NCBI RefSeq assembly: GCF_035594765.1
Contig: NC_085845.1
Location: 167,416,897 to 167,480,896 of the forward strand
Length of the DNA: 64,000 bases
Reading direction: 5' to 3'
Source: Anolis carolinensis
Lineage: Eukaryota
Positions 1-64,000 of this stretch are shown here, piece by piece (the first letter of the stretch is position 1; every line of letters starts with the position of its first letter). The notes beneath the pieces are model-generated. The model did not search any database. It had not been told where the DNA came from and was given only the letters and a program-made list of their open reading frames with translations. Made by a program: the position numbers and the translations under genes.

Positions 1-641
1 GATTCTAATTAAAACAATTTAAAAGAGTTTCAAAAATGTAGTTAAATGTAGATTCTTCACCTTAGTCTTAGCCTGGGATCACAGTAAGTGTTAGCTGAGT
101 TTTCCTGGGAAATTGGATGTCACAACAGAACTGGCCTCTTGCTATACATTTTTTAACCTCAGATGATAGGGAACACTTGAATACCTGAACCACCAGAAAC
201 GACTCATGAGCTGACTGGTGTGAGAACTGCTTGCATATCAAGCCATGTAGGACTTTGAAAACCACCAGGAAATTGTGTTCAAAAATGGTGTGGGGAACCA
301 AACTCTTTGAACATTGGCCCAATGTTTTCTCAATAACTGGTCCCAGTTAGTACCTTCACAGCATATTTTAATAATTTGAGTTTGTAGCCTCTTTTCTGAG
401 GGCTGTCTAACAACTGGAGGGAGTTACCTGCAAATTCTTGTAGGAAGGAGTCTGGCACTAGCAACTTGGTTTCTGTATTTCTTTTTTCCAGTCAGAATCT
501 TGAATTCTTCACATGTTTGTCCTTTTCATGTTAACTTGGTGTGATGGGAAGAAGAGAATGACAAAATATTCAGGTTCCACTTCTAAAACTCTCTTCCTCT
601 TCTCTATGGCTGTCCCAATCCTGCTAATGATACTGGACCAG

Positions 642-838
642 AGTTTAACCCAGTACAGCAACCACAGTTGAATGAGAAGGTGTTGAAAGACAAACGCAAA
701 AAGCTGCGTGAAACATTTGAGCGTATCCTGCGGCTCTATGAGAAGGAGAATCCAGACATCTATAAGGAGCTACGCAAGCTAGAAGTGGAGTATGAGCAAA
801 AGAGGTCTCAGCTTAGCCAGTACTTTGATGCTGTGAAG
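642..838 (+). CDS. WBP11: WBP11 internal coding exon (gene begins upstream of window)
   Basis: ag|AGTTTAACC...GTGAAG|gt; encodes EFNPVQQPQLNEKVLKDKRKKLRETFERILRLYEKENPDIYKELRKLEVEYEQKRSQLSQYFDAVK, the WBP11 N-terminal domain. Confidence 0.95.
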
Positions 839-1813
839 GTATGTGCCCCTACCAGTTTTGAACAACATTGGTGTAATGTTGATTTTTTTTACTTCCTGTT
901 TCTATATCATGCTCTCAAGAGACAAAAATAGACTTCATTAAAAATATCTGGTTTACTCACAACCTTCATGTATTCAGCATACAGATACAATACAATCCAG
1001 TCACAGATGGATTTGAAGTGGTTTCTCTGTGCAGATAATACAGGGCATCATTCTTATAATTAACAGCAACATGAGTTTGCGGTCCAAAGTCTAATAGCAT
1101 CTCTGTGTTCTAAAATGGAGTCTGAACTCTGAACAGTCCCAGATCTGATCATGTGGTCTGCATCCCCTCCCACAACCTCAAGAAACATAGAGTAAAAGGA
1201 AAGCTGCATACCAAAAACATACATATACAATACAGTAAGCAAACAGAATCGTATACAAAACAAATTACTAGTGGAGGCTTGAAGAAGGTTGCTATTTCCA
1301 ATAGGGAGGGTCCTTGAGGCTGGATAGCAAACATTTGTTTACTACATATGATAATTGTTATGATTTTGCTGAAGCACTGAAGGTGGTTGTATTTTATCAT
1401 TGTGGCTATTGGTATAAAACTGATACTGAAAAGAATTTGGAAGCTACAAATAGTTAAGATACTAAGCATTTTATGCTGCTGTATAATGAAGTTCTGTAAC
1501 GATAAGTCAAGTAGGAAAAGGTTCTGTCAGGAGAGGATTCTGGTTGTGGTCTCTTCCATTGGATCTAGTAGAGGCTAACTTGCTGGTCTTACCTTCTCTT
1601 TCTGATGTATCCAGCTATAGTAGCACTAAAATGTCTACTATCTGATCAAACCAGTCGGGATTACTGTTCCTGCCTTTTAGTCTTGTTGAAACCATCCTGT
1701 GACTGTCTTAAAACAGGTTTCTGTCAAAGTAGACATTCTGCGTTAGCTTTTGAGTTGCTACATTTTCTTTTAGGCTTGCATACATCTTGTAAGAAAGTTC
1801 TGTTTTAGTACTT

Positions 1814-1816
<3 letters not shown>

Positions 1817-1894
<78 letters not shown>

Positions 1895-1897
1895 ACA
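1817..1897. repeat. compound (CA)n(TA)n(CA)n microsatellite
   Basis: directly visible. Confidence 0.95.
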
Positions 1898-2222
1898 ATT
1901 AATTGTATCTTCTTGTTCACTGCTTGCAACTGTTATGACTGGTATAGACTAATGTGTGATCCATACTACTTTGATATTGAAATGGAAGTCTTTATATGGA
2001 AACAAAACTGCTAAGGATTTTGTTTAGACTAGACATCATCTCTTTTCCTCTTTATGAAAGAAGACTTTGAAAATGCTTGCTATTTCCCCCTTTTGATTAT
2101 TGCTGCTACTAATTTCTGTCCTAATTTCAGTACTCATATGTCCAAAGTAATAGTGTCAGTAAGAAGAATGCTAATTGCCACATCCTGAAGATTAACTAAA
2201 GAGTACTCTTAATCTTTTACAG

Positions 2223-2356
2223 AATGCTCAGCATGTTGAAGTGGAGAGTATCCCTCTGCCAGATATGCCCCATGCCCCTTCCAATATCCTCATTCAGGAC
2301 ATCCCTCTGCCAGGAGCCCAGCCTCCATCCATTCTTAAAAAGACATCAGCCTATGG
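2223..2356 (+). CDS. WBP11: WBP11 coding exon
   Basis: ag|AATGCTCAG...GCCTATGG|gtaag; NAQHVEVESIPLPDMPHAPSNILIQDIPLPGAQPPSILKKTSAYG; frame continuous with neighbours. Confidence 0.95.
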
Positions 2357-3738
2357 GTAAGAAGGAAGGGTGCGGTGAAGGGCAGATGTTCTGAAGGGGT
2401 TAGAATTCTGCATTGCAGTACATTTAGTGGTATTTTAATCATATAACATTTGTACTTGCCCACTGAATATTTGTGGAATAGTGATTCTCGAAATGTAGAT
2501 CAGCATTTTTCTAACCCAGTGGCCTCTGCATATCTTGGGCTGTCTCCTTCAGCATTTTTATGACCAGCATGCTTAGTAGTCCTGCTGGTTGGAAATGATG
2601 CACATTTTAATCTAAGACATTTTGTCAGGTTGGGGAAAACTATTTTTGTTTAAGTCACATGAAAAGAGTACTTGCTTGTACAGGGAGATCTTAGTGGGAA
2701 ATCTGGGACAGAGGCAGAGACATTAGAGGAATATAAATTGAGTTATACTTGTGCTCAACTTCTTGTCCTTGCTGTGAGCAGTTCTCTTGTCAGTGGAAAA
2801 GAAGGCTGTCTCCAGCCTATTTGGACCTATTGTCAGCAGACATTAAACAAGCAGACTGAAATAGTGACAGAGGCTCGGCTAGTGTTGTTTTAGCATCCAG
2901 CTCTCTGTGGCCGACTGGCAATAAAATATAATACCAGTACAGCGCACTCCTCTCTGCACAGTAAGAAAGAGGTCTTCTTCTTTCCTGTTACTTCTCTTGA
3001 CAACACTGTGCTGTGGGAATAAGCGATGGTATTGAATGAATTGGTTGTAGTATGATTTCTGCAACAGTAGTTGGTATTTCCTGAGGTTTTTGTGCATGAA
3101 GAAAGCTATCCGTGCATCTGAATTACAACTACTCCCCTTGCTGGCATGGCAGTGTATGAGCAGTTTTTTACTGAGGCTTTTTATTCGTTAGCTTCATGTG
3201 TGTGTGTGTGAGATGCATTTTAATTGGGTGAATTTTAAAGGCAGGATGTCAAGATCTGGTTATCTACATATATTGGTGGTCTGTTTTCAAAACAGTCACA
3301 GTTTTCTTGTTGAGATTGCATTTGTGTCCAGTACAAACTCATATCACTCACCTCTTCTCCTTTTATATAACTGTAAAGAAATCAGAGACCTGTCTTCCAT
3401 TTTCAACTCAATTCAAACAAACTGCTTCATGTAACCTTTAGTTTTAAACCATAATGAAGGCATGCCTAATGACCCTGGCTTGGGTCAGTGGAGCATAGTT
3501 ATCAGAGCTAGATAAAAATAATAGCAATCTGTAGTGATTATTAGGAATGAAAGTGAATGTTTCTTTTCTTCTCAGTAATTTGTTGTAAGAAGGGCAAATG
3601 CATAAACTCTGGGCATACTGGCTTGTTCATGTTTAGCTCTAATGTAACATATATTTAGTGGAAAGTAGGCAGAAGTGCAGGCTTGAAGTTTGAAAAAATT
3701 TTAACTAGATATTTTCCCTCCCAAACCTTTACTCCTAG

Positions 3739-3938
3739 ACCTCCTATCCGACCTGTTTCAGTCCTCCCACCTCCTGGGCATGGTGTTCCTCGTTTACCTC
3801 CCGGTAGAAAGCCTCCTGGGCCTCCACCAGGGCCACCCCCGCCTCAGGTCTTGCAAATATATGGCCGCAAATCAGGGTTCACCCTAGAGATTGTCCCTCG
3901 GAGGAGAGATGAGGAAGTGTCCTATAGCCCAGAGACAG
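3739..3938 (+). CDS. WBP11: WBP11 coding exon (Pro-rich)
   Basis: tag|ACCTCC...GAGACAG|gtaag; PPIRPVSVLPPPGHGVPRLPPGRKPPGPPPGPPPPQVLQIYGRK. Confidence 0.93.
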
Positions 3939-4037
3939 GTAAGTAGCTTCCCTTGCCTAAATGTTATACAGGGAAGAGTGAAATGGAACATACTGCATTA
4001 ATGATTTTTTGCATGCCTTTGTATCTGAACTTCTTAG

Positions 4038-4232
4038 GGCCACGAGGGCATGACGAAGAGGCTTCAAGTACCAGCGAAGATGAGGGCTACCCAGAAGACA
4101 TGGATCAGGACAAGCGTGATGACACTACTGATGATAGCGATAGCGACAGAAGTGATGCAGACAGCGATGGGGAGGAGTTCATGCATCATGATGACAGTGC
4201 TGAACGAGAGGGAGGTGATGACAAGAAAGCAG
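4038..4232 (+). CDS. WBP11: WBP11 coding exon (acidic; GC donor)
   Basis: tag|GGCCACGA...AAAGCAG|gcaagt; HDEEASSTSEDEGYPEDMDQDK; phase matches the next exon with the GC donor. Confidence 0.88.
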
Positions 4233-4679
4233 GCAAGTTGCTTGGAGAGTGGACCTGTAGTGGACAATGGCTTTGAAATTACAGCTAAGAACCCTGTATT
4301 GGAGTTTATTTAAGTAGACAAACAGTTCTCTCCTTAAGGGAACTTCTCTGTCTACATCTGAATTACTATTAGTTTCATTGGTTGCCTTTAGCTTTATAGT
4401 GTAAGTGTATTTGTCCTTGACCCCTCCAGTGGCATATGGTGTAGTATGTATTCCAAAAAGTTGCATCAAAAGAAGAGGCAGAGCTGTGAAATCCAACTTG
4501 TTGGCTTCTCTCAGATCAATGACATCTTGGCTCCTCTTCCCCCTAGTGGCCATTATGTTTGGTCATTAGAACAATTATATAATTTTCTTTCCTCCATCAC
4601 CTTTTTTGTGTTGTGGTGATGTCTTAGGAATCTTTAAATATTAATAATGCTGATTGGTTAGGCTGACATAATTATATGT

Positions 4680-4865
4680 CAACCCCCACATAATATTAAT
4701 AATATTACAATATATAGATATAATACAATATGGTAATTTATTGCCAGTATTGTGCTATGCTAATAATATAATATTGTATGTAAATTTAATTTGTAAGCCG
4801 CTCTGAGTCCCCTTCGGGGTGAGAAGGGCGGGATATAAATGTATTAAATAAATAAATAATAAATA
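4680..4865 (+). mobile_element. short L2-type/SINE 3' end with (AAAT)n tail
   Basis: GCCGCTCTGAGTCCCCTTCGGGGTGAGAAGGGCGGGATATAAAT + (AAAT)n; same 3' end recurs near 11680, 44020 and 54705. Confidence 0.6.
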
Positions 4866-5831
4866 TGGCTGTTTAGAAGTTTATGTGTTAACAGCAAAAT
4901 GTGACGTGTTTGCTTAACAGTAGCCTCGTACTTTAGTTATTTTATTAACATTTTTCCAGTCCTGGTCTGAAGTTCTTAAAAAGTGAATCATTCTATTTGG
5001 TGCAGGGGTGGGAGCATCCCAAGTTCAGAGGCCATGAATGTACCTCCACCGGACTTTACAGAAGCCTTTGGCTCCATTTTTAAAACAAAATGACAAAAAT
5101 GTTTTTAAAACTGAAAAAAAGGCCTCTAGAGAACATGGAGGCCTTTCCCAGTTCTTAAAATTCATTGATGTATTTTAGGCCAAACAAGGTTCTTCTTCTG
5201 GAAATAAAATTTACAACAATCACTCTCAGTTTGGAGGGGGAACCTCATCCTAAAAGCATGAGTGAAGTCCTGCAGGAGTGAAATTCTCCCAAATTGAGAG
5301 GTCTGCAGTAGTGTGGTGCATTGGGCTTCATACTGCTCATGGCACTTGTATTCTACTGGTTATTTTCATTACTATGAGATATACCTTATTCAGTAGGACC
5401 CAACCCCACTTTCATGGATCATAGGGATGCAGAACCTCAGTGAATGTGGTAAAACCATTCATTAAAAGGTGGATTTTTTTTAAAGAAACGGAACATCTCT
5501 CTAGCGTTCTCTAGGTCCTCCAGTGCAGCTACTGTGGTCAACTCTGGTGGAAGTTGACATTAGAGTCACGCTGGAGGATCTAAAGATTCTTAATCAAATT
5601 TGTGAATAATCAAATTAGGAAAAGTTAAACCTGCAAATGCAGAGGATTGACTGTACTAGTAAAAAAGTATTTTTCACTCTTCTTTGAGACCCATATTTTG
5701 CTTTGGCAGTTGATATGCCAAAATCTAACTGCCTGTCTGTTGGAATGTTAGTTTACGTTAGAACATTCCAAGATCTGATCCAAATGGTGATTTTTGAAAA
5801 GACTCTAATCCTTTATCATATATATCTGCAG

Positions 5832-5933
5832 GTCACAGTGTACGATTTGCCGACATTCCTGGAAAATCACGAAAGAAAAAAAAGAACATGAAGGAACTCA
5901 CCCCTCTTCAAGCCATGATGTTACGAATGGCTG
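5832..5933 (+). CDS. WBP11: WBP11 coding exon with PP1-docking-type SVRF motif
   Basis: cag|GTCACAGT...ATGGCTG|gtaaag; GHSVRFADIPGKSRKKKKNMKELTPLQAMMLRMAG. Confidence 0.95.
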
Positions 5934-7363
5934 GTAAAGAGACTTTGATTTTTCTTCTCCTTGTAATCCTTTTGTATTTTTTGGTACATGTAATGAAGGT
6001 CTGCTTGCCTGGAGAAAAAGCTCCTGATGTTAAGCAAGCCTTTGCTTATTGACTATCCAGTATGTGCTTCTAAATAGAAAAAGAACATTAGGCTATTTGT
6101 TTGTGTTCCGTGACTTTTGAGTTCCATTTTGATGCAGTAGTATCTATTTCTCAGATTACATCTTTATGTTTCTTAAGTATTAGTTTGGTTTTAGAGGATG
6201 ACCTTTTCTTGTATTTTGTGGAAATAAGCTTTTTAGGCTTAGGAAATCCCTCTAATAATAGTTTCCTTGACTGTTTTTCATGACAGTTTTACTGGTCTCA
6301 CAGAGACCTGGTTTAGGGGGATGCCCCTCTCCCCAACAGTGTGTCAGGGATGTTTGTGCCCATTGGCTAAAATTGATTCTTTTCTTTTTGGAGACTTATC
6401 AAGGGCTGAGAGTTTATGACTTCTGGATCAGCATCAGTTTGTAGATGACAGCATTGAGCAGTGTTGCGCTATACCATGCTGCTTCTTGCATGTAAGATGT
6501 ATAGGTGATTGGAGGGTTTTTTAATGTCACAATTCAAGCATACAGTGGTTTTAAAAAATAATGTGATCAATTATTTGTCCAAATTGATTTTAATAGGACA
6601 ACACTCTTATGGAAGGTTCAGCCATCCATAGGCCACATTTGTACAATTAATATGTCTGTGGGTTGGTAAATGATAGTGAGATGGACAGACCTGTATATAT
6701 TAGAATGACGCCTCCATTTGTGCCCGTGGAGCAATCCTTGAAATGCATGTAGGAAGCTTGGAGTGGGTGAGATATTTGTCTTCATGGTGACAAGAAGGTA
6801 CTTTTCTTTCTTACGGATTTCATATGTGATTTTGATACTTCTCAATTTTCCCCTAGTAGCTTTTGATAAACAGGTTATGTTAGGTTTTGGATATAGTATT
6901 ACAATTTTGCTTGCTTTTCAAGTTGGCTTGTCTAATATATGATTATTGCTTGCATTTCTGTTTTTATTTAAGTGGAGAAAATGCATAAAACATTAGTGGG
7001 GAACTTCCTTCCCCTTAGTGATGTTGGATTCTTATTCCCATCAGCCCCAGGTAGTAGGGCCAGAGTGGGCAGGATCGATTGGAGTCATAGTACATTAACA
7101 AAGCATCACCAAGTTTCCACTCCTGCTTTAAAAGAGCATGTGCTTTGGATGTTTTAAATGTGGATACACTTGGAGGAGCATTTAACTATGTATCTAATTC
7201 TCTGTAGCATAGTAAAGAAATCTTATTGTAACTTTTGAGCAGACATTCCTTTTCCCCCTGAAGCTTCAGTTTGTTCAAGTCTATGGTTAGACTACTGTCT
7301 AATGTGCATCCCTTTAAGCCTCTTGGTATAATAAAGACCAGAGCCTGCATTCATTCCCTACAG

Positions 7364-7678
7364 GCCAGGAAATTCCTGAGGGAGGTAAAGAGATAGAAGA
7401 ATACTCTGAAGAAGAGGATGATGACGATGATGATGACTCTGATGCTGAAGATACGTCACAGCAGCAGAGCACAGAAGAGTCCCATGCAGAGAATGCATCA
7501 TCAGTGCCCCCTCAGACCACCCAGCCACAGCAGCAGCAGCAGCCTCCACCACAGCCTGTTCCCCCGACTCAGATGCAGGCTCCTCCCATGCCTGGGCCTC
7601 CTCCTCTTGGACCACCTCCCGCACCACCACTGAGGCCTCCAGGGCCACCAACTGGCCTTCCCCCTGGACCACCTCCAG
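7364..7678 (+). CDS. WBP11: WBP11 coding exon (acidic, Gln/Pro-rich)
   Basis: cag|GCCAGGAA...CCTCCAG|gtgagt; QEIPEGGKEIEEYSEEEDDDDDD...PPGPPTGLPPGPPP. Confidence 0.93.
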
Positions 7679-8144
7679 GTGAGTCCTTAAAGGACCTCCA
7701 GCTTGGTCTGGCTTTGGCACCTGAGGTCGAAAATAATGAAAATGGGAAGTTTGATAATAAAACTCGTGCAGTTGAAATGTTCACATTGATACTACAAAAG
7801 TATCCCAAGTAGTGCTATGTTTTTCATAAGGCTGAAATTCAATTTTGTTATTAAGCCACCTACTAAGAAAGACATCAAAATGAGGGAAGCTTCTTGGTCG
7901 ATGCCTGTGTTTTCTGTCTTAGCATATGTTCAATGGGAGGAGAGTTTATTTAGGGGTGGGGGTAGGGGAGTGAAGTGATTTGATGTGTAGACACTGTTTT
8001 CATGGAGCATGTACCTCAAAGTGAAATGTATTCAAAACATTTTTTCATCAGCTCTTTGATTTTTAACTAAGCAGTTAGGTGGCAGGAAGTTCCAAAGAAT
8101 AGTCATTTTCAGAAATAAATTATGGTGTCTGTTAATGTTTGTAG

Positions 8145-8327
8145 GGGCTCCTCCATTCCTGAGGCCACCTGGATTGCCTGGGCTGCGTGGCCCATTACCA
8201 CGCCTCTTGCCGCCTGGCCCTCCCCCTGGGCGCCCCCCTGGCCCTCCTCCTGGTCCACCCCCAGGCCTGCCACCTGGCCCTCCTCCAAGGGGCCCCCCAC
8301 CTCGTCTCCCACCGCCAGCTCCTCCAG
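8145..8327 (+). CDS. WBP11: WBP11 coding exon (polyproline)
   Basis: tag|GGGCTCC...CCTCCAG|gtaagg; APPFLRPPGLPGLRGPLPRLLPPGPPPGRPPGPPPGPPPGLPPGPPPRGPPPRLPPPAPP. Confidence 0.95.
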
Positions 8328-9040
8328 GTAAGGTTATAATTGAACAGTTGATGCCTTTGCTCACTTCAGTGATGATTAAGGTAGAGAACAAAATGCAGAG
8401 CAAGTGACTTTAGTCTAGTCAATATTTCATGCAAAAGTCAGGCATAATATTTTATACTTTCTCATAGGCTGCATTGAATTGCAGAAGCACAAAATAGTAT
8501 TTTTATTGTCTCTTAGGACTACAATGCTGAACTCAAAATTGAAACTTTTATTAGTCACATAGCTGAAATATTTTTAAAAATTAATTATTAAGTCCACCTG
8601 CTAAAATTTCATTCAAATGTTGTCTGTTAGCGTGTGCATGTTCACATGCTTTTACTCAAAATGAGCTAGTGGGATTCCTTGAGAATCTCAGATTATACCT
8701 AGTTTTGCTTTAATCTTCATTGTTTTCCTCTTTTTGTGTTGGTGATTGTTACTATTTTATTAATGGATGCTCTGATGTTTTTTCAAATAATGGGACTCAA
8801 GTGATCTTGCAAATTATTAAAACCCATACAGATTAAAAGCATAATCAGTAAATAAATGATGTTTTAAAACAGTTGAACAGTCTCTAGAGTTAAAATAATT
8901 TAAAATACATTAGAAGACTATAAAATATTTGAAAAACCCAACAAAACAGCACTTCTTTAAAACCCATCACAGTCAGTTGCTAAAAGCAAAGATGGTTCTT
9001 CATCCAAGATGGGCAGGATAACTCCTTTCTCTTTATGCAG

Positions 9041-9459
9041 GTATCCCTCCTCCGCGTCCAGGCATGTTGCGCCCTCCCCTGGGTCCTCCACCTGGATTAT
9101 TCCCTCCAGCTCCTCTTCCAAACCCTGGGGTGCTGAGTGCTCCCCCCAGTTTGATTCAGCGCCCCAAGGTGGATGATACCAGTGCAGCCACCATTGAGAA
9201 GAAAGCCACCGCAACGATCAGTGCCAAGCCCCAGATCACCAACCCCAAGGCCGAGATCACCCGCTTTGTTCCCACGGCCCTGAGGGTCCGTCGAGAAAAC
9301 AAGGGGACGCCTGCCTCTGCCCAAAGGAAGCCCGACGACGAACCATCTGTGCAGATAACTAAGCCCATGCCCAAGATGGGCTCGTCTGCCCCTGTTTCTG
9401 TGCAAACCAAGGATGATGTGTATGAAGCTTTCATGAAGGAAATGGAGGGGCTGCTGTGA
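9041..9459 (+). CDS. WBP11: WBP11 last coding exon
   Basis: cag|GTATCCCT... to TGA; ends TKDDVYEAFMKEMEGLL, the WBP11 C-terminus; candidate AATAAA at 10019-10024 and 10242-10247. Confidence 0.96.
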
Positions 9460-10771
9460 CAACCTGTTCCTAGTTAATCTTTGCATATTCTATGATGAGA
9501 TCATACTACTATGTTAGGGGTTCCATGTTATAGTGGCATCCAGTTGAAGAGCTCATTGTTTTGTGACAAGGAATAGTTCTCTATCTCAGTTAACGTGTGA
9601 TCAGAGTTGGAGGAAGGGGAGACTATAGAGAAAGAAAGAGAGACTGTCATCTACTCTTTGTGAAAGTTTATTAAGACTCACTTGTGTCTCTCTGCTCCCT
9701 GGAAAAGCTGTTGTTTCCTTGAATACTATTTTTAGTTAATGCAAAGAATACACCCGAAGAACCAAAACGTACTGGTAAACTATTTCCTGCATATAGGCCT
9801 GATCATCAGGTTGTTGTATTCTGTTTTGGTGGCTTTCTGTAAATATTTTGTAATGCTGATTTTTAGTTGAGTGAGATAATTGGTTTACACACTGTCCTAG
9901 AGCTGGGTAGGCTACTGTTTGCATATGTGGCATGCAGACATTTTGCACCCGAAATATATATCCTGCAGTCACTTCGGTGGTTTTTTGCTGACAGGAGAAA
10001 TATTGTCTTATGAATGAGAATAAAAATTTGATGTACTACAACCCTCTGTATGACTGAGTATCTATACCAGTATTTTGAGGAGAGATAACTAGAGGAACTG
10101 ACAACCAATTTATTTTATTTTGGTAAAATATCTCTAATGTGAAAATAATCTATAAAGGACATCATTATTTTGATTCCATCAGGGAAATAAGTATAGGTTT
10201 GTATCTGATCGTGTCTTTTTAAATTCAGATTCTGCATGTGAAATAAATAGATTCTGTTCATATCTTCAGAGACTTGCAATATGTGAGGGAAAGAGAATAC
10301 TGGATTTGTGGAAATATCATTTTATACAGCTTAGGTTGGTATCGGCTCTAATTTACATGGGCTGCCTGTCAGATGGAGTGGAAAGAACAACTCATGCAGG
10401 GACACTTTGTTTACTTAGAAAAACATGATTTAAATCACATTTTATTGTTGCTGCGGAGAACTGTAACTCAAATAGAAGTCAAAGAGAGAATCGGTTGAAA
10501 CTGTACAGATTCACCTGCTTGTAGTTTCTCAAGTTGCTCCTGACACAAAAAAATTGCTTTGAATTCTTTTCACCACCACCTTTCCATATGTGATAACAGC
10601 CTACAAAACATTTAAGCTTTCCCTGTGATGACCAATGTATTTTTAAAAACTTATGTTGCAAGAAATGCCAATTCTGTTTATGCACATCGTATCACAAACA
10701 TTGAATGAATGTTCATACCATCAAAGAAGTTTAGCATCTGCTTCTGACAGCATTCTTGGGTGGATATAGCA

Positions 10772-10896
10772 CAAGCATGGGCAAACTTCATCCCTCCAGA
10801 TGTTTTGGACTTCAACTCTCACAATTCCTAACAGCCACAGAAATTGTGAATGTTGTAGTCCAAAACACCTGGAGGGCTGAAGTTTGCCCATGCCTG
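10772..10896. mobile_element. hAT-type MITE
   Basis: TIRs CA(A/G)GCATGGGCAAACTT / AAGTTTGCCCATGCCTG; same family as 14469-14602. Confidence 0.75.
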
Positions 10897-11458
10897 ATAA
10901 TAGCATCATATCACCTGCTAAGGTGAGTGGAAAAGAAACAGATGACCATAGGAAGAGGTCTATAGAAGGATGTTTGTAGCAAATTGTCTTCATAGGATTA
11001 AAATGTTACATTCACAATTCTTTGTCTATGCTCACATGCGGAAAATGTCTCCTGGAAGCTAAAAGACTTTCAGTTAACTGGAACTCTTCAAGTATTCCAT
11101 CAAAAATGCTTTAAATAAAAATTGAAATAAATATTTATAGTAAAATGGTTACATTAAAGTTTGCTTTTGTTTGTTTTAATTTGCTTTTAATTGCTGTATT
11201 TCAATATTAATATCAATTCAGTACAGAGTTTATGGTACAGTATGAGGTATAGCTAATAGGCCTATTTTAAATCTCAAGCAACTAGAAACTACATTTACCT
11301 GGCATCTACCAATACCTATGGGTTGCCAGTTAACTGAGATGGTGCAGTAATGAAGAAAGTGTCTTTCAGCAAGTGCGGCGCCCCTTCAATAAACTGGTGA
11401 GAAAACATTTATATACTGCCTTTCTCACCCCTAGGGGGGCTCAAAGTGGTTCACAACA

Positions 11459-12165
11459 TAGAATCATAGAGTTGGAAGAGACCTCATGGGCCATCCAGTC
11501 CAACCCCTGCCAAGAACCAGGAAATCTCATTCAAAGCGCCTCTGATAGATGGTCATCCCACCCTCTGTTTAAAAGGCTCCAAAGAAGGAACCTCCACCAC
11601 AACTCGCAGTGAGGAAGTTCTTCCTACTAATAATATTGCAATATAGTCGTATAATATACTGTATGTATATATACTTGTAAACCGCCCTGAGTCCCCTTCG
11701 GGGTGAGAAGGGCGGGATAGAAATGTCACTAATAAATAATAATAATGTTCAGGTGGAATTTCCTTTCCTATTGTTTAAAGCCATTGTTCCGCATCCTAGT
11801 CTTCAAGGCAGCAGAAAACAAGCTTGCTCCCTCCTCCCTATGACTTCCCTTCACATATTTGTACATGGCTATCATGTCTCCTCACAGCCTTCTCTTCTGC
11901 AAGCTAAACATGCCCAGCTCTTTCAGCCGCTCCTCATAGGGCTTGTTTTCCAGACCCTTGATCATTTTAGTCACCCTCCTCTGGACACCTTCCAGCTTGT
12001 CAACATCTTTCAGTTGCGGTGCCCAGAATTGGACACAGTGTGATTCCAGGTGTGGTCTGACCAAGGCGGAATAGAGGGGTAGCATGACTTCCCTGGATCT
12101 AGACACTATACTCCTATTATTGCAGACCAAAATCCCATTGGCTTTTTTAGCTGTCGCATCACGTT
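11459..12165 (-). mobile_element. 5'-truncated CR1 LINE, interrupted by a short insert at ~11625-11745
   Basis: TAGAATCATAGAGTTGGAAG tail; minus-strand [20 protein letters not shown]...[24 protein letters not shown] (CR1 ORF2 C-terminus). Confidence 0.9.
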
Positions 12166-12339
12166 GTTAAATGGCAAAGAAACATTTTTACATCTACATA
12201 AAAAACATTACAAGTCTAAAAGGAATCACATATAACCATAAATTAACTCATTAAAACTATATAAATAATCAAACATACCATAAAACATAAATTAAGGTAT
12301 TTAAACATTGCATCGATCCCATAGTTTCCTGTAGCTGCT

Positions 12340-13135
12340 TATGTATTGCTATCCTTCCTTAGATGCCTGCTCACACAGCCAAGTTTTAAGGTGTTTCCTG
12401 AACGCCAGGAGGGAGGGGGCTGGGGGGAGGGGAGTTTCACAGCCGAGGGGCCACGACCAAGAAGGCACTGCAAAGGCAGCAGGACCAAGAGCAGGACCTC
12501 TCTGGCCGATCTTAATGCTCAAACTGATTCATAACTGTTTGGACAAGTAAGCTGGACCAGAAGTGTTTAGGGCTTTATAGGTTAAAGCTAGCACTTTGAA
12601 TTATGCTCGGTAGCAGAGTGGCAGCCAGTGAAGCTGATGCAACAGGGGGTTGTGTTCTCTCTGTACGCTGCTCCGGTGAGGAATTTGGCTACTGCCCGTT
12701 GGAGTACTTGAAGCTTCCGAACAGTCAACCCCATGTACAGCGTGTTGCAGTAGTCTATTTGAGATGTAACAAGAGCATGGACCACTGTGACCAAGTCTGA
12801 CTTCTTAAGGTACGGATGCAACTGGCACACAAATTTTAATTATGTGAAGGCTCCCCTGGCCACTGCCGAAACCTGGGGTTCTAGACACAGTGATGAATCC
12901 AGGAGAACTCCCAAGCTGCAAACCTGTGATTTCAGGGGGAGTGTAACCCCACCCAGCACAGGTTGTAACCCTACACACTATGTTTGGCCTTTTGACTGAC
13001 CAGGAGTGCCTTTCTTGCCTGGATTCAATTTCAATTTGTTTGCCCCCATCTAGACAGTCACAGCTGCCAAGTACCAGTTCAGGACCTGGACAGCCTCTTT
13101 AGCAGCAGGTGGAAAAGAATGGTAGAGCTAGACGT
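12340..13135 (-). mobile_element. degenerate L2 LINE fragment
   Basis: minus-strand LHPYLKKSDLVTVVHALVTSQIDYCNTLYMGL, typical of L2 ORF2. Confidence 0.8.
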
Positions 13136-13211
13136 CTTTGCTTTTAATTACTGTTATTTCAATATTAATATCAAGTCAGTACAGGGTTTATGGTACAGTA
13201 TGAGGTATAAC

Positions 13212-13551
13212 GGAGCCCTTGGTGGTGCAGCGGATTAAATCGCTGAGCTGCTGAACTTGCTGACCAAAAGGTTGGTAGTTCGAATAGATGGAGCAGGGTG
13301 AGCTCCTGCTGTTAGCCCCAGATCCTGCCAACTTAGCAGTTTGAAAACATGCAAATGTGAGTAGATCAATAGGTACCACTCAGGTAGGAAGGTAATGGCA
13401 CTCCATACAATCATGCTGGCCATAGGACCTTGGAGACGTATACAGACAATGCTGGCTCTTTGGCTTAGAAATGGAGATGAGCACCAACCCTCAGAGTCAG
13501 ACATGACTAGACTTAATGTTAGGGGGAAACCTTTACCTACCTTAACCTACA
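13212..13551 (+). mobile_element. Sauria-type SINE with 13-bp TSD
   Basis: GGAGCCC..GGTGGTGCAGCGG head, ACCTTT-type tail; TSD TATGAGGTATAAC at 13199-13211 and 13552-13564. Confidence 0.88.
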
Positions 13552-13751
13552 TATGAGGTATAACCAATAGGCCTATTTTAAATATTAATTCTCAAGCAAC
13601 TAGAAACCGTTTTACCCGGCATCTACCAATACCCATGGGTTGCCAGTTAACTGAGAGTGTGCAGTATTGAAGAACGTGTCTTTTGGCATGTGCGGTGTCC
13701 CTTCAATAAACTGATAAAAAACATCATCGGCCAGGAATATTATTTTGTTTG

Positions 13752-14110
13752 TGTTGTCAAAGGCTTTCATGGCCAGAATCACGGGGTTGCTGTGAGTTTT
13801 CTAGGCTGTGTGGCCATGTTCCAGAAGCATTCTCTCCTGATGTTTCACCCACATCTATGACAGGCATCCTCAGAGGTTTTGAGGTATATTGGAAACTAGG
13901 CAAGTGGGGTTTATATATCTGGAATGTTCAGGGTGAGAGAAAGATCTCTTATCTGTCTGAGGCAAGTGTGAATGTAGCAACTGACCATTTTGATTAGCAT
14001 TGAATGGCCTTTCAGCTTCAAAGCCTGGCTGCTTCCTGCCTGAGGCAATCCTTTGTTGGGAGGTGCTAACTGGCCCTGATTGTTTCTTGTCTGAAATTCC
14101 CCTCTTTTCA
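13752..14110 (-). mobile_element. Penelope-like retroelement terminal (pLTR-like) fragment with hammerhead-like motif
   Basis: same family as ~16225, 18527, 21465, 21830, 22575, 24260, 24862 and 62081; minus strand CCTCTGAGGATGCCTGTCATAGATGTGGGTGAAACATCAGG. Confidence 0.65.
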
Positions 14111-14468
14111 GAGCAAATAAATTAAAGAAAAGGTTGGCTCAGAGTGGAAACAGAGACAGTGCATGAAAAGAATCATTAAAAGTCTATAAAAAGGCTGATT
14201 TACAAAAAGGGAAGTACAGTAGCATTATTTTGTTGCAAGGAGAGCTATTTGGGGACACCTATAACAGTAAAGGCTACAAACTCTCGATTTTAAAGGTGCT
14301 ACAGTTGCCACGATAAAGGCTCAGAAGGAGCTACTGTTTCCCATGTCAATTTCAGGCTCGCTTTGTGGGATGCAAACCACTTTATTTCTATGAGAGCAAA
14401 GCGACTCTTCCCTGGAGGAAGTTTTGGGTCTGAAAAGAAAGGCTTGTCCCAGTTAAAGTGGTATAGAT

Positions 14469-14602
14469 TAGGCATGGGCAAACTTTGGCCCTCCAGGTGT
14501 TGTGGACTTCAACTCCCACCATTCCTAACAGCCTGCTGGCTGTTAGGAATGGTGGGAGTTGAAGTCCACAACACCCGGAGGGCCAAAGTTTGCCCATGCC
14601 TG
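14469..14602. mobile_element. palindromic hAT MITE with 8-bp TSD
   Basis: near-perfect 134-bp inverted repeat; TSD GTATAGAT at 14461-14468 and 14603-14610. Confidence 0.9.
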
Positions 14603-14694
14603 GTATAGATGCACCCTGAGATGGCTCCACTCTCAGGTATGAACCTGTTTGCTAGTTTATACACAATGAACGGGTAGGTATTCATATGTACATA

Positions 14695-14880
14695 TTATTC
14701 AATGGGATTGTTACAGGCTCCGACATTAGCGGTGGCTCTTAAAGAGAGCCTTTGGGTTCTTTCTTTAGCGGCGCGCGCCTGTATTTAGACTCCAGCCCTC
14801 TCTGCCTTCTGATTGGCTGGAACGAAGAGCGTCGATTTCTCATTGGAGAATGCCCGGGTTTCAAAACTCGCGCGCTTTTG
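14695..14880 (-). pseudogene. histone gene remnant: promoter fused directly to 3' stem-loop, coding region absent
   Basis: minus strand: CCAAT (14842-14846), CCAAT (14812-14816), TATA-like TCTAAATA (14782-14789), then AACCCAAA-GGCTCTCTTTAAGAGCC-ACC (14734-14750), then a flank matching the H3 3' flank. Confidence 0.75.
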
Positions 14881-15139
14881 CCTGCGGGGAGAAAGGCACC
14901 GCCTCGATTTCCGCCAATTTCTCTTGCTTGAAAAACAAAACAGGCGCCCGGGTTTAATCCCTAATCGGGGCTGTGCTTGAAAGCCGCTTTTGGGATTGAT
15001 TGTTTAGAGCCATTCCTTCTACACTCCTTTCTCTCTGTGTGTGTGTGTGTCTCTCTCCCCCCACATCAATTTAAAGCTTTATACTATGTATAGGTTGAAA
15101 AATACTGGCCAGAAGGGACAAAGGTACTGATGAGCGGAT

Positions 15140-15168
15140 GGATATAACAACAACAACAACAACAACAA

Positions 15169-15218
<50 letters not shown>

Positions 15219-15650
15219 ATTATAATAATATATTATAGATCATCGTGGATATATTAATAGTAAATATAATACAATATAAATATTATATAAATAATAATAA
15301 TAAATTATATATTATTATTGATACAATAGTAGTAATAATAATACCATATTATTATTATTATTATTATTATTGACACAACAACATTATATGACACAGCAAA
15401 CAAGATAGATATGCTGGATTTCGTATCACAAAATCACAAGTCGAACACTTTCCAAGTGTCTAGGACTGTGTGATGATGATGATGCGTGCAGATCCCAGTA
15501 GGATGGCCCTTTGCAGTTATTATATTATTATTATTATTTTATGACACAGCAAACAAGATAGATATGCTGGATTTCATATCACAAAATCACAAGTCGAACA
15601 CTTCCCAAGTGTCTAGGACTGTGTGATGTATTTTCGGATGATGCGTGCAG

Positions 15651-15697
<47 letters not shown>

Positions 15698-15782
15698 GAA
15701 GTATTCAACGAGACGTGTGATCCAATACAACAGCCAGCATAATGATCTTGTTTGCTGTGTACTAATTTACTTGTGTATCAAA
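15140..15782 (-). mobile_element. (TAA)n/(CAA)n microsatellite field with tandem 3' ends of an R4/Dong-like non-LTR element
   Basis: repeated TATGACACAGCAAACAAGATAGATATGCTGGATTT unit at ~15387 and ~15540; minus strand reads approximately AILLGSARII..IT, like the C-terminus of R4/Dong elements, a clade known to target TAA repeats. Confidence 0.55.
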
Positions 15783-15784
15783 TA

Positions 15785-16098
15785 CAGTAGAGTCTCATTT
15801 ATCCAAGACTCGCTTATCCAAGGTTCTGGATTATCCAAGCCATTTTTGTAGTCAGTTTTCAATATATCGTGATATTTTGGTGCTAAATTCGTAACTACAG
15901 TAATTACAACATAACATGACTGCGTACTGAACTACCTTTTCTGTCAAATTTGTTGTATAACATGATGTTTTGATGCTTAATTTGTAAAATCATAACTTAA
16001 TTTGATAGGCTTTTCCTTAATCCCTCCTTATTATCCAAGATATTTGCTTATCCAAGGTTCTGCTGGCCCGTTTAGCTTGGATAAGTGAGAGTCTACTG
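15785..16098. mobile_element. Tc1/mariner (pogo/Tigger-like) MITE
   Basis: TA TSD; TIR CAGTAGAGTCTCA(C/T)TTATCCAA. Confidence 0.88.
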
Positions 16099-16679
16099 TA
16101 ATAATAAAAATAAATACTAATATTAGCGGGTTTTGCTTCATTGTAACGTTTATAAACTTCGGGACAAGGTCCCGCTGAATTTAATAGGGCTTCCTCTGAA
16201 CAGTGCTGAAAAGCCTATGGCTATCGAAGCCTTTCATGGCCGGAATCACTGGATTGCTGTGAGTTTTCCAGATGGTAAGACCATGTTTCAGAAGCATTCC
16301 CTCCTGACGTTTCGCCCACATCTATGGCAGGTATCCTTAGAGACGAAATACAGCACGGGAAAACTCACAGCAACCCAGTCCATAGCTAGTTTAGTCCATT
16401 GAGTTCAACAAACCTTCCTCTGAAGACTGAATGCACCTAAGACGATGAAGAGACCCTTTGCTACAGCGTTGCTCATTTTGGGGGCTGCTGTCGAATGAAC
16501 ACCTCTTGACACCTCTTTGCTACGGAATCCTGGGCTTTGTCGTTTGGTCAGGCACCAGTGGAAGTAGGGTCAAACTGCCCACAGCAGGCATGGGCCAACC
16601 TGGGCCTCCGAAGGGGCTCCTGGTGCGCTTTGCCGGGGCCTCGCCTGATTAGCAATGGTGCCTCTCCTGACTGGCAGCC

Positions 16680-17128
16680 TGTGTTACCTCCGTCCCTTCA
16701 AAGCCCACTCGCGGCCACGAGAGGGGCTCCACGGGCTCGCTTTCCACCCTGGCTCCGAGGGCACAGTCCAGAGGAGCCCCCTGCATGGGTCCCGCGTGGG
16801 TTTTGCCCCACCAAGAGCTCGAATTTAAAAAGAAAAACAAAACTTTCCCTCCGTGGAGGTGCCCTGGGATCCTGCGGGAGCGGCTCGGGAGCCCTTTTGG
16901 GAGCGATCCCCTCCACGGATCCCTCCCAGGCGCGAACCCCACGCAGGGGACCCCTCGCCCTCGAGTGGCGTGGAAAGATTAGGTGTTTTGGTGCCCTTTT
17001 TGGCGAGAAATCGGCACTTTATTCCCTCCAAAGAAACACAACCTGAAAGGCCGGCGGAGCGCCTTGTTGCCGGCGAGGGGGCGTGGCCGAGCGCGGGCCA
17101 ATCAGGAAGCGGCGCCGCTCTATAAATA
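16680..17128 (+). promoter_or_regulatory. histone H1 promoter: TG box, H1/AC box, GC box, CCAAT, TATA
   Basis: TGTGTTA 16680-16686; AAACACA 17034-17040; GGGGCGTGGC ~17078; CCAAT 17098-17102; TATAAATA 17121-17128. Confidence 0.9.
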
Positions 17129-17189
17129 AGCGGCGCCTGACCTAGTTGGGCTCACTTGGAAGTGTCGTTCCGTGCTGAGAGAGAGAGTC

Positions 17190-17882
17190 ATGTCTGAGAC
17201 CGCTCCCGCCGCTTCGGCGACAGCTTCGGCTGCCGCCTCGGCCCCAGTGGCCGCGCCGAAAGCGCCGGCGAAGAAGGCGAAGAAAGCGGCCGCCAAGCCG
17301 CGCAAGGCTTCGGGCCCCAGCGTCACCGAGCTGCTCACCAAGGCGGTGTCGGCCTCCAAGGAGCGCAAAGGCGTCTCTCTGGCGGCGCTGAAGAAGGCCT
17401 TGGCGGCCGGCGGGTATGACGTGGAGAAGAACAACAGCCGCATCAAGCTGGGCCTCAAGAGCCTGGTGAGCAAGGGCACGCTGGTGCACACCAAAGGCAT
17501 CGGCGCCTCGGGCTCCTTCAAGATCGGGAAGAAAGCCGAGGGCGGCGCGAAGGAGAAGGCGGCGGCGCCCAAGAGGAAGGCCCCCGCCAAGGCCAAGGCC
17601 GCCCGGAAGCCCGCCGCCAAGGCCAAGAAGCCCAAGAAGGCCGCCTCCGCCTCCAAGAGCCCTAAGAAGAGCCCCAAGAAGCCCAAGAAGCCCGCCGCCA
17701 AGAAGGCCGCCGCCGCTAAGAGCCCCAAGAAGGCCAAGCCTGTCAAGCCCAAGAAGGTGGCCAAGAGCCCCGCCAAGGCCCGGCCAGCCAAGCCCAAGGC
17801 GGCCAAGCCCAAGGCGGCGGGGAAGGCCAAGGCGGCCGGCGGGAAGGGCCAAGGCAAGCGGGCGGCGCCCAAGAGGAAGTAG
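17190..17882 (+). CDS. H1: linker histone H1 (replication-dependent), 230 aa
   Basis: MSETAPAA..., globular domain [55 protein letters not shown], Lys/Ala tail with SPKK motifs; intronless. Confidence 0.97.
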
Positions 17883-17939
17883 ACCCTCTCGCCTGCCTGC
17901 CTTCCTTCCTTCCTTCTGCCGCTCCCACCAAAACCCAAA

Positions 17940-17980
17940 GGCTCTTTTAAGAGCCACCCACTCCCTCAGGAAAAGAGCTG
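17940..17980 (+). terminator. histone 3' stem-loop and U7 HDE (H1)
   Basis: GGCTCTTTTAAGAGCC 17940-17955, ACCCA, AAAAGAGCTG 17971-17980. Confidence 0.95.
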
Positions 17981-18841
17981 TTCTCCCTTTTCCGGGTGCC
18001 CACTGGGCAACATCCATTCCAAATCCGAGCACTTAGACCAGGCATGAGGCTGTTAAGAATGGTGAGAGCTGAAGTCCAAAACTCCTAGAGCAGTGGTTCT
18101 CAACCTGGAATCTCCAGATGCTTTTGGTCTACAGCTCTCAGAAATCCCATCCAGTTTACCAGCTGTTAGGATTTCTGGGAGCTGAAGGCCAAAAACATTT
18201 GGGGACCCCAGGTTGAGAACCACTGGCCTACAGGCAAGGCCATAGCCAGAAACAAAATTTCAGGGGGGATTTAAACTTTTTTTAAAGCGAATCATGAAGA
18301 ATAGTTCCATAAGGCAAAATAATTTAGATATCGGGCTCCATTGATAAACTTCAGTGGACACTCAAGGCAGATAAACTCCAGTGTACATTTGTGGGGATTT
18401 GGTTAACCAGTTTAAATTAATGAGTAAACCAAGCTTTTTAAAAACTTGAACAATTTCAGGAGGGGGGGTTGGACCCCTAACACTCCCCCCCCCCCCACTA
18501 CAGCCCTGAGACCAGGTATGGGCAAACTATGGCAGGCATCCTCAGAGGTTGTGAGGTGTTGGAAACTAGGCAAGTGGGGTTTATATATCTGGGGAATGTC
18601 CAGGGTGGGAGAAAGAATTCTGTTTGAGGTGGGTGTGAATGTTTCAGTTTGCTGCCTTGATTAGCATTGAATAGCTTTTCAGCTTCAAGGTCTGGCTGCT
18701 TACTGCCTTGGGGGAATCCTTTGTTGGTAAGTGTTAGCTGGTCCAGTGCAGGAACAACTATCATGTCAGATGACACAGAGAAGCCATTGGGCTGGGGTAG
18801 GAAGAATTGATTCACATTTCAGTTAGCTGGTAGTTAAATTG

Positions 18842-19150
18842 TTAACTTTTGGATCCAGTCATCATCTGGCGGATTTTAAGTCCTACTACACAAAACTTGG
18901 CAGCTTTGTAGGTTATAATATGGTTGGTATCTGAGAGCAGGAGGGTGGAGTAAAATTGTCCTGAACGGCCTGGGTAATTATATAGCAAAGGCAGGATGAG
19001 TTTGGATCTAATGTCCCTGTAGAACAGGCACCAGAGGAGCACATGCTCAGTTGCTTCTATTTGACCCGAGTTGCAGGGGCAGAGTCTCTCTGGGTAAGGG
19101 GGTCTTCTAGTATCGGCCCTGGAGTACAGCTGATGGAAGGGCGTGACATA
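18842..19150 (-). mobile_element. non-LTR retrotransposon 3' fragment (CCHC zinc knuckle)
   Basis: PYPERLCPCNSGQIEATEHVLLWCLFYRDIR, a C-x-C...H...C knuckle typical of LINE ORF2 ends. Confidence 0.6.
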
Positions 19151-19290
19151 TGTCACTACATATGTCATACTATATGTCAAATCAGTATCTGTGTTTGGTG
19201 GAAGTTTTTTATTTGTGTTTTTATCTATGTAAGTTATTGTACACATTTCATGTTCATATAGTATCATATTGTGTCAATACAATGCAAATA

Positions 19291-19570
19291 GGAGCCATAG
19301 TATCGCAATGGGTTAAACCCTTGTGCCAGCTGGACTGCTGACCCAAAGGTTGGGATGCTGACCTGAAGGTTGCCAGTTTTAATCAGCAAGATGGGGTGAG
19401 CTCCTGTCTGTCAGCTCTAGCTTGTGGGAACATGAGAGAAGCCTCCCAGCAGGATGGTATCACATCTGGGCGTCCCTTGGGTAACGTCTCTGTGGACAGC
19501 CAATTCTCTCACACCAGAAGCTACTTTCAGTATGTTCTCAAGAGGGTTCTGACACGATTTTTTAAAAAAT
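19291..19570 (+). mobile_element. tRNA-headed SINE ending CTGACACG
   Basis: GGAGCC...GGGTTAAACCC head; same family on the minus strand at ~51458-51680. Confidence 0.65.
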
Positions 19571-19744
19571 ACAATGCAAATCAAAACTCACGATTCAAAT
19601 ATATTTAAAAGCTGCGAATGGGAACATGTGAGCATGTCTGAGTGTAAATGAATGCAGAATAACCACAAGGGAATTTCACTGGGAAATCTTGTCTCTCGGG
19701 ATGTATCGCTAGCACTTTCTGCTAGGAGGACTGGCTGCCCAATG

Positions 19745-20115
19745 ATGGAAGGAAAGAAGGAAGGGAAGAAAGAAGGAAAAAGAGGAAGAGATGGATGGAA
19801 GGAAGGGAAGGCTAAAGGAAAAAGAAGGAAGGAGAAAGAAGGAAAGAGGAAAGGAAGAAGGAAAAAGAAGAGGAAGAGATGGCTGGGTGGAAGGAAAAGA
19901 GAAAGGAAAAAAGGAAGGAGAAAGAGGGAGAGAGGGGAGAAAAGAAGGGCGAAAGGAGGGAAGGGAAGGATGGAAGGAGAAAGCGAGGGAAGGAAGGAAC
20001 GAAAAGGTGGGAGAAAGGGAGTTAAGGAAGGGAGGGAAGAGAGGAAGGACGGACGGACGAAAGGGTGGAAGGGAAGGAGAAAAAGGGAGGGAAGGAGGAA
20101 AGAAAGAAGGATAGG
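19745..20115. repeat. polypurine (GGAA/GAAA-rich) low-complexity tract
   Basis: ~370 nt almost entirely A/G on the + strand. Confidence 0.9.
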
Positions 20116-20639
20116 ATGGTGTGAGAGAGGAGGGCCTGAGAAAAGAGCCCAAGGGGGCGCATCCGGTCCCGGGCTTCCCCATTCCTGGATTAGATAGACG
20201 ACCAAATGTGGGAGCAAACGAGAGACAAAAAGCCCTTCAGGATCGTGGTATTTTATCTCCTGAACACGAACGTGGGTAAGGCATTCTTCAGGGCTCATAG
20301 CAAACTGTCCCCAAAAGTATAGATTGGATACTATGTGCCATTGAGCCCTGCAGGAATTACTCAAGAGGAAATGCGTCCCAGGAAATAACCGCGTCCCGCT
20401 TTAAGACTCTCCCCAAAAGTTGTCTTACTCTCAAGTACCAATAAGAGGTGTTTCACATTCCCGCGTTTTTCCTTACATTGCGCGCAATGGCAAATCTATA
20501 TCGCGGAGGGTTTCATTTAAAATCCAGTCCTAGACCCGTATCGCTGATGTCAAAGAAATGTCAAGCGCGCATATTTTTGTCAATGAACGCGCCTTTCGAT
20601 CGTGTCCAATGCCTGGTCTCCTCTCCAGGCTGGTGTGAC

Positions 20640-21237
<598 letters not shown>

Positions 21238-21286
21238 GGCCCCCCGAGAAGGAAGGAAGGAAGGCAGGCCGCGCACTGAACCCAAA

Positions 21287-21326
21287 GGCTCTTTTAAGAG
21301 CCACCCACCGCTTCAGGAAAGAGCTG
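21287..21326 (+). terminator. histone 3' stem-loop and HDE (H2B)
   Basis: GGCTCTTTTAAGAGCC 21287-21302, ACCCA, AAAGAGCTG 21318-21326. Confidence 0.95.
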
Positions 21327-22574
21327 GCGTCACCTTCGTTGCTGTTGTGCCTTCAAGCTAATCATGAGGCTGAGAGTGTGTGACTCCCAAGGCCCCATTC
21401 ACACTGCCATGTAAATCCAACTCCCAGAATGAGCCATTCCAAGTGCCAAACAATATTAACATTGTGTTGCTGTGAGTTTTCTGAGCTGTGGCCATGTTCC
21501 AGAAGCATTCTCTCCTGATGCTTCGCCCACATCTATGGCAAGCATCCTCAGAGGTTGAGGTCTGTTGGAAACTAGGCAAGTGGGGTTTATATGTCTGAAT
21601 GTTTCAATTGGCCACCTTGATTAGCATTGAATAGCCTTTCAGCTTCAAGGCCTGGCTGCTTGCTGCCTGGAGGAATCCTTTGTTGGGAGGTGTTAGCTGG
21701 CCCTGGTTGTTGTGCCTTCAAGTTAATCATGGGGCTGAGAGTGTGACTCCCAAGGCCCCATTCACAGTGCCATGTAAATCCAACTCCCAGAATCTCAGTA
21801 TTGAGCCATGCCAAGTGCAAACAGGGATTCCAGACATGAATTAATCAGAACCAGCTTATTTGTTTATCATGTCAAAAGCGAACCAAGAGTACAAGTTGCA
21901 ATGTTGCAAACACAGTTAAAAAAAAAACAGGCATTATACTAAAGGGCCAGCTAACACCTCCCAACAAAGGATTCCCCCAGGCAGGAAGCAGCCAGACATT
22001 GAAGATGCAAGGCTGTTCAATGCTAATCAAGGTGGTAAATTGCAACAGTCACACTTACCTCAGGCAGACAAGAGTTCTTTCTCCCACCCTGAACATTACA
22101 CAGATATATAAACCCAACTTATCTTGTTCCCAACAGACCTCACAAAAGCATTGATACTATGTAGGTGTATGGATTGTTACTGAATTTTAAAGTTATTCTC
22201 CCCCGCCTTGGCTAATTGAAAGATATGCAGGCAAGTTGCCTCCCTTAGCAGACAAGCCTGCCACGTTATTCATTTTTTTTAATTAACAAGACGAAATAAT
22301 ACTGTAATACATGCATATAAAAAAGCAAGAGCGTCTGGTTATTTGCAGAAAATTAGTATTGAACCAAAGCTGCGTAGCGAAAAGGATTTACAATTTTGAA
22401 ATACCCGCCTTTTGCTGTGATTGGTCCACTCGAGGAGGTTCCCCGGCGCTTTTTATCCAATAGCTGTGTTCGAAAGGGACTGATTTCCCTTTATGATCTT
22501 TTACATATTACATTCACAGACGTTCATATATTTTAAAAGCTAAAATCGTGATTATTGAGTAACCTACGAAATAT

Positions 22575-22866
22575 TGGGTTGCTATGAGTTTTGTGAGCTG
22601 TCTGGACATTTTCCAGAAGCATTTTTTTCTGACATTTCGCCCGCATCTATGGCAGGCATCCTCAGAGGTTGTGAGGTCTGTTGGAAAGTCGGCAAGTGGG
22701 GTTTATATATCTGTGGGATGCCTAAGTTGGGAGAAAGAACTCTTGTCTGTTTGAGGCAAGTGTGAATGTTGCAATTGGCCAGCTTGATTAGCATTGAATG
22801 ATCTTTCAGCTTCAACGTCTGGCTGCTTCCTGCATGGGGGAATCCTTTGTTGGGTGGCGTTAGCTA
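22575..22866 (-). mobile_element. Penelope-like terminal fragment with the best-preserved hammerhead core
   Basis: minus strand CCT-CTGAGGA-T-GCCTGC-CATAGAT-GCGGGC-GAAA-TG-TC-AG (22628-22668). Confidence 0.65.
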
Positions 22867-23074
22867 AAATATAGTCTTTCAAAAGCGGCTTTACTGTTCT
22901 AACTCCAATTCACACAGCACTTGATAGATTATTATTTAAATAATATTAAAATAATAATATTTCGATAATAATCCTTATTATTTGAATTATTTAAATAGGA
23001 GGGTGATGTTTAAGATGCATAAGAATAGAACTTGTTTTTTCTCCCTCCGCAGTCCTATTTCCTTATTCTAAATA

Positions 23075-23398
23075 CAGTAGAGTCTCACTTATCCAAGACT
23101 CGCTTATCCAAGGTTCTGAATTATCCAGGGCATTTTTGTAGTCAATGTTTTCAATATATTATATTTTGGTGCTAAATTCGTAAATGCAGTAATTACAACA
23201 TAACATTACTGCGTATTGAACTACTTTTTCTATCAAATTTGTTGTATGACATGATGTTTTGGTGCTTGATTTGTAAAATCATAACCTAATTTGATGTTTA
23301 ATAGGCTTTTCCTTAATCCCTCCTTATTATCCAAGATATTCGCTTATCCAACCAAGGTTCTGCCGGCCCGTTTAGCTTGGATAAGTGCGACTCTACTG
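23075..23398. mobile_element. Tc1/mariner MITE
   Basis: TA TSD and CAGTAGAGTC TIRs. Confidence 0.88.
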
Positions 23399-23499
23399 TA
23401 ATGTATTTTGCAAGAAAACGAATGGCTACTTAATGAAAATGCCCGTTCGCTAGCTTTTGTTGTTGAGGCGCTTTGCAAGGAGTTTGCAAGGCAAGAGCG

Positions 23500-24103
<604 letters not shown>

Positions 24104-24142
24104 GGACGGACGCCCCCGTTAGAAAGAATGAACGAACCCAAA

Positions 24143-24183
24143 GGCTCTTTTAAGAGCCACCACTTCCTCGGGCGAAGGAGCTG
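24143..24183 (+). terminator. histone 3' stem-loop and HDE (H3)
   Basis: GGCTCTTTTAAGAGCC 24143-24158; GAAGGAGCTG 24174-24183. Confidence 0.93.
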
Positions 24184-24259
24184 AAGGCGCTTCCCTTTCC
24201 TTTTGTCAGACTCTTAATATTGGGGCCTGTAACAATCTCATTGAAAACTAGTCCAGTCG

Positions 24260-25162
24260 AATGTCCAGGATGGGAGAAAACTGAGGCACGTGTGAATGTT
24301 TCAATGGGCCACCTTGATTAGCATTGAATAGCCTTGCAGCTTCAAGCCTGGGTGCCTACTGCCTCGGAGAATCCTTTGAGAGGGAGGTGTTAGCTGGCCC
24401 TGATTGATTCATGTCTGGAATTCCTGTTTTCTGAGTGGTCTTTATTTACTGTCCTGATTTTAGAATTTTTAAAAATACAGTAAGAGTCTCACTTAAATGG
24501 GTGGCAGAACGTTGGATAAGCAAATATCTTGGATAATAAGGAGGGATTAAGGAAAGGCCTATTAAACATCAAATTAGATCATGATTTTACAAAGTAAGCA
24601 CCAAGACATGTTATATAACGAATTTGACAGAAAAAGTAGTTCAATACGCAGTAATGCTATGTAGTAATAACTATACGAATTTAGCACCAAAATATCACGA
24701 TGTATTGAAAACATTGACTACAAAAATGTGTTGGATAATCCAGAATGTTGGATAAGTGAGACTACTGGTAGCCAGATTTTGTTCAATTTTATGGTTTCCT
24801 CCTTTCTGTTGAAATTGTCCACATTCTTGTGGGTTTCAATGGCTTTGCTGTGTAGTCATAAATCAATCAGGGCCAGCTAACACCTCCCAACAAAGGATTC
24901 CCCCCTCCAGACAATAGCCAGACCTTGAAGTTGAAAGGCCATTCAATGCTAATTAAGATGGGCAATTGCAACATTCACACCTGCCTCAATGTTCTTTCTC
25001 CCACCCTAGACCTTCCACAGATATATAAACCCCACTTGCCTAGTTTCCAACAGTCCTCACAACCTCTGAGGATGTATGCCATAGATGTGGGAAAACGTCA
25101 GGAGAAAATGCTTCTTGAACATGGCCATACAGCCCAGAAAACTCACTACAACCCATTGTGAT
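24260..25162. mobile_element. head-to-head Penelope-like fragments with a nested mariner MITE (24478-24767)
   Basis: minus copy 24260-24860 interrupted by the CAGTA..TACTG MITE; plus copy 24862-25162 with a decayed hammerhead motif at ~25063-25102. Confidence 0.65.
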
Positions 25163-25278
25163 TCATTATATCTGTCTTTGTGCCTTCAAAATGGCCTGTC
25201 GATGTATGGTGGCTTCATGAATTTCATTCGAGAAAGAATCTTTGGAAGTGGCTTTGTGAGTTCCTTCCTCTGAAATAT

Positions 25279-25368
25279 AGCCTACATCACCCGATTTTTG
25301 TTGACGGTCTCCCATCCAAGTACTAACCCATGCTAACCCTGCTTAACATCCAAGTTCAAAGGGGATCT
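25279..25368 (-). pseudogene. 5S rRNA-derived fragment (pseudogene or 5S-SINE head)
   Basis: GCCTAC..CACCCG...GGTCTCCCATCCAAGTACTAACC...ACCCTGCTTA is the reverse complement of the 3' part of vertebrate 5S rRNA, with many substitutions. Confidence 0.75.
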
Positions 25369-26110
25369 AGTACTGTATCTTTATTTAGAGTTTCCCAGGA
25401 TTTATAGATTTGTAGCCTTATAAACATCTGGGAGCTGCATTCAGAGCGATTTCACTTTCACTTATTTTCCTCCCCGTTTCGAACAATATAGTTGGGTCAG
25501 TTTCGGCCACGCAAATCTCCTTAGAGAACACTCCGTACAGTCCAATCGGAAGGCGCGCACTGGGAGGAGACTTCTGATTGGTGGATTTCAAACGGGAAGA
25601 AAGCCCGCGCTTTTTTGTCTTCTTGGCAGAAGAGACCGCTATTTACCCGGATGAGATGGGAGGAGGAAGCAATATGGAGGCGGAGCTGTTATTCGAGCTA
25701 TTAGCTGGATCGTTTCCCTGAGTGCATCTACACTGTAGAATTAACACAGTTTGACACCACTGTAATTTCCATGGCTCAATGCTAGGCAACCCTGCGATTT
25801 GTAGTTTTACAAGGAGTGAAGAAGGCTCCCAAAACTACAATTTCCAGAGCTCCATAGCTGGAACCGTGGCAGTTCAAGTGGTGTCAAATTGCGTTAACTC
25901 CACAGTGTAGATGCAGCAAAAGAAGTGTAGTTCTGTAAGTCTAACCAACAAAACAAAGGGGGCTGGTGAAAGAATCAGCCATTTTTATATGAACTTTAGA
26001 AAAAATAAGTTTTGAAATGTTTTTGTTTACTTATGTTTTTGTTTACTTTTGTCTACTTTTATTCCAACTTCATGTTAGTATTTAATTTACAAAGTGCTCA
26101 TATTGGCATA

Positions 26111-26430
26111 CAGTAGAGTCTCACTTATCCAAGACTCGCTTATCCAAGGTTCTGGATTATCCAATGCATTTTTGTAGTCAATATTTTCAATATATTGTTA
26201 TATTTTGGTGCTAAATTCGTAAATACAGTAATTACAACATAACATTACTGTGTATTGAACTACTTTTTCTGTCAAATTTGTTGCATAACATGATGTTTTG
26301 GTGCTTAATTTGTAAAATCATAACCTATTTTTATATTTAATAGGCTTTTCCTTAATCCCTCATTATCCAAGATATTCGCTTATCCAAGGTTCTGCCAGCC
26401 TGTTTAGCTTGGATAAGTGAGACTCTACTG
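26111..26430. mobile_element. Tc1/mariner MITE
   Basis: TA TSD and CAGTAGAGTCTCACTTATCCAAG TIRs. Confidence 0.9.
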
Positions 26431-27846
26431 TATCTATTTCCATAACTGAAACCCCCCTTACATTGCCATATAATGCAGTTTCAGATTGCAGTTGGAACTG
26501 CATAATGTGGCACTGTAGACTAATATAATCTTGTTCAATGTTATTAAAATTGCTTTGTGAAACTGCATTGTTATATGCCAGTGTAGATGTGGCCTGAGAT
26601 ATATGAAAAAAGAGATTTGACTATACCTATTTTGATGTATTTTGGCACTTTTTACACAGCATAGCTTTTCTTTGCAGATTATCTTATTAACAACTGCATC
26701 CTGACTCCTTGGTCTCGCAAGTCCAGAAATGTTTGGCTGGCTTCACATCACTGGTCATAATAATAATAATAATAATAATAACAATACTAAATCTATTTGA
26801 ACCCCACCACCATCTTCCCGAGGGGACTCAGTGCAGCTCACAGAAGCACTAGTGTCACATATAGACCACTACACCGTATAAAATATATGACATAAATATA
26901 AAAACAACAATACATGTAAAATCCCAGTAAAAATTGTAAAAAATATTTTAAAAATCTTAAAATGCAGTAGAACATGCGAATAAGCTGGCTATCTGCAATA
27001 ACTAAGTGCGGAGTGTCACAATCGGTGGCTCATTGGGCTGGACAGAATGACACAGGCTCAAAGGCCTGTCTGAAGAGTCATGTTTTTAAACTCACCCAAA
27101 AGTCTTGAAGGGTGGGGGCAAGTTTAATTTCTTTAGGGAGGGTATTCCAGAGCCGGGGAACCACTACTGAGACGACCCTGTCTCTCGTCCCCATGAACTG
27201 TATTTGAGACGGTGGTTGGACCAAGAGAAGGGCCTCTCCGTCAGATACCAATGCCCGCACTGCTTCATAGAAGGAAATGTAGTCTCAAAGACAGGTTGTA
27301 ACTGAATCATGTAAGAGGTCTTCTCCTGTCACTTTAACCCTGCAAGCAACCAAGCTTCGCTTTAAACCAGGGTCTTTAGGAAGCTGCAACCTGCCACCAG
27401 CTGCTCGTGTGGCGAGACCGATATGAGTATCTGTTCCGATGTGTTCCTGTGATAAGGACCAAGCCAGGTGCCTCCTTGGTGAGCTGCCAGGGCTTTGGTG
27501 CCCAGACAAAGGCTGACCCTGTAGCTGGGTCTGCAAACCACCCACTCTTTCCATTCTCCATAATAGTGGAAAATCATTGTGGGGGAAATAAACAAGGTGG
27601 CACCTGTAGAGGCTGCTGCCAAATGCTTCCTGGGGGCATAGGAACCTTTAGTAAGTGTTGCACTCCACCAGGCATGGGCAAACTTTGGCCCTCCACGTGT
27701 TTTGGACTTTAACTCCCACAATTTCTAACAGCTGGCATCTCAAACCTTATAAAGAATGTATTGTGTGTATGGAAAATAGATTTCAGGGGAAGTATGGTAC
27801 CGCTCCAAAAATCTTCTGGCCAACATGTCACACTGTCTGGGGATAG

Positions 27847-28110
27847 AGTAAAGGTTTCCCCCTGACATTAAGTCTAGTCATGTCCGACTCTGGGGTTTAT
27901 TGCTCATCTCCATTTCTAAGCCAAAGAGCCAGCTTTGTCCGTAGACACCTCCAAGGTCATGTGGCCAGCATGACTGCATGGAACGTCGTTACCTTCCTGC
28001 TGGAGCAGTGCCTATTGATCTACTCACATTTGCATGTTTTCAAATTGCTAGGTTGGCAGAAGCTGGGGCTAACAGCTGGAGCTCACCCTGCTCACTAGTT
28101 TTGAACCGCA
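27847..28110 (-). mobile_element. Sauria-type SINE
   Basis: GTAAAGGTTTCCCCTGACATTAAGTCTAGTC... family sequence. Confidence 0.8.
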
Positions 28111-28492
28111 TATGTTTCCATATAATCATAGAATTATAGAGTTGGAAAAGACCAGAAGGGCCATCCAATCCAAATCCTTCTGTTTAGAAACACAATCAAA
28201 GCACCCCTGACATTTTGCCATCCAGCCTCTGTTTAAAAACTGGCTGCTAGGAATTGTGGGAGTTGAAGTCCAAAACACCTGGCCGCATAGATATATATTT
28301 CCAAGAGGGAAATCTCTTGATTTAGTTCCCAATTTTATCATTGTGAATGGTAAATCTAGATACTTGTCATTGTTAATGGACGTCAAGTTGACTTTGACTT
28401 TTGGTGACCCTATGAACAAAAGGCCCATGAACGAGAGATCACCAAGCTATAAATCCTTGGATGCCAACAAATGGAATATTGTCTGTTAGACT

Positions 28493-28792
28493 GGTAGGTA
28501 AAGGTTTTCCTTTGACATTAAGTCTAATTGTATCTGACTCTGGGGCTTGGTGCTCATCTCCATTTCTAAACTGAAGAGCAAGCATTGTCCGTAGACACCT
28601 CCAAGGTCATGTGGCCAGCATGACTGCATGGAGCACTGTTACCTATTGATCTACTCACATTTGCATGTTTTCGAATTGCTACAGAGGCTGGGGCTAACAG
28701 CAGGAGCTCACCCTGTTCTCCAAATTTGAACTGCTGACCTTTTGGTCAGCATGTTCAGCAGTTCAGCAGTTTAACCCGTTGCGCCACCGGGG
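28493..28792 (-). mobile_element. Sauria-type SINE
   Basis: same family; full head GGTGGCGCAACGGGTTAAAC on the minus strand. Confidence 0.8.
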
Positions 28793-29721
28793 TGGTATCA
28801 AGATATAAATGTATCCCTAAGTACTCCACCTTTGCTCATAGCCTGAAAATGGTACTTTTGACCACAGCTTCCAAGATCCTCTGGTCCGCCTGTCCTGCAG
28901 AGTGATTCTGGAAGTTGTAACTGAAAAAAGGAAATTTCCTGAGCTCAGGGTTTGCTGCTAGGCATAGGTTTACAAAGCAAATTGATGGACAAAATGCTGT
29001 TGTGACATGTAGTGCCATCTCTGTATTTATGTTTGTTTTATTCAGTACTTACAATATTTCTGCCCCAACTTTTTTTCGCCCGCTGAACATAATGGATCTT
29101 ATGCATTTCCCACTAAAAATGACTGTGAGAGAAACTTAAGACTGACAGCATGCCACATTGACTCAGGTGAGTTTGATGGAAAAATTGAGATCTGAATCTG
29201 GACTTGTTCTCCACAGATGTTACATTTCATTCAGGACACCCACAGGTGGCACCTGCCTCGCTGGGGAATTATGGAAAAGCTGAGACTTTATGCTATAGGG
29301 CCATTGCCTGGAGTCATCTGGGAATAAAAATGGAAGGAATGGTACCGGAAACTGTCACCTCTTGCTGTGAGGAAATTTGATTCAGGCTCTCCCCGGCACT
29401 TAACCTTTCTTAATGAACCATAAAAATAAATGGCTTGTGACTAACATCAAGTGCTCATATGAGACAATTCTCCTTAAACAGTTAGTACCCAATACATTAC
29501 ATAAATGTGGTGCTGCTTCTTTTGATCACAGAGCAAAGAGAACATCTGAGCTGCATATCTGGACTCCAGAATGCAACCTGGCACCAAGGTATAAGCAAGA
29601 CTCTTACCCAGAGTAATGCATGTGAATGCTTGAAGACCAGCAGGATTGAAAGAGGCCATCTGCCTGTCCACTTATCATGCCACTTTTTTCAGCCTCTCCC
29701 ATAGTGCCAGAATGGCTCCTA

Positions 29722-30147
29722 CCCTGTTTCCCCGAAAATAAGACATCCCCAAAAAATAAGACCTAGCAGAGGTTTTGCTGAATTGCTAAATATAAGGCCT
29801 CCCCTGAAAGTAAGACCTAGCAAAGTTTTTGTTTGGAAGCATGCCCAGCGCTCGCCAAACAAAACACCAGAGCATGCAGGATCAGTAAATGTACATACCA
29901 GTTGTACATGGAAATAATGGTAGTAACAAGAAATTCTTGACAGGAGTCACAGTTTGTCTGGTTTGGTTATGTTGGTTTATGATGACAACTACTGTACAGT
30001 ATATAATAAATGTTCAATTTTTTTGTTCAACAATAAATGTGAATTCTTCTTAATGGAAAAATAAGACACCCCCTGAAAATAAAACCTAGCACATCTTTGG
30101 GAGCAAAAAATAATATAAGACACTGTCTTATTTTCGGGGAAACACGG
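29722..30147. mobile_element. mariner-type MITE (second family)
   Basis: TA TSD; TIR CC(C/G)TGTTTCCCCGAAAATAAGAC. Confidence 0.85.
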
Positions 30148-30822
30148 TAATCCTGAGCATCATATGCTATACACAGGCAGCAGGAATAACCAAGGTGTCT
30201 GGATACAAAAGATGCCTGGTTCAACTGCAAGGGATGGTGGAAATATGTTACTCTGAAGAAAGAAAGAGGAGAAAGGGGAAGAGGAGAATTAAAGGGTTGT
30301 CATTTGTGTGACAGAGTGAGGAATTACTTTTTCTCCACTTTTTACTGGAGGGTCTAGAAGGAGAAGTTGATCCTGCCATAAAAAGGGAGATTTTCTCACT
30401 CCCATAAAACTCTTGTAAAGGCATATGACCCTTTTTTGTGTTGCTTGCAAGTTTGAATTAAGTTTTTTTCTTGGCTGTTACACAAAACCTACCATAGAAA
30501 TCTAAGAAGAAATTATTTATTGCATCCCCTTCCAATATAGCTTATGACACCCATTCACCATGGTTTGGATAGATAGTGGAATTCTGTTGTCATTTGCCAT
30601 CAGATCAGCTTTGACTTGCCGGTCTTACAGACTGAAGGCCATGACTTCTTTTATGGAACCAATCCATCTCTAATGTGGTCTTCCTCTTTTGCTACTTTTC
30701 CTAGACACAGGGCATTCTGCCACAAACTGAGAATGTGCCTGAGAATCTCGCCAAGGATTCCCTCTGAAATTTTACCAAGGACCCTTTGGTGCACTCAGTT
30801 TGTACAAAAAGAGATAGTATAA

Positions 30823-31125
30823 TAAAGGTAAAGGTAAAGGTTTTCCCCTGACATTAAGTCTAGTCGTGTCTGACCCTGGAAGGTGGTGCTCATCTCCATT
30901 TCTAAACCAAAGAGTCGACGTCCGTAGACACCTCCAAGGTCATGTGGCTGGCATGACTGTATGGAGGGTCATTACCTTCCCGCTGGAGCAGTACCCATTG
31001 ATCTACTCACATTTGCATGTTTTCGAATTGCTAGATTGGCAGAAGCTAGGGCTAATAGTGGGAACTCACCCCGCTCAGGTCAGCAAACTCAGCATCTCAG
31101 CGATTTAACCCGCTGCACCACTGGA
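30823..31125 (-). mobile_element. Sauria-type SINE
   Basis: (AAAGGT)n tail and family body. Confidence 0.8.
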
Positions 31126-32756
31126 GGATCTTGATAGTATAATAGTATACAGACCTATGAAATGGTGCTGCCCTGGACAATTGTATAGTCTGGCTGATAA
31201 ATCTGTCCTGGCTGTACTGTTTCAGGTTCATGTGAACCAAGAAAACAAAGTTTTACACATCCCAAGAAACCCTTTAATGATTTCTGAATAGATGTAAAAT
31301 GAAAAGTATTCAGAGATCTACAGGGACAAACAATGCAATTGAAAAGTAAACAATGCCCATTTTCTTGTTTTGTCTTTCTTGATAGAAATGAGCTGTATCA
31401 TAATATTGCACAGCAGGAATAGGCAGAAGATAGATTTGGATGTATTGGTAGACCTCATAATGATCCGGAGTAAATTGGCAAGGATTTCAGTCTTCCAACT
31501 GTTTAAGAAAAGCAGCAGTAACAAAAAACACATCACCTCCATCTGCCAAGTGAGTTGTTAAACTAAATGGTGAAAAATAGAGCCAGATAATCAGTGCTAT
31601 TTTCAAGCAATTTTCAAGGCTTAGCACTGGCTAGGATGCTTAGTACCAAAAGAAAAAATTACTTTGCTTCCTCTTCTCCAGTCATTTTTGAACCTCCCAA
31701 GGGTTTCTGTAATCATAATTTTGTATATTGCTTATGTACAGATGAACCTGGGTGCAGAGCATTAGTCACACTGAAGTTGCAAGATGGAAAATGGGTTTGC
31801 ACATAATTAAAAAAAAATCTCTCTTGCACCAGAGCTCCTAGAATAACTAATATAAATGCACAATAGGGTCCTTGTCCTGAAGATAAGGGCAAGAAGTACA
31901 GGCAGTCCCCAAGTTCTGAACAAGAGTTTGCATTCAAGCCCATTGTCCTGTCAAATCCTGGCTTGGAAGTATAGAATAGTACCTATCATAGTTTAAATGA
32001 TGATGAATGTTTTCTCTTTATTGCTCCTTTCTGGCCGATCTCGCTAAAGGCAATTACACCGTGAACCCATTATATCTTTATCTTGCCAGATTAGATGCAG
32101 GGATCAAGACCTGCCCCGCTGCACAGAGCTTTTCCAGCTATAAGACAGCAGGGTTTGGCTGGGTTTCTTGGCTCTCAAAGATCTGAGAACAGCTTGAGTG
32201 CAAGCAGCCAGAGGGTTCTTGGAAACCGATGGACAAATCGATGGAGGGAAAGATCTCCTAGGTGCTGCAGCAAAGATGCTGAATAGTCTGTAGAGCATCT
32301 CAAAGGGCGAATAAAATAACAGCCATGCCATGCAAAACAGTACTTCTGATTATTGCCACTCTGCATTGGCTCATGACATATAAATGTAAGTAGTATACTG
32401 TAATTTTAATTAACAACAATGTAGCAATACAAATTAAACTGTACAGATTTGTACAGAATGTGTTTATTGTGGCCGCATTTACATTGTAGTTTGAAACTGC
32501 ATTATATGGCCAGCGTAGACTCATATAATGCAGTTTAACTGCATTGAATTGCATAGGTTGGGGCCACAATTAAATACATTTTGTAAAAATCTATTTATCA
32601 TAAAAGCTTTGCAAATATGGCAGTGTAGTTGGAGCCTAGGTTGAACACATTCAGCTAACAATGCACCTGCAATTTCAATGTTTTCCTGCCATTTCTTTCT
32701 ACCAGTTTGGGCTTGTGGCTTCCTGTGTGAGTAGTAATTGCTGTTCTCTTCTCCAG

Positions 32757-32807
32757 GCGGTGGTGGCAATGTTGCCTTTGCAGACGCTTCAATCATCCCA
32801 GTGGGAG
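32757..32807 (+). CDS. candidate small upstream exon of the FTP-pentraxin gene
   Basis: ttctcttctccag|GCGGT...GGGAG|gtaaat; 51 nt, phase 1-1, GGGNVAFADASIIPVG; signal-peptide exon not identified. Confidence 0.45.
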
Positions 32808-33334
32808 GTAAATGCTGAGTCTTGAGTGTTTGATCTGTTTCTACGAAAACCTCTCCTTCTTCCATTTGGCCTTGATGACAATAATAATATTAATATAGAA
32901 TACAATATAAATGTAATAAGCTTTAAATTATGTTTACTTATGTAGTTTAATTCCATTTTAAATTTCTATATTTTGATGCACATGCATGGAAAAACACTTA
33001 GGGTGCATTTACATTGTAGAAATAATGCAGTTTGACACCACCTTAATTGCCATGGATCAGTGCTATGGAATCATGGAAGCTATAGTTTTATGAAGACTTT
33101 AGCCACCTCTGCCAAAGAGTTCTGGTGCCTTATCAAACTACAACACCCAGAATTCCATGAAGTGTTTTTTAAAAGTTCTTCCATTTTTACAGTGGTCCTG
33201 TGCCCCTAACTCCAGTGGATGTGGAATAGTGACTGTATAGTGCTCCACTTGCTTGGCATGGCAACCTCATATGGGATCTTGGAATTTGCAGTTTAGGGAA
33301 TCTATTTAGAATTTTCAACTTGAGCGCTCTAAGG

Positions 33335-33469
33335 CAGTGGTTCTCAGCCTGTGGGTCCCCAGATGTTTTGGCCTTCAACACCCAGAAATCATAGCAGCTG
33401 GTAAACTGGTTGCAATTTCTGGGAGTTGTGGGCCAAAACACCTGGGGACCCACAGGTTGAGAACTACTG
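33335..33469. mobile_element. hAT MITE with 8-bp TSD
   Basis: CAGTGGTTCTCA TIRs; TSD CTCTAAGG at 33327-33334 and 33470-33477; sister copy ~18091-18225. Confidence 0.85.
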
Positions 33470-33678
33470 CTCTAAGGCTTTAGCAAACTACAAACCCCAG
33501 TATGTCACAGGAAGTTGCTATAGCAGTTTATGTGGAATTATAATTGTGACTGCGAAGTGTGAAAGGGCCTCCAACTAGGAAGGCAAATGGTTTGTTAATC
33601 CCACGTATCAGTTCTTGTGCTATGTGTGTTCTCCATTTTGTTTTCTCACTAAATCAATGTGGTCCCCCCTCCCTGTAG

Positions 33679-33964
33679 ATCCCAATATAGCAGTGGGAAA
33701 AATATCATCCCAATCCAGCACATTTGAAGAAAAGGGGATATCCAGGAAGGCCATAGATGGGTCACTGGCAAACAGCTATGTTAATGGAGACTGCACTCTG
33801 ACGAATCAAGACTTTGAGCCCTGGTGGATGGTAGATTTGATTTCAGCATTTCAAGTATCTGCGGTGGTGATCACCAACCGAGGAGACTGTTGTGAGTCAA
33901 GGATAAAAGGAGCTGAGATCCTGATTGGAGATTTGCCACAGAACGGAGGCACAATGAATCCCAG
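33679..33964 (+). CDS. FTP-pentraxin fusion gene: F-type lectin domain exon A
   Basis: tag|ATCCCAAT...AATCCCAG|gt, 286 nt; NIAVGK.SSQSS..AIDG..PWWMVDL..ITNRGDCCESRI. Confidence 0.9.
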
Positions 33965-34653
33965 GTATTTGCTCTGCTGTCTCTGACGCTTAATATAGAC
34001 ATGGTAAGCAGAGCTTGAAATCATAACTTTTTGGACAAGCTGTTACAGAGTCCATGCCCAATACAGATGGAGCATTCTGGGAGGCATCGTCTAGAGGTGA
34101 CATTTCTAAGTTCTGAGTGTAAAGAAAAGGAATTCATGGTAACATTTTGTATGATCAAATGAGCTTCATTTAAAATACTAAGAAGTTAAAAGCACAGAGG
34201 ACAGGTGGGTTGTACTTGTCCATCCTGGATGCCTCTCTGCCAGCCTTCATGTGTTGATGGGAAAGGTTAAGGCTGAAAGGTAACTGCATAAATGTAAATA
34301 AAGCTAAGTTTGGAAGAGTGAATTTTTGAGGACTACAACTCCCAGCTTCTGAGAACTGTTGTCCAAATTGTCACTTTTTAAAGCTGTGACTTGAGGTCTC
34401 CCCTTCTTGTAAAAGTCAGTAGTCAGTAGTCAGCTCAGTATGATTATAGTTCCTATTCAGACCTTCTCTTTCAATCAGGAATGCCATACATGGCAGAAAC
34501 ATTTTGGTTTCACTGGACTTTTGGTGCAATTTAATTTTGGATAGGCCTTTTTAAGACTCAAAGCCTCAGGTCACTTAATATGGTAAGATGAATTCTTCAA
34601 GAAGTTCCTTATTTCTATGGGTTTGGCAGAACTCTGTAAATTGGATGGAGCTA

Positions 34654-34976
34654 CAGTAGAGTCTCACTTATCCAAGCCTCGCTTATCCAAGGTTCTGGAT
34701 TATCCAAGCCATTTTTGTAGTCAATGTTTTCAATATATCGTGATATTTTGGTGTTAAATTCGTAAATACAGTAACTACAACATAACATTACTGCGTATTG
34801 AACTACCTTTTCCGTCAAATTTGTTGTATAACATGATGTTTTGGTGCTTAATTTGTAAAATCCTAACCTAATTTGTTGTTTAATAGGCTTTTCCTTAATC
34901 TCTCCTTATTATCCAAGATATTCGCTTATCCAAGCTTCTGCCGGCCCGTTTAGCTTGGATAAGTGAGACTCTACTG
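34654..34976. mobile_element. Tc1/mariner MITE
   Basis: TA TSD and perfect TIRs. Confidence 0.9.
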
Positions 34977-35106
34977 TATTTTGTTATTTCTCGTTTTGGG
35001 TAAACTCAGCCTATCAGTTAGTTTTAGGATCTTTATAAACAGAATGTGATCCACTGAATTGGAATCCTCAAAGAGATGAGATTATATTCCAAATGGAAGC
35101 AGCAGC

Positions 35107-35159
<53 letters not shown>

Positions 35160-35803
35160 TTATTTTTATACTCCGCCAACCATCTCCCTGAAGGGACTCT
35201 GGGTGGCTTACAAGCGGGACTAGGCCTGGGACATACAACAAAATTCACCAGCTAAAAACACAGATCAAAACATAATGACATATAATAGTCCACTTAAAAC
35301 ACAAATAAAAAACAACGAAGTATAAAAGCTATATCAAACCAAACTCAACAAACATTGACACATGAAGTGATCCTATTCAGCAATCCAGCTGGCCATGCTT
35401 TTCCACAGAACCCCATTCTATACCTAATGCCCTTCTTTTCATTCCTACCCCAAAAGTCAATTCGATTTCTATCCCCACGGAACATACTCTGTGGTACAGG
35501 TTGGTCATTTTGGCTGCATAAGGAACCACAGGCAGAAGATGAGATCCCAGTTAGCAGAGACAGGGAATGTATAATTTGGTTTAACTGCATCTCTTATCAA
35601 ACGTAGCCACTATAGCTAATGAGGAACGCTGGAAGGTAATGTTACTTACCCTATACTGTTATTGTATAAGATGCTCCAGAATAATGGATATTGGGCTGAG
35701 ATGTCATCACACATGAATCATTGGTTTGTTTTAGCACTAATGTTGGTGGACTTTATATGTATCTTCTGGTCTGCATTCATGTAACGGCTGTTTTCCCTGG
35801 CAG

Positions 35804-35958
35804 GTGTGCTACCATCACTAGCATGGGGAGTGGGGAGACAATGTCCTTCAACTGTGCAGGGATGCAAGGACAGTATGTGACCATTACAATCCCTGGGAGA
35901 AATGAGTTCCTTTCCCTCTGTGAAGTTCAAGTGCTTGCACACCCATGGCTTCACATTG
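35804..35958 (+). CDS. FTP-pentraxin fusion gene: F-type lectin domain exon B
   Basis: cag|GTGTGCT...CACATTG|gtgagt; CATITSMGSGETMSFNCAGMQGQYVTITIPGRNEFLSLCEVQV. Confidence 0.9.
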
Positions 35959-37759
35959 GTGAGTAATAGATCTGCATCCGAAATCATTGGATTTTTTTTA
36001 TGTACAGCAGGACAAAATAGTTTTCATGCTATGTGGATGAGCCAAAACAGCAAATGTGACGGGTAGCTCCCCTATTATCTCTCCCCTATTATCTCTATGA
36101 CCCAAGATCAACAAAGGTTATCCTAAAGCTTAGAGATATCTGGCCCTCCAAATATTGCTGGAATGTATCTTTCATTATTCTTGGCCAGCACAGTCAATGG
36201 GTTCTGCTGTCTGACAACATCTAGGACTATCTATGTTGCCTCTCACTGAACTACCTTGTATTTTTTCCAGAACTTTCAAATCACTATAGAAATCATGTGT
36301 TGTGTACACAACAGCAACATCAATGTTGGAAGATGCTTGTTTTATGCTCCTGTTGAAAATGATATTTTGTCTAATATTATAAAAGTGTGACTTGCTGGCA
36401 CTACCATTAGAGATATGTGAAGTATAGTCTCTTGATTATGCCCAGGATTCTTGATCTTGCTCTATGACAAATGCACAGCCCTTTAGATGTTCTAAAATTA
36501 GTATCTTGATTTTTCTTTGAAAGTCTAAATAAGGAAAGGTAAGCATGTGCCATTAGGTTATCATATCTTAAGGGTATTACAGCTGAAATTATTTAAAAAC
36601 AAAGCCTTGAATTTTTCCCAGTATAAGAGTTAAGCCACACTGAATGTGTATTATTGTGTATTATTGAGTCATCTGCCTCCCTTTAAAAAAATGTTTCCTT
36701 TCAGCTGTTTCATTATTAGGATTTTTAATATCAACAGCATGTTTTGAAAGGATATGTCAATGGAATACTGAATCTACTTAGAGGAATTGCCCAAGGTGCT
36801 GAATCTATTGGGACTAGTACAGTCAGTACTCCGTATCTGCAGGATTAACATACAATATTTAGATTTGATTATTTGAGGATTTGATTAATGTGGTCTCTCT
36901 AGGAATCTCTAGGTGCCCCAGTACAACCTTATGCTAAAGTTTCACTGACTCTGTACTATTCACCACTGCCTGGTGTACTTCAGCATTAGAGAAGGAAGAA
37001 TACAGGATGTTTCTAAATTTCTGGCTAGAGATCTCTAGAGAGGCGCAATCTCAGGTTTAAAAAATACTGGGTTTTTTATTCGTGGTTTCCCCACTTTTCT
37101 AGAGGTTCTGTGAATGAGGGGTGCTGACTATGTTTACTGTTTTGGAAAGATTTCCTTTAAACTTCAGACTATAATCTTGAACAAGTGACATGGTTACTCT
37201 CGCAAAACAGACCTGTTAAATTAGATCATAACTGATTCAATACAGTGGATGTTTGCCTGAAAACTAGCCAATTCATGTTTTCTGGAATGCTTACAGCATT
37301 GACCAATGTGATCTCATTGCAACAAGCTCTGGATGCACTGAAATAGCTGACCCTGCACTCTTGACCATTGCCAAGCATACTTTGACATTAGACAATGAAG
37401 AGTGCAGGGTGCTTCTGAACATTTACTCAGACTGCATGCCACAAAAGCAGGTTAGGACAAAGTAGCTAGTCCTCCGGAGGTTTTTTCTTCCTAAATGAGG
37501 TTGGGATAATGGTGTGAAGGCTGGTTTGTAACCAGCCTTGCAATTCAAGTGCGGTTAATCATTAGTCCTCAGGGGAACCTTCCAGGGTAAAAGAAAGCTT
37601 CCCTTGTCTCCATTTCCAGGTTCGCCTATGAACTTCCCCCTTCATTCTCGGGGCAACAAGACTGCTGCTCCAGCCCTGAATGACATAGTTTTTATGTACA
37701 GTATATGAATCTTTCATCAAGAAGTGTTAGAATTTCAGACATTCTGTTTTGTTTTGCAG

Positions 37760-37807
37760 TTCACGATGGAGGACGGAGTCCCGTCAGAGACAGTGAAACA
37801 GATTTGG
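37760..37807 (+). CDS. candidate linker exon of the FTP-pentraxin gene
   Basis: gttttgcag|TTCAC...GATTTGG|gtacat; 48 nt, phase 1-1, VHDGGRSPVRDSETDL. Confidence 0.55.
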
Positions 37808-38760
37808 GTACATGCTTTTAAAATTACGCTTTCTATTGGTTTATGTGTCTTTTCAATCTCTACAAAGGTGACTTCCTCCTAGCTGTCAATCTTCCACAAC
37901 ATAACTACCAAAAACCTTCTGGCAGCTTGTAAACACTTGTGGTTTGGCTGCCTGCTTGTTTGTTTTTGTTGTTGTTGTTGGCATCCTCCTGATGAATTTG
38001 AGAGATGGTTGCATTTTCTTCCTCTCCCATAGTACTATAATCTGAAATGAAGTGAAGTAGTAGAAACGTCAAGTCAAAAGGAAATATGCTTATGGACTGT
38101 GCAGATAATCTGTGGATTTTGCTATGCATGATTGTGTGATGGCTGCCAAAGGGTATGGCTTGGATGTTATAATCATCATGCTGGCTGTGGGATTCCAGGA
38201 GGTTTAGTTTTAGAAAAGCTTAGATGCAGATTGATAATAGTGGATTAGGGTGGGAAAAGTAGCATTTGGGCTACATATGGATTTCAGTGCTGTTTTGGCA
38301 ATGCTTGCTTATATTAATGTGGCTCATAGGCCAAATACAGCCCTTTGGCATTTTGTGTCCACAAATACTTCAATTCTCCATTTAAAAATGGCATTGTTCT
38401 GGGAAAGTTTTGCCCTTCCAATGACTCAGAAATTCTCAAGAACGTATGAGGGCACACCAAAATCCTCCCAGTCCTACCAGGAAACTGAGTTCAAAGCCCA
38501 AAAGTAGTTTTCACTCAGTTAACTCAGCAGTAGGAGATGGGAAGTCTTGCTTTTCCTAATAGCTTCAGATGAAAACAAACTGCTGCAGCTTCTTCTTGTT
38601 TGTTTGTCCTTCCTCATTTATAATGTTTGCCATCTTGACCTTACTGATATTGCTTGGCCACATGTGGGAAATGTTGGAGGATATAGTATGGCTTTTAATT
38701 AACAAATGGGCTAGATGTTAATTTGTTTGGTGAAGCATCTGACAATATTCTCTCTTCCAG

Positions 38761-39365
38761 GACTGCAAGGCCGAGTTCTGAGTTTTCTCAATCAATCAAA
38801 GAGCGGTTTTGTTGTTATTTCTCCAATGCAGTCTTTGAGTCTGATGGAGTTCACACTGTGTATGCGGGTCGTAGTTGGGGATTTGGGTGAACGCAAAGTG
38901 ATTCTCTTCTCCTATCACTCTCAATATGATGAGTTGAGGATCTTCCGTGAAGCAAAAGGCCGCTTTGGCTTACACATGGGGGGTCAGAGTGTGGTGTTTG
39001 TTCTCCCTGATCTTAGCACTTTGGGGAGTCACATATGTGTGACCTGGGAATCTGAGTTGGGCCTCACGGCCTTTTGGATAGATGGAAAAAGAAGCATTCG
39101 GAAGGTGTACAAAGTGGGGCATGTTCTTCAATCAGGGGGCACGGCCATGCTGGGCCAGGATCAGGGGGTGAGAAGTATGTCTGAACAGAAAGAGTGGCGT
39201 TTTGTGGGAGAAATAACAGATCTCTACATGTGGGATTATGTACTCAAATCTCATGATGTGCAAGAAGTGTTCCAGGTTGGTCAGTTTCCACGAGGAAACA
39301 TTTTTGATTGGAATACTTTATCCTACAAAATCACTGGAAGTGTGAAGGTATTACCTAAGGACTAA
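38761..39365 (+). CDS. FTP-pentraxin fusion gene: terminal pentraxin-domain exon
   Basis: ccag|GACTGCAA...; FTLCMR, signature HICVTWES (HxCxS/TWxS), FVGEITDLYMWDYVL; stop TAA; AATAAA 39581-39586. Architecture of pentraxin fusion proteins (PXN1-like). Confidence 0.92.
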
Positions 39366-40730
39366 TAATAACAGATGAGGATATGAGCATGAGCAAGTAT
39401 GGGGGCATGTATTTGATCAATATTTTGCAAAGAAAACAAGCAAAGCAAGTTGTTGATGTACTGTCCAGGATGTGAAAACATAGCTCCCAAATGTCTTGTG
39501 CTTAGTCTATAATACTTCATTTTGTAGAGCAGTCATGTTTGCAGAGTGAAATTCCTTGTTTGATCAATTCATGCATTTTAAATAAAATAGACCAATGAAC
39601 AATTCATTTGAACACTTATTTATATCAATTCTGCAAGTATTGTTTGGGATCAAAACCCCTTGATGACTGATTTCATTGCTTATATATATAGCAGGGCTGA
39701 AGAAATGTTCATCTTCCAGATGGAAAAAAATGATGGAATAACTGCACAATGCCTTCTAGCTGCCAGTATGGCATGTTCTGTCCAGAAACACCAAATACTT
39801 GATGTGGTCATAGAATCATAGGTCCTCAAGGTGTACTTAGTTCGGCTTGTCAATTTCAAAGCTCTACAGTGAAAGGCATCAGAAACTCCTTCCTCCCATC
39901 TTTCTATTGGAAATTTTCTGTGGCAGCTTTGAAAATAGCTGCAGTAACACTGAGGGCACAATTCAAAGTGTTGGTTGTGACTTAGGAAGCCCTACGTGAC
40001 TCACATCCAACCTACTATCTATTCCCAGATGAGCCTCCCCAATCTCTACAATCTTCAGAAGAGTGCCTCTCTCAATCCCACTGCTTTCATCTGGGGTTAA
40101 TGCAGGAGTGAGGCTTCTCAGAAGCTGCTCCTAGACTCAACCGTAAAAAGGATAGGAAGGCTCCTTCTTTGGTTTTTTTTTGGCAATGGATAAGGACCTT
40201 TCTATTCTTGCAAGCCTTTCTGAATTGATTGTTGACAAGAGAAAAACATTTTATGATACCGAACACACAGAGAGAAATAGAGAGGGAGGGAGAGAGAAAT
40301 ATTTTTGTAGGAAATGCAGTGGGATGTCATTCTTCTGGAATCTAATGATGTCCCCAAGCTTGCCAGCTGTCCCTTTGTTCTCAGCTTACTTCAATAGCCA
40401 CAGGCTGAGTTCTTCTTTGCAAGGTCTACTGTAGTATGGTATCACCAATGTGATGTGTTTCCTCATCTGGTGGCTAATGATGTGAAACAGGAATGGAGAG
40501 GTTTGGAGGGCTTTGGGCTTTGGCGAACAGACATTGCTCTTACAGTGACTAGAACACATCTAAATCCTGAAAAGCCTGATGAGGGTCCAAGCCCTTCTTA
40601 TATGTTAAAAGACACAATATTGATATGAAACTATAAACTGCAGTATATGATTTCTTGGTTCAACCTCTTTCTTCTCTGATTTGACAGGGATAGTCTCAAT
40701 TCATCTTCTGTCACTATACCTTTTAATCTA

Positions 40731-41535
40731 CAGTAGAGTGTCACTTATCCAACATAAACGTTCCAGCAGAACATTGAATATGTTGGATAATAAGGAGGGA
40801 TTAAACGTCAAGTTCTGTTATGATTTTACAAATTTAGCCTCAAAACATAATGTTTTACAACAAATTGACAGTAAAGGCAGTTCAATACACAGTAACATTA
40901 TGTAGTAATTATTGTCAAAAAACTTGCCATATTTGGTGCCCTCTGAGACTGATGCAATGTGCATTGGGCCTCTCCACACACCAGGCGCTTGCCAGGAGGA
41001 GCGAGATGCAGCCGGTGCAGGTTGGACGCTATGCCTGACAGGAAAAGTCTGCGCCCCTCCGGGTGGGTGCCCGGCACAGGGAGAAGCCCACTGCATGTTG
41101 ATGTCTAGAAAAACTTCTCTAGGCAGCAACATGCAGTGGGCCTCTTGCCCGAGTAGAGAAGCCGCTGTTTGTTGCTGCCTAGAGAGGTTTCTCTAGGCAG
41201 CAATGCACAGTGGACCTCTCAGCCTTCCCAGAGAGCAAAGAAGCCTGCTGCATGTTATGACCCAGAGAGGTTTCCCTAGGCAGCAACGTGCAGTGGGCCT
41301 CTCGCCACTCCCAGCAAGTGGAGAAGCCCGCTACGTGTTGCTGCCTAGAGAAATTTCTCTAGGCAGCAACGCTCAGTGACCCTCTCTGCACTTGCTGGGA
41401 GGGGCGAGATGTGGCTGGTGCAAGTCGGATACCCTGACGGGAGAGGCCAGCTGTGCTGGAGAAACAGCGGAGCCGACTGCATCAAATAATCCAGAACGTC
41501 GGATAAGAGGAGGTTGGATAAACGGGACTCTACTT
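40731..41535. mobile_element. long mariner-MITE derivative with internal GC-rich palindromic repeats
   Basis: CAGTAGAGTGTCACTTATCCAAC left TIR; GTTGGATAAACGGGACTCTACT right TIR. Confidence 0.65.
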
Positions 41536-42469
41536 TACTTTCAAAGTATTCCAGTTTCTCTTTCCTTCTCTCTACTTTTACAGTCACTTTAATGACTGCA
41601 AACTGAGTTCAAAGTGAAAAAACAATTCACACTTCATTAAGTCAATAAGAAAGAAGAATGGAAGGGGCAAAACCTCCCAAGTAGACTCAGGCTAAATCAA
41701 CTGCTGCAGATTGTTCTATCTTGTGTGTTGTTCCTCATTAATAAACTTTATGGTTCTGATCATACTGTGGTTTTTCTTGTGGCAACACATGCCTTGATTT
41801 TCATTTGTGAAATGGGAGTATCTGCAGTGTCTGCTATCAATTTCCTCTTTCAACTGACATAATAACAGAAGGCCTACATATCTTCTGGTTGTTCCCAAAG
41901 CCAGCTCCCTTCCAAAATAGTTTTTATCTCTTAGCTTTGAGTCAACATTATTCTAACAGTGTAATGGATAACTCAGGGAGCGATCTTTGAATCCTACTGT
42001 GACATAGATTCAACAGATATGGATAGATTTCTCCAAAGCAGGAGACCACAAACATATGGTTATCTTTGGTTAAATGAGATAAAACAAGTGGGATTAAGGG
42101 AGGCCCCTTCCAATGTCCTTTGTTTCAAAAGTGTATCCTTCTGTTCCTGTTGGGTTGGAAAATGAGTATGAAGAGTGTTTTGCATGCTTTTGAAATAGAT
42201 ATTAAGGGGTTAAACTGAATCAATAAGTGCTGCAGTGTCTCATACAGCAAATGGGTGAAAAGAAATCAGCAAACTAGCTTGCTAGAACTGCAGTTATTGG
42301 CTTAACCCAGGCCCCTTGTAAACCTGAAACCACATTTGCAGGAAACTTGCCTCCTTTTGGAGCTAGTTGTATGGTGATAGAGTTGCCAGGTGCCCCTTAT
42401 TATAAGGGTGTCTCTTATGGGAGGGCTGGAAATAGAGACTTGCTGGCTACTCGCTGTCATACTTGGCAT

Positions 42470-42960
42470 ATTTATTTATTTACAGGATTTATATTCCACC
42501 CTTCTCATCCTGAAGGGGACTCAGGGAGGATTACAATGCACATATACATGGCAAACATTCAATGCTATTAGACATATGACATATAGACTGACACAGGAGC
42601 AATTTAACATTTTCCAGCTTCCGGCGTCATGAGGGTATGCTTGATTCCGGCCACGGGGGGAGGGGGGGGCTGTCGCTTCACTGACTTGTGACAGCAAGTC
42701 CTTGATGGTAGTACTTCCTTTCCGCACACTGCTGGCAATTTTATGGTGTTGTAAACTAGTTAAATTAGCCTCCCCACATAAAGTGGAACCTAACTTTTTT
42801 ACTAGACAGATGCAATTGTCTTTCGAGCTGCTTAGGTCAACAGCGAGATGGCTATTAATGGTCAGGAGCTCAACTTGACCCGGGCTTCGATCTCATGACC
42901 TCTCGGTCAGCAGTGATTTATTGCAGCTGGCTACTAACCAGCTGCGCCACAGCTCGGCCA
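42470..42960 (-). mobile_element. SINE with L2-type tail
   Basis: minus head GGCCGAGCTGTGGCGCAGCTGG; same family on the plus strand at ~54266-54755. Confidence 0.7.
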
Positions 42961-43680
42961 TATAGCACAACCCAGGCAGAAGTTGACTGAACAGCAGAGA
43001 AGGGACAACATCTCAATTTGATAAGGAAATGCATAGTTTACACTTTCATTTCGTATTTAGATAGAGCACAACCTTATTAATATCTATTCTTTTATTATCA
43101 ACTTCATGTGGCATTAATTTTATGGTTCTAATTCCTGAGGGGAATTTACATGTGCAACTATGCAGAAATAAATTTGTGGTTTAAACATTTGCAGTATACC
43201 ATACTCTTTGACCTAGTCAGTTGAAAGCCTTGGAAATAAGAAACAATATGAGATTTCTGAAATGTTAGTTGATTTCTGAACACAACAAATGTTGGAATCC
43301 ATCCAATGCCAGAGCGCTAGAGGAAGGGAGAAGAGGCTGAAGCAGAGGCATTACATGACACATTGGTTGTCCACATGTGTTCTCAATAAAGTAAATAAAT
43401 TGTTCTACTTTCTTTCATTAAAGGACATAATTTGTGATCTCTTTTGGACTTTTTATCTTATTTGATCAGATTGTACAGAGTGATTTTGTAAGGACAACAG
43501 TAAATATTATTTGAGGGTATGTTTCATAACCTTATGTCTAAACAGATCTGATTGGATGTGTTAAGTACCCACTGGTATTTATTAACCTTTCATCAAATAC
43601 TGCAGGGGCACTTGAGATTTTCCTGGGCCTTAACTGCCATTTTAGATATCATTCAAAAAAGGCCATTTCCACAAAGAACC

Positions 43681-43738
43681 ATGAGACATTTTCTCTCTCT
43701 GATTTTGGCCACCCTGACAGCATTGTCTGCCTCCAAAG
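43681..43738 (+). CDS. multi-FTP fucolectin gene: signal-peptide exon
   Basis: ACCATGAGACAT...TCCAAAG|gtatgt; MRHFLSLILATLTALSASK, phase 1 matching the next exon. Confidence 0.8.
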
Positions 43739-45274
43739 GTATGTCTCTGAGACTAGCTGCAATTGCCTGCTTTGTTTCCTTTTCCTTAAATCCAGAAACA
43801 AAACCTTGAAACTGTGTACTTTTTATATGCCCAATCCCTTTTTATCCATAGTGGTTGATGCTTGTATCATTTCCTCATTTGTATGGTCATTATGTGTTTT
43901 ACTGTATGATGTGTTTTAACTGCTTATTTTATTTGATTGTTGTATCATTGTTTCTCAGTTATAGATATTGGCTTTAATTTGTTATATTTTGCTTCTGTTT
44001 TGGGCTTGGCCCCATGTTAGCCGCCCTGAGTCCCTTTGGGGAGGTGGTAGCGGGATAGAAAAATAAAGCATTATTATTATTTATTATTTCATATCTGTGC
44101 ATGTTTAGGATTTTGTTGCACAAAAGAGGCAACCTGGGATTAATGTAGGACTATTATCTTTGTTGACAGGTTTAAACAGTGTCTGGTTTTTCTTGGGGGC
44201 AAATGGGTGCTGAATTTGGCGGGGTGAGAAGCTGAAGTATAAGGAGTAATTGCAGTCATTGGATTCACTGAGAATAAGTTTAAAAGGTGGCTAGCGGTTT
44301 TTTTGGGGGGGGAGGGGAGAATAAGTGGGTGGCAATTTTGGCTGGTGAAAGACAGAAGGGAGAAGCTGAAGTAGAAAGATGGCTCTGAGTCTGCAAGATC
44401 TGAGTAGGATGGTTGGTGATAGGATAATTCACAGTGTTGCCATAAGTAGAAGTTGATGGCAGTTAAGAACAAACAACATTGGGCAGAACCAGATTTAGTT
44501 AGACTTAGATTGAATCCATTGAGAGTGATGGGGTTTAAATTGTGATGACCTCTCAATAATTTAAATTCTATTTATTTAATAGATCTCATCAGACCCTTGG
44601 ACGTAAACAGTTATACCACCATTATTCCATTTTAACTGCCATCCTATGAAATCCTGGAATTTGCAGTTTGATGAAATACTAGAGCTCTTTGGCTGAGGAC
44701 TCTAAATGCTTTCTCTAAATTTCAGAGCATAGGATATTGTGCTGATACAATCTGAGATATCAGTGGGAATGATTTCTTTCCCATGCCCCAGCCAGACTCA
44801 CTCTTGCAGCACTCATTGAGATGGTCATCGTCGTAAAGCACCCATTGTTTATCTTGGTCTAACCCCATTGTGTTCATTTGGGCCATTGTGTCCATTAAGC
44901 CCATTATGGATTGCAAAACTACATTCCTTTCCAATCACGCCCTTCTTAGGGGAGGATTTTTGACCAATCAGGAGCTGGCGCAGGAGTCTTGAATAACTGT
45001 CAAAATGTAATAAATATGTGTTCACCACTGTGATATTTCAGTTCTTTAGGGTGCTTTCTCCACTGACATTCTTTTTGGCCACTGAGAATAAAATTCTGAT
45101 TTTGCCATCAACCCATCCCTGTTCTCATTTGGTCTTCTGGGAATCTAGACATGCCAGGCTCCAAACCCACATATCTTGTGGAAGCTGAAATTACATAAAA
45201 ATGTGGGCAGGTTTTGCTTCTAAGCAGATTTATGCACCGCTGAAGTAAAAGATAAACCTTTTCTTTCCTTTCAG

Positions 45275-45560
45275 CCAACAATGTGGCCCTTTCAGGAGAA
45301 GTCTACCAATCCAGCACATATAATCCCATTGGAATTGCTAGGAATGCTATTGATGGTTCTTTGGAAGGTGATTTTTCAAATGGTTCCTGCACCCACACAA
45401 ACAATGAAAATAACCCATGGTGGGTAGTAGATCTACTGGCAGAATATGATGTATTCTGGGTCAGTATTACTAATCGAAAAGATTGTTGTTCACATCGGAT
45501 AATTGGAACTGAAATCCGGGTTGGGAATTCCATAGAGAATGGAGGCACCAGAAATCCCAG
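45275..45560 (+). CDS. multi-FTP gene: domain 1 exon A
   Basis: 286 nt; AIDG, CTHT-x-PWWVVDL, H-x26-RKD-x4-R fucose motif intact. Confidence 0.9.
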
Positions 45561-47996
45561 GTACTGTATATTGAACAGCTGTTTTTCAGGGCTTTACATG
45601 ATAAAGACACAGGAATGAAAACAGATTACAAGGAATCCAGGCAAAGGTCGAACAGTCTGAGCCGCAGAAACAGTGGCATGACTTGTGACTGATAAAAGTT
45701 CTTAAACTGCTTAATTAAGGCTGCATTTTTCTAAAAATAGTTCTCTTTTTTAAAAAGATTTTAAAATAGTTTGATGGAAACCACAGCAATGAATGTAAAC
45801 GTATATTGAAATTATATTTCACCCCAAGGTGATGTACGTTAAATAGTTGGATCTTGTAACGACTGCTGAATGCTAGATGGCTGCTGCTAGCTGACTGTGG
45901 CTGGATCTACACTACTATATAATGCAGTTTCAGAATGCAGATTAACTGCCTTGAATTGGAGCATGTGAGTTTCCACTGCCACATAATGCAATGATCCTGC
46001 AGTCTCAGAAATGTGGGCAATTAGATCAGACTGAGCCTGGCCTAATCCATTGCTCACACTGCAAACAGACCTTCCACCACATCACTGTCAACAAGCAGTT
46101 CTCTCCCAGGGTGCTTCCCGACAGCTACAAAACTTGTGCCCAAGTGGGTTTAAATAACCTGCTACTGCATGGGTTCTTATCCCCACTCACCCACCCCGGA
46201 CTTTCCTGGTGGAGTGGCTACATGCAATTCCATGACAAACCAGGATGGCATGAAACCCCAAATTTAGCTCCTAAAACTTACTTAAAAGGTCCCTGGCTGC
46301 CATAAAGGTTCTCCTCGCATCCTCCTGGCATGAGAAAATGACATGCTAGGAGACGGGAGGGGTGAGGAGGAAAATCCATGAGCCCATGATGTGCGGGATG
46401 GCAGTGGAGACTCACCCCTGGGACTATGGAAGCAGTCTCGGGTATGAGTCTCCACAGATCCAATACCCCATTAGACCTAGCCCTTTCAGGAAGGGTCTAA
46501 CGGGATATCTAATTATAAACCTTATTTTGTTCAGAATTAATTTGTTTTTACCCGAAGCATCATTTGGACACTTCCAGTAAAAACCAAGACAGGTCTCAGT
46601 TTTTGGGCCTGTCTGGATAGACCAGGCATGGGCAAACTAAAGCTTGGGCACTTACCTTGGGCCCTTCTCATTTTCCCTGTCCTCTTGGCATAAGGACACG
46701 GTGGCCTGCTGCATCTGTATGCCAAAATAATGGGGGAGGAAGGCACATAGCAACTGAGAGCCCCCTGGATTGCTCTCAGCCACCGTGTATCTCACCCTCC
46801 TCCTGGCATCAGGATGATGCAAGTGACCCCATCCTTATGCCGGGAGGACAGCTGAGGGCCCTCCAGAGCAAATGCAGTTGCTGCATGTTTTGCCCTCCTC
46901 CCGGTATAATGCTAAGACAACAACCCTAGGATCAGGGGAGGAGGATGGGAAGGAGGATCGGGGCAGTTGCTACATATCCCGTCCTCCTTCCAGCATAAGG
47001 ATGGGGTGAGCAGCCCTGTTCTTATGCTGGGAGGACAACCTGAGGATGACCCAGGCCCTGCCCTGCCCCCTCCTGGCTCCGTCCTTTCCCAGGCTCCCCC
47101 AGTGTGTGCCCAGGCCCTCCCGGCCCTCTCGGCCAGGCCCACAATGCGGCCCCAAGGCAAAAAAAGTTTGTCCATGCATGAGATACACCCTTGGATGCCT
47201 CTGGTAAAAACTGAAACAGGTCTCAGTTTTTAGGCCTGTCTGGATGGGCCCCCAGGGAACTTGCTGGCACTGTTACATTTCTATTGATGTCATTTTCGGT
47301 GCCAAGTCATGTTTGGAAATGTGACATTGGGAGATCACTGCTTGCTTGTGGTGATATATTGGTGGTGGCCCCAATGCATTGTCAGACTGTACCTATGGAT
47401 AGCCAAAGAGCTCTGGGGATGCTTCCAGGCTGTATTGGAAAAGCTCCAGTGCCCTTTACATCAGATCTTTCCAGTAGGTGAAGATGATCCTGATATGACC
47501 ATTGCTTTAAAAACTATGCTGTGAACAAAATGGAAGAGTGCTCTGAACAAAGAGTAGATGTCAAATTTGAATCAGAGACCTGTTAATTTAATGCTGTAGC
47601 ATCATCATAATAAAGCACTTTGTTTAACATTCCTTTCTTTTTCAAGCAACAGAGGCTGTGGATGAGGGGTGGGGTTGAAATAGTTTGAGAGTTTGCTTTG
47701 ATCGGCTTACTTCCAGGCTAAATTTATTTTCTGATTTCTTGACATGACCATTTAAATGGAGTATAGAGAAATGAAGTTTTAAATGAAGCATAAAGGAAAT
47801 ATACAATACTCTTAATACTATTCCACCCAAGGTTATTCAAAAAGGAATCAAAGAAGTAGTAGTTAGAATCCAGAATTAATTTGCATCACTGTCTTCCTTC
47901 TCCCAACCTAGTTCACTTTTGGTAAAACGCAGTATCAGATAATCATAGGAGTTCTCTAACAGTAACATAATATCTTATAAATGGTTTATTTTCAAG

Positions 47997-48148
47997 ATGT
48001 GCTACAATCAACTTTTTGGCCCCAGGGGATACACAAAGATTTGACTGTGAAGGTTTTCGAGGACAGTTTGTGACTGTTAACCAACCAATGGGAGGAATGC
48101 TCACACTTTGTGAAGTTCAGGTATTTGGTCAGCAGAGGGAGGTACCCA
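47997..48148 (+). CDS. multi-FTP gene: domain 1 exon B
   Basis: aag|ATGTGCTACA...GTACCCA|gtaagt; CATINFLAPGDTQRFDCEGFRGQFVTVNQPMGGMLTLCEVQVFG. Confidence 0.88.
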
Positions 48149-49213
48149 GTAAGTAAACAAAAATCTGTCTTCTTTTTTGTCACACACCAAAAATACAGGA
48201 AGGAAATCCATTATTCAGACTCAGGTTTCAGTCCTAGTTACATGCAACTAGAACCAAGTTATTTAGGATGCAGCAAATATCCCCCTCTGAAATTCTTAAT
48301 AACAGTCAATAATTCTTCCGCCAAAGAGAAAATCAGATATCATATTCCCAACTTGCTTCCTCAGCCTCTGCTTCATAGAGGTTTCCATCATCATCATCAT
48401 GGGTAAAAATCGGGTGTATAGAAATGAGTATGGGGCTGAATTTGCTACAGTCAAAATGTTGTCAGCTCTCTGACTATGTATCCAACAAAGAATGAAATTG
48501 CAATGCACATCAGATTGGTTCTAGCTCACTAAACCATACTCGCCCTGCCCTAACTTTCTAGATCTGCATGGAAGGGTGTAAATGTAAATAATCACCTTCT
48601 TGTAGAGATCAATTCCAATAAAAATAAAGAGAAAGAAAGATCTCTATGGGGAAAGTAAATTCACCCCCAACAATAGATATAATTTGGTGCTCATGGCAGG
48701 GCTTTGGGACTAGCAATCACATTATACCATCCCACCCCCAATTACAGAGAGTGCAGCTGTTTTCTATCTTTGTATGACACCCCCAAACAAGCTCTCTGAT
48801 ATAACTGCCTTGCTCTATCGAAGGGCAGGGTAACCTTGACTCCATCAAGTGCTATTAGGTGGGTATAAATCCTGTAAGTGGTGGCACCCCACTTACTGTA
48901 TGATTTCCCCAAGGAGATTTTCTTCGTAACCATCTATTTCCATACAGGAAGAAGACATTTCAGTTGTTTAGACATTCTAACAGATAGTACTAAGTAGATT
49001 TAAATTGCAACCTTATCTGCTCTCCTGAATGTGCATTTAGCATTTTGTTTTTATTGGGACCTATACTTTGTCACTTCATTGTTGTTTACCATGCTGGCTT
49101 GATAAATTCATTTAACTGGTTCAAATAAAAAATTCAGATTATTTTAAATGAGTTATGTGACTGTTGATGGAAACCTAGTTAAATCTTTGCTTTTTAATCA
49201 TTTTTTTTATCAG

Positions 49214-49255
49214 TTGAATTTGAATCTGACGAAGGAGAACATTTCCAGATGTCTG
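49214..49255 (+). CDS. multi-FTP gene: candidate acidic linker micro-exon
   Basis: (t)n-atcag|TTGAA...TCTG|gtaact; 42 nt, phase 1-1, IEFESDEGEHFQMS. Confidence 0.55.
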
Positions 49256-49371
49256 GTAACTATACTGTGATTTATATTACTGGGCAACGGGGAATACCAT
49301 TGGTGATGTAGTCTTAACACAAAGAAATTAGCACAGGATTAAGTGTGAGCATAATTCGAACAAGCCAAGTA

Positions 49372-49694
49372 CAGTAGAGTCTCACTTATCCAACATAAAG
49401 GGGCCGGCAGAATGTTGGATAAGCGAATATGTTGGATAATAAGGAGGCATTAAGGAAAAGCCTATTAAACATCAAATTAGGTTATGATTTTACAAATTAA
49501 ACACCAAAACATCATGTTATACAACAAATCTGACAGAAAAAGTAGTTCAATACGCAGTAATGTTATGCTGTAATTACTGTATTTACGAATTTAGCAACAA
49601 AATATCATGATGTATTGAAAACATTGACTACAAAAATGCGTTAGATAATCCAGAACGTTGGATAAGCGAGTGTTGGATAAGTGAGACTCTACTG
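49372..49694. mobile_element. Tc1/mariner MITE
   Basis: TA TSD and TIRs. Confidence 0.9.
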
Positions 49695-50602
49695 TATATG
49701 TGAGTTTCCTTCGGTCTGGTAAAAATTGTGCAGGTGTTTTCTTAGCTATCCTGTTGGAAATATCTGGGGCTGACATTTGTTTAAAAATTGAATGGGCTTT
49801 GCCCTTTCTTCTCATATATTTTGTGATATATTTCAAAGTGGATTTGAGTGAATAATTGGAACAAATCATAAGCAACCAGCTTAACCAGTATACAATCTTG
49901 GCAATTAGAGCCCTCAATAGCACAGCAGGTTAAACTGCTGATCTGCTGAACTTGCTGACCAAAAGGTTGGTGGTTTGAATCTGGGGAGTGGGGTGAGTTC
50001 CTGCTGTTAGCCCCAGCTTCTGGCAACCTAACAGTTCGAAAACATGCAAATCAGGCAATCAGGCTGAAACAATAAGTATCTTGGCCAGATTCTAGATTAT
50101 ACACCATGGGTACCATCTCAATAATTCTACATTGGAGAAACTTTCCCTCCCCGTCTTTTGCTCAGCATCAATTCCCCATCCTTTATTCACTATCATTTCT
50201 TTTTACAGTTCTGCGACACTCCCTCCCCAGCATGTCACCCTCCTTGCCAGTGGTTGTTTACAGCTACGCAGGGCAATCTTTTTTCACTCCCTTACCATTT
50301 ATCCAAAATGAACCAATAGGCACTTGTCAACTAGAAATGTTGGGCACAAGTGATGGTTGTGGGATGGTGGTGGTAGAATTTAACTTGAGGCTTCAATCTG
50401 CAAAACGTAATGCTTTGCCATTGAAGTATGATACATCTCCTCTGACAAAGTCTGACAGTAGATCTGCAGTACAATAGCACAATGTATAGTAAATAAATTG
50501 ATTCAAGTCCACTCTATGTAATAGCCTTACTGTATGAATTGGCTTTCTTGTTCAGTGGTTTAAACATAAGGGGGTGGGGCTCTTTTCTGTCCTTTCTTAT
50601 AG

Positions 50603-50888
50603 TCCCGAATGTGGCTCCTAAGGGGAAGGTGTTCCAATCCAGCACCTATAATGCACTTGGAGACCCAGAGAATGCTATTGATGGCTCTATAACTGTTGAC
50701 TATATGCGTGGACACTGCAGCCACACGGAGCTAGAAGTTCAACCATGGTGGACAGTGGACTTGACAGCAAAGTTTCAAGTGTCCAGAGTTAGCATCACAA
50801 ATCGAGGAGACTGCTGTGCAGAACGGTTAAATGGGGCACAAATTCTTATTGGGAATTCCCCAGAAAAGGGAGGGATCACAAATCCAAG
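50603..50888 (+). CDS. multi-FTP gene: domain 2 exon A
   Basis: 286 nt; NVAPKGKVFQSS..AIDG..CSHTELEVQPWWTVDL..TNRGDCCAERL. Confidence 0.9.
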
Positions 50889-51015
50889 GTATGGCATAAA
50901 TGGGGGATTAGTCAAGAGATCATATTTGAATTTTTTTCCTGCCTTCTGTCTTTCCTGGACATGATTTTCAGTCCAGGAAAGAACTCTAACAAATATGAGT
51001 TGGTTTCCATTCCAG

Positions 51016-51167
51016 GTGTGCTACAATCAGATCACTGGGACAAGGGAAAACAGCTGTATTTGACTGTGGAGAAATGCAAGGGCAGTATGTAACTGTGACC
51101 ATCCCAGGTGTACGGATGCTCACGCTGTGTGAAGTCCAAGTGTTTGGCACAAAGGTCATATCCTCTG
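51016..51167 (+). CDS. multi-FTP gene: domain 2 exon B
   Basis: cag|GTGTGCT...TCCTCTG|gtaagt; CATIRSLGQGKTAVFDCGEMQGQYVTVTIPGVRMLTLCEVQVFG. Confidence 0.9.
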
Positions 51168-52055
51168 GTAAGTTAAAGAGGTTTCCTCACCATCTTACAG
51201 TTTGTGGAAATGCGGACTGATGCTGTCTTCGAATGAATACGGATTGCTGTGGTATGATATGCATGCACTGGAGGAGCCCTGATGGTAGAGCTTAGGGAAA
51301 CTCTCAATGCAAGCAGAATGGCATAAATCCAGACCTTCCATTACAGCAGTACTTTGGAGGGCATCCATAAGAGATGGAATTTTTATTTTTTGGAACTGCT
51401 GTTTTACTCCTCATGCTTGTTCATTACATAAATCTTAATCATTGCACCATCAAGGGATTTTTTTTTCGTGTCAGGAGTGACTTGAGAAACTGCAAGTCGC
51501 TTCTGGTGTGAGAGAATTGGCCGTCTACAAGGACATTGCGCAAGGGATGCCCAGTTATTTTGATGTTTTACCATCCTTGTGGGAGGCTTCTCTCATGTCC
51601 GTGCATGGGGAGCTACAGCTGTCAGAGGGAGCTCATCTGCTCTCCCCAGATTCAAACAGGCAACCTTCAGGTCAGCAACCCAACCATCAAGGGATGATAT
51701 AGATGCACAGAAAGTCCTCACAGATCCCATGCTGCAAAACAATGTTTTCCAGTAATAAATGAAGAAGAAATCAAGAAATGAGCATATGTGTGTGGGTTAG
51801 CCCTCTGACCAACCCTCTATAAATCTACAACTTCTATAGAAAAAATCCAAAAATTGAAGAGCCTGACATTTACTGGAACGACTGGCCATTCTGGAAGAGC
51901 TCTCAGTATCTTTAAGAACTGTAAAAATGTAAAAATGGCTGCATGAAAGATGGGAAAACTGTGCTAGTAAACCTTTGCCTGGCCTCATAGATTTGCTAAA
52001 GACACAGGGTTTCTGCCTTAATAAAGTTGGCATCTGTAGGTTATTCATTCTAGGA

Positions 52056-52735
52056 CAGCGTTTCTCAATCTCTGGGTTGGGACCTCTGGGGGGGCCATGA
52101 GGGGCGTTCAGAGGGGTCGCCAAAGACCAGTATTTTCTGTTGGGAAGTTTGGCCCAATTCGCTCATTGGTATGGTTCAAGGGGCTCTTTGATTGTAGGTG
52201 AACTATAAATCCCAGCAACTACAACTCCCAAATGTCAAGATCTATTTTCCCCAAACTCCACCAGTATTTAAATTTGGGCATATTGAATATTTGGTCCAGA
52301 TCCATCATTGCTTGGGTCCACAGTGCTCTCTGGATCTAGGTGAACTACAACTCCCAAACTCAAGGTCAATGCCCACCAAACCCAGTATTTCCTGTTGGTC
52401 ATGGGAGTTCTGTGTACCAAGTTTGGTTCAATTCCATCATTCTGAAGGCTTTTCGGTTGTAGGTGTACTATAAATCTCAGCAACTACAACTCCTAAATGA
52501 CAAAATCACCCCGCCCAACTCCACCAGTATTCAAATCTGAGTGTATCTGGTATTTATGCCAAATTTGGTCTAGTGAATGAAAATACATCCTGCACATCAG
52601 ATACTTATATTACAATTCATAACAATAGCAAAATGAGTTCTGAAGTAGCAATGAAAACAATTTTATGGTTAGGGGTCACCACAACATGAGGAACTGTATT
52701 AAGGGGCTGCAGCATTAGCAAGGCTGAGAATCACT
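52056..52735. mobile_element. hAT non-autonomous DNA transposon
   Basis: CAGCGTTTCTCAA left end, TGAGAATCACTA right end, internal GAACTACAACTCCC repeats. Confidence 0.65.
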
Positions 52736-52937
52736 ATTCTAGAATATGCTTCTGCATTCCTCCATTTCCCCATGTCCATTATTCAGTGATATTGCTGTGG
52801 ACTAATGCCTCTTCTTAGGCTTTGGTAATACTGACCACATCACAGCTTGTCCTGTTCAGTTAGATTTTGGCAAGGTTCAGACATTGTTCATTGGAAAAAC
52901 TTTACAGCGTGGCTTTTTATGTCTATCTTTTGTCTAG

Positions 52938-52997
52938 AAGGCTTGGACACTGCTAATGAGACAGAAGACATGTCTGGAAGAAAAGAAGAAGCAGAAG
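52938..52997 (+). CDS. multi-FTP gene: candidate acidic linker exon
   Basis: ttttgtctag|AAGGC...GCAGAAG|gtcagt; 60 nt, phase 1-1, EGLDTANETEDMSGRKEEAE. Confidence 0.6.
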
Positions 52998-54779
52998 GTC
53001 AGTATACATGGTCCTCAGAATCCTAGTTTTAAACTTAATACGATATACTAGAGGTCACCAGCTAAACCTGATTCAGGTATTCGGGTAAATTTGGGTATTG
53101 GTGAGGGACTGGCTTGAGTGTGTGTGTATATATTTTTTGTTCTTTTTTTGTTTTGAATTTCTTTTGAAGGGAGGGGGTTGTGGGGCGGGGAGGTTCAGGG
53201 GTTCCCAAATGGACCCCAAGGGCCATTGCTTCCCCATTCTGTCATATAGCTCAGAATCATTGATATCCTAGTAAATTGATTTAGAAGTTTGAAATCATTG
53301 TAATATTTTCCTCTTTCTTCTTTAATAACAGTTATTTCAGCAATTGCAAAATGGACGAAACCAAGAGAACTGCCAAACCTATGGGAAGACCATCATAATT
53401 CTTCTTTAGTTGGTAAACCAACCCTTCTGATACTGTGGTCATAGGAGACTAGATAACATATAATCTGAATCCTCTTAACTTATTCTGTCTAAACTCTAAA
53501 GTAAGCCCATTGAATCAATTGCCACATGGAGATTTAACACAAATGTAAATCCCAGTCTATTCTGATTTGGACTTATAATAGGATTAAAGCCTAAAATATA
53601 TTTCTGATGGAAATAATAATTCACATAGGACTCATTTATACCTACCAAATATTCTGTGGCCAAGTCTAGTTCTGGAAATGGCTACAACACTCTAAAAACT
53701 CCATTTACAATTGATTGTATGATAATTATGTATTATGTAATTTACTACTGTGATTGGTCAGTTGAGTGAGGGAAAGGATTTAGTATATCTTTCATATAAT
53801 GAAGTAGGATTTTACCTCCTAAGCACACCTAACCCAATCCTGAGATAGCAAGATTGTCATAAAATCCCCTGAATCTACAAAATAGCCGTAGATTCTCTCA
53901 TGCCCATTATAGTTAGACCCATTGCAGAGAATGGTTGTTTGCATTCACCTGACTTCTAACTGAACAAAAGAAAAAGTCTGTCTTTCTCACAAGATAAATA
54001 TGGACAATCATTTGTCATATGCTGTTTTTCTTCATAGGCAGGTAGCGGTCCATAATCATAGCCTTTCTAATGTGGAGAATTTTATTATTACGGCCTTTAT
54101 TTGATTTCTTCTGCACTACGTGTGATTATATGCTACCATTATTATGTTTATTTGTGCCCCACCTTCTCTCTCCATACGGAGACTCAAAGTGGCTCACAGT
54201 TAAGAGTATTACAATACAACTTAAAATATACAATATTCAAATATTAAAATAGTATTAAACATCATGGGGCCGGGCTGTGGCACAGGCTGGTGAGCAGCCA
54301 GCTGCAATCAATTACTCTGACCATGAGGTCATGAGTTCGAGGCCAGCCCGTGGCAGGGTGAGCACCCGACAATTAAAAATAAAAAATAGCCTCTGCTCGT
54401 TGCTGACCTAGCAACCCGAAAGATAGTTGCATCTATCAAGTAGGAATTTAAGGTACCACTTATAAAGTGGGGAGGCTAATTTAACTAATTTACAACTCCA
54501 TAAAAATATATCATCCAGCTGACGTTGGAATGAGGAAGTGCCATCACAGTGGATGATGAAGCAGCTGCTCCCCCCCCCCCCCCCCCCGTGGCCGGAATCG
54601 AACATCCCCTCAGGAGAAGGTTAAATTGCCTCTGCGTCTGTCTCTGTCTCGGTTCTATGTGTATATGGGCATTGAGCGTTTGCCTTATATGTATACAATG
54701 TGATTTGCCCTGAGTCCCCCTGAGAAGGGCGGAATATAAATACTGTAAATAATACATCGTTAATATTAAAAGAATTCAA

Positions 54780-57350
54780 GTTAAAACCATAAAAACATAT
54801 AAAACTACAGCACCCCTTGACTTAAACACTTTAATCTTTAAACACCTGTCTGAATAAAAAGGTTTTAGTCTGCCACTGGAAGGACAGCAGGGAAGGGGCC
54901 ATTCTGGCTCCCCTGGGCAGGGAGTTGAGTCAAGGGGCAGCCACCGAGAAGGCCCTCTCTCTCTCGTTCCTACCAACAGAGCTTGAGATGGAGGTGGGAC
55001 CGAGAGAAGGGCTTCTCATGAAGATCTCAGGGCCCAGGAAGGTTCGTACAAGGGGATGCAATCAGCCCAATAGCCTGGACCTGAACCATCTAGGGCTTTA
55101 AAGGTCATAACCCAGAAACAGACCTGCACCCAGTGTAGCTGCTTCAACGGGGGGTTGTCTGCTCCCTGTTGCCAGCTCCAGTGAGCAACCTAGCTGCAGC
55201 TCTTTGGACCAGCTGAAGTATCCAAGCACTCTTCAGAGGCATCCCCACATGGAGCGTGTTACAGTAATCCAGATGGGATGAAATTAAGCTGTGTACCACC
55301 ATGGCCAGATGTAGTTTCTCAAGGAACGGGTGCAGTTGGTGCACAAGTTTTAATTGTTCAAAGGCTCTCCTGGCCACCTCTGACACCTGAGCCTCCAGGA
55401 GGACTCAAAACTGCGGACCTGTGTCTTCAGGGGGAGTGTAACCCCATCCAGCACACGCTGGATCCCTATTCCTTGATCTGCCTTCCAACTGACCAGGAGC
55501 AGCCCTGTTTTGTCTGGATCAAGTTTCAATTTGTTTGCCCTCATCCAGCCCATTACTGATGAAAGGCACTGGTTTAGGTTCAGGACAGCTTCCTTGGCTG
55601 TAGTAGAGTGTAGTAAAGCTGGGCGTCATCTGCATATAGGTGGCACCAAACTCCAAAACTCTGAATGACCTCTCCCAGCAGTTTCATGTATATGTTAAAC
55701 AGCTTGGGGGACAAAATGGAACCCTGAGAACCACAAGGATAATGGCCAAGGAGTCCCCCAGCACCATCTTCTGGGTATGGCCCTCCAGGAAGGATTGGAA
55801 CCATTGGTCAATGGTATTGAAAGCCACTGAAAGGTCCAGGAGAACTGGGAAACACTCCCCCTGTCTAGCTCTCTGAGGAGGTCATCCATCAAGGTGACCA
55901 AAAGCTGTCTCTGTTCCATAGCCAGGCCTGAAACCAGGTTAAAATGGATCTAGATAATCTGTATTATCCAGGAATCCCTGGAGTTGGGAGGCCACCATAC
56001 GCTCCAAAACCTTACTCAGAAAGGAGAGGTTGGACACTGGATGATAATTATTCTTTATAGAGGGGTTCAGAGATGGCTTTTTAAATATAGGCTCCACAAC
56101 TTCATCCTTTAGGCAAAGGCAAAGTTCCACCACCTTCACCCAGTCTGCATGCTCACTTCTGACCTCTTTGATCAGCCAGAAAGGGCAAGGATCTAAAATA
56201 CATGTGGTAGCTCTCACCTCTCCAAGGATCCTGTCCACATCTTCAGGCTGCACAAATTGAAAGGTATCCATTAACACCGGACAAGCAGGAGCCAAAGTTA
56301 CATCTATTGGAACTGTATCAATAACAGCATCTAAGTCAGAACGGATCTGAGCGACTTTATCTGCAAAGTATTGTGCAAATTCACAGTGAGATCCTCAATG
56401 GTCAGGGATTTCTCCTTATTTATTTATTTCGTGTCAAAAGCATTGGTACAGAAAATACATTTCAAATAATGGAAATAAAAAAGAAAAGAAATCACAAGCA
56501 ACTAAATAGTTTTGGACCAAAAGCGGGCAACAGCAACCGCATTGTCTGTAGCTTTAAACAACTCCTCCTCCGTACATGAGGCAGGGCATTGTGGGCAAGC
56601 ATACATATGCTGAATTGTTTGTTCAGCTCCACAGTCACACAAGGTGGAGGATTCCTCCAGGCAGTGCCACCTTGCCAAGTTGTCTTTAGATCTGCCCACT
56701 CCACTTCTGAGTCTGTTCAGGGACTTTCAAGTTGCCCATTCTTGGTTTGCCCCTGGAAGAAGACCCTCTTGGGGGGCCATCCAGTTAGAATTGCCAGGTT
56801 TAGCTGCCCAGAGGGACACCCTTGCTGTTGCTGGAGGAACCTCAAGAGGAGTGGTGGTTCTCATGAAGCCCTTCCTTGATTTGAGTCTGGTGGGAGGAGG
56901 GTGATAGCCATGCAGTGGGTGGCTTTCACAATGTTCAACCTTTTTTCTCTCACTGTTAGCAGCAACTTCCCGTCGCACGTCAGGAGGGGCAATGCCAGCT
57001 AACTTGTAGAGTTTATCAGCAGGTGTAGGTTTAAGGCATCCCGTGATGATTCTGCATGTTTCATTCAGTGCTATGTCCACCTGCTTTGCATGGGCAGACT
57101 TGTGCCAAACAGGACAGGCATACTCTGCAGTTGAGAAAGACAAGGCCAGGGCTGATGTTCTTATTATTTGTGGGTCTGCTCCCCATGCGCTTAAGGGATT
57201 TCTCCTTAAGGACCAGTATGTAATGGTCCTCTGACTACTCGCAACAGCTCAGCAGGACGGTTCCTTGCAGATACAATGGTAGCAGAAGGAACGATTTCTC
57301 TACTGCCTCCATTGCCATCGAGTAGGCTTTCAAATATGCTCTAGCCCATG
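54780..57350 (-). mobile_element. degenerate L2 LINE hosting a Vingi insertion
   Basis: minus-strand [14 protein letters not shown]...[10 protein letters not shown] (RT) and ATTCILDPCP...NYHPVSNLSFLSKVLER. Confidence 0.85.
56419..57193 (-). mobile_element. 5'-truncated Vingi/Ingi-type LINE with 15-bp TSD
   Basis: FSTAEYACPVW..SAHAKQVDIALNETCRIITGCLKPTP..LAGIAPPDVRR; (TAAA)n tail; TSD AGGGATTTCTCCTTA at 56404-56418 and 57194-57208. Confidence 0.8.
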
Positions 57351-57715
57351 CTTGGTCAGATTCACTTCGAGTTCTCCACATGGGCACTTTATATGACTTA
57401 AGAAATAAATATTTTACTGTACTCTTTTAATGCTTATTTCTAACTAAAGTACATGTTCCTCTACTGCCTTTCTCCTTTCTGGTTGTTATTTTCAGGATTG
57501 GAAACATTTTGGAGCCAGGAACTTGTCAAGATAGCATATATAGTTCTAAAAGGCATAATATACATTGATACCATGTAACAATAACTACAGTTTATTATGG
57601 TGAATTGTTAGCTGTATTTACTAAATAATAGAAATTATTTTGGATCTGATTTATGCTTTCTGATTACTTTATATAACATATGTTAACACTGTCATTGTTG
57701 CCAGAAAAAATAGTA

Positions 57716-58037
57716 CAGTAGAGTCTCACTTATCCAACACTCGCTGATCCAACATTTTGGATTATCCAACACATTTCTGTAGTCAATATTTTCAATACAT
57801 CGTGATATTTTGGTGCTAAATTCGTAAATACAGTAATTACTACATAGCATTACTGCATATTGAACTATTTTTTCTGTCAAATTTGTTGTATAACATGATG
57901 TTTTGGTGCTTAATTTGTAAAATCATAACCTAATTTGATGTTTAATAGGCTTTTCCTTAATGCCTCCTTATTATCCAACATATTCACTTATCCAACATTC
58001 TGCCGGCCCGTTTAGTTGGATAAGTGAGACTCTACTG
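57716..58037. mobile_element. Tc1/mariner MITE
   Basis: TA TSD and TIRs. Confidence 0.9.
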
Positions 58038-58186
58038 TATATTTGTGCATGCCATTCAAACAGAATGTGGGAATACATTTTCGGTGTTGGAAATTTTCCA
58101 GTGTTTTCTAGAAGTTTGAATACAGAGTCACTCTAACGTTTTCTCCCTATTTCCATAATATTCCTCTCTGTTACCCATTCCTATAG

Positions 58187-58472
58187 TCCGCAATGTGGCC
58201 ATTAATGGACAGGCATCCCAGTCCAGCTCTTACAATTCCTTATCATCCCCTGCACATGCCATCGATGGGTCTACAGCTTCCAATTATTTACTTGCGCAGT
58301 GTACCCACACAAGTAAAGAGAGCAATCCATGGTGGATGGTGGACCTGAGGGCAAGATTTCGAGTGCTCAGTATTGTTGTCACTAACAGAGGAGATTGCTG
58401 TGAGGAGCGGATACGAGGTGCTGAAATCCGAATCGGAGATTCAAAAGATAGAGGAGGCACTGCAAATCCCAG
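58187..58472 (+). CDS. multi-FTP gene: domain 3 exon A
   Basis: 286 nt; NVAINGQASQSS..AIDG..CTHTSKESNPWWMVDL..TNRGDCCEERI. Confidence 0.9.
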
Positions 58473-58925
58473 GTACCGCTAGCCTGTTCACGATTTGCAA
58501 GATAAATTATGGGATGGGAAGCAATATGAATCTAGCTAATACCTTCTAGATTCCCATTATTCGTGTTTGGTATACATGGGTTGCTAACATGCCAACTTTC
58601 ATGGAGTAAATCTGCACTATGGAGTCAAAGCCATACAATGTCACTTCAGTTGTCATGGCATCTTTGTATGGAATCATGGGATTTATAGAATGCTTCTCCC
58701 AATGCCAGCAGAGCATCTTAAGAAATGACATTTCGCTGGGTTGCATGTGATAGAACCACAGAAGTTAAAATTTCAGATTACTACTGTTATATTGAATAGA
58801 TACAGTAATTACTTTAGTAGCCTCATGTTGCAATCATTTTCACAAGGTTAGGGGATTCTTGAGAAATCATACCATTTTCATATGTCACTGCAACACTAAT
58901 CAATATAATTTGGTTTGTTTTCAAG

Positions 58926-59080
58926 GTGTGCCATAATTACCTCACTGGGTTTGGGTGAAACTGGCAAATATGAGTGTGATGAAATGTCTGGACAATATGT
59001 GACTATCACCATTCCACAAAGAAACAGTTATCTCTCCTTGTGTGAAGTACAAGTCTATGGTCAGCGGATAATTCCCCCAG
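58926..59080 (+). CDS. multi-FTP gene: domain 3 exon B
   Basis: aag|GTGTGCC...CCCCCAG|gtatgt; CAIITSLGLGETGKYECDEMSGQYVTITIPQRNSYLSLCEVQVYG. Confidence 0.9.
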
Positions 59081-60118
59081 GTATGTATATAAGTTGACAC
59101 TGGGAAAAACTCTCTAAATATTTTTGATTTTGTAAAGGGAGAAACACTGGTTCAAGACAATAAGGTTTAAGATGATATTATTCATCAACATCGTGCTTTC
59201 TCTTAATAATAGCACTCAAAGCAACTTAACAAATTTAATGTATATACAGGCCGTCACCAAATTACAAACATCTGACTTACAAATGACTCATAGTTAAGAA
59301 TGGGTGTTAGACAACAGCAAGTGAGATCCAGATATTTTGAGTTTTGTTGACTAAAATTTTTAGACATACACATGAGCATATAACGTAAAACAAACAGAGC
59401 TTAAAATGTAGCGGATTGATGATGATAAATGGAAGCTCTTACGTGTGCGTTAACATTGCCATCTGTCGCACCTCAGATTAGTTTCACCTTGCTGAACACA
59501 CCAGGCTGTACACAGGTTGAAATCTTTTGTAGTTTATTAGGAAATAGGAAATAAATAGTTCTTAAAAAGCAAAAGTAAAGATCCAAAAGATTGTTGCAAA
59601 ACCAAGGCTGTAAAGAATAATCCAAGAAAACAGTAGGCATAAAACAAGGTTCCATTAATACATGACATAATCCCATGAACTTGAATACACAAAGCTGCAA
59701 GATAATCTAAGAGAGCAAGAGCTGCTTCTAACTTAAACGAGACATTGCTTTTGACAAAGATTTCTCTCTCAGCACACCCTTTAATATTCCCTGCATAGCA
59801 TGAATGCATTTCTTTGGCCTCTGACCTCTTTCTTGTTTGCTATTCTAACACTCCTGCGAACCCTAAATTCCAAATGGCCAGCTTTATCCAGAGATTCCGT
59901 TTCACCAAGGCCAGACAGCTCATTAGCAGCAGCCTCTGTCTATATGCTATCTAACTGGGAGCTGTCCTCCCTTTGCACCTGGCTAGCTTCGGTATCATAT
60001 CCAGTATCATCAACACCATTCCCTGCCTTGGGAATTCCTCCCACCACTAGAGTTTACCATGATAAATAGTCATGGCGATAATTAAGGATCACATTTATGT
60101 CTTCTAATTTCTTTAATT

Positions 60119-62024
60119 GGAGCCCCCGGTGGCTCAGTGGGTTAAACCGCTGAGCTGCTGAACTTAGAATCATAGAATCATAGAATCATAGAATAGTAGA
60201 GTTGGAAGAGACCTCAAGGGCCATCTAGTCCAACCCCCCGCTAAGAAGCAGGAAATCGCATTCAAAGCACCCCCGACAGATGGCCATCCAGCCTCTGCTT
60301 AAAAGCTTCCAAAGAAGGTGCCTCCACCACATTCCGGGGGAGAGAGTTCCACTGCCGAACAGCCCTCACAGTGAGGAAGTTCTTCCTGATGTTCAGGTGG
60401 AATCTCCTTTCCTGTAGTTTGAAGCCATTGTTCCGTGTCCTAGTCTGCAGGGCAGCAGAAAATAAGCTTGCTCCCTCCTCCCTATGACTTCCCCTCACAT
60501 ATTTGTACATGGCTATCATGTCTCCTCTCAGCCTTCTCTTCTGCAGGCTAAACATGCCCAGCTCTTTAAGCCTCTCCTCATAGGGCTTGTTCTCCAGACC
60601 CTTAATCATTTTAGTTGCCCTCCTCTGGACGCTTTCCAGCTTGTCAGCATCTCCCTTCATCTGCGGTGCCCAAAACTGGACACAGTATTCCAGGTGTGGT
60701 CTGACCAAGGCAGAATAGAGGGGGAGCATGACTTCCCTGGATCTAGACGTTATTCCCCTATTGATGCAGGCCAAAATCCCATTGGCTTTTTTAGCTGCCG
60801 CATCACATTGTAGGCTCATGTTTAACTTGTTGTCCACGAGGACTCCAAGATCTTTTTCGCACACACTGCTGTCAAGCCAGGCGTCCCCCATTCTGTATCT
60901 TTGATTTCCATTTTTTCTGCCGAAGTGAAGTATTTTGCATTTGTCCCTGTTGAACTTCATTTTGTTAGTTTCGGCCCATCTCTCTAGTCTGTCAAGATCG
61001 TTTTGAATTCTGCTCCTGTCTTCTGGAGTGTTAGCTATCCCTCCCAGTTTGGTGTCATCTGCAAACTTGATGATCGTGCCTTCTAACCCTTCGTCTAAGT
61101 CGTTAATAAAGATGTTGAACAGAACCGGGCCCAGGACGGAGCCCTGCGGCACTCCACTTGTCACTTCTTTCCATGATGAAGACGACGCATTGGTGAGCAC
61201 CCTTTGGGTTCGTTCGCTTAGCCAATTACAGATCCACCTAACCGTAGTTTTGTCTAGCCCACATTTTACTAGTTTGTTTGCCAGAAGGTCGTGGGGGACT
61301 TTGTCGAAGGCCTTACTGAAATCTAGATATGCTACATCCACGGCATTCCCTGTATCGACCCAACTCGTAACTCTATCGAAAAAAGAGATCAGATTAGTCT
61401 GGCATGACTTGTTTTTGGTAAATCCGTGTTGACTATTAGCAATGACCGCATTTGTTTCTAAGTGTTTGCAGACCACTTCCTTAATGATCTTTTCCAGAAT
61501 CTTGCCTGGTATTGATGTGAGGCTGACCGGACGGTAATTGTTTGGGTCGTTCTTTTTTCCCTTCTTGAAGATAGGGACCACATTCGCCCTCCTCCAATCT
61601 GCTGGGACTTCTCCTGTTCTCCAAGAACTCTCGAAGATAATTGCCAGTGGTTCTGAAATAACTTCCGCTAGTTCCTTCAGTACTCTTGGGTGTAGCTGAT
61701 CTGGCCCTGGGGACTTGAATTCGTTTAGAGTGGCCAGGTGCAAACCAAAAGGTTGCCAAGTTTGAATCCAGGGAGTGGGGTGAGCTCCGGCTATTAGCCC
61801 CAGCTTCTGCCAGCCTAGCAGTATGAAAATATGCAAATGTGAGTAGATCAATAGGTACCGCCACAGCGGGAAGGTAACGGTGCTCCATGTAGTCATGCTG
61901 GCTACAAGACCTTGGAGGTGTCTATGGACAACGCCAGCTCTTCGGCTTAGAAATGGCGATGAGCACCAACTCCCAGAGTCGGATACGACTGCAGTTAATG
62001 TTAGGGGAGAACCTTTACCTTTAC
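60119..62024 (+). mobile_element. Sauria-type SINE split by a CR1 insertion
   Basis: head 60119-60165, remainder 61741-62024; near-TSD CTAATTTC(T/C)TTAA at 60104-60116 and 62025-62037. Confidence 0.85.
60165..61740 (-). mobile_element. young 5'-truncated CR1 LINE with uninterrupted RT frame
   Basis: (AGAATCAT)n tail on +; [16 protein letters not shown]...[20 protein letters not shown]...KFADDTKL, stop at 60262. Confidence 0.95.
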
Positions 62025-62080
62025 CTAATTTCCTTAACATTGAATATACTATTATTTTAGCACCAAACAATGTGGGAATA

Positions 62081-62306
62081 GGGTTGTTGTATGTTTTCCG
62101 GGCTGTATGGCCATCTATGGCAGGCATCCTCAGAGGTTGTGAGGTATGGAGAAACTAAGCAAGGAGAAACTACCTCACAACCTCTGAGAATGCCTGCCAT
62201 AGATGCGGGTGAAACGTCAGTAGAGAATACTTCTGGAACATGGCCATACAGCCCGGAAAACATATAACAACCCTGTGATCCCAGCCATGAAAGCCTTCGA
62301 CAACAT
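62081..62306. mobile_element. Penelope-like insertion with inverted terminal segments and 12-bp TSD
   Basis: TSD AATGTGGGAATA at 62069-62080 and 62307-62318; internal inverted repeats; hammerhead-like motif 62181-62221. Confidence 0.75.
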
Positions 62307-62424
62307 AATGTGGGAATACTTTATCCATGTTGGTAATATTCATATGCTTTTCAGAAGATTGAATACAGTGCTAAAGGTTTCTCTCTGTTCCTCTAATATA
62401 TCTCTTGGTTGCTCATTCCCGTAG

Positions 62425-62710
62425 TCCGCAATGTAGCCTATGATGGAAAGGCATATGAGTCCAGCTCCTTCAATTCACTATCAGTCCCTGAACATGCTAT
62501 CGATGGTTCTACAGCTGCAAATTATTTACGTGGGCATTGCACCCACACAAAGCTAGAAGTTAATCCATGGTGGATGGTGGACTTGAGGGCCAGATTTCGA
62601 GTACTCAGTGTTGTTGTCACCAACAGAGGAGATTGCTGTGAGGAGCGGTTAGACGGTGCTGTAATCCTAATTGGAGACTCGAAAGATAGAGGAGGCATTA
62701 CAAATCCCAG
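62425..62710 (+). CDS. multi-FTP gene: domain 4 exon A
   Basis: 286 nt; CTHTKLEVNPWWMVDL..TNRGDCCEERL. Confidence 0.9.
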
Positions 62711-63075
62711 GTACCACTATATTGCTAAATGGGATGTATAGTGTATTCCTTTGAATGACAGTAGAGAATTCTAAGGGCACTTAGTAAACTACATTTTCTG
62801 GGTTTCATATGATAGAACCATGACAGTTAAAAATGAAACCAGACTGCTATTGTGTCATGCATGTTGGTTATTATGCCAGATCCCAATGAAAATATTTTGA
62901 GGATGGGAGGGGGGACAGCTTCCATTCACAAAATCATAGGTAGCCAGACTAAAATCAGTTTGACCATTTTAGTAGTCACTAGTCACAAGTACACTTTCAC
63001 AAGGCCTTGAAAAAAATCAATCCCCTTCAACATGTCATTGCAACACTAATCAATATGATCTGTTCTGCTTTCAAG

Positions 63076-63230
63076 ATGTGCCACAATTACCTCACTCCGT
63101 ATGGGTGAAACTCACAAATTTGAGTGTAATGAAATGCCCGGACAATATGTGACTATCACCATCCCAGATAGAAGCAATTATCTCTCTGTGTGTGAAGTAC
63201 AAGTCTTTGGGGAGCGCATCATTCCCCCAG
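63076..63230 (+). CDS. multi-FTP gene: domain 4 exon B
   Basis: aag|ATGTGCC...CCCCCAG|gtatgt; CATITSLRMGETHKFECNEMPGQYVTITIPDRSNYLSVCEVQVFG. Confidence 0.9.
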
Positions 63231-63314
63231 GTATGTAGATAGATTTTTCAATTAATTTCCAAGTTGAAACTTTTCCTGTTGAGTGGTTTACACACAGTGT
63301 TTTGCTCCTTGTAG

Positions 63315-63600
63315 TACCCAATGTGGCTCTTAAAGGGAAGGCCTTCCAGTCCAGCCTCTACCACAAACTAGGTTTGGCAGAACATGCCATCGATGGATCT
63401 ACTGCAGTTGATTATTATCGCCAGTCCTGCACTCACACAGAACTTGAAATGAATCCTTGGTGGATGGTGGATCTGGAGGCAGAATTTAGTGTGGCAAGTG
63501 TTAGTATCAGTAATCGGGAAGACTGCTGTGCAGATCGATTAAATGGAGCTCAAATCCTGATTGGAAACTCAGTGGAGAATGGAGGTTTGAAGAATCCCAG
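63315..63600 (+). CDS. multi-FTP gene: domain 5 exon A
   Basis: 286 nt; CTHTELEMNPWWMVDL..SNREDCCADRL. Confidence 0.9.
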
Positions 63601-63788
63601 GTATTTGTTGGCTTGGTACTTCAGAAATTAAAATGAAATGGAAAGGATAAACAAATGCCCACTTATTTACTGACATGAGCAGCAATCATGATTGGTTTTT
63701 TCTTCTTGATTTGCATGTTTTCATTTTTTAGTAGAAAATAAGCTGCTGTCAATCACTTGATTAATACTCTGAACTTATTTATTTCAAG

Positions 63789-63940
63789 GTGCGCGGTGAT
63801 CACTGCAATTGGTGCTGGAGAAACTGAAAATTTTGATTGCAAAGGAATGAAGGGGCGATATGTTACAGTGACTATCCCCAGTGTTCAGTATCTCACTCTG
63901 TGTGAAGTTCAAGTGTTTGGCGTCAGGGTTGATTCCTCTG
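63789..63940 (+). CDS. multi-FTP gene: domain 5 exon B (gene continues beyond window)
   Basis: aag|GTGCGCG...TCCTCTG|gtgagt; CAVITAIGAGETENFDCKGMKGRYVTVTIPSVQYLTLCEVQVFG; ends at a donor, no stop. Confidence 0.9.
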
Positions 63941-64000
63941 GTGAGTAGAGAGATGGTTTAGTTTTTAAGTCTGATGCGCAGCTGCTCTTTATTGGCTGGT

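Follow-up and report, generated by a model that had tools for sequence, protein, structure and literature searches.

A probable relic of an H3 gene, reduced to promoter and stem-loop, beside WBP11 in Anolis carolinensis

In the 64,000-nucleotide stretch of Anolis carolinensis DNA analysed here (the window), the 3′ coding end of WBP11 (9064–9459, plus strand, named by its homologues) is followed by a minus-strand element at 14698–14875 and then by intact H1, H2B and H3 genes, all on the plus strand. The element consists of a promoter, a hairpin and a 3′ flank with no ORF among them, and is called the ghost below; it occupies the first histone position after WBP11 and is convergent to that gene. 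The H1 gene (17190–17882) and the H2B gene (20857–21237) are each followed by a canonical stem-loop (17940–17955 and 21287–21302, respectively), and the H2B gene has no divergent H2A ORF. The live H3 gene, presumably of the H3.2 type, extends over 23430–24245 and comprises a promoter, an ORF (23693–24103), a hairpin (24143–24158), an HDE and a flank. A TA-flanked transposon of about 330 bp (23073–23400) lies immediately upstream of this H3 promoter, with a related copy near 15780–16100, and pentraxin and F5/8-type lectin exons are located downstream of the histone genes.

We have also searched the whole genome (1.85 Gb in 211 contigs, with the window on contig C5) and found at least 8 full-length H3, at least 10 H4 and at least 9 H2B genes, together with at least 19 matches to the H2A C-terminal domain. 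None of the genome-wide H2A or H4 matches falls on contig C5. The local H2B is 93–94% identical to the other 8 full-length H2B, with a divergent N-terminal tail. Contig C2 carries an isolated, short (161 aa) and divergent H1-like gene that has both a canonical stem-loop and an HDE (L074, about 31.22 Mb, minus strand), two 169-aa H2A genes inverted relative to each other, which have stem-loops and long C-terminal tails (L023/L024, 29.62–29.63 Mb), and a 126-aa H2A whose ORF is uninterrupted, with no stem-loop in the 190–200 nt downstream (L022, 65.62 Mb, minus strand). The last is a candidate polyadenylated H2A variant, situated away from WBP11.

The promoter, hairpin and flank motifs quoted in the earlier note were all located on the minus strand at the positions it had given for them. 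Read along that strand, the ghost opens with GCGCGCGAGTTTTGAAA (14859–14875), in which a GC-rich, E2F/CDE-like element lies 4 nt upstream of a canonical, CHR-like TTTGAA; this is an H3-promoter signature, and its spacing matches the CDE/CHR geometry and the CHR definition in the excerpted text of PMC4176359. The distal CCAAT box (14842–14846) is 30 nt from the proximal one, the same distance as in the live H3 gene, and the proximal box CCAGCCAATCAGAAG (14806–14820, CCAAT at 14816) matches those of H3 promoters. These upstream boxes are intact, and the ghost retains the class-typical promoter of a functional histone gene. They are followed by an ambiguous segment containing a GAGAGG repeat (14791–14805) and by TCTAAATA (14782–14789), which has one mismatch as a TATA box. 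The spacing from CCAAT to TCTAAATA is 27–29 nt, compared with 23–24 nt from proximal CCAAT to TATA in all 8 H3 genes and 33–37 nt in 7 of the 8 anchored H2A promoters. The ghost promoter contains 15 CpGs in 156 nt and has a CpG o/e of 1.24, as against 0.88–0.99 in live histone promoters and 0.22–0.27 in the background, so the CpGs are retained, as had been claimed. This retention is compatible with youth as well as with continued factor binding or an unmethylated state; it fits either and does not separate them.

Class profile HMMs were built from the histone promoters of this genome, one of the 39 genes being dropped for want of a TATA anchor, and assigned 36 of 38 promoters correctly in leave-one-out runs. 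The ghost promoter scored 21.3 bits as H3, compared with 10.7 as H2B, 7.0 as H2A, 0.9 as H1 and −1.2 as H4. With the local H3 removed from the H3 profile it scored 19.0 bits, the live local H3 reaching 23.5 bits in leave-one-out. In pairwise promoter matches among the 39 genes, the local H3 was the best (z 4.5) and the top four were all H3. The combination of a GC-rich element and TT(T)SAAA, by a pattern written after the sequences had been seen, occurs in 7 of 8 H3 promoters and in 0 of 31 other histone promoters, 0 of 11 H2A promoters included. The bases around TCTAAATA resemble some H2A TATA regions (for example that of L028), and the ghost matches the H2A-side promoter of the H2B gene at 21 of 27 positions, a non-significant score (E 7.5).

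Behind the promoter, tblastn, blastn and class DNA profiles detected no remnant of histone coding sequence, and the distance from TCTAAATA to the hairpin is 39 nt, compared with 504–555 nt in 8 of 8 H3 genes. What follows on the minus strand is a remnant of an H3 3′ UTR (14751–14771), a histone stem-loop (14734–14750) and the 3′ flank (14698–14728). The stem-loop has a 6-bp stem and, owing to one inserted base, a 5-nt loop; it folds at −9.3 kcal/mol, while the three live hairpins, with their 4-nt loops, fold at −9.4 kcal/mol. Its score with the Rfam Histone3 model is 18.5 bits (E 0.93) against 30.1–39.6 bits for the three live genes, the live H3 hairpin itself lying below the 34-bit cut-off. 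SLBP requires four loop bases; our literature search on its tolerance of loop size returned no relevant paper.

The best match to the HDE motif GAAAGAGCTG in the 30 nt past the ghost hairpin is 5 of 10, compared with 7–10 of 10 in all 37 live 3′ ends examined, and the 51 bp that contain the HDE in the live H3 gene (24164–24214) are missing between the ghost hairpin and its flank. The flank agrees with that of the live H3 gene (24215–24245) at 27 of 31 positions, the runner-up among the 37 histone 3′ flanks tested reaching 17 of 31. A 24-nt flank pattern, allowing up to 2 mismatches, has exactly two matches in the 1.85-Gb genome, namely the ghost and the live H3 gene (control, 0), and a metagenome scan for the flank gave 0 matches. 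Alignment, motif scoring and folding thus bear out the earlier description of the flank, the absent HDE segment and the 5-nt loop. The ghost bears no fewer than three distinct lesions (a missing ORF, a missing HDE and an extra base in the loop), shares its flank with the live H3 gene alone, and cannot encode an H3 protein; an intact intronless ORF, a stem-loop with a 4-nt loop and a purine-rich HDE are the features of a functional histone gene that it lacks.

A strict genome-wide pattern for canonical stem-loops found 39, every one of them with an ORF ending 21–58 nt upstream; that all 39 live hairpins have a 4-nt loop follows from the pattern itself. The corresponding 5-nt-loop pattern gave three matches, with a histone context in the ghost only. 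The two others, on contig C2, are attributed to chance, since neither has a ghost-like CCAAT/TATA in the 120 nt before it or an HDE in the 50 nt after it. Within the strict and 5-nt-loop patterns searched, the ghost is the sole orphan hairpin. According to the excerpted texts of two papers, the ends of histone mRNAs arise by cleavage between the hairpin, to which SLBP binds, and the HDE, to which U7 binds (PMC1635294; PMC4604434), the purine-rich HDE after the hairpin being the element that serves U7 (PMC1635294). As the ghost has an enlarged loop and no HDE, normal histone 3′ processing is not expected, and the tiny hairpin RNA suggested in the earlier note is unlikely as a discrete product. 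Any transcript of the ghost would likely escape cutting as a histone mRNA and would continue in the direction of WBP11; on the ghost strand a poly(A) hexamer first occurs at 14386.

The direct join of promoter and hairpin is present in several individuals. A 361-bp stretch around the ghost has a single match in the genome, which is itself, and does not belong to a sequence with many genomic copies, a possibility that the earlier note had raised. The stretch or part of it is contained in 20 of the 24 sequencing runs listed, from 8 studies, four being flagged as a possible source of the assembly, and at least half of the sampled words are present in 18 of the 24. No RNA data set was listed among those containing the stretch, which does not bear on its expression. 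The contigs of four of these runs (X6, X9, X15 and X18) were compared with the assembly. One contig each from X6 and X9 extends across all 416 bp, and X15 covers 14615–15009; X18 covers 14615–14787 and 14883–15030 with a hole between, and does not span the promoter. The compared contigs were free of joints and loose ends. X6 may be the assembly's own source; X9 and X15 differ from the assembly at nearby sites and are therefore not its source. The latter two have in common a substitution at 14695 and an insertion of 2 bp at 14693, and represent a second haplotype in which the deletion is likewise present. As contigs drop rare variants, the spanning result does not cover a rare intact allele.

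The position of the deletion junction can be read in two ways, and the ORF is lost in either. In one reading TCTAAATA would be a mutated TATA box and the segment at 14791–14805 a promoter spacer; the cut would then lie 10–25 nt past TCTAAATA, with about 455–467 bp deleted. In the other, the cut would lie between two GAGAGG copies, the TATA box being lost as well and TCTAAATA being a chance look-alike in the former 3′ UTR. The two copies are at 23628 (between CCAAT and TATA) and 24092 (codons E-R) of the sister H3 gene, 464 bp apart. GAGAGG is the only 6-mer common to the sister's proximal promoter or 5′ UTR and its ORF end or 3′ UTR, and it lies at the best-scoring junction. With this junction, positions 14805–14791 would read A-E-R-A-G, the end of H3 (last codons E-R-A) with its stop mutated, and the remaining 3′ UTR would be 37 nt, compared with 36 in the sister and 26–48 in the 8 H3 genes; the odd CCAAT-TATA spacing would also disappear. 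Of 6 scoring settings, 5 place the GAGAGG junction level with the alternative or above it, with small differences. None of 37 real 3′ UTRs attains the 10.6 bits of the TATA-like match (simulated p about 0.001), and none of 8 H3 promoters attains the 11.7 bits of the ORF-end match (p about 0.002). Both are improbable by chance and only one can be ancestral, so that each reading needs one coincidence. The GAGAGG junction appears slightly the likelier, and the cut past TCTAAATA is nearly as probable. Of the surviving TATA box proposed in the earlier note, the letters stand; their identity as TATA is uncertain, the spacing being off and the upstream GAGAGG junction scoring as well or slightly better.

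In addition to the ghost, other remains of histone genes were found nearby. On the minus strand at 22387–22431 there is a second H3-type promoter relic, with CCAAT and an E2F/CHR-like element (H3 profile 16.2 bits, E 0.0018) and neither ORF nor hairpin behind it. A probable second, older hairpin with HDE, in a decayed state, lies at 14405–14445 (minus strand), with a score that none of 820 background windows attains, the relic having been found post hoc. It is 290 bp past the ghost hairpin and resembles the 3′ ends of H2B (L025) and H3. The H2B promoter has a weak H2A-type side (20561–20760, minus strand, 10.6 bits) that is CpG-rich, with reverse and forward CCAAT and without TATA or an H2A ORF; the usual divergent H2A partner of this H2B seems to have been lost. 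These relics suggest that the whole mini-cluster is decaying. Of these several remains, the ghost is the one in the best state of preservation, a pattern in favour of ordinary birth and death.

Several other candidates in the neighbourhood were rejected. A putative decayed piece of H2B coding sequence at 14602–14700 (tblastn E 2.3) aligned with z values of 1.7–3.4 against 9 H2B genes and of at most 1.3 against the other classes; scores as high were reached in 10 of 530 GC-matched windows and in 44 of 1064 background windows, the H2B DNA profile missed the segment, and it was not accepted. The hairpin-core match at 14102–14114 (plus strand) lies where a common interspersed repeat ends and is put down to chance, and the 13-nt match between 14980–14992 and 22880–22892 showed no extension in alignment. 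Rfam matches to miRNA families at 14495–14576 are below the gathering score and inside a palindromic miniature transposon (14470–14601), which is flanked by a ATCTATAC direct repeat and has family copies at about 10760–10899 and 27667–27732.

Since the promoter is of the H3 class and the flank is unique to the local H3, we read the ghost as the inverted sister of that gene. It is very probably a dead duplicate of its neighbour that decayed in place through internal deletion, and the earlier proposal, in which an H3 paralogue was deprived of ORF and HDE in this way, is well supported by the unique flank, the promoter class and the pairwise matches. We infer the ancestral state from the paralogues. 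The H3 gene would have been duplicated in inverted orientation, after which the copy died where it lay; the coding region would have gone in one deletion of about 460 bp, for which slippage or microhomology repair involving the two GAGAGG repeats is the slightly likelier route, and a second deletion, of 51 bp, would have removed the HDE. H3 descent, a place within the cluster, disabling lesions, and a promoter and post-cleavage flank that a retrocopy would not have kept are what an in-situ H3 pseudogene displays. Youth of the loss, or a lack of methylation in the CpG-rich cluster, likely accounts for the persistence of the promoter boxes, rather than selection.

Against death stands a promoter nearly as H3-like as that of the live local gene and rich in CpGs, which would fit continued use too. 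The ghost might then be an exapted regulatory element, an ORF-less NF-Y/E2F/CHR cell-cycle promoter kept by selection after a single microhomology-guided cut, and might serve as an enhancer or factor-recruiting site that drives or organises H1, H2B and H3, or produce a non-coding RNA that runs in the direction of the WBP11 3′ end. The intact CCAAT boxes, the high CpG o/e, the presence of the ghost on both haplotypes seen, and TTTGAA with its GC-rich element in CDE/CHR geometry (excerpted text of PMC4176359) are in keeping with this. We nevertheless consider exaptation unlikely: young age alone would explain the retention, the second ORF-less H3 promoter relic and the empty H2A-side promoter show that promoters outlast lost genes here, and the CCAAT-TATA spacing is off or the TATA box gone. 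It is less probable still that the lost gene was an H2A, or that the relic is a chimera in which the end of an H2A promoter was fused to an H3 tail. The position does speak for it, being the first histone place and convergent to WBP11, an orientation that we take mammalian H2AJ to share, and no H2A match falls on contig C5. H2AJ neighbours WBP11 in mammals (excerpted text of PMC9526256), and the L028-like context of TCTAAATA and the 21-of-27 match to the H2A side of the H2B promoter point the same way. The H2A profile score is, however, a third of the H3 score, the E2F/CHR-like element is absent from the H2A promoters, their CCAAT-TATA spacing is wider than that of the ghost, and the flank is H3-specific. 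Thus, of the link to H2AJ in the earlier note, the convergent position by WBP11 holds and the H2A identity, by ORF or by promoter class, does not; the ghost is unlikely to be an H2AJ orthologue, given 7.0 bits as H2A and 21.3 as H3. The least credible reading is a collapsed assembly whose true DNA holds an intact histone ORF. Near-identical repeated histone ORFs make this a reasonable prior concern, and the earlier note had named it as such; but contigs from three studies cross the join without joints, on two haplotypes and in two cases independently of the assembly's source, which makes collapse unlikely, and it would leave the loop insertion and the HDE loss unexplained.

A dead H3 duplicate would be in familiar company. 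In-situ pseudogenisation is a trait of clusters of replication-dependent histone genes (PMC9526256, section 10), with H2AC10P, H2BC19P/H2BC20P and H1-12P as human examples in the same section, and the ghost resembles them as a dead copy in a histone cluster beside live paralogues that is recognised by its position and cis-elements. Unlike such pseudogenes, it has no coding sequence, or at most 4–5 terminal codons, and would therefore be missed by protein-based pseudogene annotation. It is like its live H3 neighbour in promoter class, CCAAT pair, 3′ UTR end, stem-loop sequence and 3′ flank, and unlike it in lacking ORF and HDE, in the 5-nt loop, and in a TATA box that is mutated or lost. According to that paper, H2AJ and H4C16 lie beside WBP11 in mammals, and in chicken the one large cluster has WBP11 at its border (PMC9526256). 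Histone genes directly adjoin WBP11 in the lizard as well; unlike in mammals, H1, H2B and H3 are kept here and no H2A or H4 was found on contig C5, a set complementary to the mammalian pair. Our literature search returned no relevant account of squamate histone clusters, of this locus or of an ORF-less histone relic, which does not imply absence from print.

Taken together, in-situ histone pseudogenes are already known, and only the clean anatomy of the ghost is unusual; it would gain greater weight only if conservation or activity were shown. With an H3 promoter and neither ORF nor processing signals, the ghost is in addition a natural minigene, which would permit testing whether promoter elements alone recruit the vertebrate histone transcription factors. 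As a dead gene, it would be a tidy case of histone gene birth and death that is invisible to protein-based annotation, and together with the other relics it suggests that the WBP11-linked cluster was trimmed independently in this lineage to H1, H2B and H3.
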